A DNA stretch of 64,000 nt from an uncultured Acidobacteriota bacterium. GTDB lineage: Bacteria > Acidobacteriota > Vicinamibacteria > Vicinamibacterales > UBA2999. The notes under the pieces were generated by a model. It did not search any database, had not been told where the DNA came from, and worked only from the letters and a program-made list of their open reading frames with translations. The translations under genes and the position numbers were made by a program. This document shows, piece by piece, positions 1 through 64,000 of the stretch. Position 1 is the first letter of the stretch, and each line of letters starts with the position of its first letter. The stretch covers positions 647,161 to 711,160 of the forward strand of contig CAWFGB010000008.1 of the NCBI GenBank assembly GCA_963815285.1, in the 5' to 3' direction.

Positions 1-147
1 GACGATGATGCGGTCGGTGGCGCACCCTGGCGCCTGGGCCGACGCGCACGGAGCGCCGTTGCGCGTCACCCGCACGTAGTCGTTCTCGAGCGCCGGCACA
101 TCCGCCTGCAGCACCACACCGACGAGGAGGAGACTGATGCGGATCAT
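1..147 (-). CDS. Hypothetical exported protein, 3' end beyond window edge
   Basis: Read by hand: MIRISLLLVGVVLQADVPALENDYVRVTRNG...; ATG overlaps the aminotransferase stop (ATGA); not in the ORF track because it runs off the edge. Confidence 0.65.
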   Translation of the reverse strand, partial: MIRISLLLVGVVLQADVPALENDYVRVTRNGAPCASAQAPGCATDRIIV

Positions 148-1454
148 TGCTCGACGACGCGATCCAGTTCGTAGAGTCCCTTGTCGATAATCGCAAAGGC
201 CTCGCGCAGTTCCGCCTCGGTGATCGTCAACGGCGGATTCGTGAAGAACGTGTTCCACCGCACGAACGTGTAAAGCCCCTCGTTGCGAAAAAATCGTCCC
301 AGCGACTGCATCTCGACCGACGTGCCATTGAACGGCGCCATCGGCTCCATCGTCGTGCGGTTGCGGACGAGTTCGACGACGCCGAACAACCCGATTGATC
401 GCACGGCGCCGACACACGCGTGCCTTTCCTCGAGTTCGGCAAGCAGGGCCTTCAGAACGGCGCCGGTCTCGGCCGCGCGGTCGATCAGCTTGTCCTCCTC
501 ATAGACGGTGATGGTGGCAAGTGCGCAGGCGCACGCCAAAGGATGACTGTTGTAGGTGAGGCCGCCGAAGAACACGTTGTCGCGAAAGTGGTCGGCAATC
601 TTGCGACGCATCCCCACGGCGCCAAGCTGGACGTAGGCCGCCGTCAGGCCCTTGGCCATGGTCATCACGTCGGGCACCACTTTCCAGTGATCGATCGAGA
701 ACCATTTCCCGGTGCGGCCAAATCCCGCCATGACCTCGTCAGCGATCATCACGATGCCGTGCTTGTCACACAGTTGCCGGACACCTTGGAGATACCCGTC
801 CGGGGGCACGAGGACGCCGTTGGTGCCGACCACCGGCTCCAAAATGATGCCGGCGATCGTGGCCGGGCCTTCGACCTGAATCATCTCTTCGAGATAGGCC
901 AGCGCCGCGTCGGCGCAATCCCATCCGCGCTGGATGCCGTGGTAGGGATTCAGGATGTGGACAATGCCCGGCAGTCCGGGTTCCGCGGCCCAGCGCCGGG
1001 GGTCTCCGGTCAACGAGATCGCACCGGCCGTGCCTCCGTGGTACGAGCGGTAGAACGCGAAGATCTTGTGCCGCCCGGTGTACCAGCGCGCGATCTTGAT
1101 CGCATTTTCGTTCGCCTCCGCGCCGCCGTTGGTAAAGAAGAACGCATCGATGTCGCCCGGCGTGATCTCCGCCAGCTTCGCCCCGAGCTTCGCGCGCGGC
1201 TCGGTCGCCATGAACGGGTTGGCGTAGGCGAGCACCGCGGCCTGCTCCTGGATCGCGCGGACGACGCGCTCGTCACCGTGCCCGATGTTGACGCACATCA
1301 GTTGGCTGTTGAAGTCGATGTAGCGTTTCCCCTCAGGCGTCCAGAAGTGGATCCCGCTGGCGCGTGCCACCGGAATGGGATCGACCTTCGATTGCGCCGA
1401 CCACTCGTAGATGGTGTGTTTCTTCGACAGCGCGACGATCTCTTCGCCGGTCAT
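144..1454 (-). CDS. Class III PLP aminotransferase (beta-alanine/taurine:pyruvate transaminase-like)
   Basis: IADEVMAGFGRTG, MAKGLT (PLP lysine), SYHGGT, TYNSHP; ATG at 1454 lies 2 nt past the mmsA stop. Confidence 0.9.
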   Translation of the reverse strand: MTGEEIVALSKKHTIYEWSAQSKVDPIPVARASGIHFWTPEGKRYIDFNSQLMCVNIGHGDERVVRAIQEQAAVLAYANPFMATEPRAKLGAKLAEITPGDIDAFFFTNGGAEANENAIKIARWYTGRHKIFAFYRSYHGGTAGAISLTGDPRRWAAEPGLPGIVHILNPYHGIQRGWDCADAALAYLEEMIQVEGPATIAGIILEPVVGTNGVLVPPDGYLQGVRQLCDKHGIVMIADEVMAGFGRTGKWFSIDHWKVVPDVMTMAKGLTAAYVQLGAVGMRRKIADHFRDNVFFGGLTYNSHPLACACALATITVYEEDKLIDRAAETGAVLKALLAELEERHACVGAVRSIGLFGVVELVRNRTTMEPMAPFNGTSVEMQSLGRFFRNEGLYTFVRWNTFFTNPPLTITEAELREAFAIIDKGLYELDRVVEQ

Positions 1455-1456
1455 GC

Positions 1457-2911
1457 TCAATACCACCTCGAAATCGTGACCTTGCCATCCGTGTAGAACT
1501 GAAACGCATCGCGACCGTGGACTTTCAGATCCCCGAAGAAGCTGTCGCGCGCACCGCCGAACGGAAAATAGGCCATCGGCGCCGCGACGCCGATATTGAC
1601 GCCGACCATCGACGCGGTCGCGCGGTGCGCAAAGTCGCGCGCGGTCTTGCCGCTCGACGTGAAAATCGACGTCGCATTGGCGTTGGGATGCGCCTCCATG
1701 ATCCGGAACGCATCGTCCAGCGTCTTGACGCGGTGGATGCCGGCGACCGGCCCGAAAATCTCTTCGCGTCCAATGACCATTTCAGGCGAAACGTCATCGA
1801 ACACCGTCGGGCCGACGAAAAAGCCATCTGAGGGGAGCTTGGACTGCCGGCCGTCGAGCGCGAGTGTCGCCCCCTCGCTGACGCCGCGGTCGACGTAGCC
1901 GAGTACGCGTTGACGATGAGGACCGCTGATCACCGGACCCATGGTCACGCCGGGCTCGAGCCCATCGCCTATCTTCAGCGCACGTGCGGACTCGATCAGC
2001 CGCTCGCAGGTCGGGTCGTGCGCCTCGCCAACCGGCAACAGCACGCTGCCCGCCAGGCAGCGCTCGCCCGCGCATCCGTAAAACGACTCCGTGATGACCG
2101 GGATGCTCTTGTCCAGATCGGCGTCGGGCATCACGACGATGAAGTTCTTGGCGCCGCCGAGCGCCTGGACGCGCTTGCCGGCATGGGTGGCGCGCTGGTA
2201 GACAAGCCGCGCGACCGGCGTCGAGCCCACGAAGGACACCGCGCGAATGCCGGGGTGGTCACAGATGGCTTCGACCACCTCGCGTCCACCCTGCACGAGG
2301 TTAACGACGCCCGGTGGCAGATCACATTGCGCCAGCAGCTCGAAGACCCGCTTCATGGAGAGCGGCACCTGCTCGGACGGCTTGAGCACGAACGTGTTGC
2401 CGCTCGCCACCGCGAACGGCAGGAACCACAGCGGCACCATCGCGGGAAAATTGAAGGGCGCAATCGCCGCGCAGACGCCAATCGGCTGCCGCATGACCGT
2501 GCAATCGATGCCGCCAGCAACGTTCTCCAGGCCGTAGCCCATGAGGAGCGAGGGCGCCCCGCACGCCACCTCGACGCATTCGATCCCACGGCGCAAGCTG
2601 CCGCGCGATTCGTCGAGGGTCTTGCCGTGCTCGGTCGTGACAATGCGGGCAATCTCTTCAAAAAACTGCTCGAGCAGATGCTTGAACTTGAACATCGCGC
2701 GCGCACGGATAACGGGAGCAGTCTCGCTCCACTCCAGGAATGCGCGCGCCGCGGCCTTGACCGCGGCATCGACTTCGGTCTTACCAGCCAGAGGCGTGCG
2801 AGCAATGACGACGCCGCGCGCCGGGTTGTGGACAGCGACGAAATCGGTGGCTTTTGAAGGCGTCCACTGACCGCCGATGTAGTGCGGGACAATTTCCGAA
2901 AGTTCCGGCAT
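1457..2911 (-). CDS. mmsA: CoA-acylating (methyl)malonate-semialdehyde dehydrogenase
   Basis: PFNFPAMVPLW, LKPSEQVP, SFVGST, GGAKN, GERCLA (catalytic Cys), EEIFGPV, FPFGG. Confidence 0.9.
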   Translation of the reverse strand: MPELSEIVPHYIGGQWTPSKATDFVAVHNPARGVVIARTPLAGKTEVDAAVKAAARAFLEWSETAPVIRARAMFKFKHLLEQFFEEIARIVTTEHGKTLDESRGSLRRGIECVEVACGAPSLLMGYGLENVAGGIDCTVMRQPIGVCAAIAPFNFPAMVPLWFLPFAVASGNTFVLKPSEQVPLSMKRVFELLAQCDLPPGVVNLVQGGREVVEAICDHPGIRAVSFVGSTPVARLVYQRATHAGKRVQALGGAKNFIVVMPDADLDKSIPVITESFYGCAGERCLAGSVLLPVGEAHDPTCERLIESARALKIGDGLEPGVTMGPVISGPHRQRVLGYVDRGVSEGATLALDGRQSKLPSDGFFVGPTVFDDVSPEMVIGREEIFGPVAGIHRVKTLDDAFRIMEAHPNANATSIFTSSGKTARDFAHRATASMVGVNIGVAAPMAYFPFGGARDSFFGDLKVHGRDAFQFYTDGKVTISRWY

Positions 2912-2928
2912 GATCCCGTCACTATACG

Positions 2929-3044
2929 TCAGGCCTCAGGCCCCAGGCTTCAGGCTCCCGGCTTCAGGCCCAGGGCTCAGGCGGCAGGTCTCAGACGTCA
3001 GGCCCCAGGCCTCATACCAGGCTCACGGGCGTTAGAGCTCAGGC
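2929..3044. repeat. Degenerate 7-bp tandem repeat (CAGGCYY)
   Basis: tcaggcc tcaggcc ccaggct tcaggct cccggct tcaggcc ... in the divergent mmsA/VOC intergenic region. Confidence 0.8.
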
Positions 3045-3136
3045 AGAACAGTCAGACAAGCAGCGGATTTCCGGGGTCAATGAACGGTAGAATCCGGCGG
3101 CACGTTACAGCGGGGCGTGCGAGAGGGAGACTTCCG

Positions 3137-3508
3137 ATGGAACGTGTGCTTGGGTTTGGTGGCGTGTTCTTCAAAGCGCGGGACCCGAAGGCGCTTGCAG
3201 AATGGTACGAGACGCATCTCGGAGTGCCATTCGAGACAGGGCAAACCTACGGCACCTTCACCGCGGCGGCGGGTGATCAAACGGTGTGCTCGCTGTTTCC
3301 ACAGGAAACGAACTACTTTGCGCCGAGCACGGCATCCTACATGTTCAACTTTCGGGTGCGTAACCTGTCCGCGATGCTGGAGCAGCTGCGGGCCGCCGGC
3401 GTCCAGCTGGACGATCGTGTCGAAGAGTACGAATACGGGAATTTTGCCTGGGTGATGGATCCCGAGGGCAATCGCATCGAGCTCTGGGAGCCGAAGACGC
3501 CATTCTGA
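3137..3508 (+). CDS. VOC/glyoxalase family protein
   Basis: MERVLGFGGVFFKARDP...DPEGNRIELWEP; GGGAG upstream; the longer 2882 start runs through the repeat. Confidence 0.88.
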   Translation: MERVLGFGGVFFKARDPKALAEWYETHLGVPFETGQTYGTFTAAAGDQTVCSLFPQETNYFAPSTASYMFNFRVRNLSAMLEQLRAAGVQLDDRVEEYEYGNFAWVMDPEGNRIELWEPKTPF

Positions 3509-3510
3509 GG

Positions 3511-4119
3511 ATGAGCCACATGATCGACTACGCCACGATGTCGCTCGATCAACAGCACGCCGCGTTCGTCCGGCACAAGTTCCTGGCGATGCCGATAGCC
3601 GGTACGATTGCCTGGACGGCGATAGGCATCGCCGGCGCGCTGTTGCCACTCGGCGCCGCAGCGTGGGCGCTTTTCATCGGGACCGGCATGATCTTCTCGC
3701 TGGGCGTGGCGGTCGCCCGGTTCACGGGGGAAGACCTGCTCGGACGCGAATCGAAAGGCAACTACTTCGATAAGCTGTTCTTTCACACCGTCGCCATGGC
3801 GGTGCTCGTCTACTCGATTGCCATTCCGTTCTTCCTGGTCGAGCGCACGTCGCTGCCCATGTCTGTCGGGATCATGAGCGGGCTCATGTGGATTCCGTTT
3901 TCCTCGCTCATCGGTCATTGGGTCGGTTTGTTCCATGGCATCGCACGCACGGTGCTACTCGTGTTTGCGCACTACGCGTTTCCAAATCAGCGATTCGTAA
4001 TCATCCCGGCCATCATCGTCTTGATCTATTTGTTGACAATCGTGGTGCTGCAGCGGCGCTATGCCGCCGTGATGGCGGCGCCTGCTCCGTACGCTGTAGC
4101 AGAGGGCACGGTGGGGTGA
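3511..4119 (+). CDS. Conserved multi-pass membrane protein
   Basis: About six hydrophobic helices; starts 2 nt after the VOC stop. Confidence 0.75.
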   Translation: MSHMIDYATMSLDQQHAAFVRHKFLAMPIAGTIAWTAIGIAGALLPLGAAAWALFIGTGMIFSLGVAVARFTGEDLLGRESKGNYFDKLFFHTVAMAVLVYSIAIPFFLVERTSLPMSVGIMSGLMWIPFSSLIGHWVGLFHGIARTVLLVFAHYAFPNQRFVIIPAIIVLIYLLTIVVLQRRYAAVMAAPAPYAVAEGTVG

Positions 4120-4126
4120 GGCAAAA

Positions 4127-6568
4127 TTGACTCCAGAAGCGTTCATCAACTCGGCGTGGAGCGGCGCCCGGACATTGCTGCGGGCGAGGGGGTTTACGTT
4201 GGCGGCGGTGGTCACGTTGGCGATTGGCGTCGCCGGCGCCACGGTGATGTTCGCGCTCGTCAGCGGGCTGCTGCTCACACCGCTTCCGGTGCGCGATCAG
4301 GACCGCGTAATCGTCGCCTGGAAGGAATCGTCCACCGGAGCGTTCGCCCACGCGCCGTTCCGCGCGGACGCCGTCGACGAGGTCAAGCGTCACGCACGGT
4401 TGCTGGAGCACACCGCCGCGTTCGCCTACAACGGCGCGATGCAGTACGCCATCGTCGAGGACGGGACGGCGAGCAACATCCGCGCCGGGGCCGTCGGCGG
4501 CGATTTCTTTCGCGTGTTGGGAACTCGCGCGCTCCTTGGCAGAACCCTGGAGCCATCCGACGATGTGAGCGGCGCGGAGCTGGCGCTGGTGATCGACCAA
4601 GGCGTTTGGCGGGATCGGTATGGGGCGCGGCCAGATGTCGTTGGCCGCCGTGTGCGCCTCAACGAGCAAACGTTCACCATCGTCGGCGTGATTCCCGCGG
4701 TGGACTTGCCACGCGGGGCCGAGGCGTGGATGACGCTCCACGGCTTCACGTCACTGACGGCGGACGGCAGTCCCGGGCGGACGGCGGCAACGCGAGATCA
4801 CGACCTGATCGCGCGGCTGCGGCCGGGTGTGTCGTTTGCGCAAGCACAGGCCGAGCTGCGGTCGCTGTCGGAAGATTTTGAGCGACGCAACAATCGATCG
4901 TCATGGACGCTCGTGCCCGTAGTACGCACGTACGCCGACGAGGTGGTCGGCGACGTTCGCTCGCCAGTGCTGCTGCTCTTTGGCGCCGTTGCGCTCGTGC
5001 TGCTCATCGCTTGCGCCAATCTGGCCAACCTTCTGTTGATGCGCGGCGAAGCGCAACGTAATGAGCTGGCGGTGCGGATCGCACTTGGCGCCGGACGTGG
5101 CCGTCTGATCAGTCAGGCGGCAGGCGAAACCCTTGCGCTCGGCGCCGCTGCCGGGGGTCTCGCATTGCTGATTTCGTGGTGGAGCCTCGAAGCGCTGGTG
5201 GCGCTTGCCCCGACCGAACTGCCGCGCGTGGTCGCCGGGCTCAGTATCGACCTGCGTGTCGCTGTCTTTGCGGTCGTCATCGCGATGGTGACCGCCGCGG
5301 GCACCGGGATTGCGACTGCGTTCATCGCCTCATCGGCGGACGTTGTGAGTCACCTGCGAGGGAGCCGTACGGCGAGTCCCACGGCCACTCACGGCCGGCG
5401 CATCCTGGTCGTGGCGCAGGTCGCGTTGTCGATCACGATTCTGGCGGCTGCCGGGGTGCTCACGCGCACGTTGCTGCACCTGCACGCGGCGGACATGGGA
5501 TTGGCCGCCGACCGACTCGTGTTCGTCGAGTTGCACATCCCATCGGAGCACGCCGAGGTCGCGCGCCGACGCCCGTTTCTTCAGGAACTCGCCCGTGAGG
5601 TGCAGGCCATTCCTGGAATCGAGGCCGTGACGCCGATCGCCGTGCGGCCGTATGCGGGCCTCAGCGGCTGGGACGTGCCGCGATTCGCCGCTGAGGGCCA
5701 AAGCGCCGACGACGCTGCGCAGAACCCCGGGCTCGATCTTCAGTCGATCCATCCCGAGCACTTCGAGGCGCTCCAGATCAGCATCACCGCTGGTCGCGGC
5801 ATCACCAGCGCTGACACCGACCGGACGCCACAGGTTGCGGTTATCAGCGAGGACGTCGCCCGGCGCGTGTGGCCAGCTCAGGATCCGATCGGAAAGCGGC
5901 TGAAGATGGGCGGCGTTGATTCTTCGGCACGGTGGTTCACGGTGGTCGGCATCGCCAAGCCGACGCGGTACCGCGAATTGGTCGAGCCGCGCGCCACACT
6001 CTATGTCGCGGCCGCGCAGTTCGTGGACGGCGCCGGCAGCCTCGCCATTCGAACTTCAGCGCCGCTCGAGCAGATTGCGGGCGCAGTGCGCGAACGCGTT
6101 CGCCGCGTGAATCCGAATGTGATGGTGACGCGGATGGATCCGTTCTCGACGTATCTCGCGCGGCCACTGGCGCGCCCCCGGTTCGTCGCCTGGCTGAGCA
6201 ACATCTTCGGCGGCATCGCGCTGCTTCTCGCGGGTATCGGCCTCTACGGCGTGATGGCGGCCTTCGTGCGTCAGCGCACACGCGAGATAGGCGTGCGTAT
6301 TGCCCTGGGCGCGAGCGCCCGGGACCTGCGTCGGCTCGTGCTCGGCGAAGCGGTCCGCTTAGCCGGGATGGGGGCGGTGATTGGGCTCCTGGGCGCTGTC
6401 GCGACAAGCGGGTTGCTGCGCGGGTTGCTCTTCGGCGTCGAACCCGCGGACCCAATCGCGCTCATCGTCGCCACGGCCATCCTCACGGGGGCGTCGGCTA
6501 TCGCGGTCTATGTGCCCGTGCGACGTGCGACGCGAGTCGATGCCGTGACACTGTTGCGGGCTGACTGA
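4127..6568 (+). CDS. ADOP-type (duplicated MacB/FtsX) ABC permease
   Basis: Duplicated architecture; LLIACANLANLLL, RIALGAGRGRL, GLYGVMA..VRQRTREIGVRIALGA, ends LLRAD. Confidence 0.9.
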   Translation: MTPEAFINSAWSGARTLLRARGFTLAAVVTLAIGVAGATVMFALVSGLLLTPLPVRDQDRVIVAWKESSTGAFAHAPFRADAVDEVKRHARLLEHTAAFAYNGAMQYAIVEDGTASNIRAGAVGGDFFRVLGTRALLGRTLEPSDDVSGAELALVIDQGVWRDRYGARPDVVGRRVRLNEQTFTIVGVIPAVDLPRGAEAWMTLHGFTSLTADGSPGRTAATRDHDLIARLRPGVSFAQAQAELRSLSEDFERRNNRSSWTLVPVVRTYADEVVGDVRSPVLLLFGAVALVLLIACANLANLLLMRGEAQRNELAVRIALGAGRGRLISQAAGETLALGAAAGGLALLISWWSLEALVALAPTELPRVVAGLSIDLRVAVFAVVIAMVTAAGTGIATAFIASSADVVSHLRGSRTASPTATHGRRILVVAQVALSITILAAAGVLTRTLLHLHAADMGLAADRLVFVELHIPSEHAEVARRRPFLQELAREVQAIPGIEAVTPIAVRPYAGLSGWDVPRFAAEGQSADDAAQNPGLDLQSIHPEHFEALQISITAGRGITSADTDRTPQVAVISEDVARRVWPAQDPIGKRLKMGGVDSSARWFTVVGIAKPTRYRELVEPRATLYVAAAQFVDGAGSLAIRTSAPLEQIAGAVRERVRRVNPNVMVTRMDPFSTYLARPLARPRFVAWLSNIFGGIALLLAGIGLYGVMAAFVRQRTREIGVRIALGASARDLRRLVLGEAVRLAGMGAVIGLLGAVATSGLLRGLLFGVEPADPIALIVATAILTGASAIAVYVPVRRATRVDAVTLLRAD

Positions 6569-6610
6569 TGGCGGCGGCTTCGCTGCCGCCGAACGCCGCT
6601 ACAGGAGCCA

Positions 6611-6725
6611 ACACGGATTTCACAGATTTCTCAGATAAAAGGCAACACGGATCCCGCAGACGACACAGATCTTCTCTTGACGAAACAGCCAAATAAGATC
6701 GGTGAAATCCGTGTAATCGGTGTTG
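6611..6725. repeat. Inverted clusters of 9-bp repeats (CACGGATTT / AAATCCGTG)
   Basis: cacggattt cacagattt ctcagataa ... atcggtgaa atccgtgta atcggtgtt between convergent permease genes. Confidence 0.7.
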
Positions 6726-6771
6726 GCCGTTGTTGGTCTGGCTTCGAGAAGAAGCAGATGTGTTTTCGAGG

Positions 6772-9198
6772 TCACTCCGCGCGTAATGCTTCTGTCGGTG
6801 CGATGCGCGTTCCGCGTCGGGCAGGCACGTACAACGCAAGGGTCGCGACAATCGTGAGCATCACCGCTGTCGCCGCAAAGGTGGCTGGATCGAGCGGCTC
6901 CGTTTCGAACAGCAATGTTTCAAGGAGACGCGTCAGCAACGCCGCCGCCACCAGTCCGGCGGCCACGCCGGCGAGCACCAGCTTGAGCGCCTGCCCGAGC
7001 ACGAGCCGGAACACCGAGTCGACCGTCGCGCCGAGCGCCATGCGCACGCCAATCTCCTGGGTGCGCTGGGACACGGAGTAGGCCATGACGCCGTAGACGC
7101 CGACGCCGGCGAGGGCCAAGGCCATCAGCGCAAATGCCGTTAGCAGCGCGGATACCGCGCGCGGCCGTGCGAGCGTGGCATCCACAACATCCGGCATCGA
7201 GCGGATATCAGCGAGCGGCAGTTCGGGGTCTAGTGAACGTACCGCCGCGCCGACGCTGTTGGCCAGCGCCATTGGCTCCATTTCGGTGCGCACGACGTAG
7301 GTCATCAAGCCGATGGACAGTTGCGGCAGCGGCATATAGATGGCCGGCCGCGTTTCGGCATCGAGTGAGGCAAACTTCACGTCGCCGACAACGCCGACGA
7401 CTTCCACGTTCATGCCCTCGGCACTGCCGATGGCGACGTGCAGCCGTCTGCCGAGAGGGTTGTCGCCCGGAAAGACCCGCCGCACAAGGCCTTCGCTCAC
7501 GACCGCCACGAGTGGGGCGCCGGCCAGATCCGCGTCGGTGAAGTCGCGTCCGGCCAGATGCCTGATGCCCATGGTGCGAAAGTAGTTGGGCGTCACCGGC
7601 CGCACCTCGGTCACCGGCCGCTCCCCGTCGGACGGTACGGGCAGGTCGAGCCGATAGAACGACGTTCCCATGCCCGGGCCGGCAAGCGGCAGGAACGAGA
7701 TACCGGCGGCACTCTCAACGCCAGGAATCTGTCGGACCCGCTCGAGTGAATTCCGGAAAAACGCCGCGGCCGCCTCACCCGATTCATAACGGGCAGCCGG
7801 CAGGCTCAGTCGCGCCGTCAGCACGCCCTCTGCGCGAAACCCGGGATCGATGCTCTGCAGCCTCACGAAACTGCGAATCAGCAGTCCTGCACCAGCCAGC
7901 AGCACCAGCGACAGCGCCACCTCCGCGACAACGAGCGTGCCGAGGGCGCGCTTCGATCGCGGGCCGGCGCCGTGCCGTCCGCCCTCGCGCAATGCATCGC
8001 TGGCCGAATCTGACGCCAACATTGCTGGCACCAGGCCAAACAGCAGGCCCGTCCCGAGGGAGAGCGCGACTGTGAAACCGACAAGCGTGAGGTCGAGCGT
8101 TACCTGATCGAGGCGAGGTACCGGAATGCGGTCGGCGACGAGCGCGAGCAACCCGCGATGGAACGCTGCGGCGAAGACCATGCCGACGATGCCACCGAAA
8201 AGCGACAAGAGCAAACTCTCCGTCAGCATCTGTCGGACCAGCCGTGACCGTCCGGCACCGAGCGCGGTGCGCAAGCCCAGCTCGCGCTGGCGGACCGTGC
8301 TCCGTGCCAGCAGCAGGTTGGCGACGTTGACGCAGGCGATGAGCAGGACCAGCAGCACGGCTCCAGCCAAAATGAGCAGCGCCGGCCTGATGGTCTCGGT
8401 TGTGATCTCGTGTATGGGCACCACCGCGACGGACCAGCCGGTGTTGCGTCGCGGCTCTTCCTTTTCCAGTACTGCGGCTATGGCGCGCATCTCATCCTGC
8501 GCTTGCGCCAGGGTGATCCCCTCGCGCAGCCGGGCCACTGCGTGCGAGCTGCCGCGCCCCGACGCAGAGCGCAGTGCTTCGAGCGTCCAGCCGTAGGTGA
8601 TGTAGAAATCGGCCTTCTGTCCTTCGATCGTGAAGCGCGGTGGCATCACGCCAATCACTTCGCGTTGCCGCCCGTTCGCGCTCAGCGTCGTCCCGAGAAT
8701 GTCGCTGCGGCCGCCGAGCCGCGACTGCCAGAACTCGTGACTAATCACCAGCACGTCGTCGTTGCCGCGCAGGTCCTCTTCGGCGGTGAACGTGCGGCCG
8801 AGCGCCGGCGGCACGCCAAGCGCGGCGAACACCTCTGACGATGCGGCGAGACCGGATACTTCGTATGGTTGCCCGTCGAGAATCAAGTTCAGCCTTGACG
8901 GACCGGTGATGCCCAGGTGCTCGAAGGATCGACTCCGCTCTTGCCACGCGACGAAGTTGGCTGCCCCAATGACGTTACGCGTCCGGTTCCGGCTCGCGTT
9001 GGCTTCCCAAATCGAGACAATGCGGTCGGGATTCCGATAGGGCAGCGGCTCGAGCAGCACGCCGCGAACGACGCTGAAGATGGCGGAGGTCGCTCCGATG
9101 CCCAGGGCGAGGGCAAGGACCGCGGGCACGGTAAACCGCGGCGCGCGCAAGAACGACCGAAGCGCAAAACGCAAGTCCTGGATGAAGTTCCCGTTCAT
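6772..9198 (-). CDS. ADOP-type ABC permease
   Basis: QDLRFALR start, LLIACVNVANLLLAR, GVYGVMAYSVSQRTQEIGVRMALGA, ends ALRAE. Confidence 0.92.
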   Translation of the reverse strand: MNGNFIQDLRFALRSFLRAPRFTVPAVLALALGIGATSAIFSVVRGVLLEPLPYRNPDRIVSIWEANASRNRTRNVIGAANFVAWQERSRSFEHLGITGPSRLNLILDGQPYEVSGLAASSEVFAALGVPPALGRTFTAEEDLRGNDDVLVISHEFWQSRLGGRSDILGTTLSANGRQREVIGVMPPRFTIEGQKADFYITYGWTLEALRSASGRGSSHAVARLREGITLAQAQDEMRAIAAVLEKEEPRRNTGWSVAVVPIHEITTETIRPALLILAGAVLLVLLIACVNVANLLLARSTVRQRELGLRTALGAGRSRLVRQMLTESLLLSLFGGIVGMVFAAAFHRGLLALVADRIPVPRLDQVTLDLTLVGFTVALSLGTGLLFGLVPAMLASDSASDALREGGRHGAGPRSKRALGTLVVAEVALSLVLLAGAGLLIRSFVRLQSIDPGFRAEGVLTARLSLPAARYESGEAAAAFFRNSLERVRQIPGVESAAGISFLPLAGPGMGTSFYRLDLPVPSDGERPVTEVRPVTPNYFRTMGIRHLAGRDFTDADLAGAPLVAVVSEGLVRRVFPGDNPLGRRLHVAIGSAEGMNVEVVGVVGDVKFASLDAETRPAIYMPLPQLSIGLMTYVVRTEMEPMALANSVGAAVRSLDPELPLADIRSMPDVVDATLARPRAVSALLTAFALMALALAGVGVYGVMAYSVSQRTQEIGVRMALGATVDSVFRLVLGQALKLVLAGVAAGLVAAALLTRLLETLLFETEPLDPATFAATAVMLTIVATLALYVPARRGTRIAPTEALRAE

Positions 9199-9305
9199 TT
9201 CAACCTTAGATGGCCGTCGATGGCAGACGGTTGGCAGTGTTCTGCTAAAAATTCAGCATACACCGTGTACCACCGTATAAACGCAACCTTCTATAGTTGG
9301 GTTCC

Positions 9306-10022
9306 ATGCGACTCTATACAGAATTGGCGGCATGGTGGCCGCTGTTGTCGCCTCCCCAGCATTATGTGGAGGAGGCGGCGGACCTCATCCCGACACTGCA
9401 GAGTGCCCCAGACCAAGCGCCGCAGACGCTGCTCGAGCTTGGTTCGGGCGGCGGTAGCCTGGCCTTCCACCTCAAATCGCACTTTCAATTGACGCTCTCG
9501 GATCGTTCAGAGCAAATGCTTGCGGTCAGCCGGCAGGTCAACCCTGAATGCGAACACGTGGCGGGCGACATGCAGACGCTCCAGCTCGACCGGCAGTTCG
9601 ATCTGGTGATGATTCACGATGCCGTGATGTATCTCACCGATGAAGCAGCGCTTCGCGCCGCCTTTGCCACGGCCTATCGTCACTGCCGGCCGGCCGGAGC
9701 CGTCGTCATCATCCCGGACAACGTGACGGAGACGTTCGCCCCGGAGACGGCACATGGTGGCGAAGATGCGCCCGACGGCCGGGGCCTACGCTATCTCGAA
9801 TGGACGTGGGATCCCGATCCCACGGACACGACTTTCCGGACGGTGTGGTCCCTCCTGCTGCGGGACGCCAGTGGCCACGTCACGGTGGACATGGACGAAC
9901 ACCTGTTTGGAATCTATCCACGCGCGTCATGGCTTGCGTGGTTACGCGCCGAAGGCTTCGAGCCGACATCGCGCATGGATCCCTGGAATCGCGACGTGTT
10001 CATCGCGCGCAAGCCGACGTAG
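9306..10022 (+). CDS. Class I SAM-dependent methyltransferase
   Basis: LLELGSGGG motif I, LSDRSEQML, FDLVMIHDAVMY. Confidence 0.88.
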   Translation: MRLYTELAAWWPLLSPPQHYVEEAADLIPTLQSAPDQAPQTLLELGSGGGSLAFHLKSHFQLTLSDRSEQMLAVSRQVNPECEHVAGDMQTLQLDRQFDLVMIHDAVMYLTDEAALRAAFATAYRHCRPAGAVVIIPDNVTETFAPETAHGGEDAPDGRGLRYLEWTWDPDPTDTTFRTVWSLLLRDASGHVTVDMDEHLFGIYPRASWLAWLRAEGFEPTSRMDPWNRDVFIARKPT

Positions 10023-10033
10023 CCCGGCGACGC

Positions 10034-10942
10034 TCAAAGCTCCACTCCCGAGGGAAACAGGCGCTGAAAGTTCCCGCCGATGATTTTGGCCCGCGCGTCG
10101 GGCGGAATGAGCGCATCGCCGAGTGCCTTCTGCTGCGTCTCGTAGACCGCTTTGTGCCACCCACGCGGGAAGAACGACGAATCGGTGCCGAACAGCAGCC
10201 GGTCACTGCCAACCACGTCGAATGCCGTGCGGAACACCTGCTGCAAGGTCAGCCCCGGCATGTAACTGATCCAGCCGTTCGAGCTGGACGTGTCGAACAG
10301 GATGTTGGGGCAGGCGGCGGCCGCCATCAGCGCTTCTCGGAAGAACCCGGCGCCGAAGTGCGGAATGATCACTGGTACAGTCGGATACCTCATCGCGAGT
10401 GCCTGCACGTCGAGCGGATTGCCGAAGCGAATCTCGAACGGGCTGGCCAGCCCGAGCTTCTTTCGCACGCCAACCGACAGCACGCCGCAGTGGACGAACA
10501 CTGCCGGCCTTGCCGGGTGATGAGCTGCCAGGTCGAACACGGCGTTCACGTGCGCGTCGTGCAGCGAATAGCGCTGCATTGCGGGAAACAGGCAGATGCC
10601 GCGCAGGCCGGCGTCGAGAGCCTGTTCCGCGCGGGTGATCGCGTCGGCGGCGCCAGGATTGAGCATGAAGAACCCGACAGCGCGCGAGGGATGGCGTGCC
10701 ACCGCGGCGGCGACGGTCATCTCGTCGCCGGGGAGGCTGGCGATGAGCGCAGCGCGCGCGACCCCGTGTTTGTCGAACTCCGCGATCCAGCGGTCGGCCA
10801 GCGCCTCCACCGATTCGGGATGCTGCCATTCGGCGCGGGCGACCACAGCCTTCGTGCGGCCCTCGGCCGGCAGCCCCATCTGCGCGCCGAGACCGTCGAA
10901 GAAGCCTGGTGAGAAGAAGTGAACGTGCGCGTCACAAATCAT
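10034..10942 (-). CDS. Amidohydrolase family protein (amidohydrolase_2-like)
   Basis: DAHVH metal motif, VHCG, PHFG, DTSS, LLFGTDS. Confidence 0.88.
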   Translation of the reverse strand: MICDAHVHFFSPGFFDGLGAQMGLPAEGRTKAVVARAEWQHPESVEALADRWIAEFDKHGVARAALIASLPGDEMTVAAAVARHPSRAVGFFMLNPGAADAITRAEQALDAGLRGICLFPAMQRYSLHDAHVNAVFDLAAHHPARPAVFVHCGVLSVGVRKKLGLASPFEIRFGNPLDVQALAMRYPTVPVIIPHFGAGFFREALMAAAACPNILFDTSSSNGWISYMPGLTLQQVFRTAFDVVGSDRLLFGTDSSFFPRGWHKAVYETQQKALGDALIPPDARAKIIGGNFQRLFPSGVEL

Positions 10943-10988
10943 GTCAGCGACCTGCCTCCAACCAGGCGACGACTTCCGCCGATGTGAG

Positions 10989-11618
10989 CTAGGGTTTGGG
11001 AACCCGTAACGTTGCGCTGATCATCGCGCTTCCGCTCAATCCAAACATCAATGACAGCGGGTGCAGCGTCGCCGGCCCGAGCCGCCAGTCGCCAAACCAC
11101 AACTCGCCGTCGATGCGCCCGAGCGAGAACGCCACGGCGAGCACGCCGACGAGCGCGACGCTCGTCGGAATCGGCGTGCCTTCAAAGTACTTCACCTTGC
11201 CGGTCTCTTCGTCCGCCAGCGCCGAGGCGGTGACGTTGAACCGCGCGAGCCGGCTCACGCCGCAGACGACGAAGTAGGTCAGGATCATCATGTCCCACCC
11301 ACCTCGCAGGCCCAGCGTGTAGCCGAGCACGGCGGGCGCCACGCCAAACGAGATGACGTCGGCCAGTGAATCGAGGTCCGATCCAAGCACCGATTGGCGC
11401 GACCGGTTGAGGCGCGCGACGTAACCGTCGAGGACGTCGAGCGCCAGCGCCAGCGGCAACAGCAGAAACGCGATCCACAGGAATCCGCGTTCCGCGGCGG
11501 AGATGTACTCGAGACACAGGAAGATCGCAATCGTGCCGCACGCCGCGTTGCCGATGGTCAAGGCATCGGCCGCCGTGTAGGACCGCAGCATCGACAAATG
11601 GCGCCGCGGCATGGTCAT
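10989..11618 (-). CDS. pssA: CDP-alcohol phosphatidyltransferase (PssA-like)
   Basis: DVLDGYVAR...G.DLDSLADVISFGVAPA signature; RLARFN. Confidence 0.8.
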   Translation of the reverse strand: MTMPRRHLSMLRSYTAADALTIGNAACGTIAIFLCLEYISAAERGFLWIAFLLLPLALALDVLDGYVARLNRSRQSVLGSDLDSLADVISFGVAPAVLGYTLGLRGGWDMMILTYFVVCGVSRLARFNVTASALADEETGKVKYFEGTPIPTSVALVGVLAVAFSLGRIDGELWFGDWRLGPATLHPLSLMFGLSGSAMISATLRVPKP

Positions 11619-11674
11619 GCTTCATAGCGTAGGCGAAAAGCCGGAAGGGACTAAACTGGGCCGGAGGAATTCAC

Positions 11675-12046
11675 ATGGCGGTTATTGGCGCTCACATGCT
11701 GTTGTACACCCCTGAACCGGACGCCTTGCGCGCTGTGCTCCGTGACGTCTTTGATCTCAAGCACGTGGACGCCGGCGGAGGCTGGCTTATCTTCCGGCTG
11801 CCCCCGGCCGAACTGGGCGTTCATCCGGCCGAAGCCGGGACCAACGACACCAGTCACGCCGTCAGCTTCATGTGCGACGACATCACGTCCACGGTTGTCG
11901 AACTGCGCGCCAAGGGCATCGAGGTGCTGGGTGAACCGAAAGATGAAGGCTATGGCATCACCGTGATGCTCAACCTGCCTGGCGGCTGTCAGGTGCAGTT
12001 GTACGAGCCGCGTCATCCAGTGGCGATCGAGACGGCAGGTCCCTAG
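11675..12046 (+). CDS. VOC/glyoxalase family protein
   Basis: GAHMLLY, GGWLIFRLPPAELGVHP, FMCDDI, LYEPRHP; GGAGG ribosome-binding site. Confidence 0.85.
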   Translation: MAVIGAHMLLYTPEPDALRAVLRDVFDLKHVDAGGGWLIFRLPPAELGVHPAEAGTNDTSHAVSFMCDDITSTVVELRAKGIEVLGEPKDEGYGITVMLNLPGGCQVQLYEPRHPVAIETAGP

Positions 12047-12051
12047 CGTTG

Positions 12052-12726
12052 ATGAACCTGATTCTGACGAGCGACTTCCCGTCCACGGCCACGGCCGCGA
12101 TAATCGAGCGAATCAAGGCCGCGGCCCCCGAGCCGAGGATCGCGTGGATTCCACCGTTCACCGACAAAGATGGCGTGTACTTCGCCGAGGCGGGGAAGCG
12201 CTTCAGCGACGTGGGCTTCGACCAGCTCGAGTACCTTGATATCGACGAAGACCTCGATCAGGTTCAACTTGCGTACCTTCACGAGTTCGACGTTATCTAT
12301 CTGAGCGGCGGCGACCCGGTCCGTTTTCGCTACAACGCCATCCGCGCCGGCCTGTCCGGCCGCCTGCGGCAGTGCGCAGGGCTCGGACGTGTGATTGTCG
12401 GCGCCAGCGGAGGCGCCCTGCTGCTCACGCCCAATGTCTCGCTGTTTCGGTTGCAGACGGAATCCGTGGAGGAGGTGCTCGCCACGAGGGGGCGATTTGC
12501 CGCCTTGGGCGCCGTCACATTCGAGCTCCTTCCGCACGCCAATCGCCTCGAGGCGGCGTTCACCGACAAGGTCCGGCGCTACACGGAGCAGACGGAAACG
12601 GATGTCGTCGCTGTGGCTGACGGCGGCGCGATCTTCTCCACGTCCGCTGAGGCTTTCGAGCACGTCGGGACAATCACACGGTATCGACGTGGTGAGATAA
12701 TCGTCACCGATTCACGCCCCGAATGA
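12052..12726 (+). CDS. Peptidase S51 family (dipeptidase E-like)
   Basis: VIYLSGGD, VGASGGA nucleophile elbow, LPH. Confidence 0.8.
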   Translation: MNLILTSDFPSTATAAIIERIKAAAPEPRIAWIPPFTDKDGVYFAEAGKRFSDVGFDQLEYLDIDEDLDQVQLAYLHEFDVIYLSGGDPVRFRYNAIRAGLSGRLRQCAGLGRVIVGASGGALLLTPNVSLFRLQTESVEEVLATRGRFAALGAVTFELLPHANRLEAAFTDKVRRYTEQTETDVVAVADGGAIFSTSAEAFEHVGTITRYRRGEIIVTDSRPE

Positions 12727-13673
12727 AGCTGTCCCTGTCCTTCGTCGTCCCGATGTACAACGCCGCGAGCACAATCACGCAGGTCGTGCGTGACATCGAG
12801 GAGCTCGACGTGCCGGGCGGCCACGAGATCGTGCTGGTCGATGACTGCGGCGGTGATAACACGGTCGACGTCTGCCGCCGGCTAATCACGACCGTCCGGA
12901 TCCCCATCACGGTTGTGGCCCACGCCCGTAATTTTGGCGAGCACAACGCAGTGCTCACAGGTTGGCGCCACGCCCGCGGCACCCACATCGTCAATCTGGA
13001 CGACGATGGCCAGAACCCGCCGCGCGAGGCGCTGCGGTTATGGCAGCACGCCGTGACGACGGGCAAGGACGTCGTCTACGGCCATTACCAGATCAAGCGA
13101 CACTCGGCGTTCCGCAATTTCGGCAGCTGGTTCACCAATCGCATGACCGACTGGGCCCTCGACAAGCCCGCGGGGTTCTACCTTTCGAGCTTCCGTTGCG
13201 TCAGCGCGTCCACCGCGCAACAGGTGCTCAACTACTCCGGACCGTACCCGTACATCGACGGCTTGCTGTTGCAGGTCACGCAGAGTATCGATTCGATTGT
13301 GGTGTCTCACGAGGCGAGGCAAGTCGGGGAGAGTGGTTACACGCTGCGGCGGCTGATTCGGTTGTGGCTGAGCGCGTGGCTGAACTTCTCGTTGCTGCCG
13401 CTGCGCGTCGCAACGCTGGCCGGGTTTACGATGGCGAGTATCGGCATGATCGCGTTTGTGGTCGTGCTGTGGTTGTGGTTCGTCGGCCGCGGGCCGCAAT
13501 ACGGATTCGGCTGGTTGATGTCGGCGCTGTTGATTTTCTCCGGGATTCAACTGGTGATGCTCGGCCTCATCGGTGAGTATCTCGGACGAATGTTCCTGAC
13601 CATCAACCAACGCCCCCAGGCAGTCGTGCGCGAGGTCATCAGCAATGTGTCGCAATATCAAAACGCTCGCTAA
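12723..13673 (+). CDS. Glycosyltransferase family 2 (ArnC/GtrB-like polyprenol-phosphate GT)
   Basis: VVPMYN, VDD, RNFGEHNA, LDDDGQNPP, two C-terminal TM helices, GEYLGRMF. Confidence 0.88.
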   Translation: MKLSLSFVVPMYNAASTITQVVRDIEELDVPGGHEIVLVDDCGGDNTVDVCRRLITTVRIPITVVAHARNFGEHNAVLTGWRHARGTHIVNLDDDGQNPPREALRLWQHAVTTGKDVVYGHYQIKRHSAFRNFGSWFTNRMTDWALDKPAGFYLSSFRCVSASTAQQVLNYSGPYPYIDGLLLQVTQSIDSIVVSHEARQVGESGYTLRRLIRLWLSAWLNFSLLPLRVATLAGFTMASIGMIAFVVVLWLWFVGRGPQYGFGWLMSALLIFSGIQLVMLGLIGEYLGRMFLTINQRPQAVVREVISNVSQYQNAR

Positions 13674-13929
13674 TTTCGAACCTCCGGCCACCGACGACGA
13701 GATTCGCGCGTCGGCGCTGCAGTTTGTCCGCAAGCTGAGCGGCATGAACAAACCGTCCAAAGCCAACGAGGCGGTCTTCACCCAGGCGCTCGAGGAAGTC
13801 ACGGACGCGGCCCAGCGCCTGGTCCGGTCATTGAAGGTGTCGTCGCCGCCCCGTAACCGCGAACTCGAGCGCGAAAAAGCGCGTTTGAGGGGGGTAGCGC
13901 GGGTGGGTCGGGTCGGGCAGGTCGGGTAA
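13645..13929 (+). CDS. DUF2277 family protein
   Basis: MCRNIKTLANFEPPATDDEIRASALQFVRKLSG. Confidence 0.85.
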   Translation: MCRNIKTLANFEPPATDDEIRASALQFVRKLSGMNKPSKANEAVFTQALEEVTDAAQRLVRSLKVSSPPRNRELEREKARLRGVARVGRVGQVG

Positions 13930-13976
13930 GAACCAGTCGGCCCGCCTGCTCAACCGCCACCCCGCGCTACCAGCCC
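13890..13976. repeat. REP-like inverted repeat with GGT(C/G)GG sub-repeats
   Basis: ggtagcgcgggtgg ... ccaccccgcgctacc imperfect arms enclosing ggtcgggtcgggcaggtcggg. Confidence 0.55.
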
Positions 13977-14009
13977 CATCTGGGTTAGAGTTCCCCGCGG
14001 GGGATGACG

Positions 14010-14951
14010 ATGAAACGGACGACCGCGCTGCTTTTCTCCACCATGTTGCTCTCTGCTGCGCTCATCGCGCAGGCACAACAGCCACCGCAGGGCCGGGGCG
14101 GGCAGAACCGTCCGCCGCTCACACCGGAGCAGCAGGCGGCGCAGAAGGCGCGTCAGACCGCCTCCGCCCCGGATGCGCCGCGGCCCATCGACATGCTGGA
14201 TACCGTCTGGATCGAAGAGCAGACCTGGATGGAGACGCGCGACACGATCAAGGCGGGCAAGACCACGGCCATCATCGGCAGCGGGGGCCTGGAACAGAAC
14301 GGTCCCTACAACGCCAACGGCAAGCACAACTACGTACTGCGCGCGACATGCGAGGCGACCGCACGCAAGCTGGGGAACGCGCTCTGCGCGCCGGTCGTGA
14401 CGCTCGAGGCTGGCAACACCGAACGCCCGAATCTGACGCCGGGCGCCGTGTTCATCACGGCGGACACCTTCAAGGCGATTCTCACCGACATGTCAAACAG
14501 CCTCAAGAGCATGGGCTTTACCGACATCGTGATGATTGCCGACAGCGGCGGCAACGTGAACGGCATGAAGGAAGTGGTGACCGCGCTCAACGCCAAGTGG
14601 CAGGGCACCAGGGCCCGCGCTTACTACATCGATGAGTACTACGAAGAAGACAAGTGGAGCTACGACTTCCTCAAGTCCATTGGCATCAACCAGGTGCCGG
14701 ATGTGCAGTCGGCGACGCGCTACGACATCCACGATGACTACCACTACGAAGCGCTGGTTGCCCTGATCGATCCGAAGCTGATTCGCGCCGAGCAGCGCAT
14801 CAAGGCCGGCAAGTTCACCATCAACGGCGTCGAGATCGGGTCGGTCGCGAAGATGCTCGAGCATGCGAAGAAGATCCAGGATCACCGAGCGGCGATCACG
14901 GCGAACGCCATTCGCAAGGCCATGGCCGCGCCGCGCGCGACGCAGCAGTAG
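14010..14951 (+). CDS. Exported creatininase-family protein
   Basis: Signal peptide; EEQTWME, GGLEQNGP, ADSGGN. Confidence 0.78.
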   Translation: MKRTTALLFSTMLLSAALIAQAQQPPQGRGGQNRPPLTPEQQAAQKARQTASAPDAPRPIDMLDTVWIEEQTWMETRDTIKAGKTTAIIGSGGLEQNGPYNANGKHNYVLRATCEATARKLGNALCAPVVTLEAGNTERPNLTPGAVFITADTFKAILTDMSNSLKSMGFTDIVMIADSGGNVNGMKEVVTALNAKWQGTRARAYYIDEYYEEDKWSYDFLKSIGINQVPDVQSATRYDIHDDYHYEALVALIDPKLIRAEQRIKAGKFTINGVEIGSVAKMLEHAKKIQDHRAAITANAIRKAMAAPRATQQ

Positions 14952-14979
14952 CCCCCAGCGAGGTGCGATAATCGACCCG

Positions 14980-15288
14980 ATGCTGGAGTTGCTCAAACGG
15001 GGGCCATCGAGCACCTTTACGCCGTTCACCAAGCCGCGCGACGACGAAGACGAACAGTTCAGCCGGATCCGATGCCCGCTCTGTCACTGGCAGCCAACGC
15101 CATCGACGGTGTGGGCGTGTGAGAGTTACGGTACGCCGGAGCCGTATTTCGGTGGCTGCGGCACGTTATGGAACACGTTCGCGACTCGCGGGAAGTGTCC
15201 GGGGTGTTCGCACCAGTGGAAGTGGACGTCCTGTCCTGAATGTCTGCAGTGGTCGCTGCACGAAGACTGGTATGAGGAGGCGTCCTGA
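14980..15288 (+). CDS. Small Cys/Trp-rich putative zinc-binding protein
   Basis: CPLC, C..C, CPGC, CPEC; GATAAT 7 nt before ATG; stop 5 nt before can. Confidence 0.75.
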   Translation: MLELLKRGPSSTFTPFTKPRDDEDEQFSRIRCPLCHWQPTPSTVWACESYGTPEPYFGGCGTLWNTFATRGKCPGCSHQWKWTSCPECLQWSLHEDWYEEAS

Positions 15289-15293
15289 GCCCC

Positions 15294-16001
15294 GTGTCAC
15301 GTGATCTCTCTACGCTGTTTGCCAACAATCGTCGCTGGGCCGCCGAGCGCGTGACCAGCGACCCGCAGTTCTTTCAGCGCCTGCTCGAACAACAACTTCC
15401 AGAGTTTCTGTGGATCGGATGCGCCGACAGCCGCGTCCCCGCCAACGACATCGTCGGGCTGCTGCCGGGGGAGCTATTCGTACACCGTAACGTTGCCAAC
15501 GTGGTCGTCCACACCGACTTGAACTGCCTCTCGGTGCTGCAGTACGCCGTTGACGTGCTGAAAGTCCGGCACGTGATCGTCTGCGGCCACTACGGCTGCG
15601 GCGGCGTGCGCGCCGCCTACGAGCGCGCCACCTTCGGCCTCATCGACAACTGGCTGCGTCACGTCAACGACGTCCGCAGCAAGCACGCGCACCTGCTCCC
15701 GGACGATGCGGGCATGACGGAGAACGTGGATCGGCTCTGCGAGCTGAACGTACTGGAACAGGCCGAGAACGTGTGCGAAACGACCGTGGTGCAGGACGCG
15801 TGGGCGCGGGGCCAGGTTCTGACCGTGCACGCGTTGATTTACCGGCTGACCGACGGCCTGCTGCGTGATCTCGGGCTGACCGTGTCTTCGGCGGGACAGC
15901 TGGCGCAGGCGTATGCGTCAGCGGTGGCGCGGCTGGGCGCCCAATATGCGGCCGGCAGCGGCGACACCGGCTATGCCGGCACACACCACGACGACCGCTA
16001 G
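15294..16001 (+). CDS. can: Beta-class carbonic anhydrase
   Basis: WIGCADSRV, HRNVANVV, CGHYGCGG zinc ligands. Confidence 0.93.
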   Translation: MSRDLSTLFANNRRWAAERVTSDPQFFQRLLEQQLPEFLWIGCADSRVPANDIVGLLPGELFVHRNVANVVVHTDLNCLSVLQYAVDVLKVRHVIVCGHYGCGGVRAAYERATFGLIDNWLRHVNDVRSKHAHLLPDDAGMTENVDRLCELNVLEQAENVCETTVVQDAWARGQVLTVHALIYRLTDGLLRDLGLTVSSAGQLAQAYASAVARLGAQYAAGSGDTGYAGTHHDDR

Positions 16002-16346
16002 CGTCACGATAAAAGCCAACGACGGTTCGGCCGTCGCCTTGAGCGGCACCTGCTGCAACACGAAGCTACGCAGCAGGATCAGCGCCGTGGCCGGCACGGT
16101 GCTGGCCGCGGCCGCGATGAGGGCACCGGCCGCTCGCGCGAGCGAGGCCTTCTCCCAGGACCGGAAAAAGAGCGGCGCCAGCGACCGCGCCACCTGCCAG
16201 CGATACCACCACCGTGCCGTGACGACGCCCCGTCGCGGCACGACGTGCGTGTTGAACTCCTCCCACAAGTCACCCGCGACCGCGTCGCGATCGGACGCGG
16301 CGAGTGTGGCTTCGAGCAGCCAGGCCGCCAGGCGGGGCGGAGTCAT
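15918..16346 (-). CDS. Small membrane protein with permease-prefix N-terminus
   Basis: MTPPRLAAWLL...AGDLWEEF...ARWWYRWQV; ATG overlaps the PadR stop. Confidence 0.7.
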   Translation of the reverse strand: MTPPRLAAWLLEATLAASDRDAVAGDLWEEFNTHVVPRRGVVTARWWYRWQVARSLAPLFFRSWEKASLARAAGALIAAAASTVPATALILLRSFVLQQVPLKATAEPSLAFIVTLAVVVVCAGIAGVAAAGRILGAQPRHR

Positions 16347-16681
16347 CGTCGGACGGGATTCCAGCGCGCGGGCAAACCGTCGAGCATCTGCCGCAACGCC
16401 TGTTGCGACTTCTCGAGCGCCCGTGCCCCGGCGCCGGTGATAGTAAAACATTTCCTGACGCGCCCGCCACGCTCGTCTGACGCTTCCCCGAGCTTGGAGC
16501 GCACCAGGCCCTTGCCTTCCAACCGGTCGAGCGTCGCGTAGACGGCGCCAATAGAAACATCGCGATCAGCCCGGGCCTCGATCTCGCGGCGCACGGCCAT
16601 GCCGTAAGCCTCGTCGTCCAGCCGCAGCAGGGCAATCAGGACCAATTGTTCGAACTCACCGAGGAACTCGCCTTTAGCCAC
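16343..16681 (-). CDS. PadR family transcriptional regulator
   Basis: LGEFEQLVL, AYG, GAVYATLDRLEGKGLV, RGGR...FTITGAG. Confidence 0.92.
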   Translation of the reverse strand: MAKGEFLGEFEQLVLIALLRLDDEAYGMAVRREIEARADRDVSIGAVYATLDRLEGKGLVRSKLGEASDERGGRVRKCFTITGAGARALEKSQQALRQMLDGLPARWNPVRR

Positions 16682-17223
16682 TACTCGGCCTCCGCCAGCT
16701 GCTTCAGCCGCGCGAGATCCTCTTCGAGCTTCTGCTGGGCCGACCGCGAAATGACGGGCTCGAGCAGCTTGGCCAACCAGTGTTCGAACTTGTAGTCTCC
16801 GAGGAACTGAAGCCGCGTGCGATCGGCGCCCATCGGTTCCAAAGCGTAGGAGACCGTGCCCTCGAACCCGCCGGGCGCGTGCACTCGCGTCGCCAACGCG
16901 CGGTCTTTCTCGAAGCGGATGATCTCGGACTGTATCTCCATCCGCTGGTTGTTGTTGTTGCGATCCTCCATCACCCAGAGCTCACGCGACCCGACCGTGT
17001 GATCCCCTGGCGTGAGCGATTGAATCTCGATCAGCCAGCCGACCCACGACTGGACTCGTGCCGGCTCGGTGATCCAGTCGAAGACCACAGCGGCGGGCCT
17101 CGAGATCTCGACGGTCGCCTGAAGACGGCTGTCTCCGCGGCCGCCCCCAAGCATCAGGAGCACGAGGACCGCCAGCATCACGACCGCGACGACGGCGCCG
17201 AACGCATACAGCAGCCATTTCAT
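16681..17223 (-). CDS. SRPBCC (START-like) domain protein with N-terminal anchor
   Basis: TVEISRPAAVVFDWITEP...DLARLKQLAE; GGAGGG ribosome-binding site before ATG 17223. Confidence 0.82.
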   Translation of the reverse strand: MKWLLYAFGAVVAVVMLAVLVLLMLGGGRGDSRLQATVEISRPAAVVFDWITEPARVQSWVGWLIEIQSLTPGDHTVGSRELWVMEDRNNNNQRMEIQSEIIRFEKDRALATRVHAPGGFEGTVSYALEPMGADRTRLQFLGDYKFEHWLAKLLEPVISRSAQQKLEEDLARLKQLAEAE

Positions 17224-17232
17224 GGCCCCTCC

Positions 17233-17272
17233 AAGTTCTACAAAAGAGAGTTTAAGTTCTACATAATAGAAC
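17233..17272. promoter_or_regulatory. Putative PadR operator
   Basis: Palindrome GTTCTA-cataa-TAGAAC at 17256-17272 plus a second AAGTTCTACA at 17233, directly upstream of the SRPBCC-padR operon. Confidence 0.55.
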
Positions 17273-17293
17273 AAGCGCGCCGCCGGTCAAGCA

Positions 17294-17442
17294 CATCCGT
17301 GCGCCTCTTCATCTGGGAAATCTGGGAAATCCGTGTTGACCTTGTGGCGCAGACCACAAAAGGCCAACACTGAATACACGGATCCCCACGGGGATCTTTC
17401 TTGGAGTTTCACAAAGAAGAGATCTGTGTAATCCGCGGGATT
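17294..17442. repeat. 9-bp ATC(C/T)G(T/G)G repeat cluster, same family as 6611-6725
   Basis: atctgggaa atctgggaa atccgtgtt ... cactgaata cacggatcc ... atctgtgta atccgcggg. Confidence 0.65.
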
Positions 17443-17454
17443 TACAATGGCTCC

Positions 17455-18033
17455 GTGCGGTTGTGCGTGTTCTGCGGGTCGAGTGCCGGAAAGAACCCGG
17501 CCTTCACCGACGCCGCGCGCGTGCTCGGAACCGAGCTCGCCCAACGGGGGATCGGAATCGTGTTCGGCGGCGGCAATGTGGGTCTCATGGGCGTCGTTGC
17601 CGACGCCGCGCTCGCCGCCGGCGGTGAGGTGATCGGCGTCATCCCACATGGGCTCGTCTCGCGGGAGCTGGCTCACCAGCGTGTGACTCGCCTGCACGTA
17701 GTCGATTCCATGCACGAGCGCAAAGCCCTGATGGCGGAGCTCTCGGACGGCTTCATCGCACTTCCCGGCGGCTTCGGCACACTCGAAGAGTTCTGCGAAG
17801 TGGTCACCTGGACGCAGCTCGGCCTCCATGCCAAAGCGTGCGGTTTGCTCAACGTCGCCGGGTACTACGACGGTTTGCTAGCGTTTCTGGCGCACGCGCT
17901 CAAAGAAGAGTTCCTCCGGCCGACCCATTTCGAAATCGTCGTTGCCGGATCCGATCCGATCACGCTGATTGATGGCGTACTCACCTGGCAGCCGCCTGTG
18001 GTGGCGAAATGGATCAGCAAGAGCGAATCGTAG
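17455..18033 (+). CDS. LOG family nucleotide phosphoribohydrolase (TIGR00730-like)
   Basis: [30 protein letters not shown]. Confidence 0.92.
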
Positions 18034-18505
18034 CAAGCGAATTGGTCGATCAGCTTCACGCGCTGGGCGTGCGGCTTGGAGCAGTGCTGGTTGCGCACAC
18101 GACGTTCTCCATGGTGGCGCCGGTCGAGGGCGGACCGCATGGGCTGATCGAGGCGCTGCTGGCGGCGCTTGGCCCGTTGGGAACGCTCGTGATGCCGAGC
18201 ATGTCGGACGAGGACGATAAGCCATTTGACGTGACCGGGACGCCGTGCCGCGCGATGGGAGTGGTCGCCGACACCTTTTGGAGAATGCCGGGTGTGCTGC
18301 GCAGCGACAACCCGCACGTGTTCGCCGCGCGCAGCAGTTCGGAAGGGTCGGCCATTCGACGGCTCGGCTCGCCAGTTCGCGCCACATCGTCAGCGCCGCG
18401 CTGATGCATCTGCATCAAAACGAAACTGTATTTCTTCACGCCGCCGGTCAGTGCGAGGAGTGCGACGCCGCCCGAGCCTCTCTCGTCAAGGCACCGTTAC
18501 GATGA
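18009..18505 (+). pseudogene. Aminoglycoside 3-N-acetyltransferase, AAC(3)-IV-like, internally deleted and frameshifted
   Basis: One frame gives [39 protein letters not shown]; another frame gives VGH.TARL...FLH...CEECDAAR; the central part is missing at ~18330. Confidence 0.8.
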
Positions 18506-18595
18506 CCTCATTGGACGAGGGAACTCGTCGCGCAGCGATTCTTGGCCAGGGAGGGGGTCACGAGGAGTCTCGATGCTCCGGTAATGAGCGGACCC

Positions 18596-19285
18596 TTATC
18601 CGGCGAACTTGTACCCGAGCCCGTGGACGGTGAGGATGTAATGCGGCACGCGCGGGTTCGGTTCGAGCTTCTGCCGCAGCCACGCGACGTGGACATCGAC
18701 GGTACGGGTCGACGGGGTTGAATGGTAGCCCCAGACCTCGGTGAGCAACTCCTCACGCGAAAGCGTCGCGCCTCGGTGCTCGATGAAATAACGGAGCAGG
18801 TGAAACTCCTTCGCTGAGAGCTCGACGGGCACGCCGTCTTTCGACACCTCGGCCTTGCGCGCATCCACCAGCACCGTGCCGAACTGGAATCTTTCGAGCG
18901 ACACGCCGGATGACGCCGGCGCGCGGCGAAGCAGCGCCTCGATGCGGGCCAGCAGCTCGACCATCTCGAACGGCTTCGTCAGGTAATCGTCCGCGCCCAG
19001 CTTGAGCCCCACCACGCGATCCACAACCTGGGAGCGCGCCGTCAGCATCAGAATGGGAGTTTGCACGCCCTGCTGGCGCACCGTCCTAGCCACATCGAAG
19101 CCGTCGCGGCCGGGCAGCATCACGTCCAGCAGGATGACGTCGAACGGCTCGCCGGTGGCGCGCCGGACGGCTGTGTTGCCGTCCTCGGCGGTTTCCACGC
19201 GATAGCCCTCGGCCACGAGCCGATCGGTCAACGCCAGCTGGAGTCCGGGCTCGTCCTCAACGAGTAGCACGCGAGCAGTTGGCAT
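18596..19285 (-). CDS. OmpR/PhoB family response regulator
   Basis: LLVEDE, LLDVMLPG (phospho-Asp), GADDYLTKPF, RTVDVHV, GLGYKF. Confidence 0.95.
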   Translation of the reverse strand: MPTARVLLVEDEPGLQLALTDRLVAEGYRVETAEDGNTAVRRATGEPFDVILLDVMLPGRDGFDVARTVRQQGVQTPILMLTARSQVVDRVVGLKLGADDYLTKPFEMVELLARIEALLRRAPASSGVSLERFQFGTVLVDARKAEVSKDGVPVELSAKEFHLLRYFIEHRGATLSREELLTEVWGYHSTPSTRTVDVHVAWLRQKLEPNPRVPHYILTVHGLGYKFAG

Positions 19286-19298
19286 GCCGGTTTATCGG

Positions 19299-21272
19299 TT
19301 ACGTCAGGCGCGCCAGACGGCGGACGAAAGACACCGGTTTGGGAGTGATGATCTCGTGGACGCCAGGCAGGTCGATGGTGAAGGTGCTCCCCCGCCCAGG
19401 CTCGCTGGCGACGGATACGCGGCCGCCATGTGCGGAGACGATGCGCTGCACGAGGTGCAGGCCGAGCCCGCTTCCCTGAATCTGGCGCGCCACGGCCTCC
19501 CGGCCGCGGTAAAAGGGCTCGAAGATGTGCTTTCGATCTTCGGTCGCGATGCCCAGGCCGCGATCCTCGACCGTGATGCGAGTGGCCTTGTGCGTCAGCG
19601 ATCGCGCGCTGACCCGCACCCATTTCGCGTCGCCGCCGTACTTGATCGCGTTGCTGATCAGATTTTGAATCGCCGATCGGAGCGCCGTCGCGTCACCGAC
19701 CACGCGCTGCACACCATACGGATCAGCCGGCGAGTGCCGCAGGTCGTCGGCGATGTCCACTTCGATCGTGACGCCCCCGGCCTCGCTCTCGTGGCGCGTT
19801 GCCGCGACGGCGTCCTCCACGAGCGCTGGCACGGACAGGGCAGAGGGTGTCACCGCCGCCCCTCCGGCAGCAATGCCGGAAAGCTGCAGCACGCGTTCGA
19901 CCGTCTCTCCTAGACGCCGTGCCTCGGCCTGGATCGTGACGCCATACTTCTTGACGCGACCGGTTTCCTCCACGACACCATCGGCAAGATTGCCGGCCGC
20001 CGCGCCGATGACTGAGACCGGGGTGCGCAACTCATGGGACACAGCGGCGACGAACTCGAGTTGCTGGCGTGCGAGCCGATCCGCACGTCGGGCCGAGACG
20101 ACGATGAGACCGATGGCTGCGGCGAGAAGTGCCAAAATACTGGAGCTCAGGGCGAAGTTACGCGTGCGCGCCGCGGCAACGGCCGCTTCGAGTGAACCGG
20201 CGCGGTGCTTGGCGACCAGTCGCCACTGTCCGTCGCCCGCGATGGTCGCCCGTTGCACCGACACCGTTCCACCGTCACGCTTGGTTTCAATCAGGTTCAC
20301 GACCACGTTGTCTCCGCCAGGACGGGGAACAGGCGGCGGAAGGGATGGCGCTCCTGTGCCGATCATGCGGCCCTCGCTCGCGCGCGCCATGAACAGGAAC
20401 TGCCCCATGCGCGGGCCGAGCAGCGACGCGGTTGCGTCAGGGCTCCCCGATGCGCTGGCGGCGGCGCCGGGCTGTGACTCGAAGATCAGGCGCGCCGGAT
20501 CATCGCGTGAGACGATCCCGATCGCGAACTCGGTGTCTCCGTTCGCGTCATAGAAGTGCTTGCGGACCAGAGCGGGAAGAACGTCGCGTCCCAGGGCTTC
20601 GAGATCGAACTGGATGATCGTGAATCCGAGCAACCTGACGTCCGACCGCGCTTCCGCTGCCCCGGGGGCCGGGGCCGTGATCCGCATGACCGGCATCACG
20701 ACCGACTGACCATCACCGGTGGGCGACGGAGGAAACATCATGCGCCGCATGGGCGCACGGGTCTCGCGCGTGTTAGATGGCCGGCGTTCTCCCGGAACTG
20801 GCATGTCAATGACGGCCACGCTCTCGTGAACGAACCGCGTGCGCACACTGGCCAGTTCCTCGGGCCACGGGGTCTCGTCGAAGGTATGAGTTTGCGTATT
20901 CCAGATGCGGAGCGGCGCGGCCGCGGCGCGGCCTTCGTCCGCCGCTTCGATGAAGTAGATCGACTTGACGATGCGCGGGGATGCCGCACTGGCGGTCCAC
21001 ACCTGGTATTTCTGCGCGAAGCCAGACCACTCGGCCTGTTCGACCGACGATGGGTCGATTTGCAGAGCGAAGACGGCACGGCCGATCTCGGCGTCGAAAT
21101 CCTGGGCCAGCTGGGCCGCCGACGTCTGCAGGGTGCGAGCGCGCCGCTCGCGGTCGGCGTCAGCAATCTGGTCGAGCCACGAATACTGCAGCCAGGCGAG
21201 CGCCGGCAGCAGCACCACCACGGCGGCGGCCAGCAGGGTGACACCCGAAAATCTCCCTCGGCGCTTCGTCAC
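19299..21272 (-). CDS. Membrane sensor histidine kinase
   Basis: Two TM helices flanking a large periplasmic domain; SHELRTP, NLISNAIKY, DRGLGI, GSGLGL. Confidence 0.93.
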   Translation of the reverse strand: MTKRRGRFSGVTLLAAAVVVLLPALAWLQYSWLDQIADADRERRARTLQTSAAQLAQDFDAEIGRAVFALQIDPSSVEQAEWSGFAQKYQVWTASAASPRIVKSIYFIEAADEGRAAAAPLRIWNTQTHTFDETPWPEELASVRTRFVHESVAVIDMPVPGERRPSNTRETRAPMRRMMFPPSPTGDGQSVVMPVMRITAPAPGAAEARSDVRLLGFTIIQFDLEALGRDVLPALVRKHFYDANGDTEFAIGIVSRDDPARLIFESQPGAAASASGSPDATASLLGPRMGQFLFMARASEGRMIGTGAPSLPPPVPRPGGDNVVVNLIETKRDGGTVSVQRATIAGDGQWRLVAKHRAGSLEAAVAAARTRNFALSSSILALLAAAIGLIVVSARRADRLARQQLEFVAAVSHELRTPVSVIGAAAGNLADGVVEETGRVKKYGVTIQAEARRLGETVERVLQLSGIAAGGAAVTPSALSVPALVEDAVAATRHESEAGGVTIEVDIADDLRHSPADPYGVQRVVGDATALRSAIQNLISNAIKYGGDAKWVRVSARSLTHKATRITVEDRGLGIATEDRKHIFEPFYRGREAVARQIQGSGLGLHLVQRIVSAHGGRVSVASEPGRGSTFTIDLPGVHEIITPKPVSFVRRLARLT

Positions 21273-21322
21273 TTGGGCGAGTCTAGCACGCGAAAAATGC
21301 AGAAATTCGGCCTGAAAACGGC

Positions 21323-21361
21323 TTTTTACATCCTTAACAAGCTCTTTGCCGACCCTTTACG
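21323..21361. promoter_or_regulatory. Possible OmpR-type tandem binding site
   Basis: TTAACA/TTTGCC/TTTACG hexamers at 11-bp spacing (21334, 21345, 21356) in the divergent promoter. Confidence 0.4.
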
Positions 21362-21574
21362 TCGGATCGGCCACATCCGTCGTATTGATATCAGACGCGG
21401 GTACGGCGGCTTCGCCGGCGGTGCCTGGGTGCCCGGGGTTTTGGGTGCATCAGGCGCGGTGAAGCTAGTGGTGGTCGGGGGGGCCGAAGACGTTCGGTTG
21501 CCCCGCCGCCGTTCGGAGCTTCCGAAGCGCGCCCGGTCAGGATCAAAACGTATCCGTAGTCGAAGGAGCTTGAA

Positions 21575-22543
21575 ATGAAACGTGTGATTTGCGCCGCGGC
21601 AGTCGTAGCGCTGGGCATCCCGGTTGCCGCGCAGGACAAGGCGGCCGAAGTGATGCAGAAGACTCGCGCGGCACTGGGCGGCGCGCGGCTCGAGCAGATC
21701 AAGGCGCTCGCGCTCGAGGGACCGTTCGCGCGCGAGATGGGCAACCGGCAGGTGCAGGGGAAGATCGCGCTGACGCTGCAGCTCCCCGCGAACATGCACA
21801 AGAGCGAAGACACCGAGATGATGGGCGGCATGTCCATCGAGCGCATCGCCGCGCTGGCGGGCGACAAGTCATGGGAGGACATGCAGAACCGCGGCGGCAT
21901 GGGCGGCAACATGCAGATCGTGATGCGCGGACCTGGCAACCAGGAGCTCAATGCCGAGCAACTGGAGCAGGCGCGCCTGCGTCGCTTGACGACCGAGTTC
22001 AATCGCTATCTGCTCGCGTTCCTGGGTGGCGCCACTCTGCAGCCCACATATGTGGCGGTCGCTGAAGCGCCGGAAGGCAAGGCCGACGTCGTCGAAGTCA
22101 AGAACGAGCAGGGGCAAGCCGTGCGCATGTTCATCGATCAGGCGACGAGCATGCCGCTGATGCTGCAGTACCAGGAAGTGCGGCCGCGTATACAAATGAT
22201 GGGCGGGCCAGGAGGGGGACGACGTGGTCCGGGTGCGCAAGGTGCACCGGGTGCGCAGGGTGCACCGGGTGCGGCAGGGGCGCCGGCCACAGCAGGTGCA
22301 CCTGGTGCGGAAGGTGCGCGCCAGCGACCCGATCCCGAAGAGATTCGACGGCGCATGGAGTCCATGCCGCCTCCCCAGCCGAGCACGGTCACGCTCTATC
22401 TCGGCGACTACAAAAAAGTGGACGGCGTGATGCTGCCGCACCGACTCACACAGGCGGTTGATGGCAAGACGGTTGAGGAGTGGACCATCGAGCGGGCGAG
22501 GGTCAATCCCAACGTCAAGGCCGATCTGTTCGAGAAGAAGTAA
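21575..22543 (+). CDS. Exported hypothetical protein (possibly LolA-like/outer-membrane sorting fold) with G-A-X linker
   Basis: Signal peptide, AAGGAG ribosome-binding site, DYKKVDGVMLPH..NPNV..DLF C-terminus. Confidence 0.75.
   Translation: MKRVICAAAVVALGIPVAAQDKAAEVMQKTRAALGGARLEQIKALALEGPFAREMGNRQVQGKIALTLQLPANMHKSEDTEMMGGMSIERIAALAGDKSWEDMQNRGGMGGNMQIVMRGPGNQELNAEQLEQARLRRLTTEFNRYLLAFLGGATLQPTYVAVAEAPEGKADVVEVKNEQGQAVRMFIDQATSMPLMLQYQEVRPRIQMMGGPGGGRRGPGAQGAPGAQGAPGAAGAPATAGAPGAEGARQRPDPEEIRRRMESMPPPQPSTVTLYLGDYKKVDGVMLPHRLTQAVDGKTVEEWTIERARVNPNVKADLFEKK
22232..22320 (+). repeat. In-frame 9-bp GGTGC-NNN repeat (GAQ/GAP)
   Basis: ggtgcgcaa ggtgcaccg ggtgcgcag ggtgcaccg ggtgcggca ... Confidence 0.75.
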
Positions 22544-22549
22544 TTCACC

Positions 22550-25192
22550 ATGAAGAGTGCGACATCGCGATCGTTCAGGGCCCTTTTGGTTCTCGTGTGG
22601 TGCGCGTTGCCGCCGGTAGCGGCGTTCGCGCAGGCGCAATCGACGGCCCGTATCACGGTTCGTGATGAAACCGAAGCCGCGCTCATCCACGCCACGGTTA
22701 CCCTCACCGATGCGGCCGGCGTGCCACGGCAGGTGCTCGTGGATGAGAGCGGTGTCGCAACCTTCACCGGGCTCGTGCCCGGCACCTATCAGATCACGGT
22801 CGAGGCCGAGGGCTTCCAGAGCTTTACCGGGGCCGTCGCCGTTCGGCGCGGCAACAACACCGCCATCGCGACGCTGACGGTGGCGTTTCGCGAGCAGGTG
22901 GAAGTCACCGAGATCAACGCCGCGGATCGCCGCGACAACGGCTTCTCCACGACGCTGTCGCGCGAGCAGATCGATGGGCTGTCGGATGATCCGGACGAAA
23001 TGGCGGAGCAGTTGCGGCAGATGGCCGGGCCGGGCGCACAACTCTTCATCGACGGCTTTCGCGGCGGGCGTCTCCCGCCGAAGGATCAGATCCAGCAGAT
23101 CCGCTTCAACACCAACTCGTATTCCGCTGAGTATCACGAAGCCGGCATGGTGCGTATCGAGGTCATCACCAGGCCGGGCATGGGCAACTGGCGCGGCACC
23201 ATGAACTTCGGGTTTCGCGACGAGTCGATGAACGCGACCAACAAGTTTGCCACCGTCGAAGGCCCCGAGCAGCACAAGCGCTTCATGTTCAACACGCAGG
23301 GCCCCTTGCTCAAAGGCAAGACCGGCATCTCGATTGCCGCCGACGGCAACATGTCCTACGACTCGCAAACGATCGTCGCGCACACTCCCGCGGGGGAACT
23401 CAACGATCAGGTGCGGCGTCCGTTGGAGGACGTCAATGCGACCGTGCGGCTCGAACAACTGCTCGGACCCACCGCCCAGCTGCGGGCTGAGTACTCGCGC
23501 CGCGAGAACACGCGCAGCAATCTTGGCGTCGGCGACTTCGATCTGCAGGATCGCGCGTATTCGACGAATACGGTGACCAATGCACTGCGCGTCCGCAACA
23601 CGCGCACCATCGGCAAGAGCGTCTTCAGCGAGCTGCGCTTCGAAGCGACGCAGTCGTCGAACGCCTTGCTGCCGGCGTCGACTGCTCCGACCGTTCGCGT
23701 GCTCGAGCAGTTCACGTCGGGCAGTGCGGGTCAGCTGGGCACACGCGAGGGCCGGCTGTTCACGGTGGCCCAGAACTTCGACTTCAGCATTGCCAAGCAC
23801 ATGCTACGGGCCGGTGTGCTGGTGGACGGGGCATGGTGGGACAGTACCCAGCGGACCAACGCAAACGGCACGTTCACGTTCTCGAGCATGGATGACTACC
23901 TGGCGGGCCGGCCAGGCACGTATTCGCGTCGCGTCGGCGATCCGCAGGTGGCGTATTCGCAGTTCGAGGCCGGCTGGTACATCCAGGATGACTTCCGCGT
24001 CAGCAAGAATCTCAGCGCGAGTGTCGGCATACGCCAGGAAGTCCAGACCAACGTGGACGACAAGTTCAACCTCGCACCGCGCGCGGCCTTCACTTATGCC
24101 TTGCGCAAAGGCAACATCCGCGGCGGCTACGGCGTGTTCTACGACTGGCTCGAATCGAGCGTCTACGAACAGGTGGTGCGGGTGGACGGCACGCAGCAAA
24201 CCGACGAGATCATCATCAACCCTTCGTTTCCCGACCCAGGCTTGGGTGCTGGCGAGTCGCTGGCCGCCAGCCGCATTCAGCTCGGTCCGCAGTTGACGCA
24301 GCCGACCATTCAGCAGGCATCGATCGGCTACGACCGGCCGTTTGGCGAGTGGGGCACCTTCCGCACCGACTACATGTTGACGCGCGGCCACGACACGTTG
24401 CGCGCGGTGAACGTCAACGCGCCGCTCGACGGTGTGCGGCCCGATCTGACCGCGGGCAACGTCACGCAGGTTGAATCGACCGGCCGGCGCGCGACCGACC
24501 GCATCAACGTCGCCATGACGCTCCGGATGCCGCGCGTGCGCGGCCTCATGGGCAACGTGATGTATCAGTATGCGAACAACCGCAACTTCTCGGATTCGCC
24601 GCTGGCGCTGCCATCTAACAGCAACGATCCGGACGCCGACTGGGGTCCGTCGGCCATGGACATCCGACACCGCCTGTTCTTCATGTTCAACACGCCGCTG
24701 CTGCAGGGTCTGCGCCTGAGCCTGCAGGCGCAGTATTCATCCGCGCCTCCATATACCATCACGACCGGCTTCGACGACAACGGCGACACGGTGTTCAACG
24801 ATCGCCCGGTCGGTATCGGGCGCAACAGCGAGCGCGGCGCCTCGCAGTGGAACGTCAACCTCCGGCTGAACCGCTCTTTCAATCTCGGCGGCGTGCTCGG
24901 CGGCGATGGCCCCATGATGATTGGCGGCGGCGCGCCACCCCCTCCGCCGACGAACAATCAGCAGGGCCCCGGTGGCGGTGCCGGCGCTGGCGGCGGTGGG
25001 CCTGTGCAGATGATGGTCATGGATGGGAATGCCTCGCGCTACCGTCTCGACCTTTATCTGCAGGTGTTCAACCTGCTGAACACCGCCAACTACAACGTGT
25101 TCGTTGGCAACCAGCAGTCCTACTACTTTGGTCAGCCGACGTCGGCCGCGCCGCCGCGCCGAATCGAAATCGGGGCCTCGTTGAGTTTCTAG
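22550..25192 (+). CDS. TonB-dependent-receptor-like outer-membrane protein with N-terminal carboxypeptidase-regulatory-like domain
   Basis: Signal peptide, PGTYQITVEAEGF, NSYSAEY, YIQDDFRV, C-terminal EIGASLSF beta-signal. Confidence 0.85.
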   Translation: MKSATSRSFRALLVLVWCALPPVAAFAQAQSTARITVRDETEAALIHATVTLTDAAGVPRQVLVDESGVATFTGLVPGTYQITVEAEGFQSFTGAVAVRRGNNTAIATLTVAFREQVEVTEINAADRRDNGFSTTLSREQIDGLSDDPDEMAEQLRQMAGPGAQLFIDGFRGGRLPPKDQIQQIRFNTNSYSAEYHEAGMVRIEVITRPGMGNWRGTMNFGFRDESMNATNKFATVEGPEQHKRFMFNTQGPLLKGKTGISIAADGNMSYDSQTIVAHTPAGELNDQVRRPLEDVNATVRLEQLLGPTAQLRAEYSRRENTRSNLGVGDFDLQDRAYSTNTVTNALRVRNTRTIGKSVFSELRFEATQSSNALLPASTAPTVRVLEQFTSGSAGQLGTREGRLFTVAQNFDFSIAKHMLRAGVLVDGAWWDSTQRTNANGTFTFSSMDDYLAGRPGTYSRRVGDPQVAYSQFEAGWYIQDDFRVSKNLSASVGIRQEVQTNVDDKFNLAPRAAFTYALRKGNIRGGYGVFYDWLESSVYEQVVRVDGTQQTDEIIINPSFPDPGLGAGESLAASRIQLGPQLTQPTIQQASIGYDRPFGEWGTFRTDYMLTRGHDTLRAVNVNAPLDGVRPDLTAGNVTQVESTGRRATDRINVAMTLRMPRVRGLMGNVMYQYANNRNFSDSPLALPSNSNDPDADWGPSAMDIRHRLFFMFNTPLLQGLRLSLQAQYSSAPPYTITTGFDDNGDTVFNDRPVGIGRNSERGASQWNVNLRLNRSFNLGGVLGGDGPMMIGGGAPPPPPTNNQQGPGGGAGAGGGGPVQMMVMDGNASRYRLDLYLQVFNLLNTANYNVFVGNQQSYYFGQPTSAAPPRRIEIGASLSF

Positions 25193-25252
25193 CGACCGGC
25201 TCTCCGCGCTCAGCGCTCGAAGCCGATAGCTGACAGCAGATAATGATGACGA

Positions 25253-26380
25253 ATGGCTTCGTTGCAGCCAGACGTCATCGTCATCGGCGCCGGTGTTATC
25301 GGCTGTGCCTGCGCGTTCGAGCTCGCCAGCGCAGGCGCGCGGGTTACCGTCTTCGACCTCCGTCACATCGGACAGGGCGCCTCCCAGGCCTCCGCCGGCG
25401 TGCTCGCGCCGTACATCGAGGGCCACGAGTCCGGTCCCCTCCGCACCCTGGGTCGCCGCAGCCTCGATCTATTCGACGGGTTCGTGCAGCACGTCATGGC
25501 GGAGAGCGGCCGGACCATCCAGTACACACGGGGCGGGACGCTCGAGATCGCCCTCGAGTCAGACCATGCCGCCAACCTCCGCCGATCTGGTGATGCCCTG
25601 CAGCAGGAAGGGGTCGGAGCGCACTGGGTGGACGCGGGCGAACTGCGCGACGTCGAGCCGCTCGCCGCGACGGGTGCGCTCGGCGGTCTGCTCATTGACA
25701 CGCACGGCTTTATCGGGGTGCCGGAATTCACCGACGCGCTCGCCGCGGCGGCCATGCGTGCGGGAGCCCGCTTCGCGATGGACACCAGAGTCGTGGCTAT
25801 CGGGCCGACCGCGGATAAACGGGTCATCGTCACCACCGCGGCTGGACCAAGCGTGGCGGACCGCGTCATCCTGGCGGCGGGCAGCTGGGCTGGACAGGTC
25901 CGAATTGACGGCCTCGCCGACTACGTTGCCGTTAAACCTGTGCGCGGACAGCTCCTCCATCTTGCGTGGCCGACAAGCCAGCCGCTTCGGCACGTTCTGT
26001 GGGGCACCGACTGCTACATCGTCCCGTGGCTGAATGGTCGAGTACTGGTCGGGGCGACGGTCGAAGACGCGGGCTTCGATGAGCGCGCGACGGCAGCGGG
26101 CGTTCGAGATCTGCTCGAGGCCGGCTGCGGGTTGGTTCCTCACCTGTGGCAGGCGTCGTTCGAAGAGGTGCGGGTTGGGTTACGCCCGGCGTCTCCCGAT
26201 GGGTTGCCGATTGTCGGGACGTCCGCAGTTGTGCCCGGCCTGATCTACGCGACCGGGCATTATCGAAACGGCGTGCTGTTGACGCCGTTGACGGCCGCGC
26301 TGGTGAAATCGCTCGTGATGGGTGAGGATGCGGATCCGGCGCTGGACCTGCTGCAACCGTCGCGCTTGGGACGGCTCTGA
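25253..26380 (+). CDS. thiO: Glycine oxidase (FAD-dependent, DAO family)
   Basis: IGAGVIG, GASQASAGVL, PVRGQ, GLRPASPDG, ATGHYRNGVLL. Confidence 0.85.
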   Translation: MASLQPDVIVIGAGVIGCACAFELASAGARVTVFDLRHIGQGASQASAGVLAPYIEGHESGPLRTLGRRSLDLFDGFVQHVMAESGRTIQYTRGGTLEIALESDHAANLRRSGDALQQEGVGAHWVDAGELRDVEPLAATGALGGLLIDTHGFIGVPEFTDALAAAAMRAGARFAMDTRVVAIGPTADKRVIVTTAAGPSVADRVILAAGSWAGQVRIDGLADYVAVKPVRGQLLHLAWPTSQPLRHVLWGTDCYIVPWLNGRVLVGATVEDAGFDERATAAGVRDLLEAGCGLVPHLWQASFEEVRVGLRPASPDGLPIVGTSAVVPGLIYATGHYRNGVLLTPLTAALVKSLVMGEDADPALDLLQPSRLGRL

Positions 26381-26464
26381 CAGCGACAATCCCGAGGCCT
26401 CAGAGGCAACGAAGCCGTCGAATAGCGTACGAAGAGCCGAAACGACGAAGGTGGAGGATCCCTC

Positions 26465-26776
26465 ATGACGACACTGAGCACTGATGACACGAAGTCACGA
26501 TTGCGCGAGCTCGAGGGCTGGACGCTCGACGGAAACTCGATCAAGAAGCAGTTCGTGTTTGCCGGCTTCCCCGAGGCGGTGGATTTCGTCGGGCATCTCG
26601 TGCCGCATGCGGAAGCGGCCGATCATCATCCCGACGTGCTGATCAACTACAAGCGGGTGACCCTGAGCTACTCGACCCACTCGGAAGGTGGGCTCACGCA
26701 GAAAGACTTCGACGGCGCGAAAATGGCCGAGCGCGTGGCGGCGGAATTGACGATGGACACGAAGCGCGCGAAATAG
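26465..26776 (+). CDS. Pterin-4a-carbinolamine dehydratase
   Basis: AEAADHHPD, YSTHSEGGLTQKDF. Confidence 0.9.
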   Translation: MTTLSTDDTKSRLRELEGWTLDGNSIKKQFVFAGFPEAVDFVGHLVPHAEAADHHPDVLINYKRVTLSYSTHSEGGLTQKDFDGAKMAERVAAELTMDTKRAK

Positions 26777-26785
26777 TTCTACGCG

Positions 26786-27121
26786 TTATCGTTTCTTGCT
26801 GATCGGGAAGATCTTCTCGAGGTCGTCGCCGGGGCGGGGGATGACGTGGACGCCCACCAATTCTCCTACGCGCCGCGCGGCGGCGGCGCCGGCGTCGGTG
26901 GCGGCCTTGACGGACCCGACATCGCCGCGCACGATGGCCGTGACCAATCCGGCATCGACCTTCTGCCAGCCGACGAACACGACATTGGCGGTCTTGACCA
27001 TAGCGTCAGCGGCTTCGATCATGCCGATGAGCCCGCGGGTTTCAACCATGCCGAGCGCCTCGCCGTAATCGTTGCCCTCGTCTGGCTGTGAACTGGATTC
27101 TGAAGGGGCCGTTTTCGCCAT
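26786..27121 (-). CDS. Bacterial microcompartment hexamer shell protein (BMC-H, EutM/PduA-like)
   Basis: [44 protein letters not shown]. Confidence 0.95.
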
Positions 27122-27123
27122 GG

Positions 27124-28251
27124 CTAGACAATCTTACCTCGTGCCGCGATCGGCATGGGCCCGACGATGCTATCGCCGTCGGTCAGCCACGCTTCATCGA
27201 CGAGGTTCGAGACCACACACGAATGGTTGGGGACCAGCCGGACGCGGCGGCCGGGTTCGAGCGGCGTGGCCCCAGAAATCGCGCGAACAGTGGCGTGTTC
27301 CTCCGAGAGCCGCTCGACGAGCAGGTTGTCGTCCGCATGCGAGGCCCCGGTTACCGCGCTGAGGATCGCACCGTGACCCGGCAAGGGCGAAAAGCCGCGC
27401 GCCCCGTCGGCCGCGAGCGCCTTGCTGCCGCAATCCAGAATGATCCGATCGGCCGACGGCTTGCTCACCACCGTCGCCAGCACGGTGAGCGCACAATCGC
27501 TCAACGAAGCCGCCCCGAGCCCGACTTGCGTGCGGTCGAAGTAGACATAGTTGCCGGCGCGATATTCGGTGAGCCAGTCCTGCTGGAGCGAGTAGCGCGC
27601 CGTCGGTGTGGCACCGGCGCTGAGTTCGTCGATTTGCACGCCCTGCTCACGCGCCAGCAGCGCAAGCGACTGCAGGGTTTGCGTCTCGACTTCGGCAATT
27701 GACCGCAGGTCTGCTTCCGACGATGCGTGATACGCCTGACCGGCGTGAGACAGCAGCCCTTTCAGATTGAGGCCCGGGAGCGAGGCGACGGTCGTGATGA
27801 ACGGCACTGCCGAGCGGGGATCGGGGTCGATACCGCAGCGATGAAATCCGACGTCCACCTTGACCAGTACGTCAACGGTGCGGCCGGCACGCGCCATCGC
27901 CTCCGACCAGCCACGCGCGACATCAGGATGATCGACGACGAAAGACAGGCGGGTGCGTTCGAGCAGGGCGACAACTCGCGCCGCGTTTGCCGGGTTGAGA
28001 GGATACGGCAGCCTGATGTCCGTGAAGCCCTCCGCGGCAAACACCTCGGCCTCGCCGAGCTTGGCGCAGCAGATGCCGATGGCCCCGCGGTCGATCTGCC
28101 AGCGCGCGACGACCGCGCTCTTGTGCGTCTTGGCGTGCGGCCGCATGCGGATCCCGCGTTTGTCGGCGGCTTCCTGCATCCGGTCGATGTTGTCGAGCAC
28201 GCGCGGCTGTTCAATCAGCACGGCGGGCGTCCGAAGGTCCTGAAGCGTCAC
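27124..28251 (-). CDS. PLP fold-type III enzyme, D-threonine aldolase/DSD1 family
   Basis: [39 protein letters not shown]. Confidence 0.9.
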
Positions 28252-28300
28252 GACGCGATCATGGCACGGCTTACCAGCGACGAGCTACTCGCCGGCCCGC

Positions 28301-29539
28301 TTACCCGAACAGCTTACGAAACCGCGCCGGCCGCACGCCGTGGCGCGGGAACACCTTCGCCGCGGCCGATTCATCGGCGCCGAGGTGCCGCATCACGACC
28401 TCGCCGAACACGTCGCGGAAATCTGTGGTGATCGCCAGGTCGCGGCCCTCGTGGCGCTGATCCTCGCCGAGGCCAGGCCACTCCCCGTAGATGCCGCCCT
28501 TCACACCACCTCCGATGACGAGCATGGCATTGCCATGGCCATGATCGGTGCCGCGGCTGCCGTTTTCCGCCACGGTGCGACCGAACTCGGACATCGTCAG
28601 GATGACCGTGTCGGCCATCTGATCGCCAAGATCCTGCGCGAGCGCCGCGATGCCGTTGGCGAAATCGCCGAGGCGATTCGCCATTTGACCGGTGGCGCCA
28701 CCCTCGTTGACGTGGTGATCCCACTGGGTGCTGTCGGCGAACGCAATCTCGAGCCCGACGTCGGCCTTGGCTAACCGCGCAATCTCCTGCAGCGCCTGGC
28801 CAAAGGGCGACCTCGGGTAGGTTGCGCCGTTGGCCGGACGATACGCCCGAGCGGCGCCCGGGCCAGCCGACAGGGTACGCATTGCATTGAACGCATCATT
28901 GGCCGTGCCCTTGAGGATCTGATCAGCCGCACCCCGGTAGGCTTCTTCGAACGTCTCCTGGGTCCCCGTCGCGCCACGGACGCCGAACTCGGCGACGCTG
29001 GCCATCGCCAGCGCCGGCGCCGGTCCCTGCAGCGACCGGGGCATCTGACGGGCGAGCGCGATGGCGGTCAGCGGCGTGCCGTGCTCGTGCGCCACCTGCA
29101 GGTAACGGTTCAACCATCCATCCTTCGTGCTCTTGATGCCAGGCGTCGCGGTTTCCATGTAGTCCTGCGCATCGAAGTGGGAGCGCGTGCTGTCGGGTGA
29201 GCCCGCCGCGTGGACGATGGCGAGTGAATGGTTGCGCCAGAGCGGCGTCAGCGCGGACATACGCGGATGGAAGCCAAAATAGCCATCGAGATCGATGGCC
29301 GCTCCTGCGCCGGCAGAAGGCCGTGCGATGGCAATGGTTGGGCGGACGCGGTAATACTCCGCGTCTCCATGCGGCACGATCATGTTCAGGCCATCCACGG
29401 CTCCGCGCTGGAAGATGGCGATGAGGAGCTTGCGCCGCGTGCCCGCCGCTTCAGCCGTGCGCGCCAGAAACGACGGTGCAAAGCCGAGCGTGACCAGCGA
29501 CATTCCCGTGGATTTCAGAAACACTCGACGGGTAATCAT
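28301..29539 (-). CDS. DUF1501 family protein, probable Tat substrate
   Basis: MITRRVFLK twin-arginine; FQRGAVDGLN, RSHFDAQ, WDHH, SEFGRT..ENG..GTDHG. Confidence 0.9.
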   Translation of the reverse strand: MITRRVFLKSTGMSLVTLGFAPSFLARTAEAAGTRRKLLIAIFQRGAVDGLNMIVPHGDAEYYRVRPTIAIARPSAGAGAAIDLDGYFGFHPRMSALTPLWRNHSLAIVHAAGSPDSTRSHFDAQDYMETATPGIKSTKDGWLNRYLQVAHEHGTPLTAIALARQMPRSLQGPAPALAMASVAEFGVRGATGTQETFEEAYRGAADQILKGTANDAFNAMRTLSAGPGAARAYRPANGATYPRSPFGQALQEIARLAKADVGLEIAFADSTQWDHHVNEGGATGQMANRLGDFANGIAALAQDLGDQMADTVILTMSEFGRTVAENGSRGTDHGHGNAMLVIGGGVKGGIYGEWPGLGEDQRHEGRDLAITTDFRDVFGEVVMRHLGADESAAAKVFPRHGVRPARFRKLFG

Positions 29540-29550
29540 GATGGTCGCCT

Positions 29551-31002
29551 CTACTGCTTCTGGAAATCCGGTGCGCCGAGTGCGAGGGCGTCGATGTGCG
29601 GGCTGGAAGCGAGTTCGATGCCGCGAAATTGCCCGCGGGTCAGCGCCACCGCGAAGTTGATGCGTGTGACCAGCGCGCCTGACGACACCCACGCGTCGGC
29701 GGTGTCGTCGTATCCCGTTGGCGGCTGGCACATATAGAGGGGCATACCCATCTCTCCCAGCGTGCGACTAATCGCTTGACCGGTCCTCACGTCAGCACCG
29801 GTCGCGCGCAATGCGCTGGCGACGAACTCGAACGGTGTTTTGACCTTGGCCAGGCGGACGCCTGGAGCGAAGAACTCCGGAGACGCGATGATGGTGCGCA
29901 CGACCTCACGGAGGTTGCCGTCCGATTGCTGGAATGTCTTGGCGGCGCGCTCGACGAGCGACTGGGGCGGCGCGTCACTGACGAAGCGCTGGGCGAGCTT
30001 GAAGGCGATGTTCCTCGCCGTGGAAGGATGACGCGCCAGGAGGTCGAGGACGCGTTCGCCGTCTTCAATCCCGCCGCCGGCCGGGATCTTCTGCCCGAGC
30101 ACTGTCTTGCTCTCGCGGTCGTGCAAGTTGGGCGCAAAGCGAAAGCCGCCACCATCGACCGGACGCCTGATCGTCCACCCGGTCAGCGCCCGCGCCACCT
30201 GCACGATGTCGTCCTGCGTGTAGCCGCCGTCGACACCGAGGGTGTGCAGCTCGAGCAGTTCCCGCGCATAGTTTTCGTTGAGACCGCGCTGGGGGCGGTT
30301 GTTCTGCGCTCCGTTGACCTGGCGTGCCGGACCAGGATTGGGCGCAACGCTCTGCCAGTTATCCAGATAGAACAACATGGCTGGATGGCTGGCGGTGGCG
30401 CCAAGCATGTCACGGAACCGGCCGAGCACATGCGGACGAATGGCGTCACGCTCGTACTCACCGATGTAGATGCCGGTTTGCCCCTTTCGCGCGAAGACAT
30501 TGAAGTGATTGAACCAGAAATCGACCAGCACCTCCTCGAGCTGTCGCTCGCTGTAAACGGCGCGCAACAGCTTCGCTTCGGCGAGCTCGTTGAAGATCCG
30601 GCGTTGTGCCAGCATCGCGGGATTGACGAGGGCGGTTCCGGATGAGTCGCCCGCCGCCATCGGAGCGTCTCCGGAGGCGGCCCGCTGCTGTGCCTGGCGC
30701 TGTTGCCGCGCTTCGAAGAACATCCGGCCGATAGTCGCCGAGTCGAAGGTGAGCGTCTGGAGACGCGCGAGCCGGCCCTCGAGCGGACCGTTGGCGATGC
30801 GCGCGGGCTCCAGCTGCTGGTCGATCCAGCGAGACAGGCCAATCTTCATCACGCGCGCCACGTCACCATGACGGGGCCCGAACGCCAACCGGTCGAGCGC
30901 GTGGCTGACGGCCGCCTCATCGTTCGGCACGCCAGGCGTCGCACCGTCGAGTGCCACCGCCAGGGCAAAAGTCGCGACGAGCAGGGCTGGTGTAGTTCTC
31001 AT
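29551..31002 (-). CDS. DUF1800 family protein
   Basis: FWFNHFNV, HPAMLFYLDN, NENYARELLELHTLG, PPTGY. Confidence 0.92.
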   Translation of the reverse strand: MRTTPALLVATFALAVALDGATPGVPNDEAAVSHALDRLAFGPRHGDVARVMKIGLSRWIDQQLEPARIANGPLEGRLARLQTLTFDSATIGRMFFEARQQRQAQQRAASGDAPMAAGDSSGTALVNPAMLAQRRIFNELAEAKLLRAVYSERQLEEVLVDFWFNHFNVFARKGQTGIYIGEYERDAIRPHVLGRFRDMLGATASHPAMLFYLDNWQSVAPNPGPARQVNGAQNNRPQRGLNENYARELLELHTLGVDGGYTQDDIVQVARALTGWTIRRPVDGGGFRFAPNLHDRESKTVLGQKIPAGGGIEDGERVLDLLARHPSTARNIAFKLAQRFVSDAPPQSLVERAAKTFQQSDGNLREVVRTIIASPEFFAPGVRLAKVKTPFEFVASALRATGADVRTGQAISRTLGEMGMPLYMCQPPTGYDDTADAWVSSGALVTRINFAVALTRGQFRGIELASSPHIDALALGAPDFQKQ

Positions 31003-31126
31003 GAGACTCCCTGGTTGTGAACGATTGTTCTGCATCCCATGTTTGTCTTGACCGTTTCGACCCGCCGCGTAAGGCTCTAGGCCGTGCCACCTGATTCGAC
31101 CTGCCCGGGCCTCCCGAGGTTTAATC

Positions 31127-32092
31127 GTGACTGATCTCGTGCCCGCCACGGGCGATTACCTCGAGCAGATCCTCCGGGACACATACCCGCTGTGGACCGA
31201 CGGGCTCGCTCCCGACCAATATGCCCGCTTCTGGGAGGCGCAACTGCGAACGTCGTGGGGAAGTGCCCACCTCGATCGCGTCGCGCTCGTCGAAAGCGGC
31301 CGGGTCGTCTGCAGCGCCAAGCGCTATGCCCTGGGCGCTCGGATCGAAGGGCGTATCCGTCGCGTGGTCGGGATCGGGGCCGTGTTCACGGCGCCGGAGA
31401 AACGTGGTTTCGGTCTGGCACAGCGGCTGCTCGACACGCTGCTCGAGACGGCCGAGGCCGAAGGATTCGAGTACGCAATGCTCTTCTCTGAGATCGATCC
31501 GTCGTTCTATCAACGGCTCGATTTCGTGCCAGTTCCTCTACTCGAGTCGCGCCTGGAAGTGCAGCTCAAAGGCGGATCGCCGGCAGTGCTCGTGCGCGCG
31601 GGCGAAGATCGCGACATTCCGTCGGTGGCCGAAATGAGCGCGCGGCGTGCGGAGGGCGCGCGGCTTGCCCTCGATCGCAGCGAAGATTGGATCCGCTATG
31701 GGCTCGCCAAACGGCGGCTGCTCGCCGGCCTTGGCCCGGCCGGCCTTCGCGAGATCGAGTTTCTCGTAACCGAGGAAGGCCATCAAGCGGTGGCTTACCT
31801 CGTGTCCATGGTTTACGGAGGTCGCTGGTATATCGAGGACGCCGGAGACCGCGATCCGTCGGGCGCGCGCCTCGGTGCGATGCTGCAAGCGATGATCGCG
31901 CGTACCCCACACCTCCCGGCTCCCGAGATTCGTGCCTGGCTGCCGCCTGACTTCACGCCGCCACAAGTCACGCGCGTGGAGACGAAACCGACTGCTGGCG
32001 TGATGATGATCCGGCCGCTCAAGGATCGCTCGCTGCCCCTGCCACCGCTCGATGCCAGCCAGGTGTCTTACTGTCGGCTCGATTACTTCTAA
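31127..32092 (+). CDS. GNAT family N-acetyltransferase
   Basis: GIGAVFTAPEKRGFGLAQRLL acetyl-CoA motif; FYQRLDF. Confidence 0.85.
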   Translation: MTDLVPATGDYLEQILRDTYPLWTDGLAPDQYARFWEAQLRTSWGSAHLDRVALVESGRVVCSAKRYALGARIEGRIRRVVGIGAVFTAPEKRGFGLAQRLLDTLLETAEAEGFEYAMLFSEIDPSFYQRLDFVPVPLLESRLEVQLKGGSPAVLVRAGEDRDIPSVAEMSARRAEGARLALDRSEDWIRYGLAKRRLLAGLGPAGLREIEFLVTEEGHQAVAYLVSMVYGGRWYIEDAGDRDPSGARLGAMLQAMIARTPHLPAPEIRAWLPPDFTPPQVTRVETKPTAGVMMIRPLKDRSLPLPPLDASQVSYCRLDYF

Positions 32093-32096
32093 AACC

Positions 32097-32150
32097 CAGG
32101 CCTCAGGTCTCAGGCCTCAGGTCCCGAGCCCCAGGCACCCAGGGTCAGGC
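32097..32150. repeat. Degenerate 7-bp CAGG(C/T)CY repeat, same family as 2929-3044
   Basis: ccaggcc tcaggtc tcaggcc tcaggtc ccgagcc ccaggca. Confidence 0.75.
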
Positions 32151-32211
32151 GCCGCGCGTTCGAACCACGGGTTTTGAATTGGCCTGCTTGACGGTTGGGA
32201 ACTTGGCGTTT

Positions 32212-33963
32212 CTACTGCGCGAACCGCAAGTCCAGCGCGCGCGTCTCGCCTTCCCCCAGCGAGAACCTCGCCGCGTGCGCGCGAAGCGTCGCGAGAAACT
32301 CGGGATCGCCGGCCTGCCCTTCTTCGAGACCCTGCACCGCGATGGCGAGGTAATCGTCTGACGGGGGCAGCCCACTGATCTGGTAGCGGCCATCCTGATC
32401 CGGGCGCGCGGCGCGAATGAAGCGGGACTGGTACACCCACCTCTCTTCGTCCGCGGGAAAGATGACGACGGTAACGTCGGTGACCGGACGGCTCCGTGCG
32501 TCGGTGACGCGGCCGCTCAAGTCGGTGGCTCGCTCGGTGAGGACGATCTGCATGCCCGCCACCGCCTGGCCCGGCGGTAAGTCGAGCGGGAAGTCAGTGA
32601 CGTCCTGTCCGTTGAGCAACACCGACTTCAAAGTCCAGCCCTGTGGTGCGTTGACGCGGATTACACGCGGGTCGAACACGCCATTGAGTTCGAAGGTGAA
32701 GTCGTCGTTGACTCGGCCAACTCCGCCCCCCGGTGACGAGGGATCCAGGTTGACCGGCCGGGCCATCACGGTGATCTGTTGGGCACGAAGAGAGGGCGCG
32801 ACGCCAGTGTCCGTGACGATCTGGCCGGAAACGCGTGCCCCGGGCCCAGTCAAGATGACAACGCCATTGAGATCCTCGGCGCCCACCGTGATTTCCTGCC
32901 GGCCGAACTCCGCGATTGCGGCATTGGCGCCGCGTGCGGCCGGCCCGCCGCGTCCGATCTGCGCCCGCACTTGCGCGACATAACGGCCCGGCGGCACATT
33001 GATCACGCGGAACTGTCCGGATCCATCGATGCGACCGGTGAGCGTTGCGTTGAGCGCCGGCGCATTCACGCGCGTCGATGCCGGCGTCAGCATCACCGCG
33101 CCAGTTTGCATCGGCGTCCCGTGGGAGTTGAGCACCGCGCCGGTGACGCGGACCAGGCGCGTCGCGATGAGCGAGAAGATGACGCTCGTCTGCTCCTGCC
33201 CCAGTGCCACGGTCACGCGCTGTGCGTCGGCCACGCTCGACGTGCCCGGATAGTAGGTCGGCGCGTAGCCAGTATTTTCTCCCGACGGATCGGTGGCTTC
33301 GCCGCCGCCACTCCTGAACGACGCGCTGAGGATGTAGTCACCGGGCGACAGGCCGAAGAGCCGGAATTGTCCTTGATCGTCGGTGGTATCACGCGAGTTC
33401 TGGCCGCCGGCCGGCAACAGGCGCCTCGCCCCTCCGGCGTAGCCATAACGGAGCGTCGTCACGATGGCGTTTGCGACCGGCTCGCCGAACTCGTCGGTGA
33501 TGCGGCCGCTGATGACGCTGCCGCGCGGCAACGCGATGACGACCTTCTCGAGGATCTGGCCCTCGCCAATCTCGAGCGGCGTGCCCGATTCAGACGGCCG
33601 GCGTTGGCCGTACTGGACCGACACAAAGCCGCCCTTCAGTGCACTGAGGGTATAGCGGCCGGCCGGCAGATCACGAAGCTCGAAGCGGCCCTGGGCGTCG
33701 GTCGTGGCCAGGCGGCCTTGCGCCCCCTGACCGGCAATGCGCACCTGGGCTCGACGGATTGGGCTGCCGTTGTCAGCCGCGACCACCGTGCCGCGAATCA
33801 CAGATGTCCCGCGCAGTGCTTCGCCGGCGACGGTGTCGCGCGGCGGCAGCTGGCGCTGACCGAGTCCGCCTCCAGCGCCTTGACGAGCCCCGCCCGGCGG
33901 CTGTGCGGCAGCATTTGCCGGAAGCGTCATCAAGAGGCCGAGGATCAGCAGCGTCGTTCGCAC
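32212..33963 (-). CDS. Exported multi-carboxypeptidase-regulatory-like-domain protein
   Basis: Repeated G.V.D / TD..GRF..LP.GRY modules; YAPTYYPGT. Confidence 0.85.
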   Translation of the reverse strand: MRTTLLILGLLMTLPANAAAQPPGGARQGAGGGLGQRQLPPRDTVAGEALRGTSVIRGTVVAADNGSPIRRAQVRIAGQGAQGRLATTDAQGRFELRDLPAGRYTLSALKGGFVSVQYGQRRPSESGTPLEIGEGQILEKVVIALPRGSVISGRITDEFGEPVANAIVTTLRYGYAGGARRLLPAGGQNSRDTTDDQGQFRLFGLSPGDYILSASFRSGGGEATDPSGENTGYAPTYYPGTSSVADAQRVTVALGQEQTSVIFSLIATRLVRVTGAVLNSHGTPMQTGAVMLTPASTRVNAPALNATLTGRIDGSGQFRVINVPPGRYVAQVRAQIGRGGPAARGANAAIAEFGRQEITVGAEDLNGVVILTGPGARVSGQIVTDTGVAPSLRAQQITVMARPVNLDPSSPGGGVGRVNDDFTFELNGVFDPRVIRVNAPQGWTLKSVLLNGQDVTDFPLDLPPGQAVAGMQIVLTERATDLSGRVTDARSRPVTDVTVVIFPADEERWVYQSRFIRAARPDQDGRYQISGLPPSDDYLAIAVQGLEEGQAGDPEFLATLRAHAARFSLGEGETRALDLRFAQ

Positions 33964-34024
33964 GGTGGCTCCGCACTCGGACTACGCCTTCCGACCGCGA
34001 ACCGTTTAGTCGGCTGAGACGTGG

Positions 34025-35761
34025 TCATGGCTGTGCGATCTTCAAGTCCTGCACGCGCGTCTCGTTCTCACCCAAGGACACGCGCTGCGCCTGCGGACGG
34101 ATGATCTCGAGAAACTCCGGGTCCTGGGCCTGCCCGGGCTCCAGGTCCTTTACGGCAACGACGAAATAGTCATGCGGCGGCATGCCGCGCAGCGTGTAGC
34201 GGCCATCCTGGTTCGGCCGCGCCGTGCGCACGTAGCGCGAGCTGTATCCCCAGCGGGCGGCATCCTCGGAGAACACGACAACGGTCGCGTCGGTTTCCTT
34301 CACGCCGCGCTCGCCGCTGATCTGACCGGAGAGCTCCGTGCGCTTGCGCGACAGGACGATCTCAAAACCCTCGACCGTTTGTCCCGGCACGAAGTTGATG
34401 GGGGTATCGACGACCTCGACGCCATTGTGAAGGACCGTCTTGACACTCCAGTCGGGCGCTTCGCTGATGCCGCCACCGAGCAGGCGGGCTTCGGAAAGAC
34501 CGCTCATCTCGAAGGTCCAGTCCGGGTGAACCTTGTTCTCGCCGGGCTGCATCATCATCGCCTCGGGTTCGGCCGGGCGGGCGAAGAGCGACACCTGCTC
34601 GGGACGCATGGGCGGCGGGGTGCCTTCGTCGGTGGTGACGATACCCCGCGCGATCGCCCCGCGGGACGTCACTAGCAACACGTTGTCGAGATTGTCATTG
34701 CCCACCGTGAGGCGCATGGTGGCGAACTCCGCGTCGGGCGCCGGCATACCGCGCGGTCTCAGCGAGAGGTTGTACGTCCCGGGCGCCACGCCGAGCAACT
34801 GGAAGGACCCGTCAGCGCGAGTCATGGCGTTGCTCATCCCCATCGGCATGCCGACCGACATCGGATCGGCGGGCATCATCATGATCATTCCCTGCACGAC
34901 CGGAGTGTTGGCTGATGTGACGGCGCGGCCGCTGACGGTCGACAACCGGCTGGCGATGAGCGCCAGTGAGATGTTGCTGGTCTCTTGTGCTGCGCGAACC
35001 GATATGCGCGTCGCTTCGGCAGGATTGGGCGTGCCCGGGTAGTAGGTCGGGGCGTAACCCTCTACCGGACTCGAGGCCACGCTGTTTGGCCCCATCATCA
35101 TTTGCTGCGGCGCGCGCACTGCGGCGGACAGGAAGTAGTCTCCCGGCGCAAGTCCATAGACACGGAACATGCCGCGGTCGTCCGTCGTTCCGCCACCTGA
35201 AGGTGCCAGGCGCCGGGCACCGTTCACGTACCGGAAACGCAGCACGCTTACTTGTGCGCCCGCGACGGGATCGCCAAACTCGTCCAGCACGGCGCCCGTG
35301 ACTACGCCGCCTCGCGGTAGCGAGAACGCGATCTTTTCGACGAGGGTTCCGTCGGTGATCTCGAGCACGGTGCCTTGCTGCTCCGGACGGCGCTGGCCGT
35401 AGGACATGCTGACATACCCAGCCTTGGAGACCATGAGCGTGTAGCGCCCGCCGAGCAGCTCCTTGATTTCGAATCGGCCGTCCGCGTCGGTCTGGGTCAT
35501 GCCCCCGCCCCGGCCGTCCTGCGAGGTCACACGCACCAGGGCGCGCCGAATGGGGTTGCCCGTGTCCGCGGCCGTGACATAGCCGCGCAGGACCGATGTG
35601 CCCTTCTGGGGATCTTCGCCTGGGCGCGTCGCTCGCGGTGGCATCGGCGGCGGAGGCTGGCCGGGCGCGCCAGGCGGCAGCCCTGGTCTCGGCTGCTGCG
35701 CCGTCAACATCGTGAGCGCTGCGCCGACAAACGTCGCCGTGACCGCGAAACGACGAAACAT
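34025..35761 (-). CDS. Exported multi-carboxypeptidase-regulatory-like-domain protein (paralog of 32212-33963)
   Basis: Collinear motifs YGQRRP, DEFG.PVA, YAPTYYPGT, ARP.QDGRY, DPEFL. Confidence 0.85.
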   Translation of the reverse strand: MFRRFAVTATFVGAALTMLTAQQPRPGLPPGAPGQPPPPMPPRATRPGEDPQKGTSVLRGYVTAADTGNPIRRALVRVTSQDGRGGGMTQTDADGRFEIKELLGGRYTLMVSKAGYVSMSYGQRRPEQQGTVLEITDGTLVEKIAFSLPRGGVVTGAVLDEFGDPVAGAQVSVLRFRYVNGARRLAPSGGGTTDDRGMFRVYGLAPGDYFLSAAVRAPQQMMMGPNSVASSPVEGYAPTYYPGTPNPAEATRISVRAAQETSNISLALIASRLSTVSGRAVTSANTPVVQGMIMMMPADPMSVGMPMGMSNAMTRADGSFQLLGVAPGTYNLSLRPRGMPAPDAEFATMRLTVGNDNLDNVLLVTSRGAIARGIVTTDEGTPPPMRPEQVSLFARPAEPEAMMMQPGENKVHPDWTFEMSGLSEARLLGGGISEAPDWSVKTVLHNGVEVVDTPINFVPGQTVEGFEIVLSRKRTELSGQISGERGVKETDATVVVFSEDAARWGYSSRYVRTARPNQDGRYTLRGMPPHDYFVVAVKDLEPGQAQDPEFLEIIRPQAQRVSLGENETRVQDLKIAQP

Positions 35762-35838
35762 GCTGCCTCCTCGAGCTTCGGCCCTCAGCGCTCGGCGCTG
35801 ACAAATTCAGACGATGTAGGACGGCCGTCGGATGTGTT

Positions 35839-37473
35839 TTACTTCAAGTCGCGGAGAATTTCCCGGGCAGCGTTGGCCCCCGAGCCCCCGGTCAGGCCGG
35901 TCCCGGGGTGCGTGCCCGAACCACAGAGGTACAGATCTCGAACGGGCGTTCGATATTGCCCCCACCCTAGCAACGGCCTCATCGTCAGCAACTGGTCGAG
36001 CGCCAGCTCACCATGGAAGATATGCCCGCCGACGAATCCGTAGTCGCGCTCCAGATCGAGCGGAGTGATGACTTGCCTGGCGACGATGAGCGACTTGAGC
36101 CCGGGGGCGTAGCGGTCGATGTTGTCGATCACCACTTGTCCGAACGCCTCCCGCTCGTCGTCCCAGGTGCTGCCACGCAGCTCGTAGGGCGCGAACTGCA
36201 CGTAGGCGGACAGCACGTGCGCGTCTTTCGGCGCCAGGCTCGAATCCAGCACTGACGGGATGGTGAGCTCGATGTAGGGCTCCGGCGAGTACCGGCCGTA
36301 CTTCGAATGATCGAAGGCGCGCTCCAGGTAATCCACGTCCGGCGCGATGCGGATACGGCTGCTCACCGCGCGGCGGTCGAGGCCGGTGAAGGCTGGCAGG
36401 CCGGACAGCGCGAGGTTGACTTTCGCCACCGTGCCGTACGACCGGTAGTTGCGCATGCGCCACAAGAACTCGGGGCCGAGATCGAGCGAATCGCACAGCG
36501 ACAAAAAGGTGTGCTGGGGATGGGCGCCTGAGATCACAGCGCGCCCCCGAATCTCAGAACCGTCGTGCAGCACGACCCCGCATGCGCGATCATCCTCGAC
36601 GATGATGCGCGCAACCAGCGCGTTGGTGCGCACCTCGCCCCCCGCGGCGCGGACCGCGCGCTCGAGTGCCGTGGCAACGGCCCCCGGCCCGCCGCGTGCG
36701 AACCACGAAGCGCCGGGGGCCAGGGCTTCGTTGGCCGCGGCCAGCAGCAACACCATGCCGCTGCCGGCAGACCATGGGCCGAAGCGCGTTCCGAAAATGC
36801 CGTCCGCTGCCACGGCCGCGCGCAGACGCTCGTGTTCGAAGTTCTCCGCGACGAGGTCAGCAACCGCCATGGGGCCCCAGCGCAGCAGGCGGTAGGCGTC
36901 GGCCTTGCCGAGCGAGCGAAAGGCGCGCAGGGTGCGCAGCAGCGCCCAGAGGTCGCGGCCGCTCGGATCGTCGACCGGCGCCGGCGTCGCCGTGTAGAGC
37001 GTGCCGATGACGCGCCCGAGTGCGGCGAGGGTTGATACGAAGCGCGGCCACTGCTCGGCATCCTTCGGCGAGAACTCATGCAGATCTCTTGCAGTGCGCT
37101 TGGGATCTTCCGAGATGACGAGCGGCGGACCATCCGGCCCGAGCGCGGTGACGCTGACGTCGCTGGCGAGGAACTCGAGCCCGTGGCTGCGCAGGTTGAG
37201 ATCGTGAATGACGTCGCTTCGCAGAGGGCCCGTCACGTGCGACAGCATCGGAGCCTTGAACTCGGGTGCGATCACCTCGGTTCGAGCACCGCCGCCGACC
37301 GTCGCCTGCGCCTCGAGCACCAGCGGCTTGAGCCCACCCTTGGCCAGGTACGCTGCGCACGCGAGGCCATTGACGCCTCCGCCGATGATGATGACTTGGC
37401 TCGGGCCCTGCGGTGACCGAGCGTCAGCGTGCGGGGCCTGCCTCGGGCGCGCGTCAGTGGCTCGAGCGGTCAT
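35839..37473 (-). CDS. Phytoene-dehydrogenase-like FAD oxidoreductase (COG1233)
   Basis: IGGGVNGL, TPLDLE, GHIFHGEL, LYLCGSGTHPG. Confidence 0.88.
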   Translation of the reverse strand: MTARATDARPRQAPHADARSPQGPSQVIIIGGGVNGLACAAYLAKGGLKPLVLEAQATVGGGARTEVIAPEFKAPMLSHVTGPLRSDVIHDLNLRSHGLEFLASDVSVTALGPDGPPLVISEDPKRTARDLHEFSPKDAEQWPRFVSTLAALGRVIGTLYTATPAPVDDPSGRDLWALLRTLRAFRSLGKADAYRLLRWGPMAVADLVAENFEHERLRAAVAADGIFGTRFGPWSAGSGMVLLLAAANEALAPGASWFARGGPGAVATALERAVRAAGGEVRTNALVARIIVEDDRACGVVLHDGSEIRGRAVISGAHPQHTFLSLCDSLDLGPEFLWRMRNYRSYGTVAKVNLALSGLPAFTGLDRRAVSSRIRIAPDVDYLERAFDHSKYGRYSPEPYIELTIPSVLDSSLAPKDAHVLSAYVQFAPYELRGSTWDDEREAFGQVVIDNIDRYAPGLKSLIVARQVITPLDLERDYGFVGGHIFHGELALDQLLTMRPLLGWGQYRTPVRDLYLCGSGTHPGTGLTGGSGANAAREILRDLK

Positions 37474-39047
37474 GAGCGGACCTCTTTGAGAATCCGCTCG
37501 GCGGCGTTCTTACCGGGCGCGCCCATGATGCCGCCGCCGGGGTGCGTCGCCGAGCCGCACATGTACAGCCGATCCACCGGCGTGACGTACTGCGCCCAAC
37601 CCGGCACCGGGCGCAGAAAGAACAGTTGTTCGAGCGTGAGCTCGCCTTGAAAGATGTTGCCTTCGGTCAACCCGAAGGTACGCTCGATATCGAGCGGCGT
37701 GAGCACCTGGCGGTGGAGAATGATGTTCTTGATGTTCGGCGCGTGCTCGGCGATGGCGTTGATCACGGCATCGCCGAAGGCCTCGCGCTGGTTATCCCAG
37801 GACCCTTCGCGCAGGTGATACGGCGCGTACTGCACGAAACACGACATGACATGTTTGCCGGGCGGCGCTACGCTCGAGTCCGTGAGCGATGGAATCACGA
37901 TGTCCATGTACGGACGACGCGAGAACCGCCCGTACTTGGCATCATCGTAGGCCTGCTCCATGTAATCGACGGACGGCGAGATCGAGATCGCGCCCCGCAG
38001 ATGGTGGCCGCGTCCCGGCATCGACGTGAACTCGGGCAGCGCGTCGAGCGCGAGGTTCACCTTGCCGGACGAGCCGCGATACTTGTAGCGGCGCACGCCC
38101 TTGACGAAATCGTCGGGCAGCTCGCCCGGGTCCATGAATGTCAGGAACGTCAGGTTGGGATCGACGCTCGAGACGACCACCTCGGCGGTGATCTCGTCGC
38201 CGTTTTCGAGGACCACACCGGTTGCGCGCTGGCCTTTGCGCCGAATCTGTGCGACCGGCGCCTCGGTGCGGATCTCCGCGCCGAACTCGCGTGCTGCCGC
38301 GCCGATCGCGAGTGAGACCGCGCCGGTGCCGCCGCGCGAGAGCCCCCACGATCGAAACGAGCCGTCGATCTCGCCCATGTAGTGATGCAGGAGCACGTAG
38401 GCAGTACCTGGAGACCGCACGCCGAGAAACGTCCCGATGATGCCCGACGCCGACATCGTCGCCTTGAGCACGTCGGTCTCGAACCACTGGTCCAGGAAGT
38501 CGACGGCGCTCATCGTCAACAGCTGAATCTGATTGATGCGATCGTGGTGGCGCATCGCGCGAAAGCGCTTGCCGATGGAGAGCAGCTCGAGCAACCCGCG
38601 CGGATCGAGGGACGTCGGGTCCGGCGGCGTCATCGACAGGATGGGCTTTGCGAAGCGTCCCATCTCGATCATCGCCTTGCCGTACTCGTCGTAAGCCTCG
38701 GCGTCGAGCCTTGAATGCCGCGCGATCTCCCGGCGCGTCTTGTAGTGGTCGTTGACGCGCCACAGATAATCGCCGTTGGGCATCGGCGTGAACGTGCCGT
38801 CGAGCGGGAGCAGTTCCATCCCGTGGCGCGGCAGATCGAGATCTCGAATGATCTCCGGGCGAAGCAGCGACACCACGTACGACGCGACGGAGAACTTGAA
38901 GCCGGGAAACACCTCTTCGGTGACCGCGGCGCCGCCGAGCACGTGCCGTCGTTCGAGGACGATCACTTTGCGGCCGGCGCGCGCCAGATACGCGGCGCAG
39001 GTCAGACCGTTGTGGCCGCCGCCAATCACCACTGCGTCGTACTTCAT
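37470..39047 (-). CDS. Phytoene-dehydrogenase-like FAD oxidoreductase (COG1233)
   Basis: IGGGHNGL, GGAAVTEE, SPGTAYVLLHH, GNIFQGEL, ATHPGGGIMG; stop overlaps the partner's ATG. Confidence 0.9.
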   Translation of the reverse strand: MKYDAVVIGGGHNGLTCAAYLARAGRKVIVLERRHVLGGAAVTEEVFPGFKFSVASYVVSLLRPEIIRDLDLPRHGMELLPLDGTFTPMPNGDYLWRVNDHYKTRREIARHSRLDAEAYDEYGKAMIEMGRFAKPILSMTPPDPTSLDPRGLLELLSIGKRFRAMRHHDRINQIQLLTMSAVDFLDQWFETDVLKATMSASGIIGTFLGVRSPGTAYVLLHHYMGEIDGSFRSWGLSRGGTGAVSLAIGAAAREFGAEIRTEAPVAQIRRKGQRATGVVLENGDEITAEVVVSSVDPNLTFLTFMDPGELPDDFVKGVRRYKYRGSSGKVNLALDALPEFTSMPGRGHHLRGAISISPSVDYMEQAYDDAKYGRFSRRPYMDIVIPSLTDSSVAPPGKHVMSCFVQYAPYHLREGSWDNQREAFGDAVINAIAEHAPNIKNIILHRQVLTPLDIERTFGLTEGNIFQGELTLEQLFFLRPVPGWAQYVTPVDRLYMCGSATHPGGGIMGAPGKNAAERILKEVRS

Positions 39048-39151
39048 CGCCCCGGCATTGTACTGAACTAGGCCGTCCGCGGCTGGCTCGCGGCCAGCAC
39101 CGAATGCAGCAAGCGCGAGCGCCGAAAGCCCAGAGCGGTACAATACCCACC

Positions 39152-40351
39152 GTGCCGGTCGCCTCTGCCTTTCACCAGCGTACACATCAGCTTTGCGAGA
39201 GTCTCAATTACCGCGACTGGGCCGGCTACTACGCGGTCAGCGTCTACGAAACCCATCACGAGCACGAATACAACGCTATCCGCAACGCCTGCGCGGTGAT
39301 CGATGTGTCGCCGCTCTTCAAGTACCGCCTCTCCGGACGCGACGCCGTGCGTCTGGTTGACCGCGTCATCACGCGTGATGCCAAGAAGCTTGCGGTTGGG
39401 CAGGTGTACTACACGCCATGGTGCGACGAGGAAGGAAAGGTGATTGACGACGGCACTGTCACGCGGCTGTCCGAGCAGGTGTACCGGTGGACGGCGGCGG
39501 ACCCGAGTTTGCGCTGGCTGACCGAAAACGCCCGCGGCCTCGACGTCAAGGTTGAGGACATCACCGAACAGGTGGCAGCGCTGGCATTACAGGGGCCGAC
39601 GGCCGCCCAGCTCCTGCAAGTCGTCAGCACGGCTCCAATCCCTACGCTCAAGTACTTTCGCGCCACGTCAGGTTCCATTGCAGGAGTGCCGGTTGACATC
39701 ACGCGAACTGGTTACACTGGCGATCTCGGCTACGAAGTGTGGATGCCGTGGGACGCGGCCGTCAGGGTGTGGGATGCGATCGTCGAAGTGGGTGCCGCCT
39801 TCGACCTGCACGCGGCCGGCATGCTCGCGCTCGACATTGCCCGCATCGAGGCGGGCTTGCTCCTCATTGACGTGGACTTTCACAGCAGTCGCCGGGCGAT
39901 GATCGACTCGCAGAAGTACTCTCCTTTCGAGCTCGGGCTCGGGCGCCTCGTGGAGCTCGATAAGGGGCCCTTCATCGGCCGCTCGGCCCTGTCTGCCGAG
40001 CACCGGCGGGGCTCGAAGCGTCAAGTTGTGGGCCTCGAAGTGGACTGGACGGAAGTCGAGCGGCTGTACGACGCCGTCGGCCTGCCTCCCACGGCGCCGT
40101 CTACCGCGTCACGAGTGGCAGTGCCGGTCTACAAAGATGGCAAGCAGGTCGGACGCGCGACGTCTACGACCTGGTCCACGATGCTGAAGAAGATGATCGC
40201 GCTGGCCACGATCGAGGCTCCATATTTTGCTCTGGGTACGCGGCTGAAACTCGAGGTCACAGTTGAGGCGGTGCGCCACGCGGCGACGGCGACGGTGGTC
40301 AAGACGCCGTTCTTCAACCCGCGGCGCAAGATCGTGACGCCGCCGCTATAA
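39152..40351 (+). CDS. GcvT-family aminomethyltransferase/demethylase
   Basis: DVSPLFKY, GKVIDDG, LQGP, TRTGYTGDLGYE, RIEAG. Confidence 0.88.
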   Translation: MPVASAFHQRTHQLCESLNYRDWAGYYAVSVYETHHEHEYNAIRNACAVIDVSPLFKYRLSGRDAVRLVDRVITRDAKKLAVGQVYYTPWCDEEGKVIDDGTVTRLSEQVYRWTAADPSLRWLTENARGLDVKVEDITEQVAALALQGPTAAQLLQVVSTAPIPTLKYFRATSGSIAGVPVDITRTGYTGDLGYEVWMPWDAAVRVWDAIVEVGAAFDLHAAGMLALDIARIEAGLLLIDVDFHSSRRAMIDSQKYSPFELGLGRLVELDKGPFIGRSALSAEHRRGSKRQVVGLEVDWTEVERLYDAVGLPPTAPSTASRVAVPVYKDGKQVGRATSTTWSTMLKKMIALATIEAPYFALGTRLKLEVTVEAVRHAATATVVKTPFFNPRRKIVTPPL

Positions 40352-40440
40352 GTTCAAACACGGTCCAAGTTCAAAAACGGCCCAAACCTTTAGTTCAAAA
40401 CCTCGAGTTCGGGCTGATGGAACCCCTAGTTTTGAACTGA
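40351..40440. repeat. AGTTCAAA repeats with an inverted copy, between convergent genes
   Basis: Three AGTTCAAA copies, then TTTTGAACT. Confidence 0.55.
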
Positions 40441-40468
40441 AGCCTTGGGCTGTTGTGAATTTGCGCGC

Positions 40469-40825
40469 CTACCCGCGTGCGCGGCGGGCCTCGATGAAAG
40501 ATCTCACGCCCAACAGCACATAAACGCCGAGTATCACCGCCATCGCGATCTGCGCGAGTATGGCTGGCCGTGTCAAGTTCCCCGCACTCACCGCCGAGAT
40601 GATGCGCGGCACCCCACCCAGTACCGCCAGAAGGGCGATCGCCACCGCCGCGTGCATGACGTGCTTGCGTGCGCCGGGATTGCGGGCGACGAGCGCCAGA
40701 ATCAGGAACAGCGCGCCGACGAAGGCAGGAATGAGCGCGGTCACGCTGGCGGCCCCGGTCCCGACGTAGCCGACCACCCCGAGCAGAATGAGCAAAAACC
40801 CGACTACGCGCGTAACAAGAGGCAT
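40469..40825 (-). CDS. Small four-TM membrane protein
   Basis: SVTALIPAF, RKHVMH, RSFIEARR; start could also be 40831. Confidence 0.75.
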   Translation of the reverse strand: MPLVTRVVGFLLILLGVVGYVGTGAASVTALIPAFVGALFLILALVARNPGARKHVMHAAVAIALLAVLGGVPRIISAVSAGNLTRPAILAQIAMAVILGVYVLLGVRSFIEARRARG

Positions 40826-40857
40826 CGACATAGGCGTCCGCCACATAATACCTGCCA

Positions 40858-41757
40858 GTGGTAGTCGTTCGCACATGTTTGGCGTTGGCTGCCGTCGCGC
40901 TCTCGGCGATGGTCTACGCGCAGCCTTTGTTTCGGAGCGCCGTCGATCTCGTGACCGTGCCGGTGACAGTGACCGCCAAGGACACCCTCCGCCGGGTTGG
41001 CGAACTTGGCACCGCCGACTTTCGCATTTACGAGGATGGCGTCCTGCAGGAGCTGGCAGTGGTCAGCCACGAACCCCGGGCGTTGAGCGTGTGCATCCTG
41101 GTGGATTCCAGCCCGAGCATGGCGTCCGGGCGTCAGCCGCTGGCGATACGTGCGATCGACGCCCTGCTGAAAGGCCTTAAAGACGATGACGAGGCCTCGG
41201 TCCACTTTTTTGCGGCGAGATTCCGGACCGTGCTGCCCTGGACACGTGGCGCTGACATCACGCCGATTTCGTGGCTCGAATGGCGGCTATCGCTCGGCAC
41301 TGCGCTCATCGACGCGCTCAAGGAGGGATTGGCGCAGGTCGAAAAGGCGAGCAATCCGCTCCCTGTCATCCTCGTCGTGTCCGATGGCGGCGAAAACGTC
41401 AGCGGCACGTCGCTCCCGAAACTGGTGGAGACGCGGCGTCAGAGCGAAACGCTCATCTACGGTATTCACACTGACCTGGCCCCATCGCGCTATGCACCGC
41501 TCGTCAATCGTGCGTTCGCCAACTTCTTGCCGCAGGTGGTCGGCGATTCGGGCGGGATGATCCACCGCGTCCGAACGGTCGAAGAGGCCGAGACCGCCGC
41601 GGAGGCGCTGCTCGAAGAGCTGCGTTCGCAGTACACGCTGGGCTTCTCGCCCAGGCGTGCGCTTGACGGCAAATACCGGAAGTTGAGAATTGAGGCGGTG
41701 GATCAGAACTTGAATATTCGTCACCGCGCGGGATATCTGGCGACACCCCAGAAGTAA
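40858..41757 (+). CDS. VWA domain protein, Acidobacterial type
   Basis: FRSAVDLVTVPVTV, DSSPSM MIDAS, VSDGGE, ELRSQYTLGF, RHRAGY. Confidence 0.9.
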   Translation: MVVVRTCLALAAVALSAMVYAQPLFRSAVDLVTVPVTVTAKDTLRRVGELGTADFRIYEDGVLQELAVVSHEPRALSVCILVDSSPSMASGRQPLAIRAIDALLKGLKDDDEASVHFFAARFRTVLPWTRGADITPISWLEWRLSLGTALIDALKEGLAQVEKASNPLPVILVVSDGGENVSGTSLPKLVETRRQSETLIYGIHTDLAPSRYAPLVNRAFANFLPQVVGDSGGMIHRVRTVEEAETAAEALLEELRSQYTLGFSPRRALDGKYRKLRIEAVDQNLNIRHRAGYLATPQK

Positions 41758-41759
41758 AC

Positions 41760-42581
41760 ATGAAGATTGCGCTAATTCAACAGCACGCCACCAAGAGCAA
41801 ACAGGCCAACATCGTACGCGGGCTCGACAACCTGGAAATCGCTGCCCGCAATGGCGCCGCGCTCGCCTGCTATGCCGAGCTTGCTTTCGAGTGGTTTCAT
41901 CCGCAGCGCCCCGCGAGCGGCGATGTGAAAGATCTCGCCGAGCCGCTCGACGGCCCGCTGGTGACACGGTTCCAACAGAAAGCACGCGAGCTGGGCATCG
42001 TGACGGTCTTGAACTTCTTCGAACGCGAACGGGGACACACGTTCGACTCGTCGCCAGTGATCGATGCCGACGGCTCATTCCTCGGGGTGACGCGCATGAT
42101 CCACATCACCGAGTACGCGTGCTTCCACGAGCAGGGTTACTACACACCCGGCGACAAGGGCGCACCGGTTTACGAGACAAAGGCGGGAAACATCGGGGTG
42201 GCGATTTGCTACGACCGACACTTTCCGGAATACATGCGCGCGCTCGCGCTCGGCGGCGCCGACCTGGTGCTCGTGCCGCAGGCCGGGGCCACCGGCGAAT
42301 GGCCCGAGGGTCTCTACGAAGCGGAGATGCGCGTTGCTGCGTTCCAGAACGGCTACTACACCGCGCTCTGCAACCGGGTCGGGCAGGAGGACTGCCTCGA
42401 CTTCGCCGGTGAGTCCTTCGTCTGTGATCCCAACGGCGTGGTCATCGCGCGTGCCGGGCAAGGCACGGACGAGATTCTCTACGCGGACATCGACGTCGCG
42501 GTCAACGCCACGTCCCACGCGCGCCAGCTGTTCATGAAGCACCGCCGCGCCGAGCTTTACGCCGGCTGGCTGGCGCGGTAA
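41760..42581 (+). CDS. Carbon-nitrogen hydrolase (nitrilase superfamily, AguB-like)
   Basis: AEL, YYTPGD, GVAICYDRHFPE, NRVGQE, FAGESF. Confidence 0.88.
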   Translation: MKIALIQQHATKSKQANIVRGLDNLEIAARNGAALACYAELAFEWFHPQRPASGDVKDLAEPLDGPLVTRFQQKARELGIVTVLNFFERERGHTFDSSPVIDADGSFLGVTRMIHITEYACFHEQGYYTPGDKGAPVYETKAGNIGVAICYDRHFPEYMRALALGGADLVLVPQAGATGEWPEGLYEAEMRVAAFQNGYYTALCNRVGQEDCLDFAGESFVCDPNGVVIARAGQGTDEILYADIDVAVNATSHARQLFMKHRRAELYAGWLAR

Positions 42582-42593
42582 TGGCAGCAACGA

Positions 42594-42789
42594 GGTTCCC
42601 ACGACCGGGTTCCCTCACGGGCGTTCTCGTCCCAGTCGTTCACAGAGCTCTTTTACCGAGTTCTTTCACCGAGTTCTTTCACAGAGTTCCTTCACAGAGT
42701 TCGTTCGCAGGGTTCTGGCCCCGCGTTCAATCGCACACCGAACCCTTGCGTGAGGGGAACCCGTCAGGGAAACCCGTGAGCGGAACCCC
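42594..42789. repeat. 13-bp degenerate tandem repeat with inverted counterpart
   Basis: caccgagttcttt cacagagttcctt cacagagttcgtt ...; reverse-oriented gaacccgtgag units at the right end. Confidence 0.75.
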
Positions 42790-43885
42790 GTAGTCCGACG
42801 CGCGCGAGGATGAATTGATCGAATTCCCACAGCTGCATTTCGCGCGCGGAGTATGGCCCCGGGGTGTAGCCGCGTGAGCTGATGCCCTGCTGCGAACGCT
42901 CGGAGATGGCCCAGTCCTCCCGGTTGGTGATGTCCCAGAACTCGACGGCGTCCTCGCAGACGAAGTCTGGACGAGCGATTTCATCAGGATGGAAATGCCA
43001 CTCGCCCAGGAGGCGGGTGCGGTCGGGCGCCTGCGGCCAGATCGTGACCGTCAGCATGTAATCGGGGTGCAGCGTCAGCAGCAGGTTTGGATAAATGGCG
43101 AAATAGTTGACGAGGGTCTGTTCCTCGGGTCCCAGCCCCGGCAGCACCGCGCGCCGGCGCCGTCCGTCGACGCTGAGCGTCTCGACACCCTCCTTGAATC
43201 CCATGGCACCGCCGCAATAGGTATCGGTTGTCGGAACATTGACCGCACTCAGGTGGTGATGCAACTGGTTGAGCAGCGGATGGATGATCGGGCAGTGCAG
43301 GCATTCGTTGTAGTTCTGCACGATCAGCTTCCAGTTGGCGTGCACGTCGTACTCGACGCGGCGAACGAGGCGCAGCTCGTGCATCCGCCATGGCGCAAAT
43401 CGCGCCGGCAGATCATGCAGCTGGCCGGTCAGCGGCGCCGGGGACGAAGCAAGGTTGATGAAGACGTGCCCATCCCAGACTTCGCTGGCGACCGCGCGCA
43501 GCGGGTAGTCCTCGCGCCGAAAACCCTCGACCTGATCCATCAGTGGGGCGCCGATGAGACGGCCCTCGAGGTCATAGGTCCACGCGTGATACGGGCACTG
43601 GATGCTGCCCGGAAGAGTGCCCTCGTTGGCGTCGCAGAGCCGCGTGCCGCGATGGCGGCAGACGTTGTGAAACGCGCGCGTGCCGCCTTGCCCATCACCG
43701 ACGATCAGGACACTTGCATTCCCGACATCCCGCCGGACAAACGCGCCGCGCTCTGCGACCTGTTCGACCCGGCATGCGTGGATCCACATCCCGCCGAAGA
43801 TCCGATCCATCTCCGCCTCGAACCAGGCCGCATCCGTGTAGTGCTGCTGGGGCAGGGTCGTGCGCAGGGTGTGACGACTGGACAT
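42764..43885 (-). CDS. Rieske non-heme iron oxygenase alpha subunit (GbcA/choline-monooxygenase-like)
   Basis: CRHRG..CPYHAW Rieske ligands; NWK...NYNECLHC..IH iron site; ED; ATG at 43885. Confidence 0.9.
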   Translation of the reverse strand: MSSRHTLRTTLPQQHYTDAAWFEAEMDRIFGGMWIHACRVEQVAERGAFVRRDVGNASVLIVGDGQGGTRAFHNVCRHRGTRLCDANEGTLPGSIQCPYHAWTYDLEGRLIGAPLMDQVEGFRREDYPLRAVASEVWDGHVFINLASSPAPLTGQLHDLPARFAPWRMHELRLVRRVEYDVHANWKLIVQNYNECLHCPIIHPLLNQLHHHLSAVNVPTTDTYCGGAMGFKEGVETLSVDGRRRRAVLPGLGPEEQTLVNYFAIYPNLLLTLHPDYMLTVTIWPQAPDRTRLLGEWHFHPDEIARPDFVCEDAVEFWDITNREDWAISERSQQGISSRGYTPGPYSAREMQLWEFDQFILARVGLRGSAHGFP

Positions 43886-43981
43886 CCTTCGTAATATACG
43901 CAAGAAAACTCCGTCAGGCCGGATCTTCCGCTGGTGTCCACGACACTGCTGACCTGAAAAGCGGATAGGATGCCTGCGCAC

Positions 43982-45268
43982 ATGTCGCAACTGGCGCTGC
44001 GGCGCGAACTCGGGCCCTGGGATCTCACGGCAATCGGCGTCAATCAGGTCATCGGCAGCGCCATCTTTCTGTTGCCCGCCAACGTGGCCAAAGAAGTCGG
44101 CGCGTGGGGTCCCATGGCGTTCTTGCTCGTTGGGCTGGCGTCGCTCCTCATCGCCTTGTGCTTTGCCGAGGTCGGCAGCAGGTTCGACCGCACCGGCGGC
44201 CCGTACCTGCCGGCACGCACTGCCTACGGCCGCTTCATCGGGTTCGAAGTGGGCTGGATGATGTGGTTCACCCGCGTTGCCAGTCAGGCGTCGGTCAGCA
44301 ACGGACTCGCGCTGGCGCTGGCGTTTTACTGGCCGTCCTTGGCCGGTGGCATCCCGCGCATGGCGCTCATCACCGTCGTCACGCTGACCTTGATGGTGAT
44401 CAACATCCGCGGCATCAAGCAATCGTCGTGGTTTCTCAACGTCATGACGGTGGGCAAGCTCGTGCCGCTCTTCTTGTTCATCCTCGTGGGCGTCTGGTTC
44501 ATCGACGTCGACCACTTTGCCAGGATGCCCGACGTGTCGTTGCCGCAAGCGGGCTCTGCGGCACTGCTGCTGGTGTTCGCCTACGGCGGCTACGAGGTCA
44601 CAGGCATCCCGGCCGGCGAGGCATCGAACCCGCGACGTGACGTCCCCTTCGCGTTTGTGGCGACCATCTTGACGGTCACACTGGTCATGACGCTCACGTC
44701 CGTTGTTGCCACTGGCGTGTTGCCCGATGTGGCCACGTCTGCCACGCCGCTAGCTGACGGGGCCGCGCTCATGCTTGGTGCCATCGGCGCGCTCGTCATC
44801 AGCGTTGGCGCAGCCGTCTCCATGACCGGCAACAAGATGGGGCAGGTGCTCACCGGCTCGCGTACGATCTTCGCGCTTGCCGAAAACGGCGATCTGCCGC
44901 GGTGGTTCGCCTATGTGCACCCGAAGAATCAAACGCCATCGAATGCCATCCTGTTCACGTCTATGATCGCGCTGACGCTGGCGCTCACCGGCTCCTTCGT
45001 GCAGCTGGCCGCGGTGAGCGCCGTGGCGCGCCTGGTGATGTACCTCGCGGTCTGTACGGCCACGCTGGTGTTACGCGGCCGCCCCCCGGACGCCGTGATG
45101 GGCCCAGCACAATTCACCGCGCCGCTCGGTCCGATCGTCCCGATTCTTGCGTCGGTGGTGTCACTCAGCATCCTCGCCGGCGCGTCAACGCAGCAGCTGC
45201 TGATGGGAACCTACGCGCTCATCGGCGGCGCGATCCTCTTTTCCATTGCGGTGCGGTCGGCCCGTTAA
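43982..45268 (+). CDS. APC family amino acid/polyamine permease
   Basis: IGSAIF, FAEVGS, GGPY, FAYGGYE..GE..NPRR; start could also be 43970. Confidence 0.9.
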   Translation: MSQLALRRELGPWDLTAIGVNQVIGSAIFLLPANVAKEVGAWGPMAFLLVGLASLLIALCFAEVGSRFDRTGGPYLPARTAYGRFIGFEVGWMMWFTRVASQASVSNGLALALAFYWPSLAGGIPRMALITVVTLTLMVINIRGIKQSSWFLNVMTVGKLVPLFLFILVGVWFIDVDHFARMPDVSLPQAGSAALLLVFAYGGYEVTGIPAGEASNPRRDVPFAFVATILTVTLVMTLTSVVATGVLPDVATSATPLADGAALMLGAIGALVISVGAAVSMTGNKMGQVLTGSRTIFALAENGDLPRWFAYVHPKNQTPSNAILFTSMIALTLALTGSFVQLAAVSAVARLVMYLAVCTATLVLRGRPPDAVMGPAQFTAPLGPIVPILASVVSLSILAGASTQQLLMGTYALIGGAILFSIAVRSAR

Positions 45269-45336
45269 CCCACCATCAGGGCTTCGAACCGAACGCATCT
45301 TCAGGCGACTGCGGCAAGTGGCAGAGATTGTCTGGT

Positions 45337-45834
45337 TCAGTTTTCCAGCGGCGTCAGCCGCATCGGGTAATACCGGATGTAGCCGTCGCTCGACATCACG
45401 ATGAACGCGTAACCCGGCTTGTCGTACGACGCGCGGACCGCCTTGAGGATGTCCTCGATTCGCTCGCGGTTCTCGAGATCCGCGATGCGCACCCCGAGTG
45501 CGTAGACGTTCAACTTGGACGTCGCAAACGACATGTTGCGTCGCTCCGCGCGCTCGTCCTGGAACAGCTCCGTGGTGGTGACGAAGGCGCCAATCGGCTT
45601 CCAATGCGGCAGGCTGGTGAGCACGCTCACCGCTTCGTGAATCAGCGGAGCGTCTTCGAGCGTCCCCTGCGCCATGCGGAGCCGACCGACGGACGTCTGC
45701 TCAGCATAGGCAATCAGCTCAATCGGCGCGCCTTTCCGCGGCGCGACGAAGATGCCGTCGATGTAGCGGACGACCTGCGCATGAGGAGCGATTCCGAGCG
45801 CCGCAAGAACGGCCACCCACGCGAGGCGATGCAT
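45337..45834 (-). CDS. Exported hypothetical protein
   Basis: Signal peptide MHRLAWVAVLAALGIAPHA; TATAGT 7 nt upstream of the ATG. Confidence 0.65.
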   Translation of the reverse strand: MHRLAWVAVLAALGIAPHAQVVRYIDGIFVAPRKGAPIELIAYAEQTSVGRLRMAQGTLEDAPLIHEAVSVLTSLPHWKPIGAFVTTTELFQDERAERRNMSFATSKLNVYALGVRIADLENRERIEDILKAVRASYDKPGYAFIVMSSDGYIRYYPMRLTPLEN

Positions 45835-45989
45835 ATGCGGCACTATACTCCCAGCATGGTGCGTCGTGACGAAACAGACAGGTCATTGTCTGCTTCACGC
45901 TGTTCATCTCCAGCGGGTGGAGAGTCGAGCTCGGCAAGATCCGGAGCGCTGAGAAGCAGACCCCGGCCCCGGGGGAGTCGCTGCTCCGC

Positions 45990-46580
45990 GTCGAGGAAGC
46001 GCACGGGGGCCGGAACATCGTGAAGCCTGCGGCCGCGCGAGTGTGTGGCGGTGACGACTTCGGCCCTGGGAACGTGCTCATCCGCAGCCCCGCGTACCAA
46101 CAGGGACGATGCCGGAGCAGTTGCGGTTTGCCGAACACGAGCCAGACGACTTCGAAATGTTCGAGCTCAAGACGCGCGTTGTTCTGGCGGACGGCGGATG
46201 CAACCGGCCCGGCCGAACGGCTTGCCACGGCTCCCGTGGACATGGTGGGAGTTGCTTCTCGCCGGGCGGAACCATCTCGTCGTCCGACAGGCGCAAGCGA
46301 AAAACTGGATTGGATCTCTACCTCCTCACGTTTGCGGGAGCGATCGACCGTGACACGGCGGCCGCTGTCCGTCCGCTCGTCGCGACGCCGGTCCAGGAGC
46401 AGAACGCCGAAGTCTCGCCCGACGGGGCGTGGCTCGCGTATCAGTCGGACGAGTCCGGAACCTACGAAGTTTACGTTCGGTCCCCACGACTGCTCCGCAG
46501 CTGGTCGTCGTCCAGAACTTCTTCGAGGAGCTGAAGCGCCACTGCCACGAAGTGACTCGGCCGCCGCTCGATTTCTGAAG
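45990..46580 (+). pseudogene. Heavily eroded Ser/Thr kinase-TolB/PD40 fusion remnant
   Basis: Traces of AHGAG/KPA/DFG; SPDGAWLAYQSDESGTYEVYV; LVVVQNFFEELKR in a shifted frame; boundaries approximate. Confidence 0.65.
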
Positions 46581-46657
46581 TGAGACGTTTCAACGCCTTT
46601 CGTTATCCCTTGTCGGGCCCACACGAGTGATCCGGTCGCTGGCAGTTCTGCCCCGTA

Positions 46658-49449
46658 TGACCGAGCCAGCACCGAGCAAGCATTTGGCCCTCACTATCGG
46701 GCCCGATTGGCCCCGAGGAAATCTGTGGAGCGCGGGATGGGCGACGTCTACCGCGCCACTGACACTTGCCTGGACCGCGACGTCGCCCTCAAGGTGCTGC
46801 GGCCGAGCTCGTCGCCGATCCAGACCGCAAGCAGCGCTTCATGCAGGAGGCGCGTGCCGCGTCGCCGCGCTGGGGCATCCCACATCGCCGTCATCCACGA
46901 CGTCGGCGAGGACAGCGGCATCAGCTTCATGGCGATGGAGCTGGTGCACGGCGGCAAGCTGAGTGGCGATCGAGGCGAAGTCGTTGTCGACGATGCGGTG
47001 CAGAACTCGCCCCAGATCGCGGAGGCGCTGGCCGCGCCCACAAACAGGGCATCGTTCATCGCGATCTCAAGCCGGCCAACATGATGCTCCCCGGACGGCC
47101 ACTTTAAGGTGATCGACTTCGGCCTGGCGAAGCTGAGCGCGCCTGAGCGTCAGCGGCCAGGCCAACGTATCGCGGCGCAGGCGGTGACCTCGCCAGCACT
47201 GATGACGTGGTGTCGGAATGATTCTCGGCACGGCGGCCTACATGAGTCCCGAGCAAGCGGGGCAGGCCGGTCGACCACCGCAGCGACATCTTCTCGTTCG
47301 GCATCGTGCTCTACGAGATGCTGGCCGGGCGCCGGCGTTCAGCGGGCCGAGCAGCGAGACGCTGCCCGCCATCCTCCGCGGCGAACCCGACTGGACGCTG
47401 CTGCCGCCGCTCCCCTCGGAAGCGCAAACGCTCCTCCGTCGTTGCCTGGAACGCGACTGGCGCCGCCGCCTCGCGGCGATGCCACAGTGAAATTCGTGCT
47501 CGAGGATCGGCGACAATGTCCCGGGGAGCCCCGTTTCCTCGCACGGGCTGCACGCGAGGTGCAGGCCCGCGTTGACTCGGCGGTCGCGCAGGCGCGCCGC
47601 CATGCGTCGTCAGTCGTGTCATTCCGCTGGCCGCGCTTGCGGCGATTGCCGTCGTTGCTGCCGTCGTTGGGTTCGCCCGTGAAGGTACGCCGACTGCGCC
47701 TCCGCCAGTGACACGATTTCTGCTGACGCCGGCCGATGGTCGGCCGCTCAGAGATTTGGTGAGGCTGAAGGCCCTGTCACCCTCAGGCGACGAACTGGTC
47801 TACCTTGACGAAGACCGGGTACTGCTGCGCAGATTCTCCGAATTCGAGATGAGGCCGATTGCGGCAACGAACCTGGGGCGGAGTATCCAGTCGCCCGCGT
47901 TTTCACCGGATGGCGAGTGGATTGCCTACTACTCGGGTTCGGAACGAGCCGTCAAGCGGATCAGCGTCCGCGGAGGCGCAGCGCTCCGCGTGTGCGATTT
48001 GCCTCCGTTGTTGAGGCTGTCGGGCCTCGACTGGCATCCCTCCGGGATTGTGGCGGCCACGGGTACCATCGGTGTCGCACGATGTCAGCCCGCAGGGGGA
48101 CCGCCGGAGCAACTGGTAACGGTCAAAGAAGGAGAAACCATACTCGGGGCTCAGCTTCTGCCGGGAGGAGACACGCTGCTGTTGACGATCGCAGATCTGG
48201 ACGCCGTGTCGGGGCGTGGCACGCTCTGGGAGCAGGCCCGAATCGTGGTGCAGACGCTACGCACGGGCGCGCGGAAGACGGTGCTCGAGCGCGGCAGCGA
48301 TGCGCGCTTTGTCAGCAGCGGCCACCTGATTTACGCGGTGGACGGCATTGTGTTCGCGGCGCCGTTCGACCTCCGCTCGGCGGAGCTGAGGGGAGAGGGC
48401 GTGCCCGTGGTGGAAGGCGTCAGGCGGTCAACCAGCGGCGTCTTGCTGCTCGCTGTCTCCGATTCAGGTGCGCTCGCCTACCAACCGGGGCCCGCTGGGA
48501 CCGAGAGGGGACTTCGTGGACTGGCGATTGGTGACCGCGGCGGTACCTCAGCAACATCGCGGTCGCTCCCGCGGCCTACACCCACGTGCGCGCGTCGCGT
48601 GACGGCACTCGCGTAGCCATCGGGGTAGATGATGGGAAGCAGGCCAGCGTTCTGATGTATCCGCTGAGCGGGGCGAGCACGGTCCAGCGTCTGACACTCG
48701 CAGGGAACAGCCGCTTTCCGGTCTGGTCACCGGACGCTCGGTGGATCGTGTTCCAGTCTGACCGCGCCGGAGAACTTGGCATGTGGCGTCAGCGTGCCGA
48801 CGGCACCGGCGTTGCCGAACGCCTGACAACAGCGGCGGGTGGCGAGGATCATGTTCCCGAGGCCTGGTCGCCCGACGGGCGACACCTCTCCGCCAGCATC
48901 AGCAAGCGCGCAGGCGGGAGGAACGAATACGTCCTGTGGGTGCTCACGCTGGATGACAGGAAGGCGACCGCGTTCGGCGTGGCCTCGAACGAGCCGATCG
49001 GGTCGGTGTTCTCGCCGGACGGCAAGTGGCTGGTGTACGGCAAGGGGGGAACGTCCGTGACCGATCCCAACCGCGGTATCTTCGTGCAGCCGTTCCCGGC
49101 GACGGGAGCCGTCTACCAGGCGCCCCGGCAGCTCATGGACTACCATCCCGTGTGGGCTGCGTCAGGCGCCGAACTCGTTTACACAGCGGGAGCAGCGGTT
49201 GGCCAGATGGCCGCCGTAAAGGTGGCACACGCGAGCGGCGTGACGTTCGGAGCGGCTGTGCTGTTTCCTGCGAGCGTCAGCGGCAACCGGCTGTCAAGCG
49301 AACCGCGGGCCTGGGACATGCTGCCCGACGGCCGGTTGATCGGCATCACTTCAGCGACTGACCCTGCCGCGCGTAGTTCCTCGTCCGAAATCCAGGTGGT
49401 CCTCAACTGGTTCGAAGAGCTGAAGGCACGGGTGCCTCCGATCAGATAG
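46658..49449 (+). pseudogene. Ser/Thr protein kinase with TolB-like beta-propeller, multiply frameshifted
   Basis: [44 protein letters not shown] spread over three frames; PD40 repeats; ends VVLNWFEELK. Confidence 0.85.
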
Positions 49450-49605
49450 TGAGACCCGTTTGACGCCGGCCAACAACTCTCAGTCGCCGCCGACGTTTGA
49501 CAGGAGTAACACCATCCGCGCGACGCCCCAGCCCGTGTAATCTCGAGCAAGCAGAGAGCAAGCATTTGCCTTGCCCGTTGCTCTCGACCGCCGTTCGATG
49601 CGACG

Positions 49606-50059
49606 ATGCTCGTGAAAAGCGAGTTCTATAACTCCTCTTCGACCATTTCACCCGATGGGCGGTGGATGGCCTACGAGTCGACCTTGTCTGGTCAATACGA
49701 GATCTATATCGAACGCTATCCTGAGTTCGGAGAGCGACAGCAGATCTCGACCGGCGGCGGCCGTATTCCACGCTGGTCGCGTAACGGCCGGGAACTGTTC
49801 TTCAAGCCTGGACGGCCGGCAGATGCTCGCGGTTCCGCTACAGGTCGGGAGGACGCTCGTTGCCGGGCGTCCGCGAGTGCTGTTTGAAGGCGAGATGCTT
49901 CCCGCTGCGGCCGGAGCCCGGCCCTACGACATGACCCCCGATGGACGGTTCTTGATCATCTGGAGCGCCCAGGCGGACGGTGCCGACGGCACGGTCTCGA
50001 ATATCAACGTCGTGCAAAACTGGTTCGAGGAGCTGAAACGACTCGTGCTGACGAAGTAG
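49606..50059 (+). pseudogene. C-terminal fragment of a third kinase-TolB protein
   Basis: SPDGRWMAYES, frameshift near 49803, ends VVQNWFEELKR. Confidence 0.75.
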
Positions 50060-50110
50060 ACGACGTAAGCGAGTCATCCCGCCCGCGCCGCCAATCTCTA
50101 ATCGTAGAGT

Positions 50111-50880
50111 TCAGGGCAGGAGACGCGCTTCGATTGCACGCAGCCAGCTCCATCGGATGATCCAGCTTCCCGGATAGATAATCCGCCAGTACCGCGCAAA
50201 CTGCCGCTGGGTCGGTCGGTCAACCGCGTGGACACGCGTCTCCGTCGTTACGCGCGCCCAGCCGTCGGATTCCGGGACAACGCGGAAGTTCATCACGGCA
50301 CGCGCGAAGCCTGGTCGGTCTAGCGTGCGGAAGAGCGCAGGATCCACCGACGTCACATTCCGTTGTGGCGTGGCGCGCACGATGTCTGGTGGCGCAATGA
50401 CGACCGCGCCGATGAGCAACTCGCGGTCCGTGTCTTCGCCCAGCAGCACGAATCCCCCGGCCAGCGCGACATCCAGGATCGGCTTTTCTCCTGGCGGGTT
50501 GAGAATATGCTCCCCTTGGCCTTCTCGGCTCGGATTCCGAAGATAGGTGAGCGTGCGGAAAAGAAAGATGTCGGATGACCGCACGCGCCTGATCGCGTCG
50601 AACACCTGCCGCGGACTGGCGCGGACCCGCCGCTCATGGTACTCACCAAATTGCCATTCCGGCAGCCACTGATCGACGAGCATGTCGCGAGCGGCTGCTC
50701 ATGCCGGGCCCGGGAACGCCGACGTGGCGAGCGCAAGCACCACGCCGATCAGTGCCACCAACCCGGCGCGACGGCGGGTGCGGATGCCGATTAGGCGAGG
50801 AGGCCGGATCAGGCTGAACAGGCCGGTCAGGCCCATCACCACCCCGGTATAGAAAAAGGCGGAGCCCGCGATGTCGGTCA
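50111..50880 (-). pseudogene. Membrane-anchored DUF2867-like protein interrupted by an in-frame TGA
   Basis: ORFs 50699-50959 (two TM helices) and 50111-50683 (QFGEYH, TETRV, FARYWRII) share a frame and are split by TGA at 50699-50701; true start uncertain. Confidence 0.6.
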
Positions 50881-51065
50881 AGGTTCTGTGCCGATCAAGC
50901 GTACGTCGCCAGCAGTTGGTTGGAAAGGTCCAACTTTCGGGTGACGCGAGCACTTTCATACTGAGGGACCGTTGGCCCCTCGAACGCGACCCGTGTCTGT
51001 CTCAGGCCACAGAGCCGATGGTGAGTGACTCCATGATGACGTCAGTGACATCCTTCGTGACACGT

Positions 51066-51440
51066 TCAGTCGCCACGTTCCTCATCCTCCTGCAGCAGCG
51101 CGCCGGCCAGCCCGGCAAACGTCGCCGAGATCACAAACGACAGCCTCATCGTCCGGCCGACATCGATGCCGATGGCGCGCGCCAGGTTCTCGCTCTGGCG
51201 ATGGCGATGAAGCTGCGTCCGACGAGCGATTGCGCGATGCTGACCGACACGTAGATGGTGGGCGCCAGGAACACGAGCACGAGGTAGTACTGCGCAACGA
51301 GCGAGGTGAAGGCGATGGGGCCGATGGCGGCCGGTGGCGGAATGCCGATGAGGCCGTCGGTTCCGCCCGTGACGCTCTCCCAGCGCTCGATGCTGATGGT
51401 GAGGATGACGCCGAGCGCCAGCGTGAACACGGCAAGCGCG
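51066..51440 (-). pseudogene. Branched-chain amino acid ABC permease (LivM-like) fragment
   Basis: FTLALG..TGGTDGL..GRSFIAI, then a shifted frame ENLARAIGI..FVISATFAGLAGAL; both ends missing. Confidence 0.75.
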
Positions 51441-51523
51441 CCTGCGGTTCACCGGCCAGCTCTGCTCAGTCTCGTCCCGCAAAGCTGTGCGGCTCGTCGA
51501 ACCGCTCGCTACCAACCCGCGAC

Positions 51524-53959
51524 TTACTGCAAGGCCGAATATCTCCCTTGGGCAACGACCGGTGGACCAACGATATTCGGGCGCAGCGACGCCGTCTTCG
51601 TGTGCGCTTTGTTGCGATACATCCGACGATCCGCTCGCGCCAGCAACCGCTCGTAGGTGTCGCCATCCTCGGGAAAAGTGCTGACGCCGGCGCTCACGTG
51701 CAGTTCAAGCGCGTCGCCATCTTCGGCGCGAAGCGATAGTGCGGCTACCGCCTCCTGCATGAGCCGTCGACGCTCTTCAGCTTCGGGGCGTGTGCACGAT
51801 GCCAGCAGAACGACGAATTCATCGCCACCGTATCTGATGCACGTATCATAGGGCCGCGTCAGGTCCTGCAACACTCGCGCAACCGCCTGCAGAGCACGGT
51901 CGCCAGCCAGATGCCCATGATCGTCGTTGATGATCTTGAAATCGTCCAGGTCGAACAAAATCAACGAAAATTCCGAGGACGTCCGTCGGGCGCGGGCCAG
52001 TTCGCGCGCTACCTGGAACCGCAATGCGCGGGGATTGGCGAGACCCGTCAGACCGTCCTTGAACGCCTGTTCTTGCGTCCGCTCGAACACAAGGGCGTTC
52101 TGCACGACTGCCGCTACTTGATTTGCCACCTGGTCGAGCACGCGCCGATGATCGTCTGTGTACGCCGCAGTGTCGCTGTGGAACACTGCAATCGTGCCGA
52201 TCATTTCATCACCCACACTCAACGGGCAGACCAGCGCCGAACGCAGATCGAGCTCGCCCGTTGAAACACCTGCCGCCTTGAACTCCACAGCCGGAAGACC
52301 ATTGACCAGCGGCCGACGGTGCTGCACCACCCAGCCGCTCAAACCGTGACCCTCCGCAATCGACGCATTCTCCAGCAGTTCGGCGTGTGGTCCGTTGGCG
52401 AATCGGCAGCGCATATCCTCGTTTCCGCGTCGGACGAAGAGTGCACACGACGAAAACGGCATCAGCATGCTGAGCTTTGCGCTCACGAGGGTCATCGTGT
52501 CCGCCAGACTCATGCTTCGTCCCAACGAGTGCGCAATCTCGTACAGCGTGTATGTCTCGCGTTTTGCAGAAGCGATCTCGGCAAACACGCCAGCACCAAC
52601 TCTGGGCCCCTCGCTTAGTAGCTGGGGAGAATCGGCGGGGAACAGGTGCATGCGACTCGACGTTCCGTCATCCGTCGGCGGCGTCAGCCCCTGTACCATC
52701 GCGGTGAATTGGGCCACGACAACGGGATCGAACGCTTGACCCGCGTCGCGCTGAAGCATGGCAAGTGCCTCGTCTCGTGAAACGGCTGGTCGATACGGAC
52801 GAGCCGAAGTGAGGGCGTCGAAGCAGTCCACAACCGAGAGGACGCGCGCTCCGAGTGGAATCTGTTCTCCGCTGAGTCCAGCGGGGTAACCCCGGCCGTC
52901 CCATCGCTCGTGGTGACTACGAATTAGCGGCGCAACGGCGTACGGGAATCGCACCGCGCTGACAATATCGGCGCCAATTTCTGCGTGCACCTGCATCTTT
53001 TTCCGCTCGTCCGCGGTCAGCGGGCCGGGCTTGGACAAGATATGTTGCGGGACTGCAAGCTTCCCAATGTCATGGAGCAACGCCGCAGCTTCGACTGCTT
53101 GTCGATCGACATCAGGTAGATCCAGACGGCGTGCCAAGGCTGCCGTGTAGAACTGCACGCGCTCGACATGACAACTGCCGCCCTCGTCTTTCGCCTGGAT
53201 GGCGCGCGCGAGCACCTCGATGCTATCGCGATGAAGCTGCGACCACTCGGCTACCCGCTGCTGCTCGTCGGCAATACGTCGGAGGTAGATGCGATAAGTG
53301 CGATAGGTGAGCCCAAGAGGAACGAACGCGAGCGTCGTCTGCCACTGGCCGGCGCTGTGCAACATCTCGATGGCAATGCCTGCGCCGATCGCGCCCACGA
53401 CGTAACTGCTGATACTCCACAGGAAGGTGTCATGCCAGACGCGGAAGACATTGCTGCGTGTCGTGAGCGCCACCGCCGCAGCAACGGCGGACGAGTTGAC
53501 AGCGAAATGCATCATCGCGGCCGCCATCAGCGGCTGCAACGGCGCACCGGGCATCGTCCCGTAAGTGCCTCCGAACCAGGTGTAAGTCGCACCCGCAGCA
53601 GCAACGCTGATCACAACCGTCGCCATACTGAAGAGCGTCTTGTAGGCCGGGTTCCGCTGGTTCATTCGCAGCGTGCACTGGGCCAACACGCTGGGAACTG
53701 CGATCAGCATCGTAGGAGCGGGGCCCAGCAGGAGCAGCGCGGTGAAGTCTACCGCATACGATAGGGAGATGCAGGAGGTTCCCACCCCTATCGGAAGATC
53801 CACTTTGACCGCCGAACTAATCACTGACAGCACGAGCAACGCGGCAAACAGCCCCGGACGCGGAAACTGCACCGATGCGATCGCGGTGGCGATCGCCACT
53901 GTGCCAAGCACAATCACAGAGCACACATATACGCGGCTGGCGAGTGGAAGACGCGTCAC
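51524..53959 (-). CDS. Membrane sensor with HD-GYP, GAF and GGDEF domains
   Basis: N-terminal multi-TM region; LLHDIGK, HHERWDGRGYP; GAF; DGLTGLAN, DLDDFK.IND..GH..GD, RPYD I-site, YGGDEF; GGAGG ribosome-binding site. Confidence 0.93.
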   Translation of the reverse strand: MTRLPLASRVYVCSVIVLGTVAIATAIASVQFPRPGLFAALLVLSVISSAVKVDLPIGVGTSCISLSYAVDFTALLLLGPAPTMLIAVPSVLAQCTLRMNQRNPAYKTLFSMATVVISVAAAGATYTWFGGTYGTMPGAPLQPLMAAAMMHFAVNSSAVAAAVALTTRSNVFRVWHDTFLWSISSYVVGAIGAGIAIEMLHSAGQWQTTLAFVPLGLTYRTYRIYLRRIADEQQRVAEWSQLHRDSIEVLARAIQAKDEGGSCHVERVQFYTAALARRLDLPDVDRQAVEAAALLHDIGKLAVPQHILSKPGPLTADERKKMQVHAEIGADIVSAVRFPYAVAPLIRSHHERWDGRGYPAGLSGEQIPLGARVLSVVDCFDALTSARPYRPAVSRDEALAMLQRDAGQAFDPVVVAQFTAMVQGLTPPTDDGTSSRMHLFPADSPQLLSEGPRVGAGVFAEIASAKRETYTLYEIAHSLGRSMSLADTMTLVSAKLSMLMPFSSCALFVRRGNEDMRCRFANGPHAELLENASIAEGHGLSGWVVQHRRPLVNGLPAVEFKAAGVSTGELDLRSALVCPLSVGDEMIGTIAVFHSDTAAYTDDHRRVLDQVANQVAAVVQNALVFERTQEQAFKDGLTGLANPRALRFQVARELARARRTSSEFSLILFDLDDFKIINDDHGHLAGDRALQAVARVLQDLTRPYDTCIRYGGDEFVVLLASCTRPEAEERRRLMQEAVAALSLRAEDGDALELHVSAGVSTFPEDGDTYERLLARADRRMYRNKAHTKTASLRPNIVGPPVVAQGRYSALQ

Positions 53960-54007
53960 TTGAATACCTCCGCTGTCATCACTGGGGTTACGAAAACAAA
54001 CCTGACA

Positions 54008-55738
54008 CTATCGCGGTGCCGTCAGGTTCGACCAGGACGTGAACTCTCCGTCCGATTGACCTATCAGCGTGTTGCCCCACACGATGTTGTTGCCCCAGAC
54101 GATGTTGTTGCCCCAGACGATGTTGTTACCCCAGACGATGTTGTTACCCCAGACGATGTTGTTGCCCCAGACGATGTTGTTGCCCCAGACGATGTTGTTG
54201 CCCCAGACGATGTTCTGGGCCCATCCCGGTTGGTTCTCGGCGATCACCGGGCCAAAGCTGGCGGCCTCACCCCACACGATCCTCTCCGCCCACTGCAGAC
54301 TCTGATCTGCAATGGATGTCCACGGAGTGTAGCCACTCGTCAGCCACCATGACGAGGTCGGCATCGAGGCATCGATACGACTTGCGAGATCGACGGCCCC
54401 GGCCGCGTTGATTGCCCCGGCGCCCTGGGTGAGATCGTCATACTCCACGCCGAGGTCATCCCGCACTCGGATCGCCGTGTATTGAACAATCGCCTTGACG
54501 GCATTCGGTGTGAGGGCTGTCTGTGTTAGGAATGCGTTTCGATTTGCCTCCAACACCAGGGCAACAGCTCCTGTGACAACGCCCGCTGCCATGCTGGTAC
54601 CGCTCAGGCGCAAATACGCGCCCTCTGTGACCTCCGGATGATTCACGTAGAGCGTGCTCTCTGTGGCGGCAACTGACGCAAGCCGATGCCCCGGCGCAAC
54701 GATATCGGGCTTTGCCGTGCCGTCGTACCAAGTCGGACCTCGCGAGCTGTACACGGTCACGCGATCGTCGCTTCGCACGTTGGTAGCGAACGTATTGACG
54801 GCGCCAACGGTGATTGCCGATGGCGCGTTGCCGGGGGAGAGGACTCCCGCATAGCCAGGCAGGCCTGTCGACGGCGACGTCCCGTAGTTGCCCGCAGCGA
54901 CGACCACGACGATACCGGCACGGACCGCTGCTTCGACCGCCTGCACCAGCGGGTCCGACGCGGCAGGTTCGTAGATGGGGTGTCCGAGCGAGAGATTGAT
55001 GATGTCGATGCCAAGCCGGGCTTTGTTCGCCGTCACGAATTCAAGCGCGCTGATCACGTGACTCGTCAACCCAGCGCCTCTTTCATCGAGCACTTTCAGT
55101 GCCACGAGCCGGGCTTTAGGCGCCACGCCTCGATAGCGCTTGCTGGAGAGTTCACCATTACCTGCGATGAGACCAGCGACGTGAGTTCCGTGGCCATATA
55201 AATCTGCCGCGGGCGCTGCGTGCCCACCCTGCGTGAAGTCGTAGAAGCCGGCGATCCGGTCGTCGAATTCAGGTCCCGGCTCCAAGCCGGAGTCGATGAG
55301 CGCCACACCCACGCGATTGCCTGTCGGCAATTGCCCGGGCAGACCGAGCGTGCTGCGAAGAGTTGAATCTGTCGAAGAGGTCTGCTCCGCAACCACCACC
55401 GCATCGCTCGAGATCGTCACGACGAACGGTAGCCGTGCGAGTGCCTCGAGCTGCGGAATCTTGACGAAGGCGGTTGCGGCGTTAATCAGCGGGTGAACAC
55501 GAAGTAGGTCATTCCCACTGGCGGCCAATGCCGTGGCCAAGCCGGGGACGCCGTCCGGGGTGGTCCGGATGATCACACGCTGAGGGCCCTCGTCACCGCT
55601 ACGAACGCGCGCCGCGAGCAGCGCATCAAGCTTTGAAGCGAGGCGCGACGGCGGCTCGGCGTGTCCGATCAGCGTGGCAATTGTGAGAAGTGCGAGGACT
55701 GAAAAGACTCGTAGTGGACGGCGATGGTTCACGAGCAT
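54008..55738 (-). CDS. Secreted S8 (subtilisin-like) serine peptidase with C-terminal NIVWGN repeats
   Basis: Signal peptide and propeptide; IDSG, HGTHVAG, AAGN, SGTSMA catalytic motifs. Confidence 0.93.
   Translation of the reverse strand: MLVNHRRPLRVFSVLALLTIATLIGHAEPPSRLASKLDALLAARVRSGDEGPQRVIIRTTPDGVPGLATALAASGNDLLRVHPLINAATAFVKIPQLEALARLPFVVTISSDAVVVAEQTSSTDSTLRSTLGLPGQLPTGNRVGVALIDSGLEPGPEFDDRIAGFYDFTQGGHAAPAADLYGHGTHVAGLIAGNGELSSKRYRGVAPKARLVALKVLDERGAGLTSHVISALEFVTANKARLGIDIINLSLGHPIYEPAASDPLVQAVEAAVRAGIVVVVAAGNYGTSPSTGLPGYAGVLSPGNAPSAITVGAVNTFATNVRSDDRVTVYSSRGPTWYDGTAKPDIVAPGHRLASVAATESTLYVNHPEVTEGAYLRLSGTSMAAGVVTGAVALVLEANRNAFLTQTALTPNAVKAIVQYTAIRVRDDLGVEYDDLTQGAGAINAAGAVDLASRIDASMPTSSWWLTSGYTPWTSIADQSLQWAERIVWGEAASFGPVIAENQPGWAQNIVWGNNIVWGNNIVWGNNIVWGNNIVWGNNIVWGNNIVWGNNIVWGNTLIGQSDGEFTSWSNLTAPR
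54071..54214 (-). repeat. 8 x 18-bp coding tandem repeat
   Basis: GTT(G/A)CCCCA(G/C)ACGATGTT x8 on the + strand, encoding NIVWGN on the - strand. Confidence 0.95.
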
Positions 55739-55751
55739 GCGCTCGCGTTAG

Positions 55752-55766
55752 GCAAGTGCCACGCCA
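55752..55766 (-). promoter_or_regulatory. Sigma54 -24/-12 promoter
   Basis: Minus strand TGGC-GTGGCAC-TTGC has the canonical spacing, 13 nt upstream of the protease ATG; an AT-rich IHF-like site (ATTCAATAGCTTA) lies at ~55818-55830. Confidence 0.65.
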
Positions 55767-56537
55767 CCAGCGCGCACCGACCCGTCGTCGCCAGGATCAC
55801 CGCCGTAACAATTTTGTATTCAATAGCTTAAATTGATGAGCTAGATGCAACTGCGTGCCGTTCCGGTCATCGCCCCGGCAGATCGGATTTCAATTTCGAC
55901 CAGTGCGGTTACAGTTCTGTCGTCCCCTTTCGCCGTGTGCAACCTCAGGCCGACGCGATAGAGATGTAGATCTTCTCGACAAAACATCGAAGACCTCCGG
56001 ACCTCCGTCGCAATTCCAGGTCTTGTAGTCAAGACTCGTGCCGCGGCGTCACTGCTGACGCGACCGACAAAGGAGTTGATGGCACAGTTCGGCGCGGGGT
56101 TACCGGTCCGCATCGACGTGACGCTCACCGGGCCGTCACGGGCATCATCGACACCACGGGTCGTTCACCTCCGGTGCCGAAAGATGCTGTGCGCGACGGA
56201 TCTCACCCCGTTTCAACGCGCCTGCGCCGTCGCGGTCTGCGCCGGAGTCTGGGCAGCAGGACATGTGACGGTATTGCCCAAGTGAGACGCCCCGCAAGTC
56301 AGCTGTCTCCGCCACGATCAGGCAAAGAAGTGCAGTTCCGGTCTCCAGGCTCGAACCGTCCGCGTGCACACGTGTGAGCCGCTCGGCGCCCGAAACCGCG
56401 CGTACCACTTCGAGGGGTGTTCTGGCGACGCCCGGCCGGGGCGGACGGCGTGAACACGGGCAAGATCACGGCGATGAACGTGAGTCTTCCCGAGGGCGAT
56501 CACGGATCACCGTACGGGTTCCCGGCTCGGGGCTGGC

Positions 56538-56822
56538 GTGCCGAATCACGCACTGCTAACCATTGCGCCCGGCCTCAACCATCTCAGCATCACCCTTGTG
56601 CCGACCCAGACCATCGGCCCACAAGGTCCAAGGGGCGAAAAAGGGGTTGCGGGGGAAACGGGCGCGGCCGGGCCTCCGGGGGACGAGCGACGGATCACCG
56701 TGCACGAACACCAGCCCCACGGCCGCTGGTCCGAGACCGTGCACGTGGACGGCATGGTGGAGTTGCGCGCTATCGGCTGCACGCTGCTCCTGGGCGAAGT
56801 GTACGAAGGCCTGCCCGCGTGA
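56538..56822 (+). CDS. Short ORF with a collagen-like Gly-X-Y tract, possibly a gene fragment
   Basis: GPQGPRGEKGVAGETGAAGPPG; start uncertain. Confidence 0.35.
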   Translation: MPNHALLTIAPGLNHLSITLVPTQTIGPQGPRGEKGVAGETGAAGPPGDERRITVHEHQPHGRWSETVHVDGMVELRAIGCTLLLGEVYEGLPA

Positions 56823-57018
56823 CGATTCGGCTTGCCTCAAACCTGCAGTGCGCTGACAAGGACGTTGGTGTCAGCGACGACGCGCATCACGAACGCGTGC
56901 GCGACTTCTGAACGGCCTGTTCGACGACCGCCTCGACTTCAGCGTCGCGCATGTCGCCGCGCCTGCACGTCCTCGACCGCGTGTGCGAGAGTTTGATGTC
57001 CTTGGGTCTCACCTGCGC
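56820..57018 (-). pseudogene. Toxin-antitoxin remnant: antitoxin-like C-terminus plus start of a PIN toxin
   Basis: ...EVEAVVEQAVQKSRTRS* overlaps (TGATG) MRVVADTNVLVSALQV*GKP, a PIN N-terminus with a premature stop. Confidence 0.6.
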
Positions 57019-57254
57019 AAGCGCGCGGGGTCGCGTCTGGCCGCTGGTCGAGCGGCAGTGTGGACTCGCCCCTTCTTCGAAGCCCTTGGGTCCTTCGCCT
57101 GCGCGGCATGACTCGGTATCCGGAGATGGTGCATGCCACGACCTGAAGACCATCTGGTAAGCCGTGTGCGGGAAATCCGCATGCATGGTTTGAACGGGGG
57201 TCTTGCCTTCACTCAGTCGGCACGACCGACTGGAGACAATTAGAATCTACCAAT
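57019..57254 (+). mobile_element. Group II intron 3' remnant (maturase C-terminus, domains V and VI)
   Basis: Domain V AAGCCGTGTGCGGGAAATCCGCATGCATGGTTT at 57159-57191; domain VI ending CTACCAAT; upstream frameshifted ..WTRPFFEALG/LRLRGMTRYPEMVHATT*. Confidence 0.85.
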
Positions 57255-58695
57255 GCGCCAGGCTTCAGCGACCTTGCTCGAACAGCTGCGCAGGCTGTTG
57301 GGAGACCGGTTCTCGACGTCGGAAGCAGTGCGCGACCACCATAGCCACGGGGAGTCCTGGCATCCGTCCGCGCCTCCCGACGCCGTGGCGTATCCCGACA
57401 CCACCGAACAAGTTGCCCTGATCGTGCAGTCCTGCCAGGCGGCACGGGTCCCGGTCATTCCTTTTGGCATGGGGAGCTCGCTCGAGGGCCACGTCAACGC
57501 CATCGACGGAGGCATCTCACTCGATCTCACCCGGATGAATCGCGTCCTGCGCATCTCGCCGGATGACCTCGACGTCACCGTCGAAGCCGGCCTCACCCAT
57601 CGCAAGCTGAACGACCATCTCAAGAATACCGGCCTCATGTTCCCGTTGGATCCCGGCGCCGACGCCACCCTGGGCGGTATGGCGGCAACCCGCGCCTCAG
57701 GAACAACGGCGGTGCGCTACGGCACCATGCGGGAGAACGTGCTCGGCCTGACCGTGGTGCTCGCCGACGGCCGCATCATCCACACCGGCGGACGCGCCCG
57801 CAAGTCCTCGGCCGGCTTCGATCTGACGCGGCTGTTCGTGGGCTCGGAAGGCACGCTGGGCGTCATCACCGAACTCACGCTTCGACTCTACGGCCGCCCC
57901 GAAGCCGTGTCGGCGGCAGTGTGCGCTTTCGCCAGCATGCAGGGCGCGACCGCCGCGGTCATCACCACCATCCAACTTGGCATCCCGGTTGCGCGCATCG
58001 AGATCATCGACGAGCAGCAGCTCGAGATCCTGAATCGCTACTCCAAGACAGAGTACGCGATTGCGCCGACGCTGTTCTTCGAGTTTCACGGGATCAGCCA
58101 GGACTCGGTGGACGAGCAGGCGCGAGCGGTGCAAGAGATTGCCCGGGATAACGGCTCGGTGAACTTTCAGTGGGCGACCACGCCGGAAGCGCGCGCGACG
58201 CTGTGGCAAGCGCGTCACGACGTGCTCTACGCGACCCTCGCCACGCGCCCCGGTGCCAAGCCGTGGACCTCGGACATCTGCGTCCCGATTTCGCACCTGT
58301 CGGAGTGCATCCTTCAGACGCAAGACGATCTGCGCCGGTCGAAGATCGTCGCGCCCCTCGTCGGGCACGCTGGCGACGGCAACTTCCACTTAATCTTCAT
58401 GGTCGACACCGGCGACGAGATGGAGATGGAGGCAGTGAAGGCGGCCAACGCACGGTTGGTGGAACGAGCGTTGAAACTCGGCGGCACATGCACGGGCGAA
58501 CACGGAGTAGGGATCGGAAAATTGAGTTACCTGGCTGAGGAGCATGGCGAATCACTGGACGTGATGCGTGCCATCAAGAGCGCGCTCGACCCGTACGACA
58601 TCCTGAATCCTGGGAAACTGATTCCGTCAGCGCGCGGCATGACCACGATGGACGAAAGGCTCACGAGGGGCACGAAGGGCTATAGTTCTTCGTGA
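57253..58695 (+). CDS. FAD-linked oxidase, D-lactate dehydrogenase/GlcD family
   Basis: [53 protein letters not shown]. Confidence 0.92.
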
Positions 58696-58704
58696 CCTTC
58701 GTGT
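58644..58704. repeat. CACGAAG/CTTCGTG 9-bp inverted repeat cluster
   Basis: cacgagggg cacgaaggg ... cttcgtgac cttcgtg. Confidence 0.6.
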
Positions 58705-58720
58705 TGTATTTTTGAACCCC

Positions 58721-61141
58721 GTGGCCAAACGCACGTCCGAACCTTCCCTCTTCGATTTCGACGACACCACAACGCCAGGCGGCGGCAGCCCGCCGCCGTC
58801 CTCCCCGCCTGCCGGTGGCGGCGGATCTCAGGACGGCAACGTGGTCGCGCTGCACGAAGCCGCGCAAGCCCGGTACCTGAACTACGCGTTGTCGGTGATC
58901 ACCTCGCGCGCCTTGCCGGATGTCCGCGATGGGCTCAAGCCGGTGCAGCGCCGCATTCTTTACACGATGTGGCAGCAGAACCTGACGGCTGACGCGAAGC
59001 ACCGCAAGTGCGCCAAGGTCGTCGGTGACGTCATGGGCAACTACCATCCGCACGGCGATGCCGCCATTTACGAAACGCTGGTTCGCATGGCGCAGTCGTT
59101 TTCCCTGCGCGTGCCGCTCGTCGATGGATCCGGCAACTTCGGGTCGCTCGACGGCGATCCGCCGGCGGCCATGCGCTATACCGAGTGCCGGTTGGCACGC
59201 GTCTCCGGCGAGATGCTGCAGGAACTCGATCGCGATACGGTCGCGTATCGTCCCAATTACGACGGCACGCGCACCGAGCCCGTCGTCCTGCCCGCACGCC
59301 TCCCTAATCTGCTGGTCAACGGTGCGACCGGCATCGCCGTGGGTATGGCCACCAACATCCCGCCGCATAACCTTGGGGAGGTGTGTACCTCGCTCATCAA
59401 GCTGCTCGACAACCAGGAGCTGACGAGCGTGCAGTTGTGCCGCTACATCAAGGGGCCTGACTTTCCCACCAGCGGCCACATCTTGAACTCGCAGGCGGAG
59501 CTCAAAGAGATCTACAAAACCGGTCAAGGCTCCATCCGCCTGCGCGCGACCTGGGAGAACGGCCCCGCGTCCAGGAGCGCCAAGACGATCTACATCACCA
59601 GCATCCCCTACGGGCTCGACAAGAATCCGCTCGTCACCGCCATCGGCGACGTCGTGCTGAGCCGCAAGATGCCACACCTCATCGACGTGCGCGATCTCTC
59701 CACCGACGATGTGCGGATCGAGTTGGAGCTGAAGCCGGGCGCGGACGAGAACCTCGTGATGGCTTACCTGTTCAAGCACACGCAGCTGCAGACGACCTTC
59801 TCGGTCAACATGACGTGCCTGGTGCCGATTGAAGGGTCGGACGTGGGCCGCCCTCAGCGGCTCGAACTGCGTGAGGCGCTGTGGCACTTCCTGCACTTCC
59901 GGCTCGAGGTGGTCACCGCGCGCCTCGAGCACGAGCTCGAGCAGCTGCGCCGCCGCATCCACATTCTCGAGGGTTTCGAGAAGGTCTTCGATGCGCTCGA
60001 CGAGATCGTTCGCATCATCCGCAAGTCCGATGGCAAGGCGGACGCGGCCGACAAGATCATCGCCCGCTTCGCGCTCGACGCCGAACAGACGGACGCCATT
60101 CTCGAGCTCAAGCTTTACCGGCTCGCCCGGCTGGAGATTCTGGTCATCCGCAACGAGCTGGCGGAAAAGCGCAAACGGTCGCGCCAGATCTCGGCGCTGC
60201 TGAAGGACGAAGCGTCGCGCTGGGGGCTGGTGCGTGACGAGCTCGAAGAGGTGCAGAAGAAATACGGCGAGCCGCGCCGCACCCGGATCGAGGAAACCGA
60301 GGAGATCGAATACTCCGCCGACGCCTTCATCGTCGAAGAAGACAACGTTGTCATCATTTCTCGCGACGGTTGGGTGAAGCGGCAAAAGGAAGTGAAGGAT
60401 CTGTCCACGACGAGGCTGCGGGAGGGCGACAGCGTGCTGTCCGCCGCCGCCGGCAGCACTCGAGCGAGCGTCGTCTTCTTCAGCAACTTCGGCGTCGCCT
60501 ATACGGCGCGCGTGGTCGATATCCCGGCATCGACAGGTTATGGCGAGCCGATTCAGAAGCTGTTCAAGTTGAAGGACGGCGAGCGGATCGTCGGCGCGCT
60601 CAGCCTCGACCCTCGCGCCATCGGTGAGATTCTCCCGAAGAAGAAGGGCGCCGCCGCGTCAGACGAGCCCCCGGTGCACGCGATTGCGGTGACCAGTGAC
60701 GGGTACGCGTTGCGCTTTTCGCTCGAGCCGTTCGTCGAGCCGAGCACGCGATCAGGCCGCCGCTATGCCCGTGCCGCACAGGGGGCCGAGATCGTGTCAG
60801 CGGCGGTGACGACCGGCGAAGAGGTGGTCATCGCGGCGACCGCGGACGCGCGCGCGCTGCTGACCACCGCCAATGAAGTGAATTTCCTGTCGGGGCCAGG
60901 CCGAGGCGTGATCCTGATCAAGGTGAACTTCCCGGACGACAGGGTGATCGGCGCGCTGGTGTCGAAGGGTGATCGGGATCTGATGACCGTGGAGACGAGT
61001 CGCGGCGCCGAGCAGACGATCAGCACGGCGAAGTACGAGGTGACCGGGCGAGGAGGAAAGGGCCGCGAGTTGTTGCAGCGCGGTCAGTTCGTCAGAGTGC
61101 TGCCAGGCGAGGTGGAGATTCAATCGGTCGGCGAGCCCTGA
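58721..61141 (+). CDS. Type IIA topoisomerase subunit A (ParC-like)
   Basis: [45 protein letters not shown]; C-terminal beta-pinwheel blades. Confidence 0.93.
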
Positions 61142-61146
61142 TCGTG

Positions 61147-61695
61147 CTAGCGCTTCTCGACTCCCAGCTCCGCTAGCTTCGCCGCGACATCCGCGCCGGC
61201 CGACGACGTCTTCACCGCTTTGTCGATGTGGAGAATCCTGCCGTCGGGGCCGATGTAGAACGTCCAACGCGATGCAAAGCCCAGTCGGCCCAGAACACCG
61301 TAGGCGGCCGCAACTTCTTTCGACGGATCCGCGAGGATCGGGTAGTCGGCCTCGACGTGCTCAGCGAACTTCCCGTTCTCTTCCGCGCTATCGACGCTGG
61401 CCGCGAAGTAAGCGACGTTGAACTGCCGGATGGCCTCGCCGCTCTCACGGAGCGACTTGCATTCGGCCGTTCAACCACCAGTGAACGCTTTCGGGAACCA
61501 GGCGAGCACGACGGTGCTCTTGCCCTTGAAGTCGGCAAGTCGATAGGTCTTACCGTCCGACCCCGGAAGGTTGAAGGGCGGAGCCGGATCGCCGACTTGC
61601 AATTCGGGAGCAGACTGTCGGCCGAAGCTGGTGAGGCCGGCCACAGCCGTGAGCGCGACGCCGGCCGCAAGCGTGAGGGCGGTGCGCACCTTCAT
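61147..61695 (-). CDS. Exported peroxiredoxin (BCP/PrxQ-like), selenocysteine-containing
   Basis: WFPKAFTGG-TGA(61471-61473)-TAECKSLRES...RWTFYIGPDGRI...LGVEKR*; the frame stays open past the TGA. Confidence 0.88.
61432..61468 (-). promoter_or_regulatory. Candidate bacterial SECIS hairpin
   Basis: GTCGCTC-CGTGA-GAGCGGC stem-loop beginning 14 nt after the UGA, flanked by GGCC/GGCC. Confidence 0.7.
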
Positions 61696-61839
61696 GGTGC
61701 GATGGTAGCAGACGGCCCTCCCTTGCAGTGTGGCGCGTAGAGTGAGCGAGGCTGATAAGTTGGGCACGGCCGGTCCGACTGGTAGGGCTGGTGGCCCACC
61801 CTTCTGCGTCGCGCGCCCCACCTGCCTCACAATAGGAGC

Positions 61840-64000
61840 GTGCTCAGGCGGGCGTTGAGGCTTCTGGCCAATGCGGCAATCGCGGTGGCGGCGATTGCCG
61901 TCATCGGTCTGCTGATCCTGCACACCAACCCAGTTCAGCGGCGGGTCCTCAACTGGTCGGTCGGGGAGCTGGAACGGCGGTTCGATCTCGACCTGGTCGC
62001 CGACGACCTGCACTACAACCTGGCCACCCGCCGCGTCACCATGACCAACGTGCGGCTGGCGGCGCTCGACCACCCGGACGACCCGTTTTTCGTTGCCCGG
62101 ACCGTCGCGGTGCATCTGCCCTGGTCGATCTTCCGCGGGCAGTTGCGATTCGACGAGGTGTCGATCGGCAGCGGCAGCGTCACCATCTCACGCGACGCGA
62201 GCGGCGAATCGAACCTGCCACCGGGACGCGGCACACGAGACCCGAATGCGCCGCCGCGCCGAATCGACATCCGCGGCCTGCAGATACGCAACCTCGACTT
62301 CGCCTATCGCGATCTCCAGCGCGACATCGAGATCAGCACCCCTCAGATTCGAACCGATCTCGACTGGGATGCCGGTGAGGCGGGCGCGAAGGGTCCGCTG
62401 GCCATCGAGCAGGAGGTTCTGATTCGTGTGCGGAATCGCCGCGTCACCATCAAGCCGATCACCGGCGTGATGCTGTTCAACGGCTCAGATGTCGAACTCG
62501 AGGGCGTGCGTCTCGACACCACCGATGGGCTTTTCTCCATGACCGGCGAAATCGATCGCGCCCTCGACCGCCCGACGTTGAACCTCGCATTCAACGGAAC
62601 GACGGAGCTGGCTCAGTCCTCACAGTGGGCCAACCCGCCGATTCACATCGCAGGACCAGCGGTCATTGACGCAAAGATGACGGGCGCGCCGAGTACGTTC
62701 ATTCTCGACGCGCGGGTCGTCGCCGAGAGCGCGGAGGTCGGCCTGGCCCGCGGCGTCGGAATTGAGGCGCAGGCACAACTGACTCCAAACGGGCTCGAGG
62801 TTTCGCGCTCGTCGGTCCGCCCCGCCACTGGCGGTGAAGTGCTTGCCACCGTCGATCTGTCGTTTGCGGCCAACTCGCCATGGTGGATCAAGGCAAACTA
62901 CAGCGGCATCGATGCGGTATCCGCGTTCCAGCTGGCGGAGGTGCGGCCGCTTCCATTCGGCGCGTCGCTCACCGGCACGGCGCTGATCACGCGAGCACCG
63001 AACGAGCCGTTTCGACTCGAGGTTCACAACACCTCGTCGCCGCGTCAGGCGCCCGAGACGGCGCCGCTCGGGGGTACTGTCCAGTTCCTGATCGAGGGCA
63101 ATCGCTGGCGGGCAAACCAGGACCATCGAATGGGGTCCACACACGTTACCGGCCCGATTGGAGGGACGTGGAATCGCCAAGCCGCCATCCGTTCGACGTT
63201 TGACGGCACCCTCAACGTGGAGACGCGGGACGTTGGCGAAGCAGCCCGCTATGCAGCGCTCTTCGACTTGAGAACCCCTGAGATCGTCAGAACTGCGAGC
63301 GGACCGGTTACCGCCGTAGTGACCATGAGCGGCACGTTCACGGAGCCGCGCTTCGTCGGCGTCGCGCGCAGTGACGGCGTTGACTTCTCCTCAATCGGCC
63401 GCACCGCGTTGTCCGCAGAGTTCGACGCGTCCGCTCGCGCGCTCCGGGCCACGAACATCGATGCCGACATCGGCTCGACGACGATTCGCGGGGAGGTGCT
63501 GGCAGACCTCGTCTCGCGGAAGCTCGACGGCCGGTTGGAGGTGGCGTCACCCAATGCCGCTGACTTGTTGTCGGCACTTCCTGAAAGCGTCCGGCTCCAA
63601 GGTCCCTTGTCGGCGACCGCCACGCTCGACGGAACCGTCGATACGCCCGGCATCGTCGCCGAGGTGAGCGGGAAGGATCTGACGCTGGCGGAGCAGCCCA
63701 TCTCGTCCCTAACCGCGACTGCACGGGTTGTCGGAGATGGCGTAGATGTCGAGCGCCTCACCGCCCGTCAGGAAGCTGGCGGGGAGCTCGTGGCGTCGGG
63801 CCGCTACGATTGGGGCGCGTGGACGTACACCGCCGACCTCAATGGCCAGAATCTGATCTGGCGCGGCACGCTGGCCCGGCTGGGTGACGCCGAAGCGCGC
63901 GTCGCGCTGAAGTTCTCCGGTGCTGGGCCGGTCGATAGCCCCGTCGGAGACGGCGTCATCGAGTTTGCCGTCACTGGGGGTGTGGCCGGCGACTTGATCG
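61840..64000 (+). CDS. AsmA/TamB-like large periplasmic protein, 3' end beyond window edge
   Basis: AGGAG then GTG; N-terminal TM anchor (LLILHTNPVQRRV), beta-rich, apparently open to the window end; missing from the ORF track. Confidence 0.75.
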   Translation, partial: MLRRALRLLANAAIAVAAIAVIGLLILHTNPVQRRVLNWSVGELERRFDLDLVADDLHYNLATRRVTMTNVRLAALDHPDDPFFVARTVAVHLPWSIFRGQLRFDEVSIGSGSVTISRDASGESNLPPGRGTRDPNAPPRRIDIRGLQIRNLDFAYRDLQRDIEISTPQIRTDLDWDAGEAGAKGPLAIEQEVLIRVRNRRVTIKPITGVMLFNGSDVELEGVRLDTTDGLFSMTGEIDRALDRPTLNLAFNGTTELAQSSQWANPPIHIAGPAVIDAKMTGAPSTFILDARVVAESAEVGLARGVGIEAQAQLTPNGLEVSRSSVRPATGGEVLATVDLSFAANSPWWIKANYSGIDAVSAFQLAEVRPLPFGASLTGTALITRAPNEPFRLEVHNTSSPRQAPETAPLGGTVQFLIEGNRWRANQDHRMGSTHVTGPIGGTWNRQAAIRSTFDGTLNVETRDVGEAARYAALFDLRTPEIVRTASGPVTAVVTMSGTFTEPRFVGVARSDGVDFSSIGRTALSAEFDASARALRATNIDADIGSTTIRGEVLADLVSRKLDGRLEVASPNAADLLSALPESVRLQGPLSATATLDGTVDTPGIVAEVSGKDLTLAEQPISSLTATARVVGDGVDVERLTARQEAGGELVASGRYDWGAWTYTADLNGQNLIWRGTLARLGDAEARVALKFSGAGPVDSPVGDGVIEFAVTGGVAGDLI

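Follow-up and report, generated by a model that had tools for sequence, protein, structure and literature searches.

Subtilisin-type proteases mature peptide pheromones, as NisP does in the circuit with NisK/NisR and as subtilisin, Epr and Vpr do in cutting the Bacillus Phr peptides. In these circuits a small gene of its own encodes the precursor, sensing falls to histidine kinases or cytoplasmic receptors and, to our knowledge, tandem cores do not occur. Multi-copy precursors are also cut by S8 proteases, examples being yeast alpha-factor with Kex2 and the cyanobactin precursor PatE with PatA/PatG. In the LapD/LapG system, LapG is a cysteine protease with no known relation to S8, and the receptor LapD is degenerate and has a periplasmic domain. 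According to the available part of a preprint by Galperin and Chou (bioRxiv 10.1101/2021.11.05.467447), the MASE9 membrane domain is conserved at aromatic and Asn/Ser positions, its outside loops are very short, intramembrane binding of a ligand that is left unnamed is proposed, and there are MASE9-HD-GYP-GAF-GGDEF proteins with the same domain order as the sensor described here. A term search of the preprint's text gave no match to 'protease', 'subtilisin' or 'Acidobacteria'.

The locus studied here lies in a window (the whole 64,000 nucleotide stretch of DNA analysed) from an uncultured Acidobacteriota bacterium. As in the pheromone circuits, the model proposed below would join a membrane sensor to a secreted S8 protease in one circuit with short peptides as the signal, but the candidate signal is the C-terminus of the protease itself, and its cleavage is putative. 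The tandem (near-)identical short cores, sometimes with acidic spacers and associated with a subtilase, resemble those of alpha-factor and PatE; however, the window units are fused to the protease, and no modifying enzymes were seen beside the pair. The PatA/PatG model scored 49 bits, its cutoff being 421. As in LapD/LapG, the genes for a c-di-GMP protein of the membrane and for a periplasmic protease lie together, but both c-di-GMP domains in the window look active from their motifs and a periplasmic domain is absent.

Protease and membrane sensor genes in the window

The first-pass annotation had reported an intact secreted-type S8 protease with 8 NIVWGN units and an RIVWG, and an HD-GYP/GAF/GGDEF protein encoded 48 bp downstream. 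All of this was confirmed using ORFs, Pfam and Tandem Repeats Finder. The features of the region are:

47708-50059, PD40 repeat pieces in several overlapping frames
50111 to 51430, ORF(s) without a Pfam match
51524..53959, minus, membrane c-di-GMP enzyme gene, 811 aa, GTG start, intact (ORF, domains, motifs)
51599..52063, minus, GGDEF diguanylate cyclase domain, residues 633-787 (PF00990, E 2e-41)
52103..52513, minus, GAF domain, residues 483-619 (PF13185, E 1.5e-14)
52718..53218, minus, HD-GYP phosphodiesterase domain, residues 248-414 (PF13487, HD_5, E 4.1e-43)
53270..53959, minus, MASE9-like polytopic membrane input domain, residues 1-230 (Pfam, homologues)
53960..54007, no strand, 48 bp intergenic gap from S8 stop to sensor GTG
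54008..55738, minus, S8 subtilase gene, 576 aa, intact (ORF and Pfam PF00082)
54011..54070, minus, 20 C-terminal residues past the array, TLIGQSDGEFTSWSNLTAPR (motif in homologues)
54071..54214, minus, array of 8 identical NIVWGN hexapeptides, residues 509-556 (Tandem Repeats Finder)
54215..54376, minus, conserved 'cap' C-terminal to the catalytic domain, residues 455-508 (homologue alignment, AlphaFold2)
54416..55321, minus, subtilase catalytic domain, residues 140-441 (Pfam envelope)
55385..55651, minus, N-terminal propeptide-like domain, approximately residues 30-118 (AlphaFold2)
55658..55738, minus, probable Sec signal peptide, approximately residues 1-27 (inspection)
55841-56128, ORF(s) without a Pfam match
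56538-56822, sub-threshold collagen-repeat match (E 6.6e-4)
57253-58695, FAD-linked oxidase, intact

In the protease, Peptidase_S8 (PF00082) matched residues 140-441 with an E value of 2.5e-51, the motifs DSG149, HGTH183 and GTSM380 were found, and the D149/H183/S382 triad did not vary in two alignments. On inspection, the N-terminus MLVNHRRPLRVFSVLALLTIATLIGHA resembles a Sec signal, with a basic n-region, a hydrophobic core and G-H-A ahead of EPP; pLDDT in this region was below 50 in both AlphaFold2 models. The propeptide-like domain, N-terminal to the catalytic domain, was modelled with a beta-alpha-beta fold (pLDDT 80-96), and the Pfam scan reported no inhibitor_I9 match for the window protease. 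Most of the catalytic domain had a pLDDT above 90. Its nearest solved relative was 3afg_A (E 1.2e-40; match ending at residue 448), which we take to be Tk-SP of Thermococcus kodakarensis, a subtilisin-like protease whose C-terminal part comprises a beta-jelly-roll and a propeptide that it presumably removes. If so, the two would share propeptide-dependent maturation and a C-terminal extension, but the similarity is confined to the part before residue 448, and nothing in the PDB sequence set covered the repeat tail. The cap residues W465, W483 and W489 are identical across 62 homologues. AlphaFold2 modelled the cap as a four-strand beta-meander (strands 473-476, 479-483, 486-489 and 492-495; pLDDT about 50-90) with a period of approximately six residues, the same as that of the array, and the divergent RIVWG (residues 486-490) lies inside it. 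The start of TLIGQSDGEFTSWSNLTAPR fits N-x-L-I-G-x-S-D-G, the conserved post-array motif of the homologues read, most of which extend approximately 25 residues further.

The sensor gene starts 48 bp past the S8 stop and, like the S8 gene, lies on the minus strand. Hydrophobic stretches span sensor residues 4-201, the outside loops are very short and there is no periplasmic domain. The Pfam MASE9 score was just below the cutoff of 24.3 bits, at 18.9 bits for the whole protein and 22.3 bits for the domain alone, and MASE9 was matched by 54 of 63 homologous membrane domains at E<=0.01 (best 5e-10). W175 is invariant and P56, F72, F110, F152, N155 and R228 are nearly so. Judged by its sequence, this is a MASE9-like orphan sensor domain. 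The sensor retains intact HD-GYP motifs (HDIGK296 and HHERWDGRGYP349-359), an intact GGDEF711 motif and, at 702, an intact RxxD I-site.

A DNA contig of a related strain spans the gap between the two genes. RNA-library contigs were present on both genes and none spanned the gap, though these may be DNA carry-over. There is a weak terminator-like hairpin at 54020-54004 (minus strand), such sites being no more numerous than in shuffled sequence. The neighbours on both sides had been called decayed, which was confirmed only in part: there are the PD40 pieces and the ORFs without Pfam matches, but the FAD-linked oxidase is intact. The flanks may be pseudogenes or may owe their state to assembly frameshifts.

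Linkage and co-divergence of the partners

Linkage across genomes had been set beforehand as the refuting test for the pairing, and an operon-like linkage proved to be conserved. An S8 ORF is directly upstream, on the same strand, of 34 of 97 ORFs that encode the sensor's membrane domain, found in 41 related genomes (86 stretches, plus four in the window's own genome). A fragment of an S8 tail is found at the contig end for three more (L097, L133 and L140), and S8 is directly downstream instead at four. The 63 without a directly upstream S8 include nearly the whole clade nearest to the window's sensor, in which a sigma-54 activator was directly upstream at 4/4 loci tested. When 92 membrane domains were placed on a tree, linked members fell in both of its deep halves, and the well-supported branches require at least eight changes of state. 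At 6 of 18 loci from other Acidobacteriota classes, an S8 match lay no more than 1.5 kb from the membrane domain. The closest named homologues of the window genes are from Vicinamibacterales, and an orthologous pair is present in another species (L194; S8 59% and sensor 60-72% identical).

The S8-linked membrane domains are joined to hybrid histidine kinases (L082, L084 and L093), PAS-GGDEF-EAL (L086 and L099), HD-GYP alone (L126), HD-GYP-GAF (L120, L125 and L137), HD-GYP-GAF-GGDEF (L131 and the window) or no output at all (L087, L101 and L110). As the output next to S8 genes varies, the constant partner is the membrane domain and not the chemistry of c-di-GMP. The pairing with a c-di-GMP enzyme that was first noted is therefore conserved, but as a pairing with the MASE9-like domain whatever its output. 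Three or four S8 genes adjoin HD-GYP/GAF/GGDEF proteins that can be aligned to the sensor only from approximately residue 185 and are missing most of the membrane domain.

The protease and the membrane domain co-diverge. Across 31 pairs, the distances among S8 catalytic domains were correlated with those among the membrane domains (Mantel r 0.76), a value reached in 0 of 2000 permutations. As the linkage is conserved and has recurred in deep paralogous lineages, the S8 protease and the membrane sensor very likely function jointly.

The repeat tail

Tandem Repeats Finder detected 8.1 copies of an 18-bp unit at 54070-54214, with 97% matches. Three variant codons are found across the eight units (GGT twice, GTG once), all synonymous, and the L194 array retains six NIVWGN units with seven codon differences, again all synonymous. 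In the cleanest arrays, the ratios of synonymous to non-synonymous unit variants were 5:1 (L147), 3:0 (L139), 5:1 (L135), 8:2 (L117) and 6:1 (L090), against a neutral expectation of approximately 1:3.5. The units are under purifying selection at the peptide level. Two AlphaFold2 runs with different alignments gave the array a pLDDT of 25-42 and no confident fold, and Pfam repeat and solenoid families had no significant match among 10 tails (best E 0.17). Release of candidate hexapeptides is compatible with this selection and with the array's failure to fold confidently in the models.

Such repeat tails characterise a large S8 family of the Acidobacteriota, in which they are arrays of 4-20 x-x-Phi-Phi-W-[GSA] hexapeptides, uniform inside one protein and different between proteins, with mostly synonymous differences between units. 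When DNA was scanned for the pattern without regard to taxon, W-G arrays lay within S8 ORFs at 29 of the 80 loci listed, and all 29 of these listed loci were from Acidobacteriota. Among the matches listed, the membrane domain adjoins 9 of 31 S8-array loci. About half of the array-bearing proteases are without an adjacent sensor, and in the window's own genome two of five IVWG-bearing ORFs are linked to one. In many cases, the neighbours of unlinked genes encode a Ser/Thr kinase-TPR protein, GNAT, MacB/FtsX or an outer-membrane barrel. As many array-bearing S8 genes have such unrelated neighbours, the tail must have some role for which no neighbouring sensor is needed.

In closer homologues (58-68% identity) the units are imperfect, the acidic spacers vary and the conserved post-array motif is present, while other S8 paralogues have C-x4-C spacers. 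By sequence, imperfect units with acidic or C-x4-C spacers resemble the loops of a folded domain rather than cleavable cores. Co-variation of the repeat sequence with the sensor's transmembrane domain, as first suggested, was not found in a weak test that controlled for S8 phylogeny (partial Mantel r 0.03, 2036/5000 permutations, n=23).

Proposed signalling and alternative explanations

We propose a conserved extracytoplasmic signalling module in which the protease supplies or controls the stimulus of the membrane domain, its own tail motif being the most likely vehicle, and we give this reading about an even chance of being right. The S8 subtilase would be exported by its Sec signal and then matured from a propeptide form, and would bear a poorly structured C-terminal array, here of eight NIVWGN units. 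We infer that the signal runs from outside to inside, with the protease as the source or controller of the stimulus. The tail may be set free as short peptides that contain Trp and partition into the membrane, or may be left uncleaved and presented as a tethered multivalent array. A stimulus at the MASE9-like domain, which would control the opposing activities of the HD-GYP phosphodiesterase and the GGDEF cyclase with GAF in between, would then change c-di-GMP levels. The interpretation in the first-pass annotation is thus partly supported.

It is possible, though it falls well short of probable, that the tail is instead structural, its repeats extending the cap as a beta-meander or solenoid-like fold that anchors the protease or binds a periodic substrate such as a polysaccharide, the cell envelope or matrix. 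The sensor would read neither protease nor tail and would merely be co-expressed in a shared programme, such as matrix turnover under c-di-GMP. The family-wide array, the many array-bearing genes without a sensor, the variable spacers and C-x4-C loops of paralogues, the conserved cap and motif on either side of the array and the lack of co-variation all favour this, as do the four short cap strands, whose period the array may extend. Hexapep, a left-handed beta-helix family (PF00132) with a similar six-residue period of a hydrophobic then a small residue, was found in 16% and 28% of members of Atlas clusters that resemble the tail. However, PF00132 matched none of the 10 tails scanned, even at E up to 10, AlphaFold2 did not build the helix, and Trp in every unit is atypical for Hexapep. 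The missing fold and Pfam matches also count against a structural tail, and co-expression alone cannot explain one constant membrane input domain with interchangeable outputs, or the co-divergence of the partners.

Alternatively, the sensor could read products that the protease makes from external substrates or an envelope protein, with the tail serving the protease alone, in localisation or as a C-terminal propeptide like that presumed for 3afg_A. The conserved pairing with a membrane input domain, the tails of unlinked S8 genes and the missing unit-sensor co-variation fit this, but we consider it unlikely: no candidate substrate was identified, strong selection for identical units is unaccounted for, and the short outside loops, together with the view of MASE9 in the available part of the preprint, favour a membrane-soluble ligand over general peptides. 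Control from the inside, with the membrane protein sensing cytoplasmic c-di-GMP and holding or freeing a periplasmic protease that cuts a surface target, is suggested by the LapD/LapG-like adjacency and by the I-site in the GGDEF domain. It is distinctly improbable, as both intact catalytic motifs predict an enzyme and not a degenerate receptor, histidine kinases and output-less forms carry the same membrane domain, the sensor has no periplasmic domain and LapG is not an S8 protease; the LapD model scored 56 bits, far below its cutoff of 1020. That the two genes are functionless chance neighbours is already so unlikely as to be nearly negligible: each genome has several copies of both large families and the window's sensor is nearest to a mostly unlinked clade, but same-strand adjacency at 34/97 ORFs in 41 genomes, the L194 pair, recurrence in other classes and co-divergence all speak against it.

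The protease-sensor module is real and, it appears, so far undescribed. It is a pairing from a soil bacterium that recurs across the phylum Acidobacteriota, and the partnership of a MASE9-like domain with S8 is new information and gives a hint of the stimulus to which this orphan sensor domain responds.

The protease and sensor genes

The first-pass annotation described a repeat-tailed S8 subtilase gene 48 bp ahead of a gene for a membrane-bound HD-GYP/GAF/GGDEF protein, here called the sensor. This arrangement was confirmed, with ORFs, domains and motifs intact and eight NIVWGN units in the protease tail. The features of the pair are as follows.

54008-55738 (-), S8 subtilase, 576 aa, upstream member of the pair
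51524-53959 (-), sensor, 811 aa, starting 48 bp past the S8 stop codon
Sensor residues 248-414, HD-GYP domain (HD_5, PF13487, E 4.1e-43)
Sensor residues 483-619, GAF domain (Pfam)
Sensor residues 633-787, GGDEF domain (PF00990, E 2e-41)

The Pfam match to PF00082 spans S8 residues 140-441 (E 2.5e-51; 175 bits against a cutoff of 21.8). The catalytic residues are in Asp-His-Ser order, in the motifs DSG149, HGTH183 and GTSM380, and D149, H183 and S382 are invariant across two alignments of homologues. AlphaFold2 modelled the subtilisin fold of the catalytic domain with high confidence and, by its triad order and fold, the protease belongs to Peptidase S8. Among solved structures, the subtilisin-like protease 3afg_A is its nearest relative (E 1.2e-40; the alignment stops at residue 448). 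Its closest named homologues carry S8 peptidase annotations from Vicinamibacterales or Acidobacteria. The N-terminus resembles a Sec signal, as judged by inspection only, and residues 39-116 were modelled by AlphaFold2 as a propeptide-like beta-alpha-beta domain with high pLDDT, for which the Pfam scan reported no I9 match. Identity with the cyanobactin proteases PatA/PatG was rejected, as the NCBIfam model TIGR03895 scored 49.2 bits against a cutoff of 421.

In the sensor, hydrophobic stretches lie within residues 4-201. The HD-GYP motifs are intact (HDIGK at 296 and HHERWDGRGYP at 349-359) and by them this domain is a predicted c-di-GMP phosphodiesterase. The GGDEF domain includes both the active-site motif and an RxxD I-site (RPYDTCIRYGGDEF at 702-715) and is, by its motifs, a predicted diguanylate cyclase. 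A LapD-type receptor was rejected, as NF045673 (NCBIfam) scored 56.3 bits against a cutoff of 1020 and the sensor has an intact GGDEF and no EAL domain.

The membrane domain (residues 1-230) missed the gathering score of MASE9 (PF20972; 24.3 bits), reaching 18.9 bits within the whole sensor and 22.3 bits alone. Of 63 homologous membrane domains, 54 match MASE9 at E<=0.01 (best 5e-10), and their alignment has conserved F72, F110, F152 and N155 and an invariant W175. The output architectures fused to these domains agree with those in the accessible portion of the MASE9 preprint (Galperin and Chou, bioRxiv 10.1101/2021.11.05.467447), from which portion the words 'protease' and 'subtilisin' are absent. 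By sequence comparison, the polytopic membrane domain of the sensor is related to MASE9 at family level. PDB sequences gave no match to its profile better than E 0.13. An exosortase-like sorting enzyme was dropped as its identity: a hydrophobic sorting helix is lacking from the S8 C-terminus, and no Cys, His or Ser of the membrane domain is invariant.

Both flanks had also been described as decayed, and an ORF and Pfam look at the neighbours bore this out only in part. The neighbouring features are as follows.

47708-50059 (+), PD40/TolB-like beta-propeller pieces in at least three overlapping frames (47708-48616, 48586-49449 and 49655-50059), attributable to a gene frameshift or to misassembly
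56538-56822 (+), small ORF that includes a brief collagen-like G-x-y run (E 6.6e-4 for Pfam Collagen, under the cutoff), in a region, 55841-57200, otherwise devoid of recognisable genes
58661-60385 (-), 574-aa ORF, probably a high-GC artefact, antisense to the next
58712-61141 (+), 809-aa ORF with the look, by eye only, of a gyrase or topoisomerase IV A subunit

Promoter and terminator scans returned counts no higher than those from shuffled sequences. The locus was found in soil and rhizosphere metagenomes of several studies, and contigs from three RNA libraries in two studies cover parts of both genes at 95-100% identity, with DNA carry-over possible. None of these RNA-library contigs bridges the intergenic gap or covers 53921-54061; as contigs break at the repeat, the absence of a bridging contig is uninformative on co-transcription. 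Across the array region at 54062-54202, soil DNA and RNA-library contigs sum to 20-240x depth, against about 5x in the flanks, and have many different flanking sequences. The 18-mer coding for NIVWG is therefore common in soil data, in many genes or organisms.

Pairing of S8 proteases with the MASE9-like domain

When sensor residues 1-240 were used to query 41 genomes (the window's own and 40 relatives), 98 places were returned, and every one was retrieved with 6 kb of flanking sequence to either side. Conservation of the linkage across genomes, set as a check in the first-pass annotation, was found.

S8 genes adjoining 97 membrane-domain ORFs
S8 ORF directly upstream, same strand, mostly <200 bp away: 34/97
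S8 tail fragment at a contig end: 3/97
S8 directly downstream instead: 4/97

In a tree of 92 membrane domains, the S8-linked state occurs in both deep halves, and the well-supported branches require at least eight changes between linked and unlinked states. For 31 linked pairs, distances between membrane domains and between S8 catalytic domains are correlated (Mantel r 0.76, inflated by kinship among the genomes; reached in 0/2000 permutations), and this co-divergence persists even where the lineages compared are paralogous and share only 25-45% identity. The S8-linked outputs are hybrid histidine kinases, PAS-GGDEF-EAL, HD-GYP alone, HD-GYP-GAF, HD-GYP-GAF-GGDEF or none at all; the constant partner of the S8 protease is the membrane domain. 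A conserved module, in which a secreted S8 protease is tied to a MASE9-like input domain, is the best-supported conclusion of this analysis.

The orthologous pair in another species representative (L194) has an S8 59% identical to that in the window. Its sensor orthologue (L194:3274-5705, -), 60-72% identical, is broken across three frames, and the adjoining S8 is intact. At L093 and L137, three and two tandem repeat-tailed S8 genes, respectively, surround one sensor. Stand-alone proteins of ~250 aa that consist of the MASE9-like membrane domain only were seen at L087, L101, L110, L153 and many other places, and at L087 and L101 such a membrane-domain-only gene comes last in a row of three, after the sensor gene and then S8.

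The pairing is not one-to-one. S8 is not directly upstream of 63/97 membrane-domain ORFs, and the clade nearest the window's sensor in the membrane-domain tree is almost wholly S8-unlinked; a sigma-54-dependent activator is directly upstream at the four loci of this clade that were tested (L064, L065, L077 and L081). Downstream, this clade has an FAD/NAD oxidoreductase; a copy from the window's own genome (C11:226689-229088) belongs to it. Conversely, array-bearing S8 genes without a sensor have assorted neighbours, and a search among these found no second recurrent partner. On three contigs (G015:C68, G018:C36 and G013:C29) S8 is followed by an HD-GYP/GAF/GGDEF protein of about 600-650 aa that matches the sensor only from about residue 185, with most of the membrane domain missing.

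A taxon-blind scan for five W-G codon pairs spaced 18 bp apart, with one genome per species, returned at least 119 stretches, and 80 loci were examined among the matches listed. The array lies within an ORF matching the S8 catalytic domain at 29 of these 80, and array fragments were found at two more. All 31 are from Acidobacteriota (Vicinamibacterales, Bryobacterales, Terriglobia/Acidobacteriaceae and Sulfotelmatobacter, among the matches listed), and the remaining 49, in other phyla, are low-complexity frames rich in Gly, Arg and Trp and unrelated to these. A MASE9-like domain adjoins at least 9 of the 31 S8-array loci among the matches listed, two of them divergently; the count is a minimum, given how many loci end near the S8 gene. 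In an even sample of the phylum, the membrane domain was present in 46/201 genomes (counting one unpublished genome, G086), and an S8 match fell inside the 1.5-kb flanks at 6/18 loci from other classes (L278 excluded).

The repeat tail

Tandem Repeats Finder reported an 18-bp repeat at 54070-54214 (8.1 copies, 97% matches), which translates to eight identical NIVWGN units at S8 residues 509-556; a divergent RIVWG is found at residues 486-490. The window's own genome has five ORFs with at least three [IVL][IVL]WG motifs, two of which are followed by the membrane domain. The tail-unit consensus is x-x-Phi-Phi-W-[GSA], and the units are uniform inside one protein and different from protein to protein. 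Seven arrays stop one residue short of the C-terminus. Units in Terriglobia include SSAMWG, SNVLWG and DQSIWG.

Tail units of sensor-linked S8 proteins at loci from related genomes
L128: DTIMWG, 20 copies
L126: DTIMWG, 16 copies
L120: NTLVWG, 15 copies
L135: DTILWG, 13 copies
L147: DGIIWS, 15 copies by eye, 14 by script
L139: DTIVWA, 8 copies
L099: DNILWG, about 9 copies
L082 and L084: NNIVWG / ENIVWG, 10 and 7 copies in the counted runs

Synonymous:non-synonymous codon differences within arrays
Window: 3:0
L194: 7:0
L147: 5:1
L139: 3:0
L135: 5:1
L117: 8:2
L090: 6:1

The cleanest arrays (L147, L139, L135, L117 and L090) sum to 27 synonymous and 5 non-synonymous differences, and all 28 arrays, edge units included, to 93:151 (ratio 0.43), with about 4 synonymous and 14 non-synonymous sites per hexapeptide unit. 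As codon differences are biased to synonymous, the identity of the unit is selected and recent slippage is not its sole source; the identical cores are maintained by selection at the peptide level, as in multi-core RiPP or pheromone precursors. In L143:6819-8966 (-), the S8 tail passes from D[TA]IVWG units to RHRVGR repeats, which are the same 18-bp repeat in another frame. This frameshift within the array, real or an assembly error, shows that arrays are prone to slippage.

Other features of the tails point the other way. Among S8 homologues of 58-68% identity the units are imperfect, spacers of SDD or DE type occur and the array is followed by a conserved motif. Some S8 paralogues have C-x4-C spacers, and AlphaFold2 modelled the 50 conserved residues ahead of the array as four short strands with the array's period. 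The array itself had pLDDT 25-42 in two AlphaFold2 runs using different alignments. The tail matched no repeat family in Pfam or NCBIfam. Ten tails scanned against Pfam gave only insignificant solenoid-type matches (E 0.17-0.9), and the Hexapep left-handed beta-helix (PF00132) gave no match to them at E up to 10. Hexapep is found in 16-28% of members of two look-alike clusters (Atlas), a lead only.

Possible roles of the tail

The first-pass annotation proposed that the protease releases hexapeptides from its tail and that the membrane domain senses them. That the protease, most likely via the tail motif, supplies the sensor's stimulus is a proposition that we regard as evenly balanced. In the fuller form of the proposal, the exported protease would cut its own disordered tail to give 4-20 copies of one Trp-containing hexapeptide, which would be lineage-specific (NIVWGN here; TIMWGD, TLVWGN, GIIWSD and SSAMWG arrays elsewhere), partition into the membrane and be bound inside the MASE9-like domain. 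Such a self-contained pheromone factory, with the self-cut hexapeptide as ligand, is doubtful, and release of unit peptides from the tail, judged in absolute terms, is similarly unlikely. Co-variation of unit and sensor, which the first-pass annotation suggested looking for, was not detected when S8 distance was controlled (partial Mantel r 0.03, reached in 2036/5000 permutations; n=23, low power), and between the unit and the S8 catalytic domain there is a weak association (r 0.20, equalled in 87/5000 permutations; n=23, low power). The main rival is a structural or anchoring tail with a merely co-expressed sensor; the strands of matching period and the spacer-bearing tails speak for it, the co-divergence of protease and membrane domain against it, and we give it a small but appreciable probability.

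We found no description of the tail or of the pairing in open-access papers and bioRxiv. The tail is unusual in itself, with up to 20 identical hexapeptides kept at the peptide level as synonymous changes accumulate, and with a lineage-specific unit. Release of the units would make this an enzyme that bears its own signal in many copies; without release, the tail would be a new kind of subtilase repeat appendage. For MASE9, an orphan sensor domain, a conserved, co-diverging secreted partner is the first concrete, testable lead to its input. Should the hexapeptide prove to be the ligand, it would be the first for an orphan family of MASE9-like sensors, and Acidobacteriota would have a new form of cell-cell or self signalling, phylum-wide in reach, that feeds c-di-GMP or two-component outputs. 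Few groups of soil bacteria are as abundant as the Acidobacteriota, yet their signalling has been little studied. A recurrent protease-sensor module that feeds both c-di-GMP and two-component systems would make up a substantial part of it.
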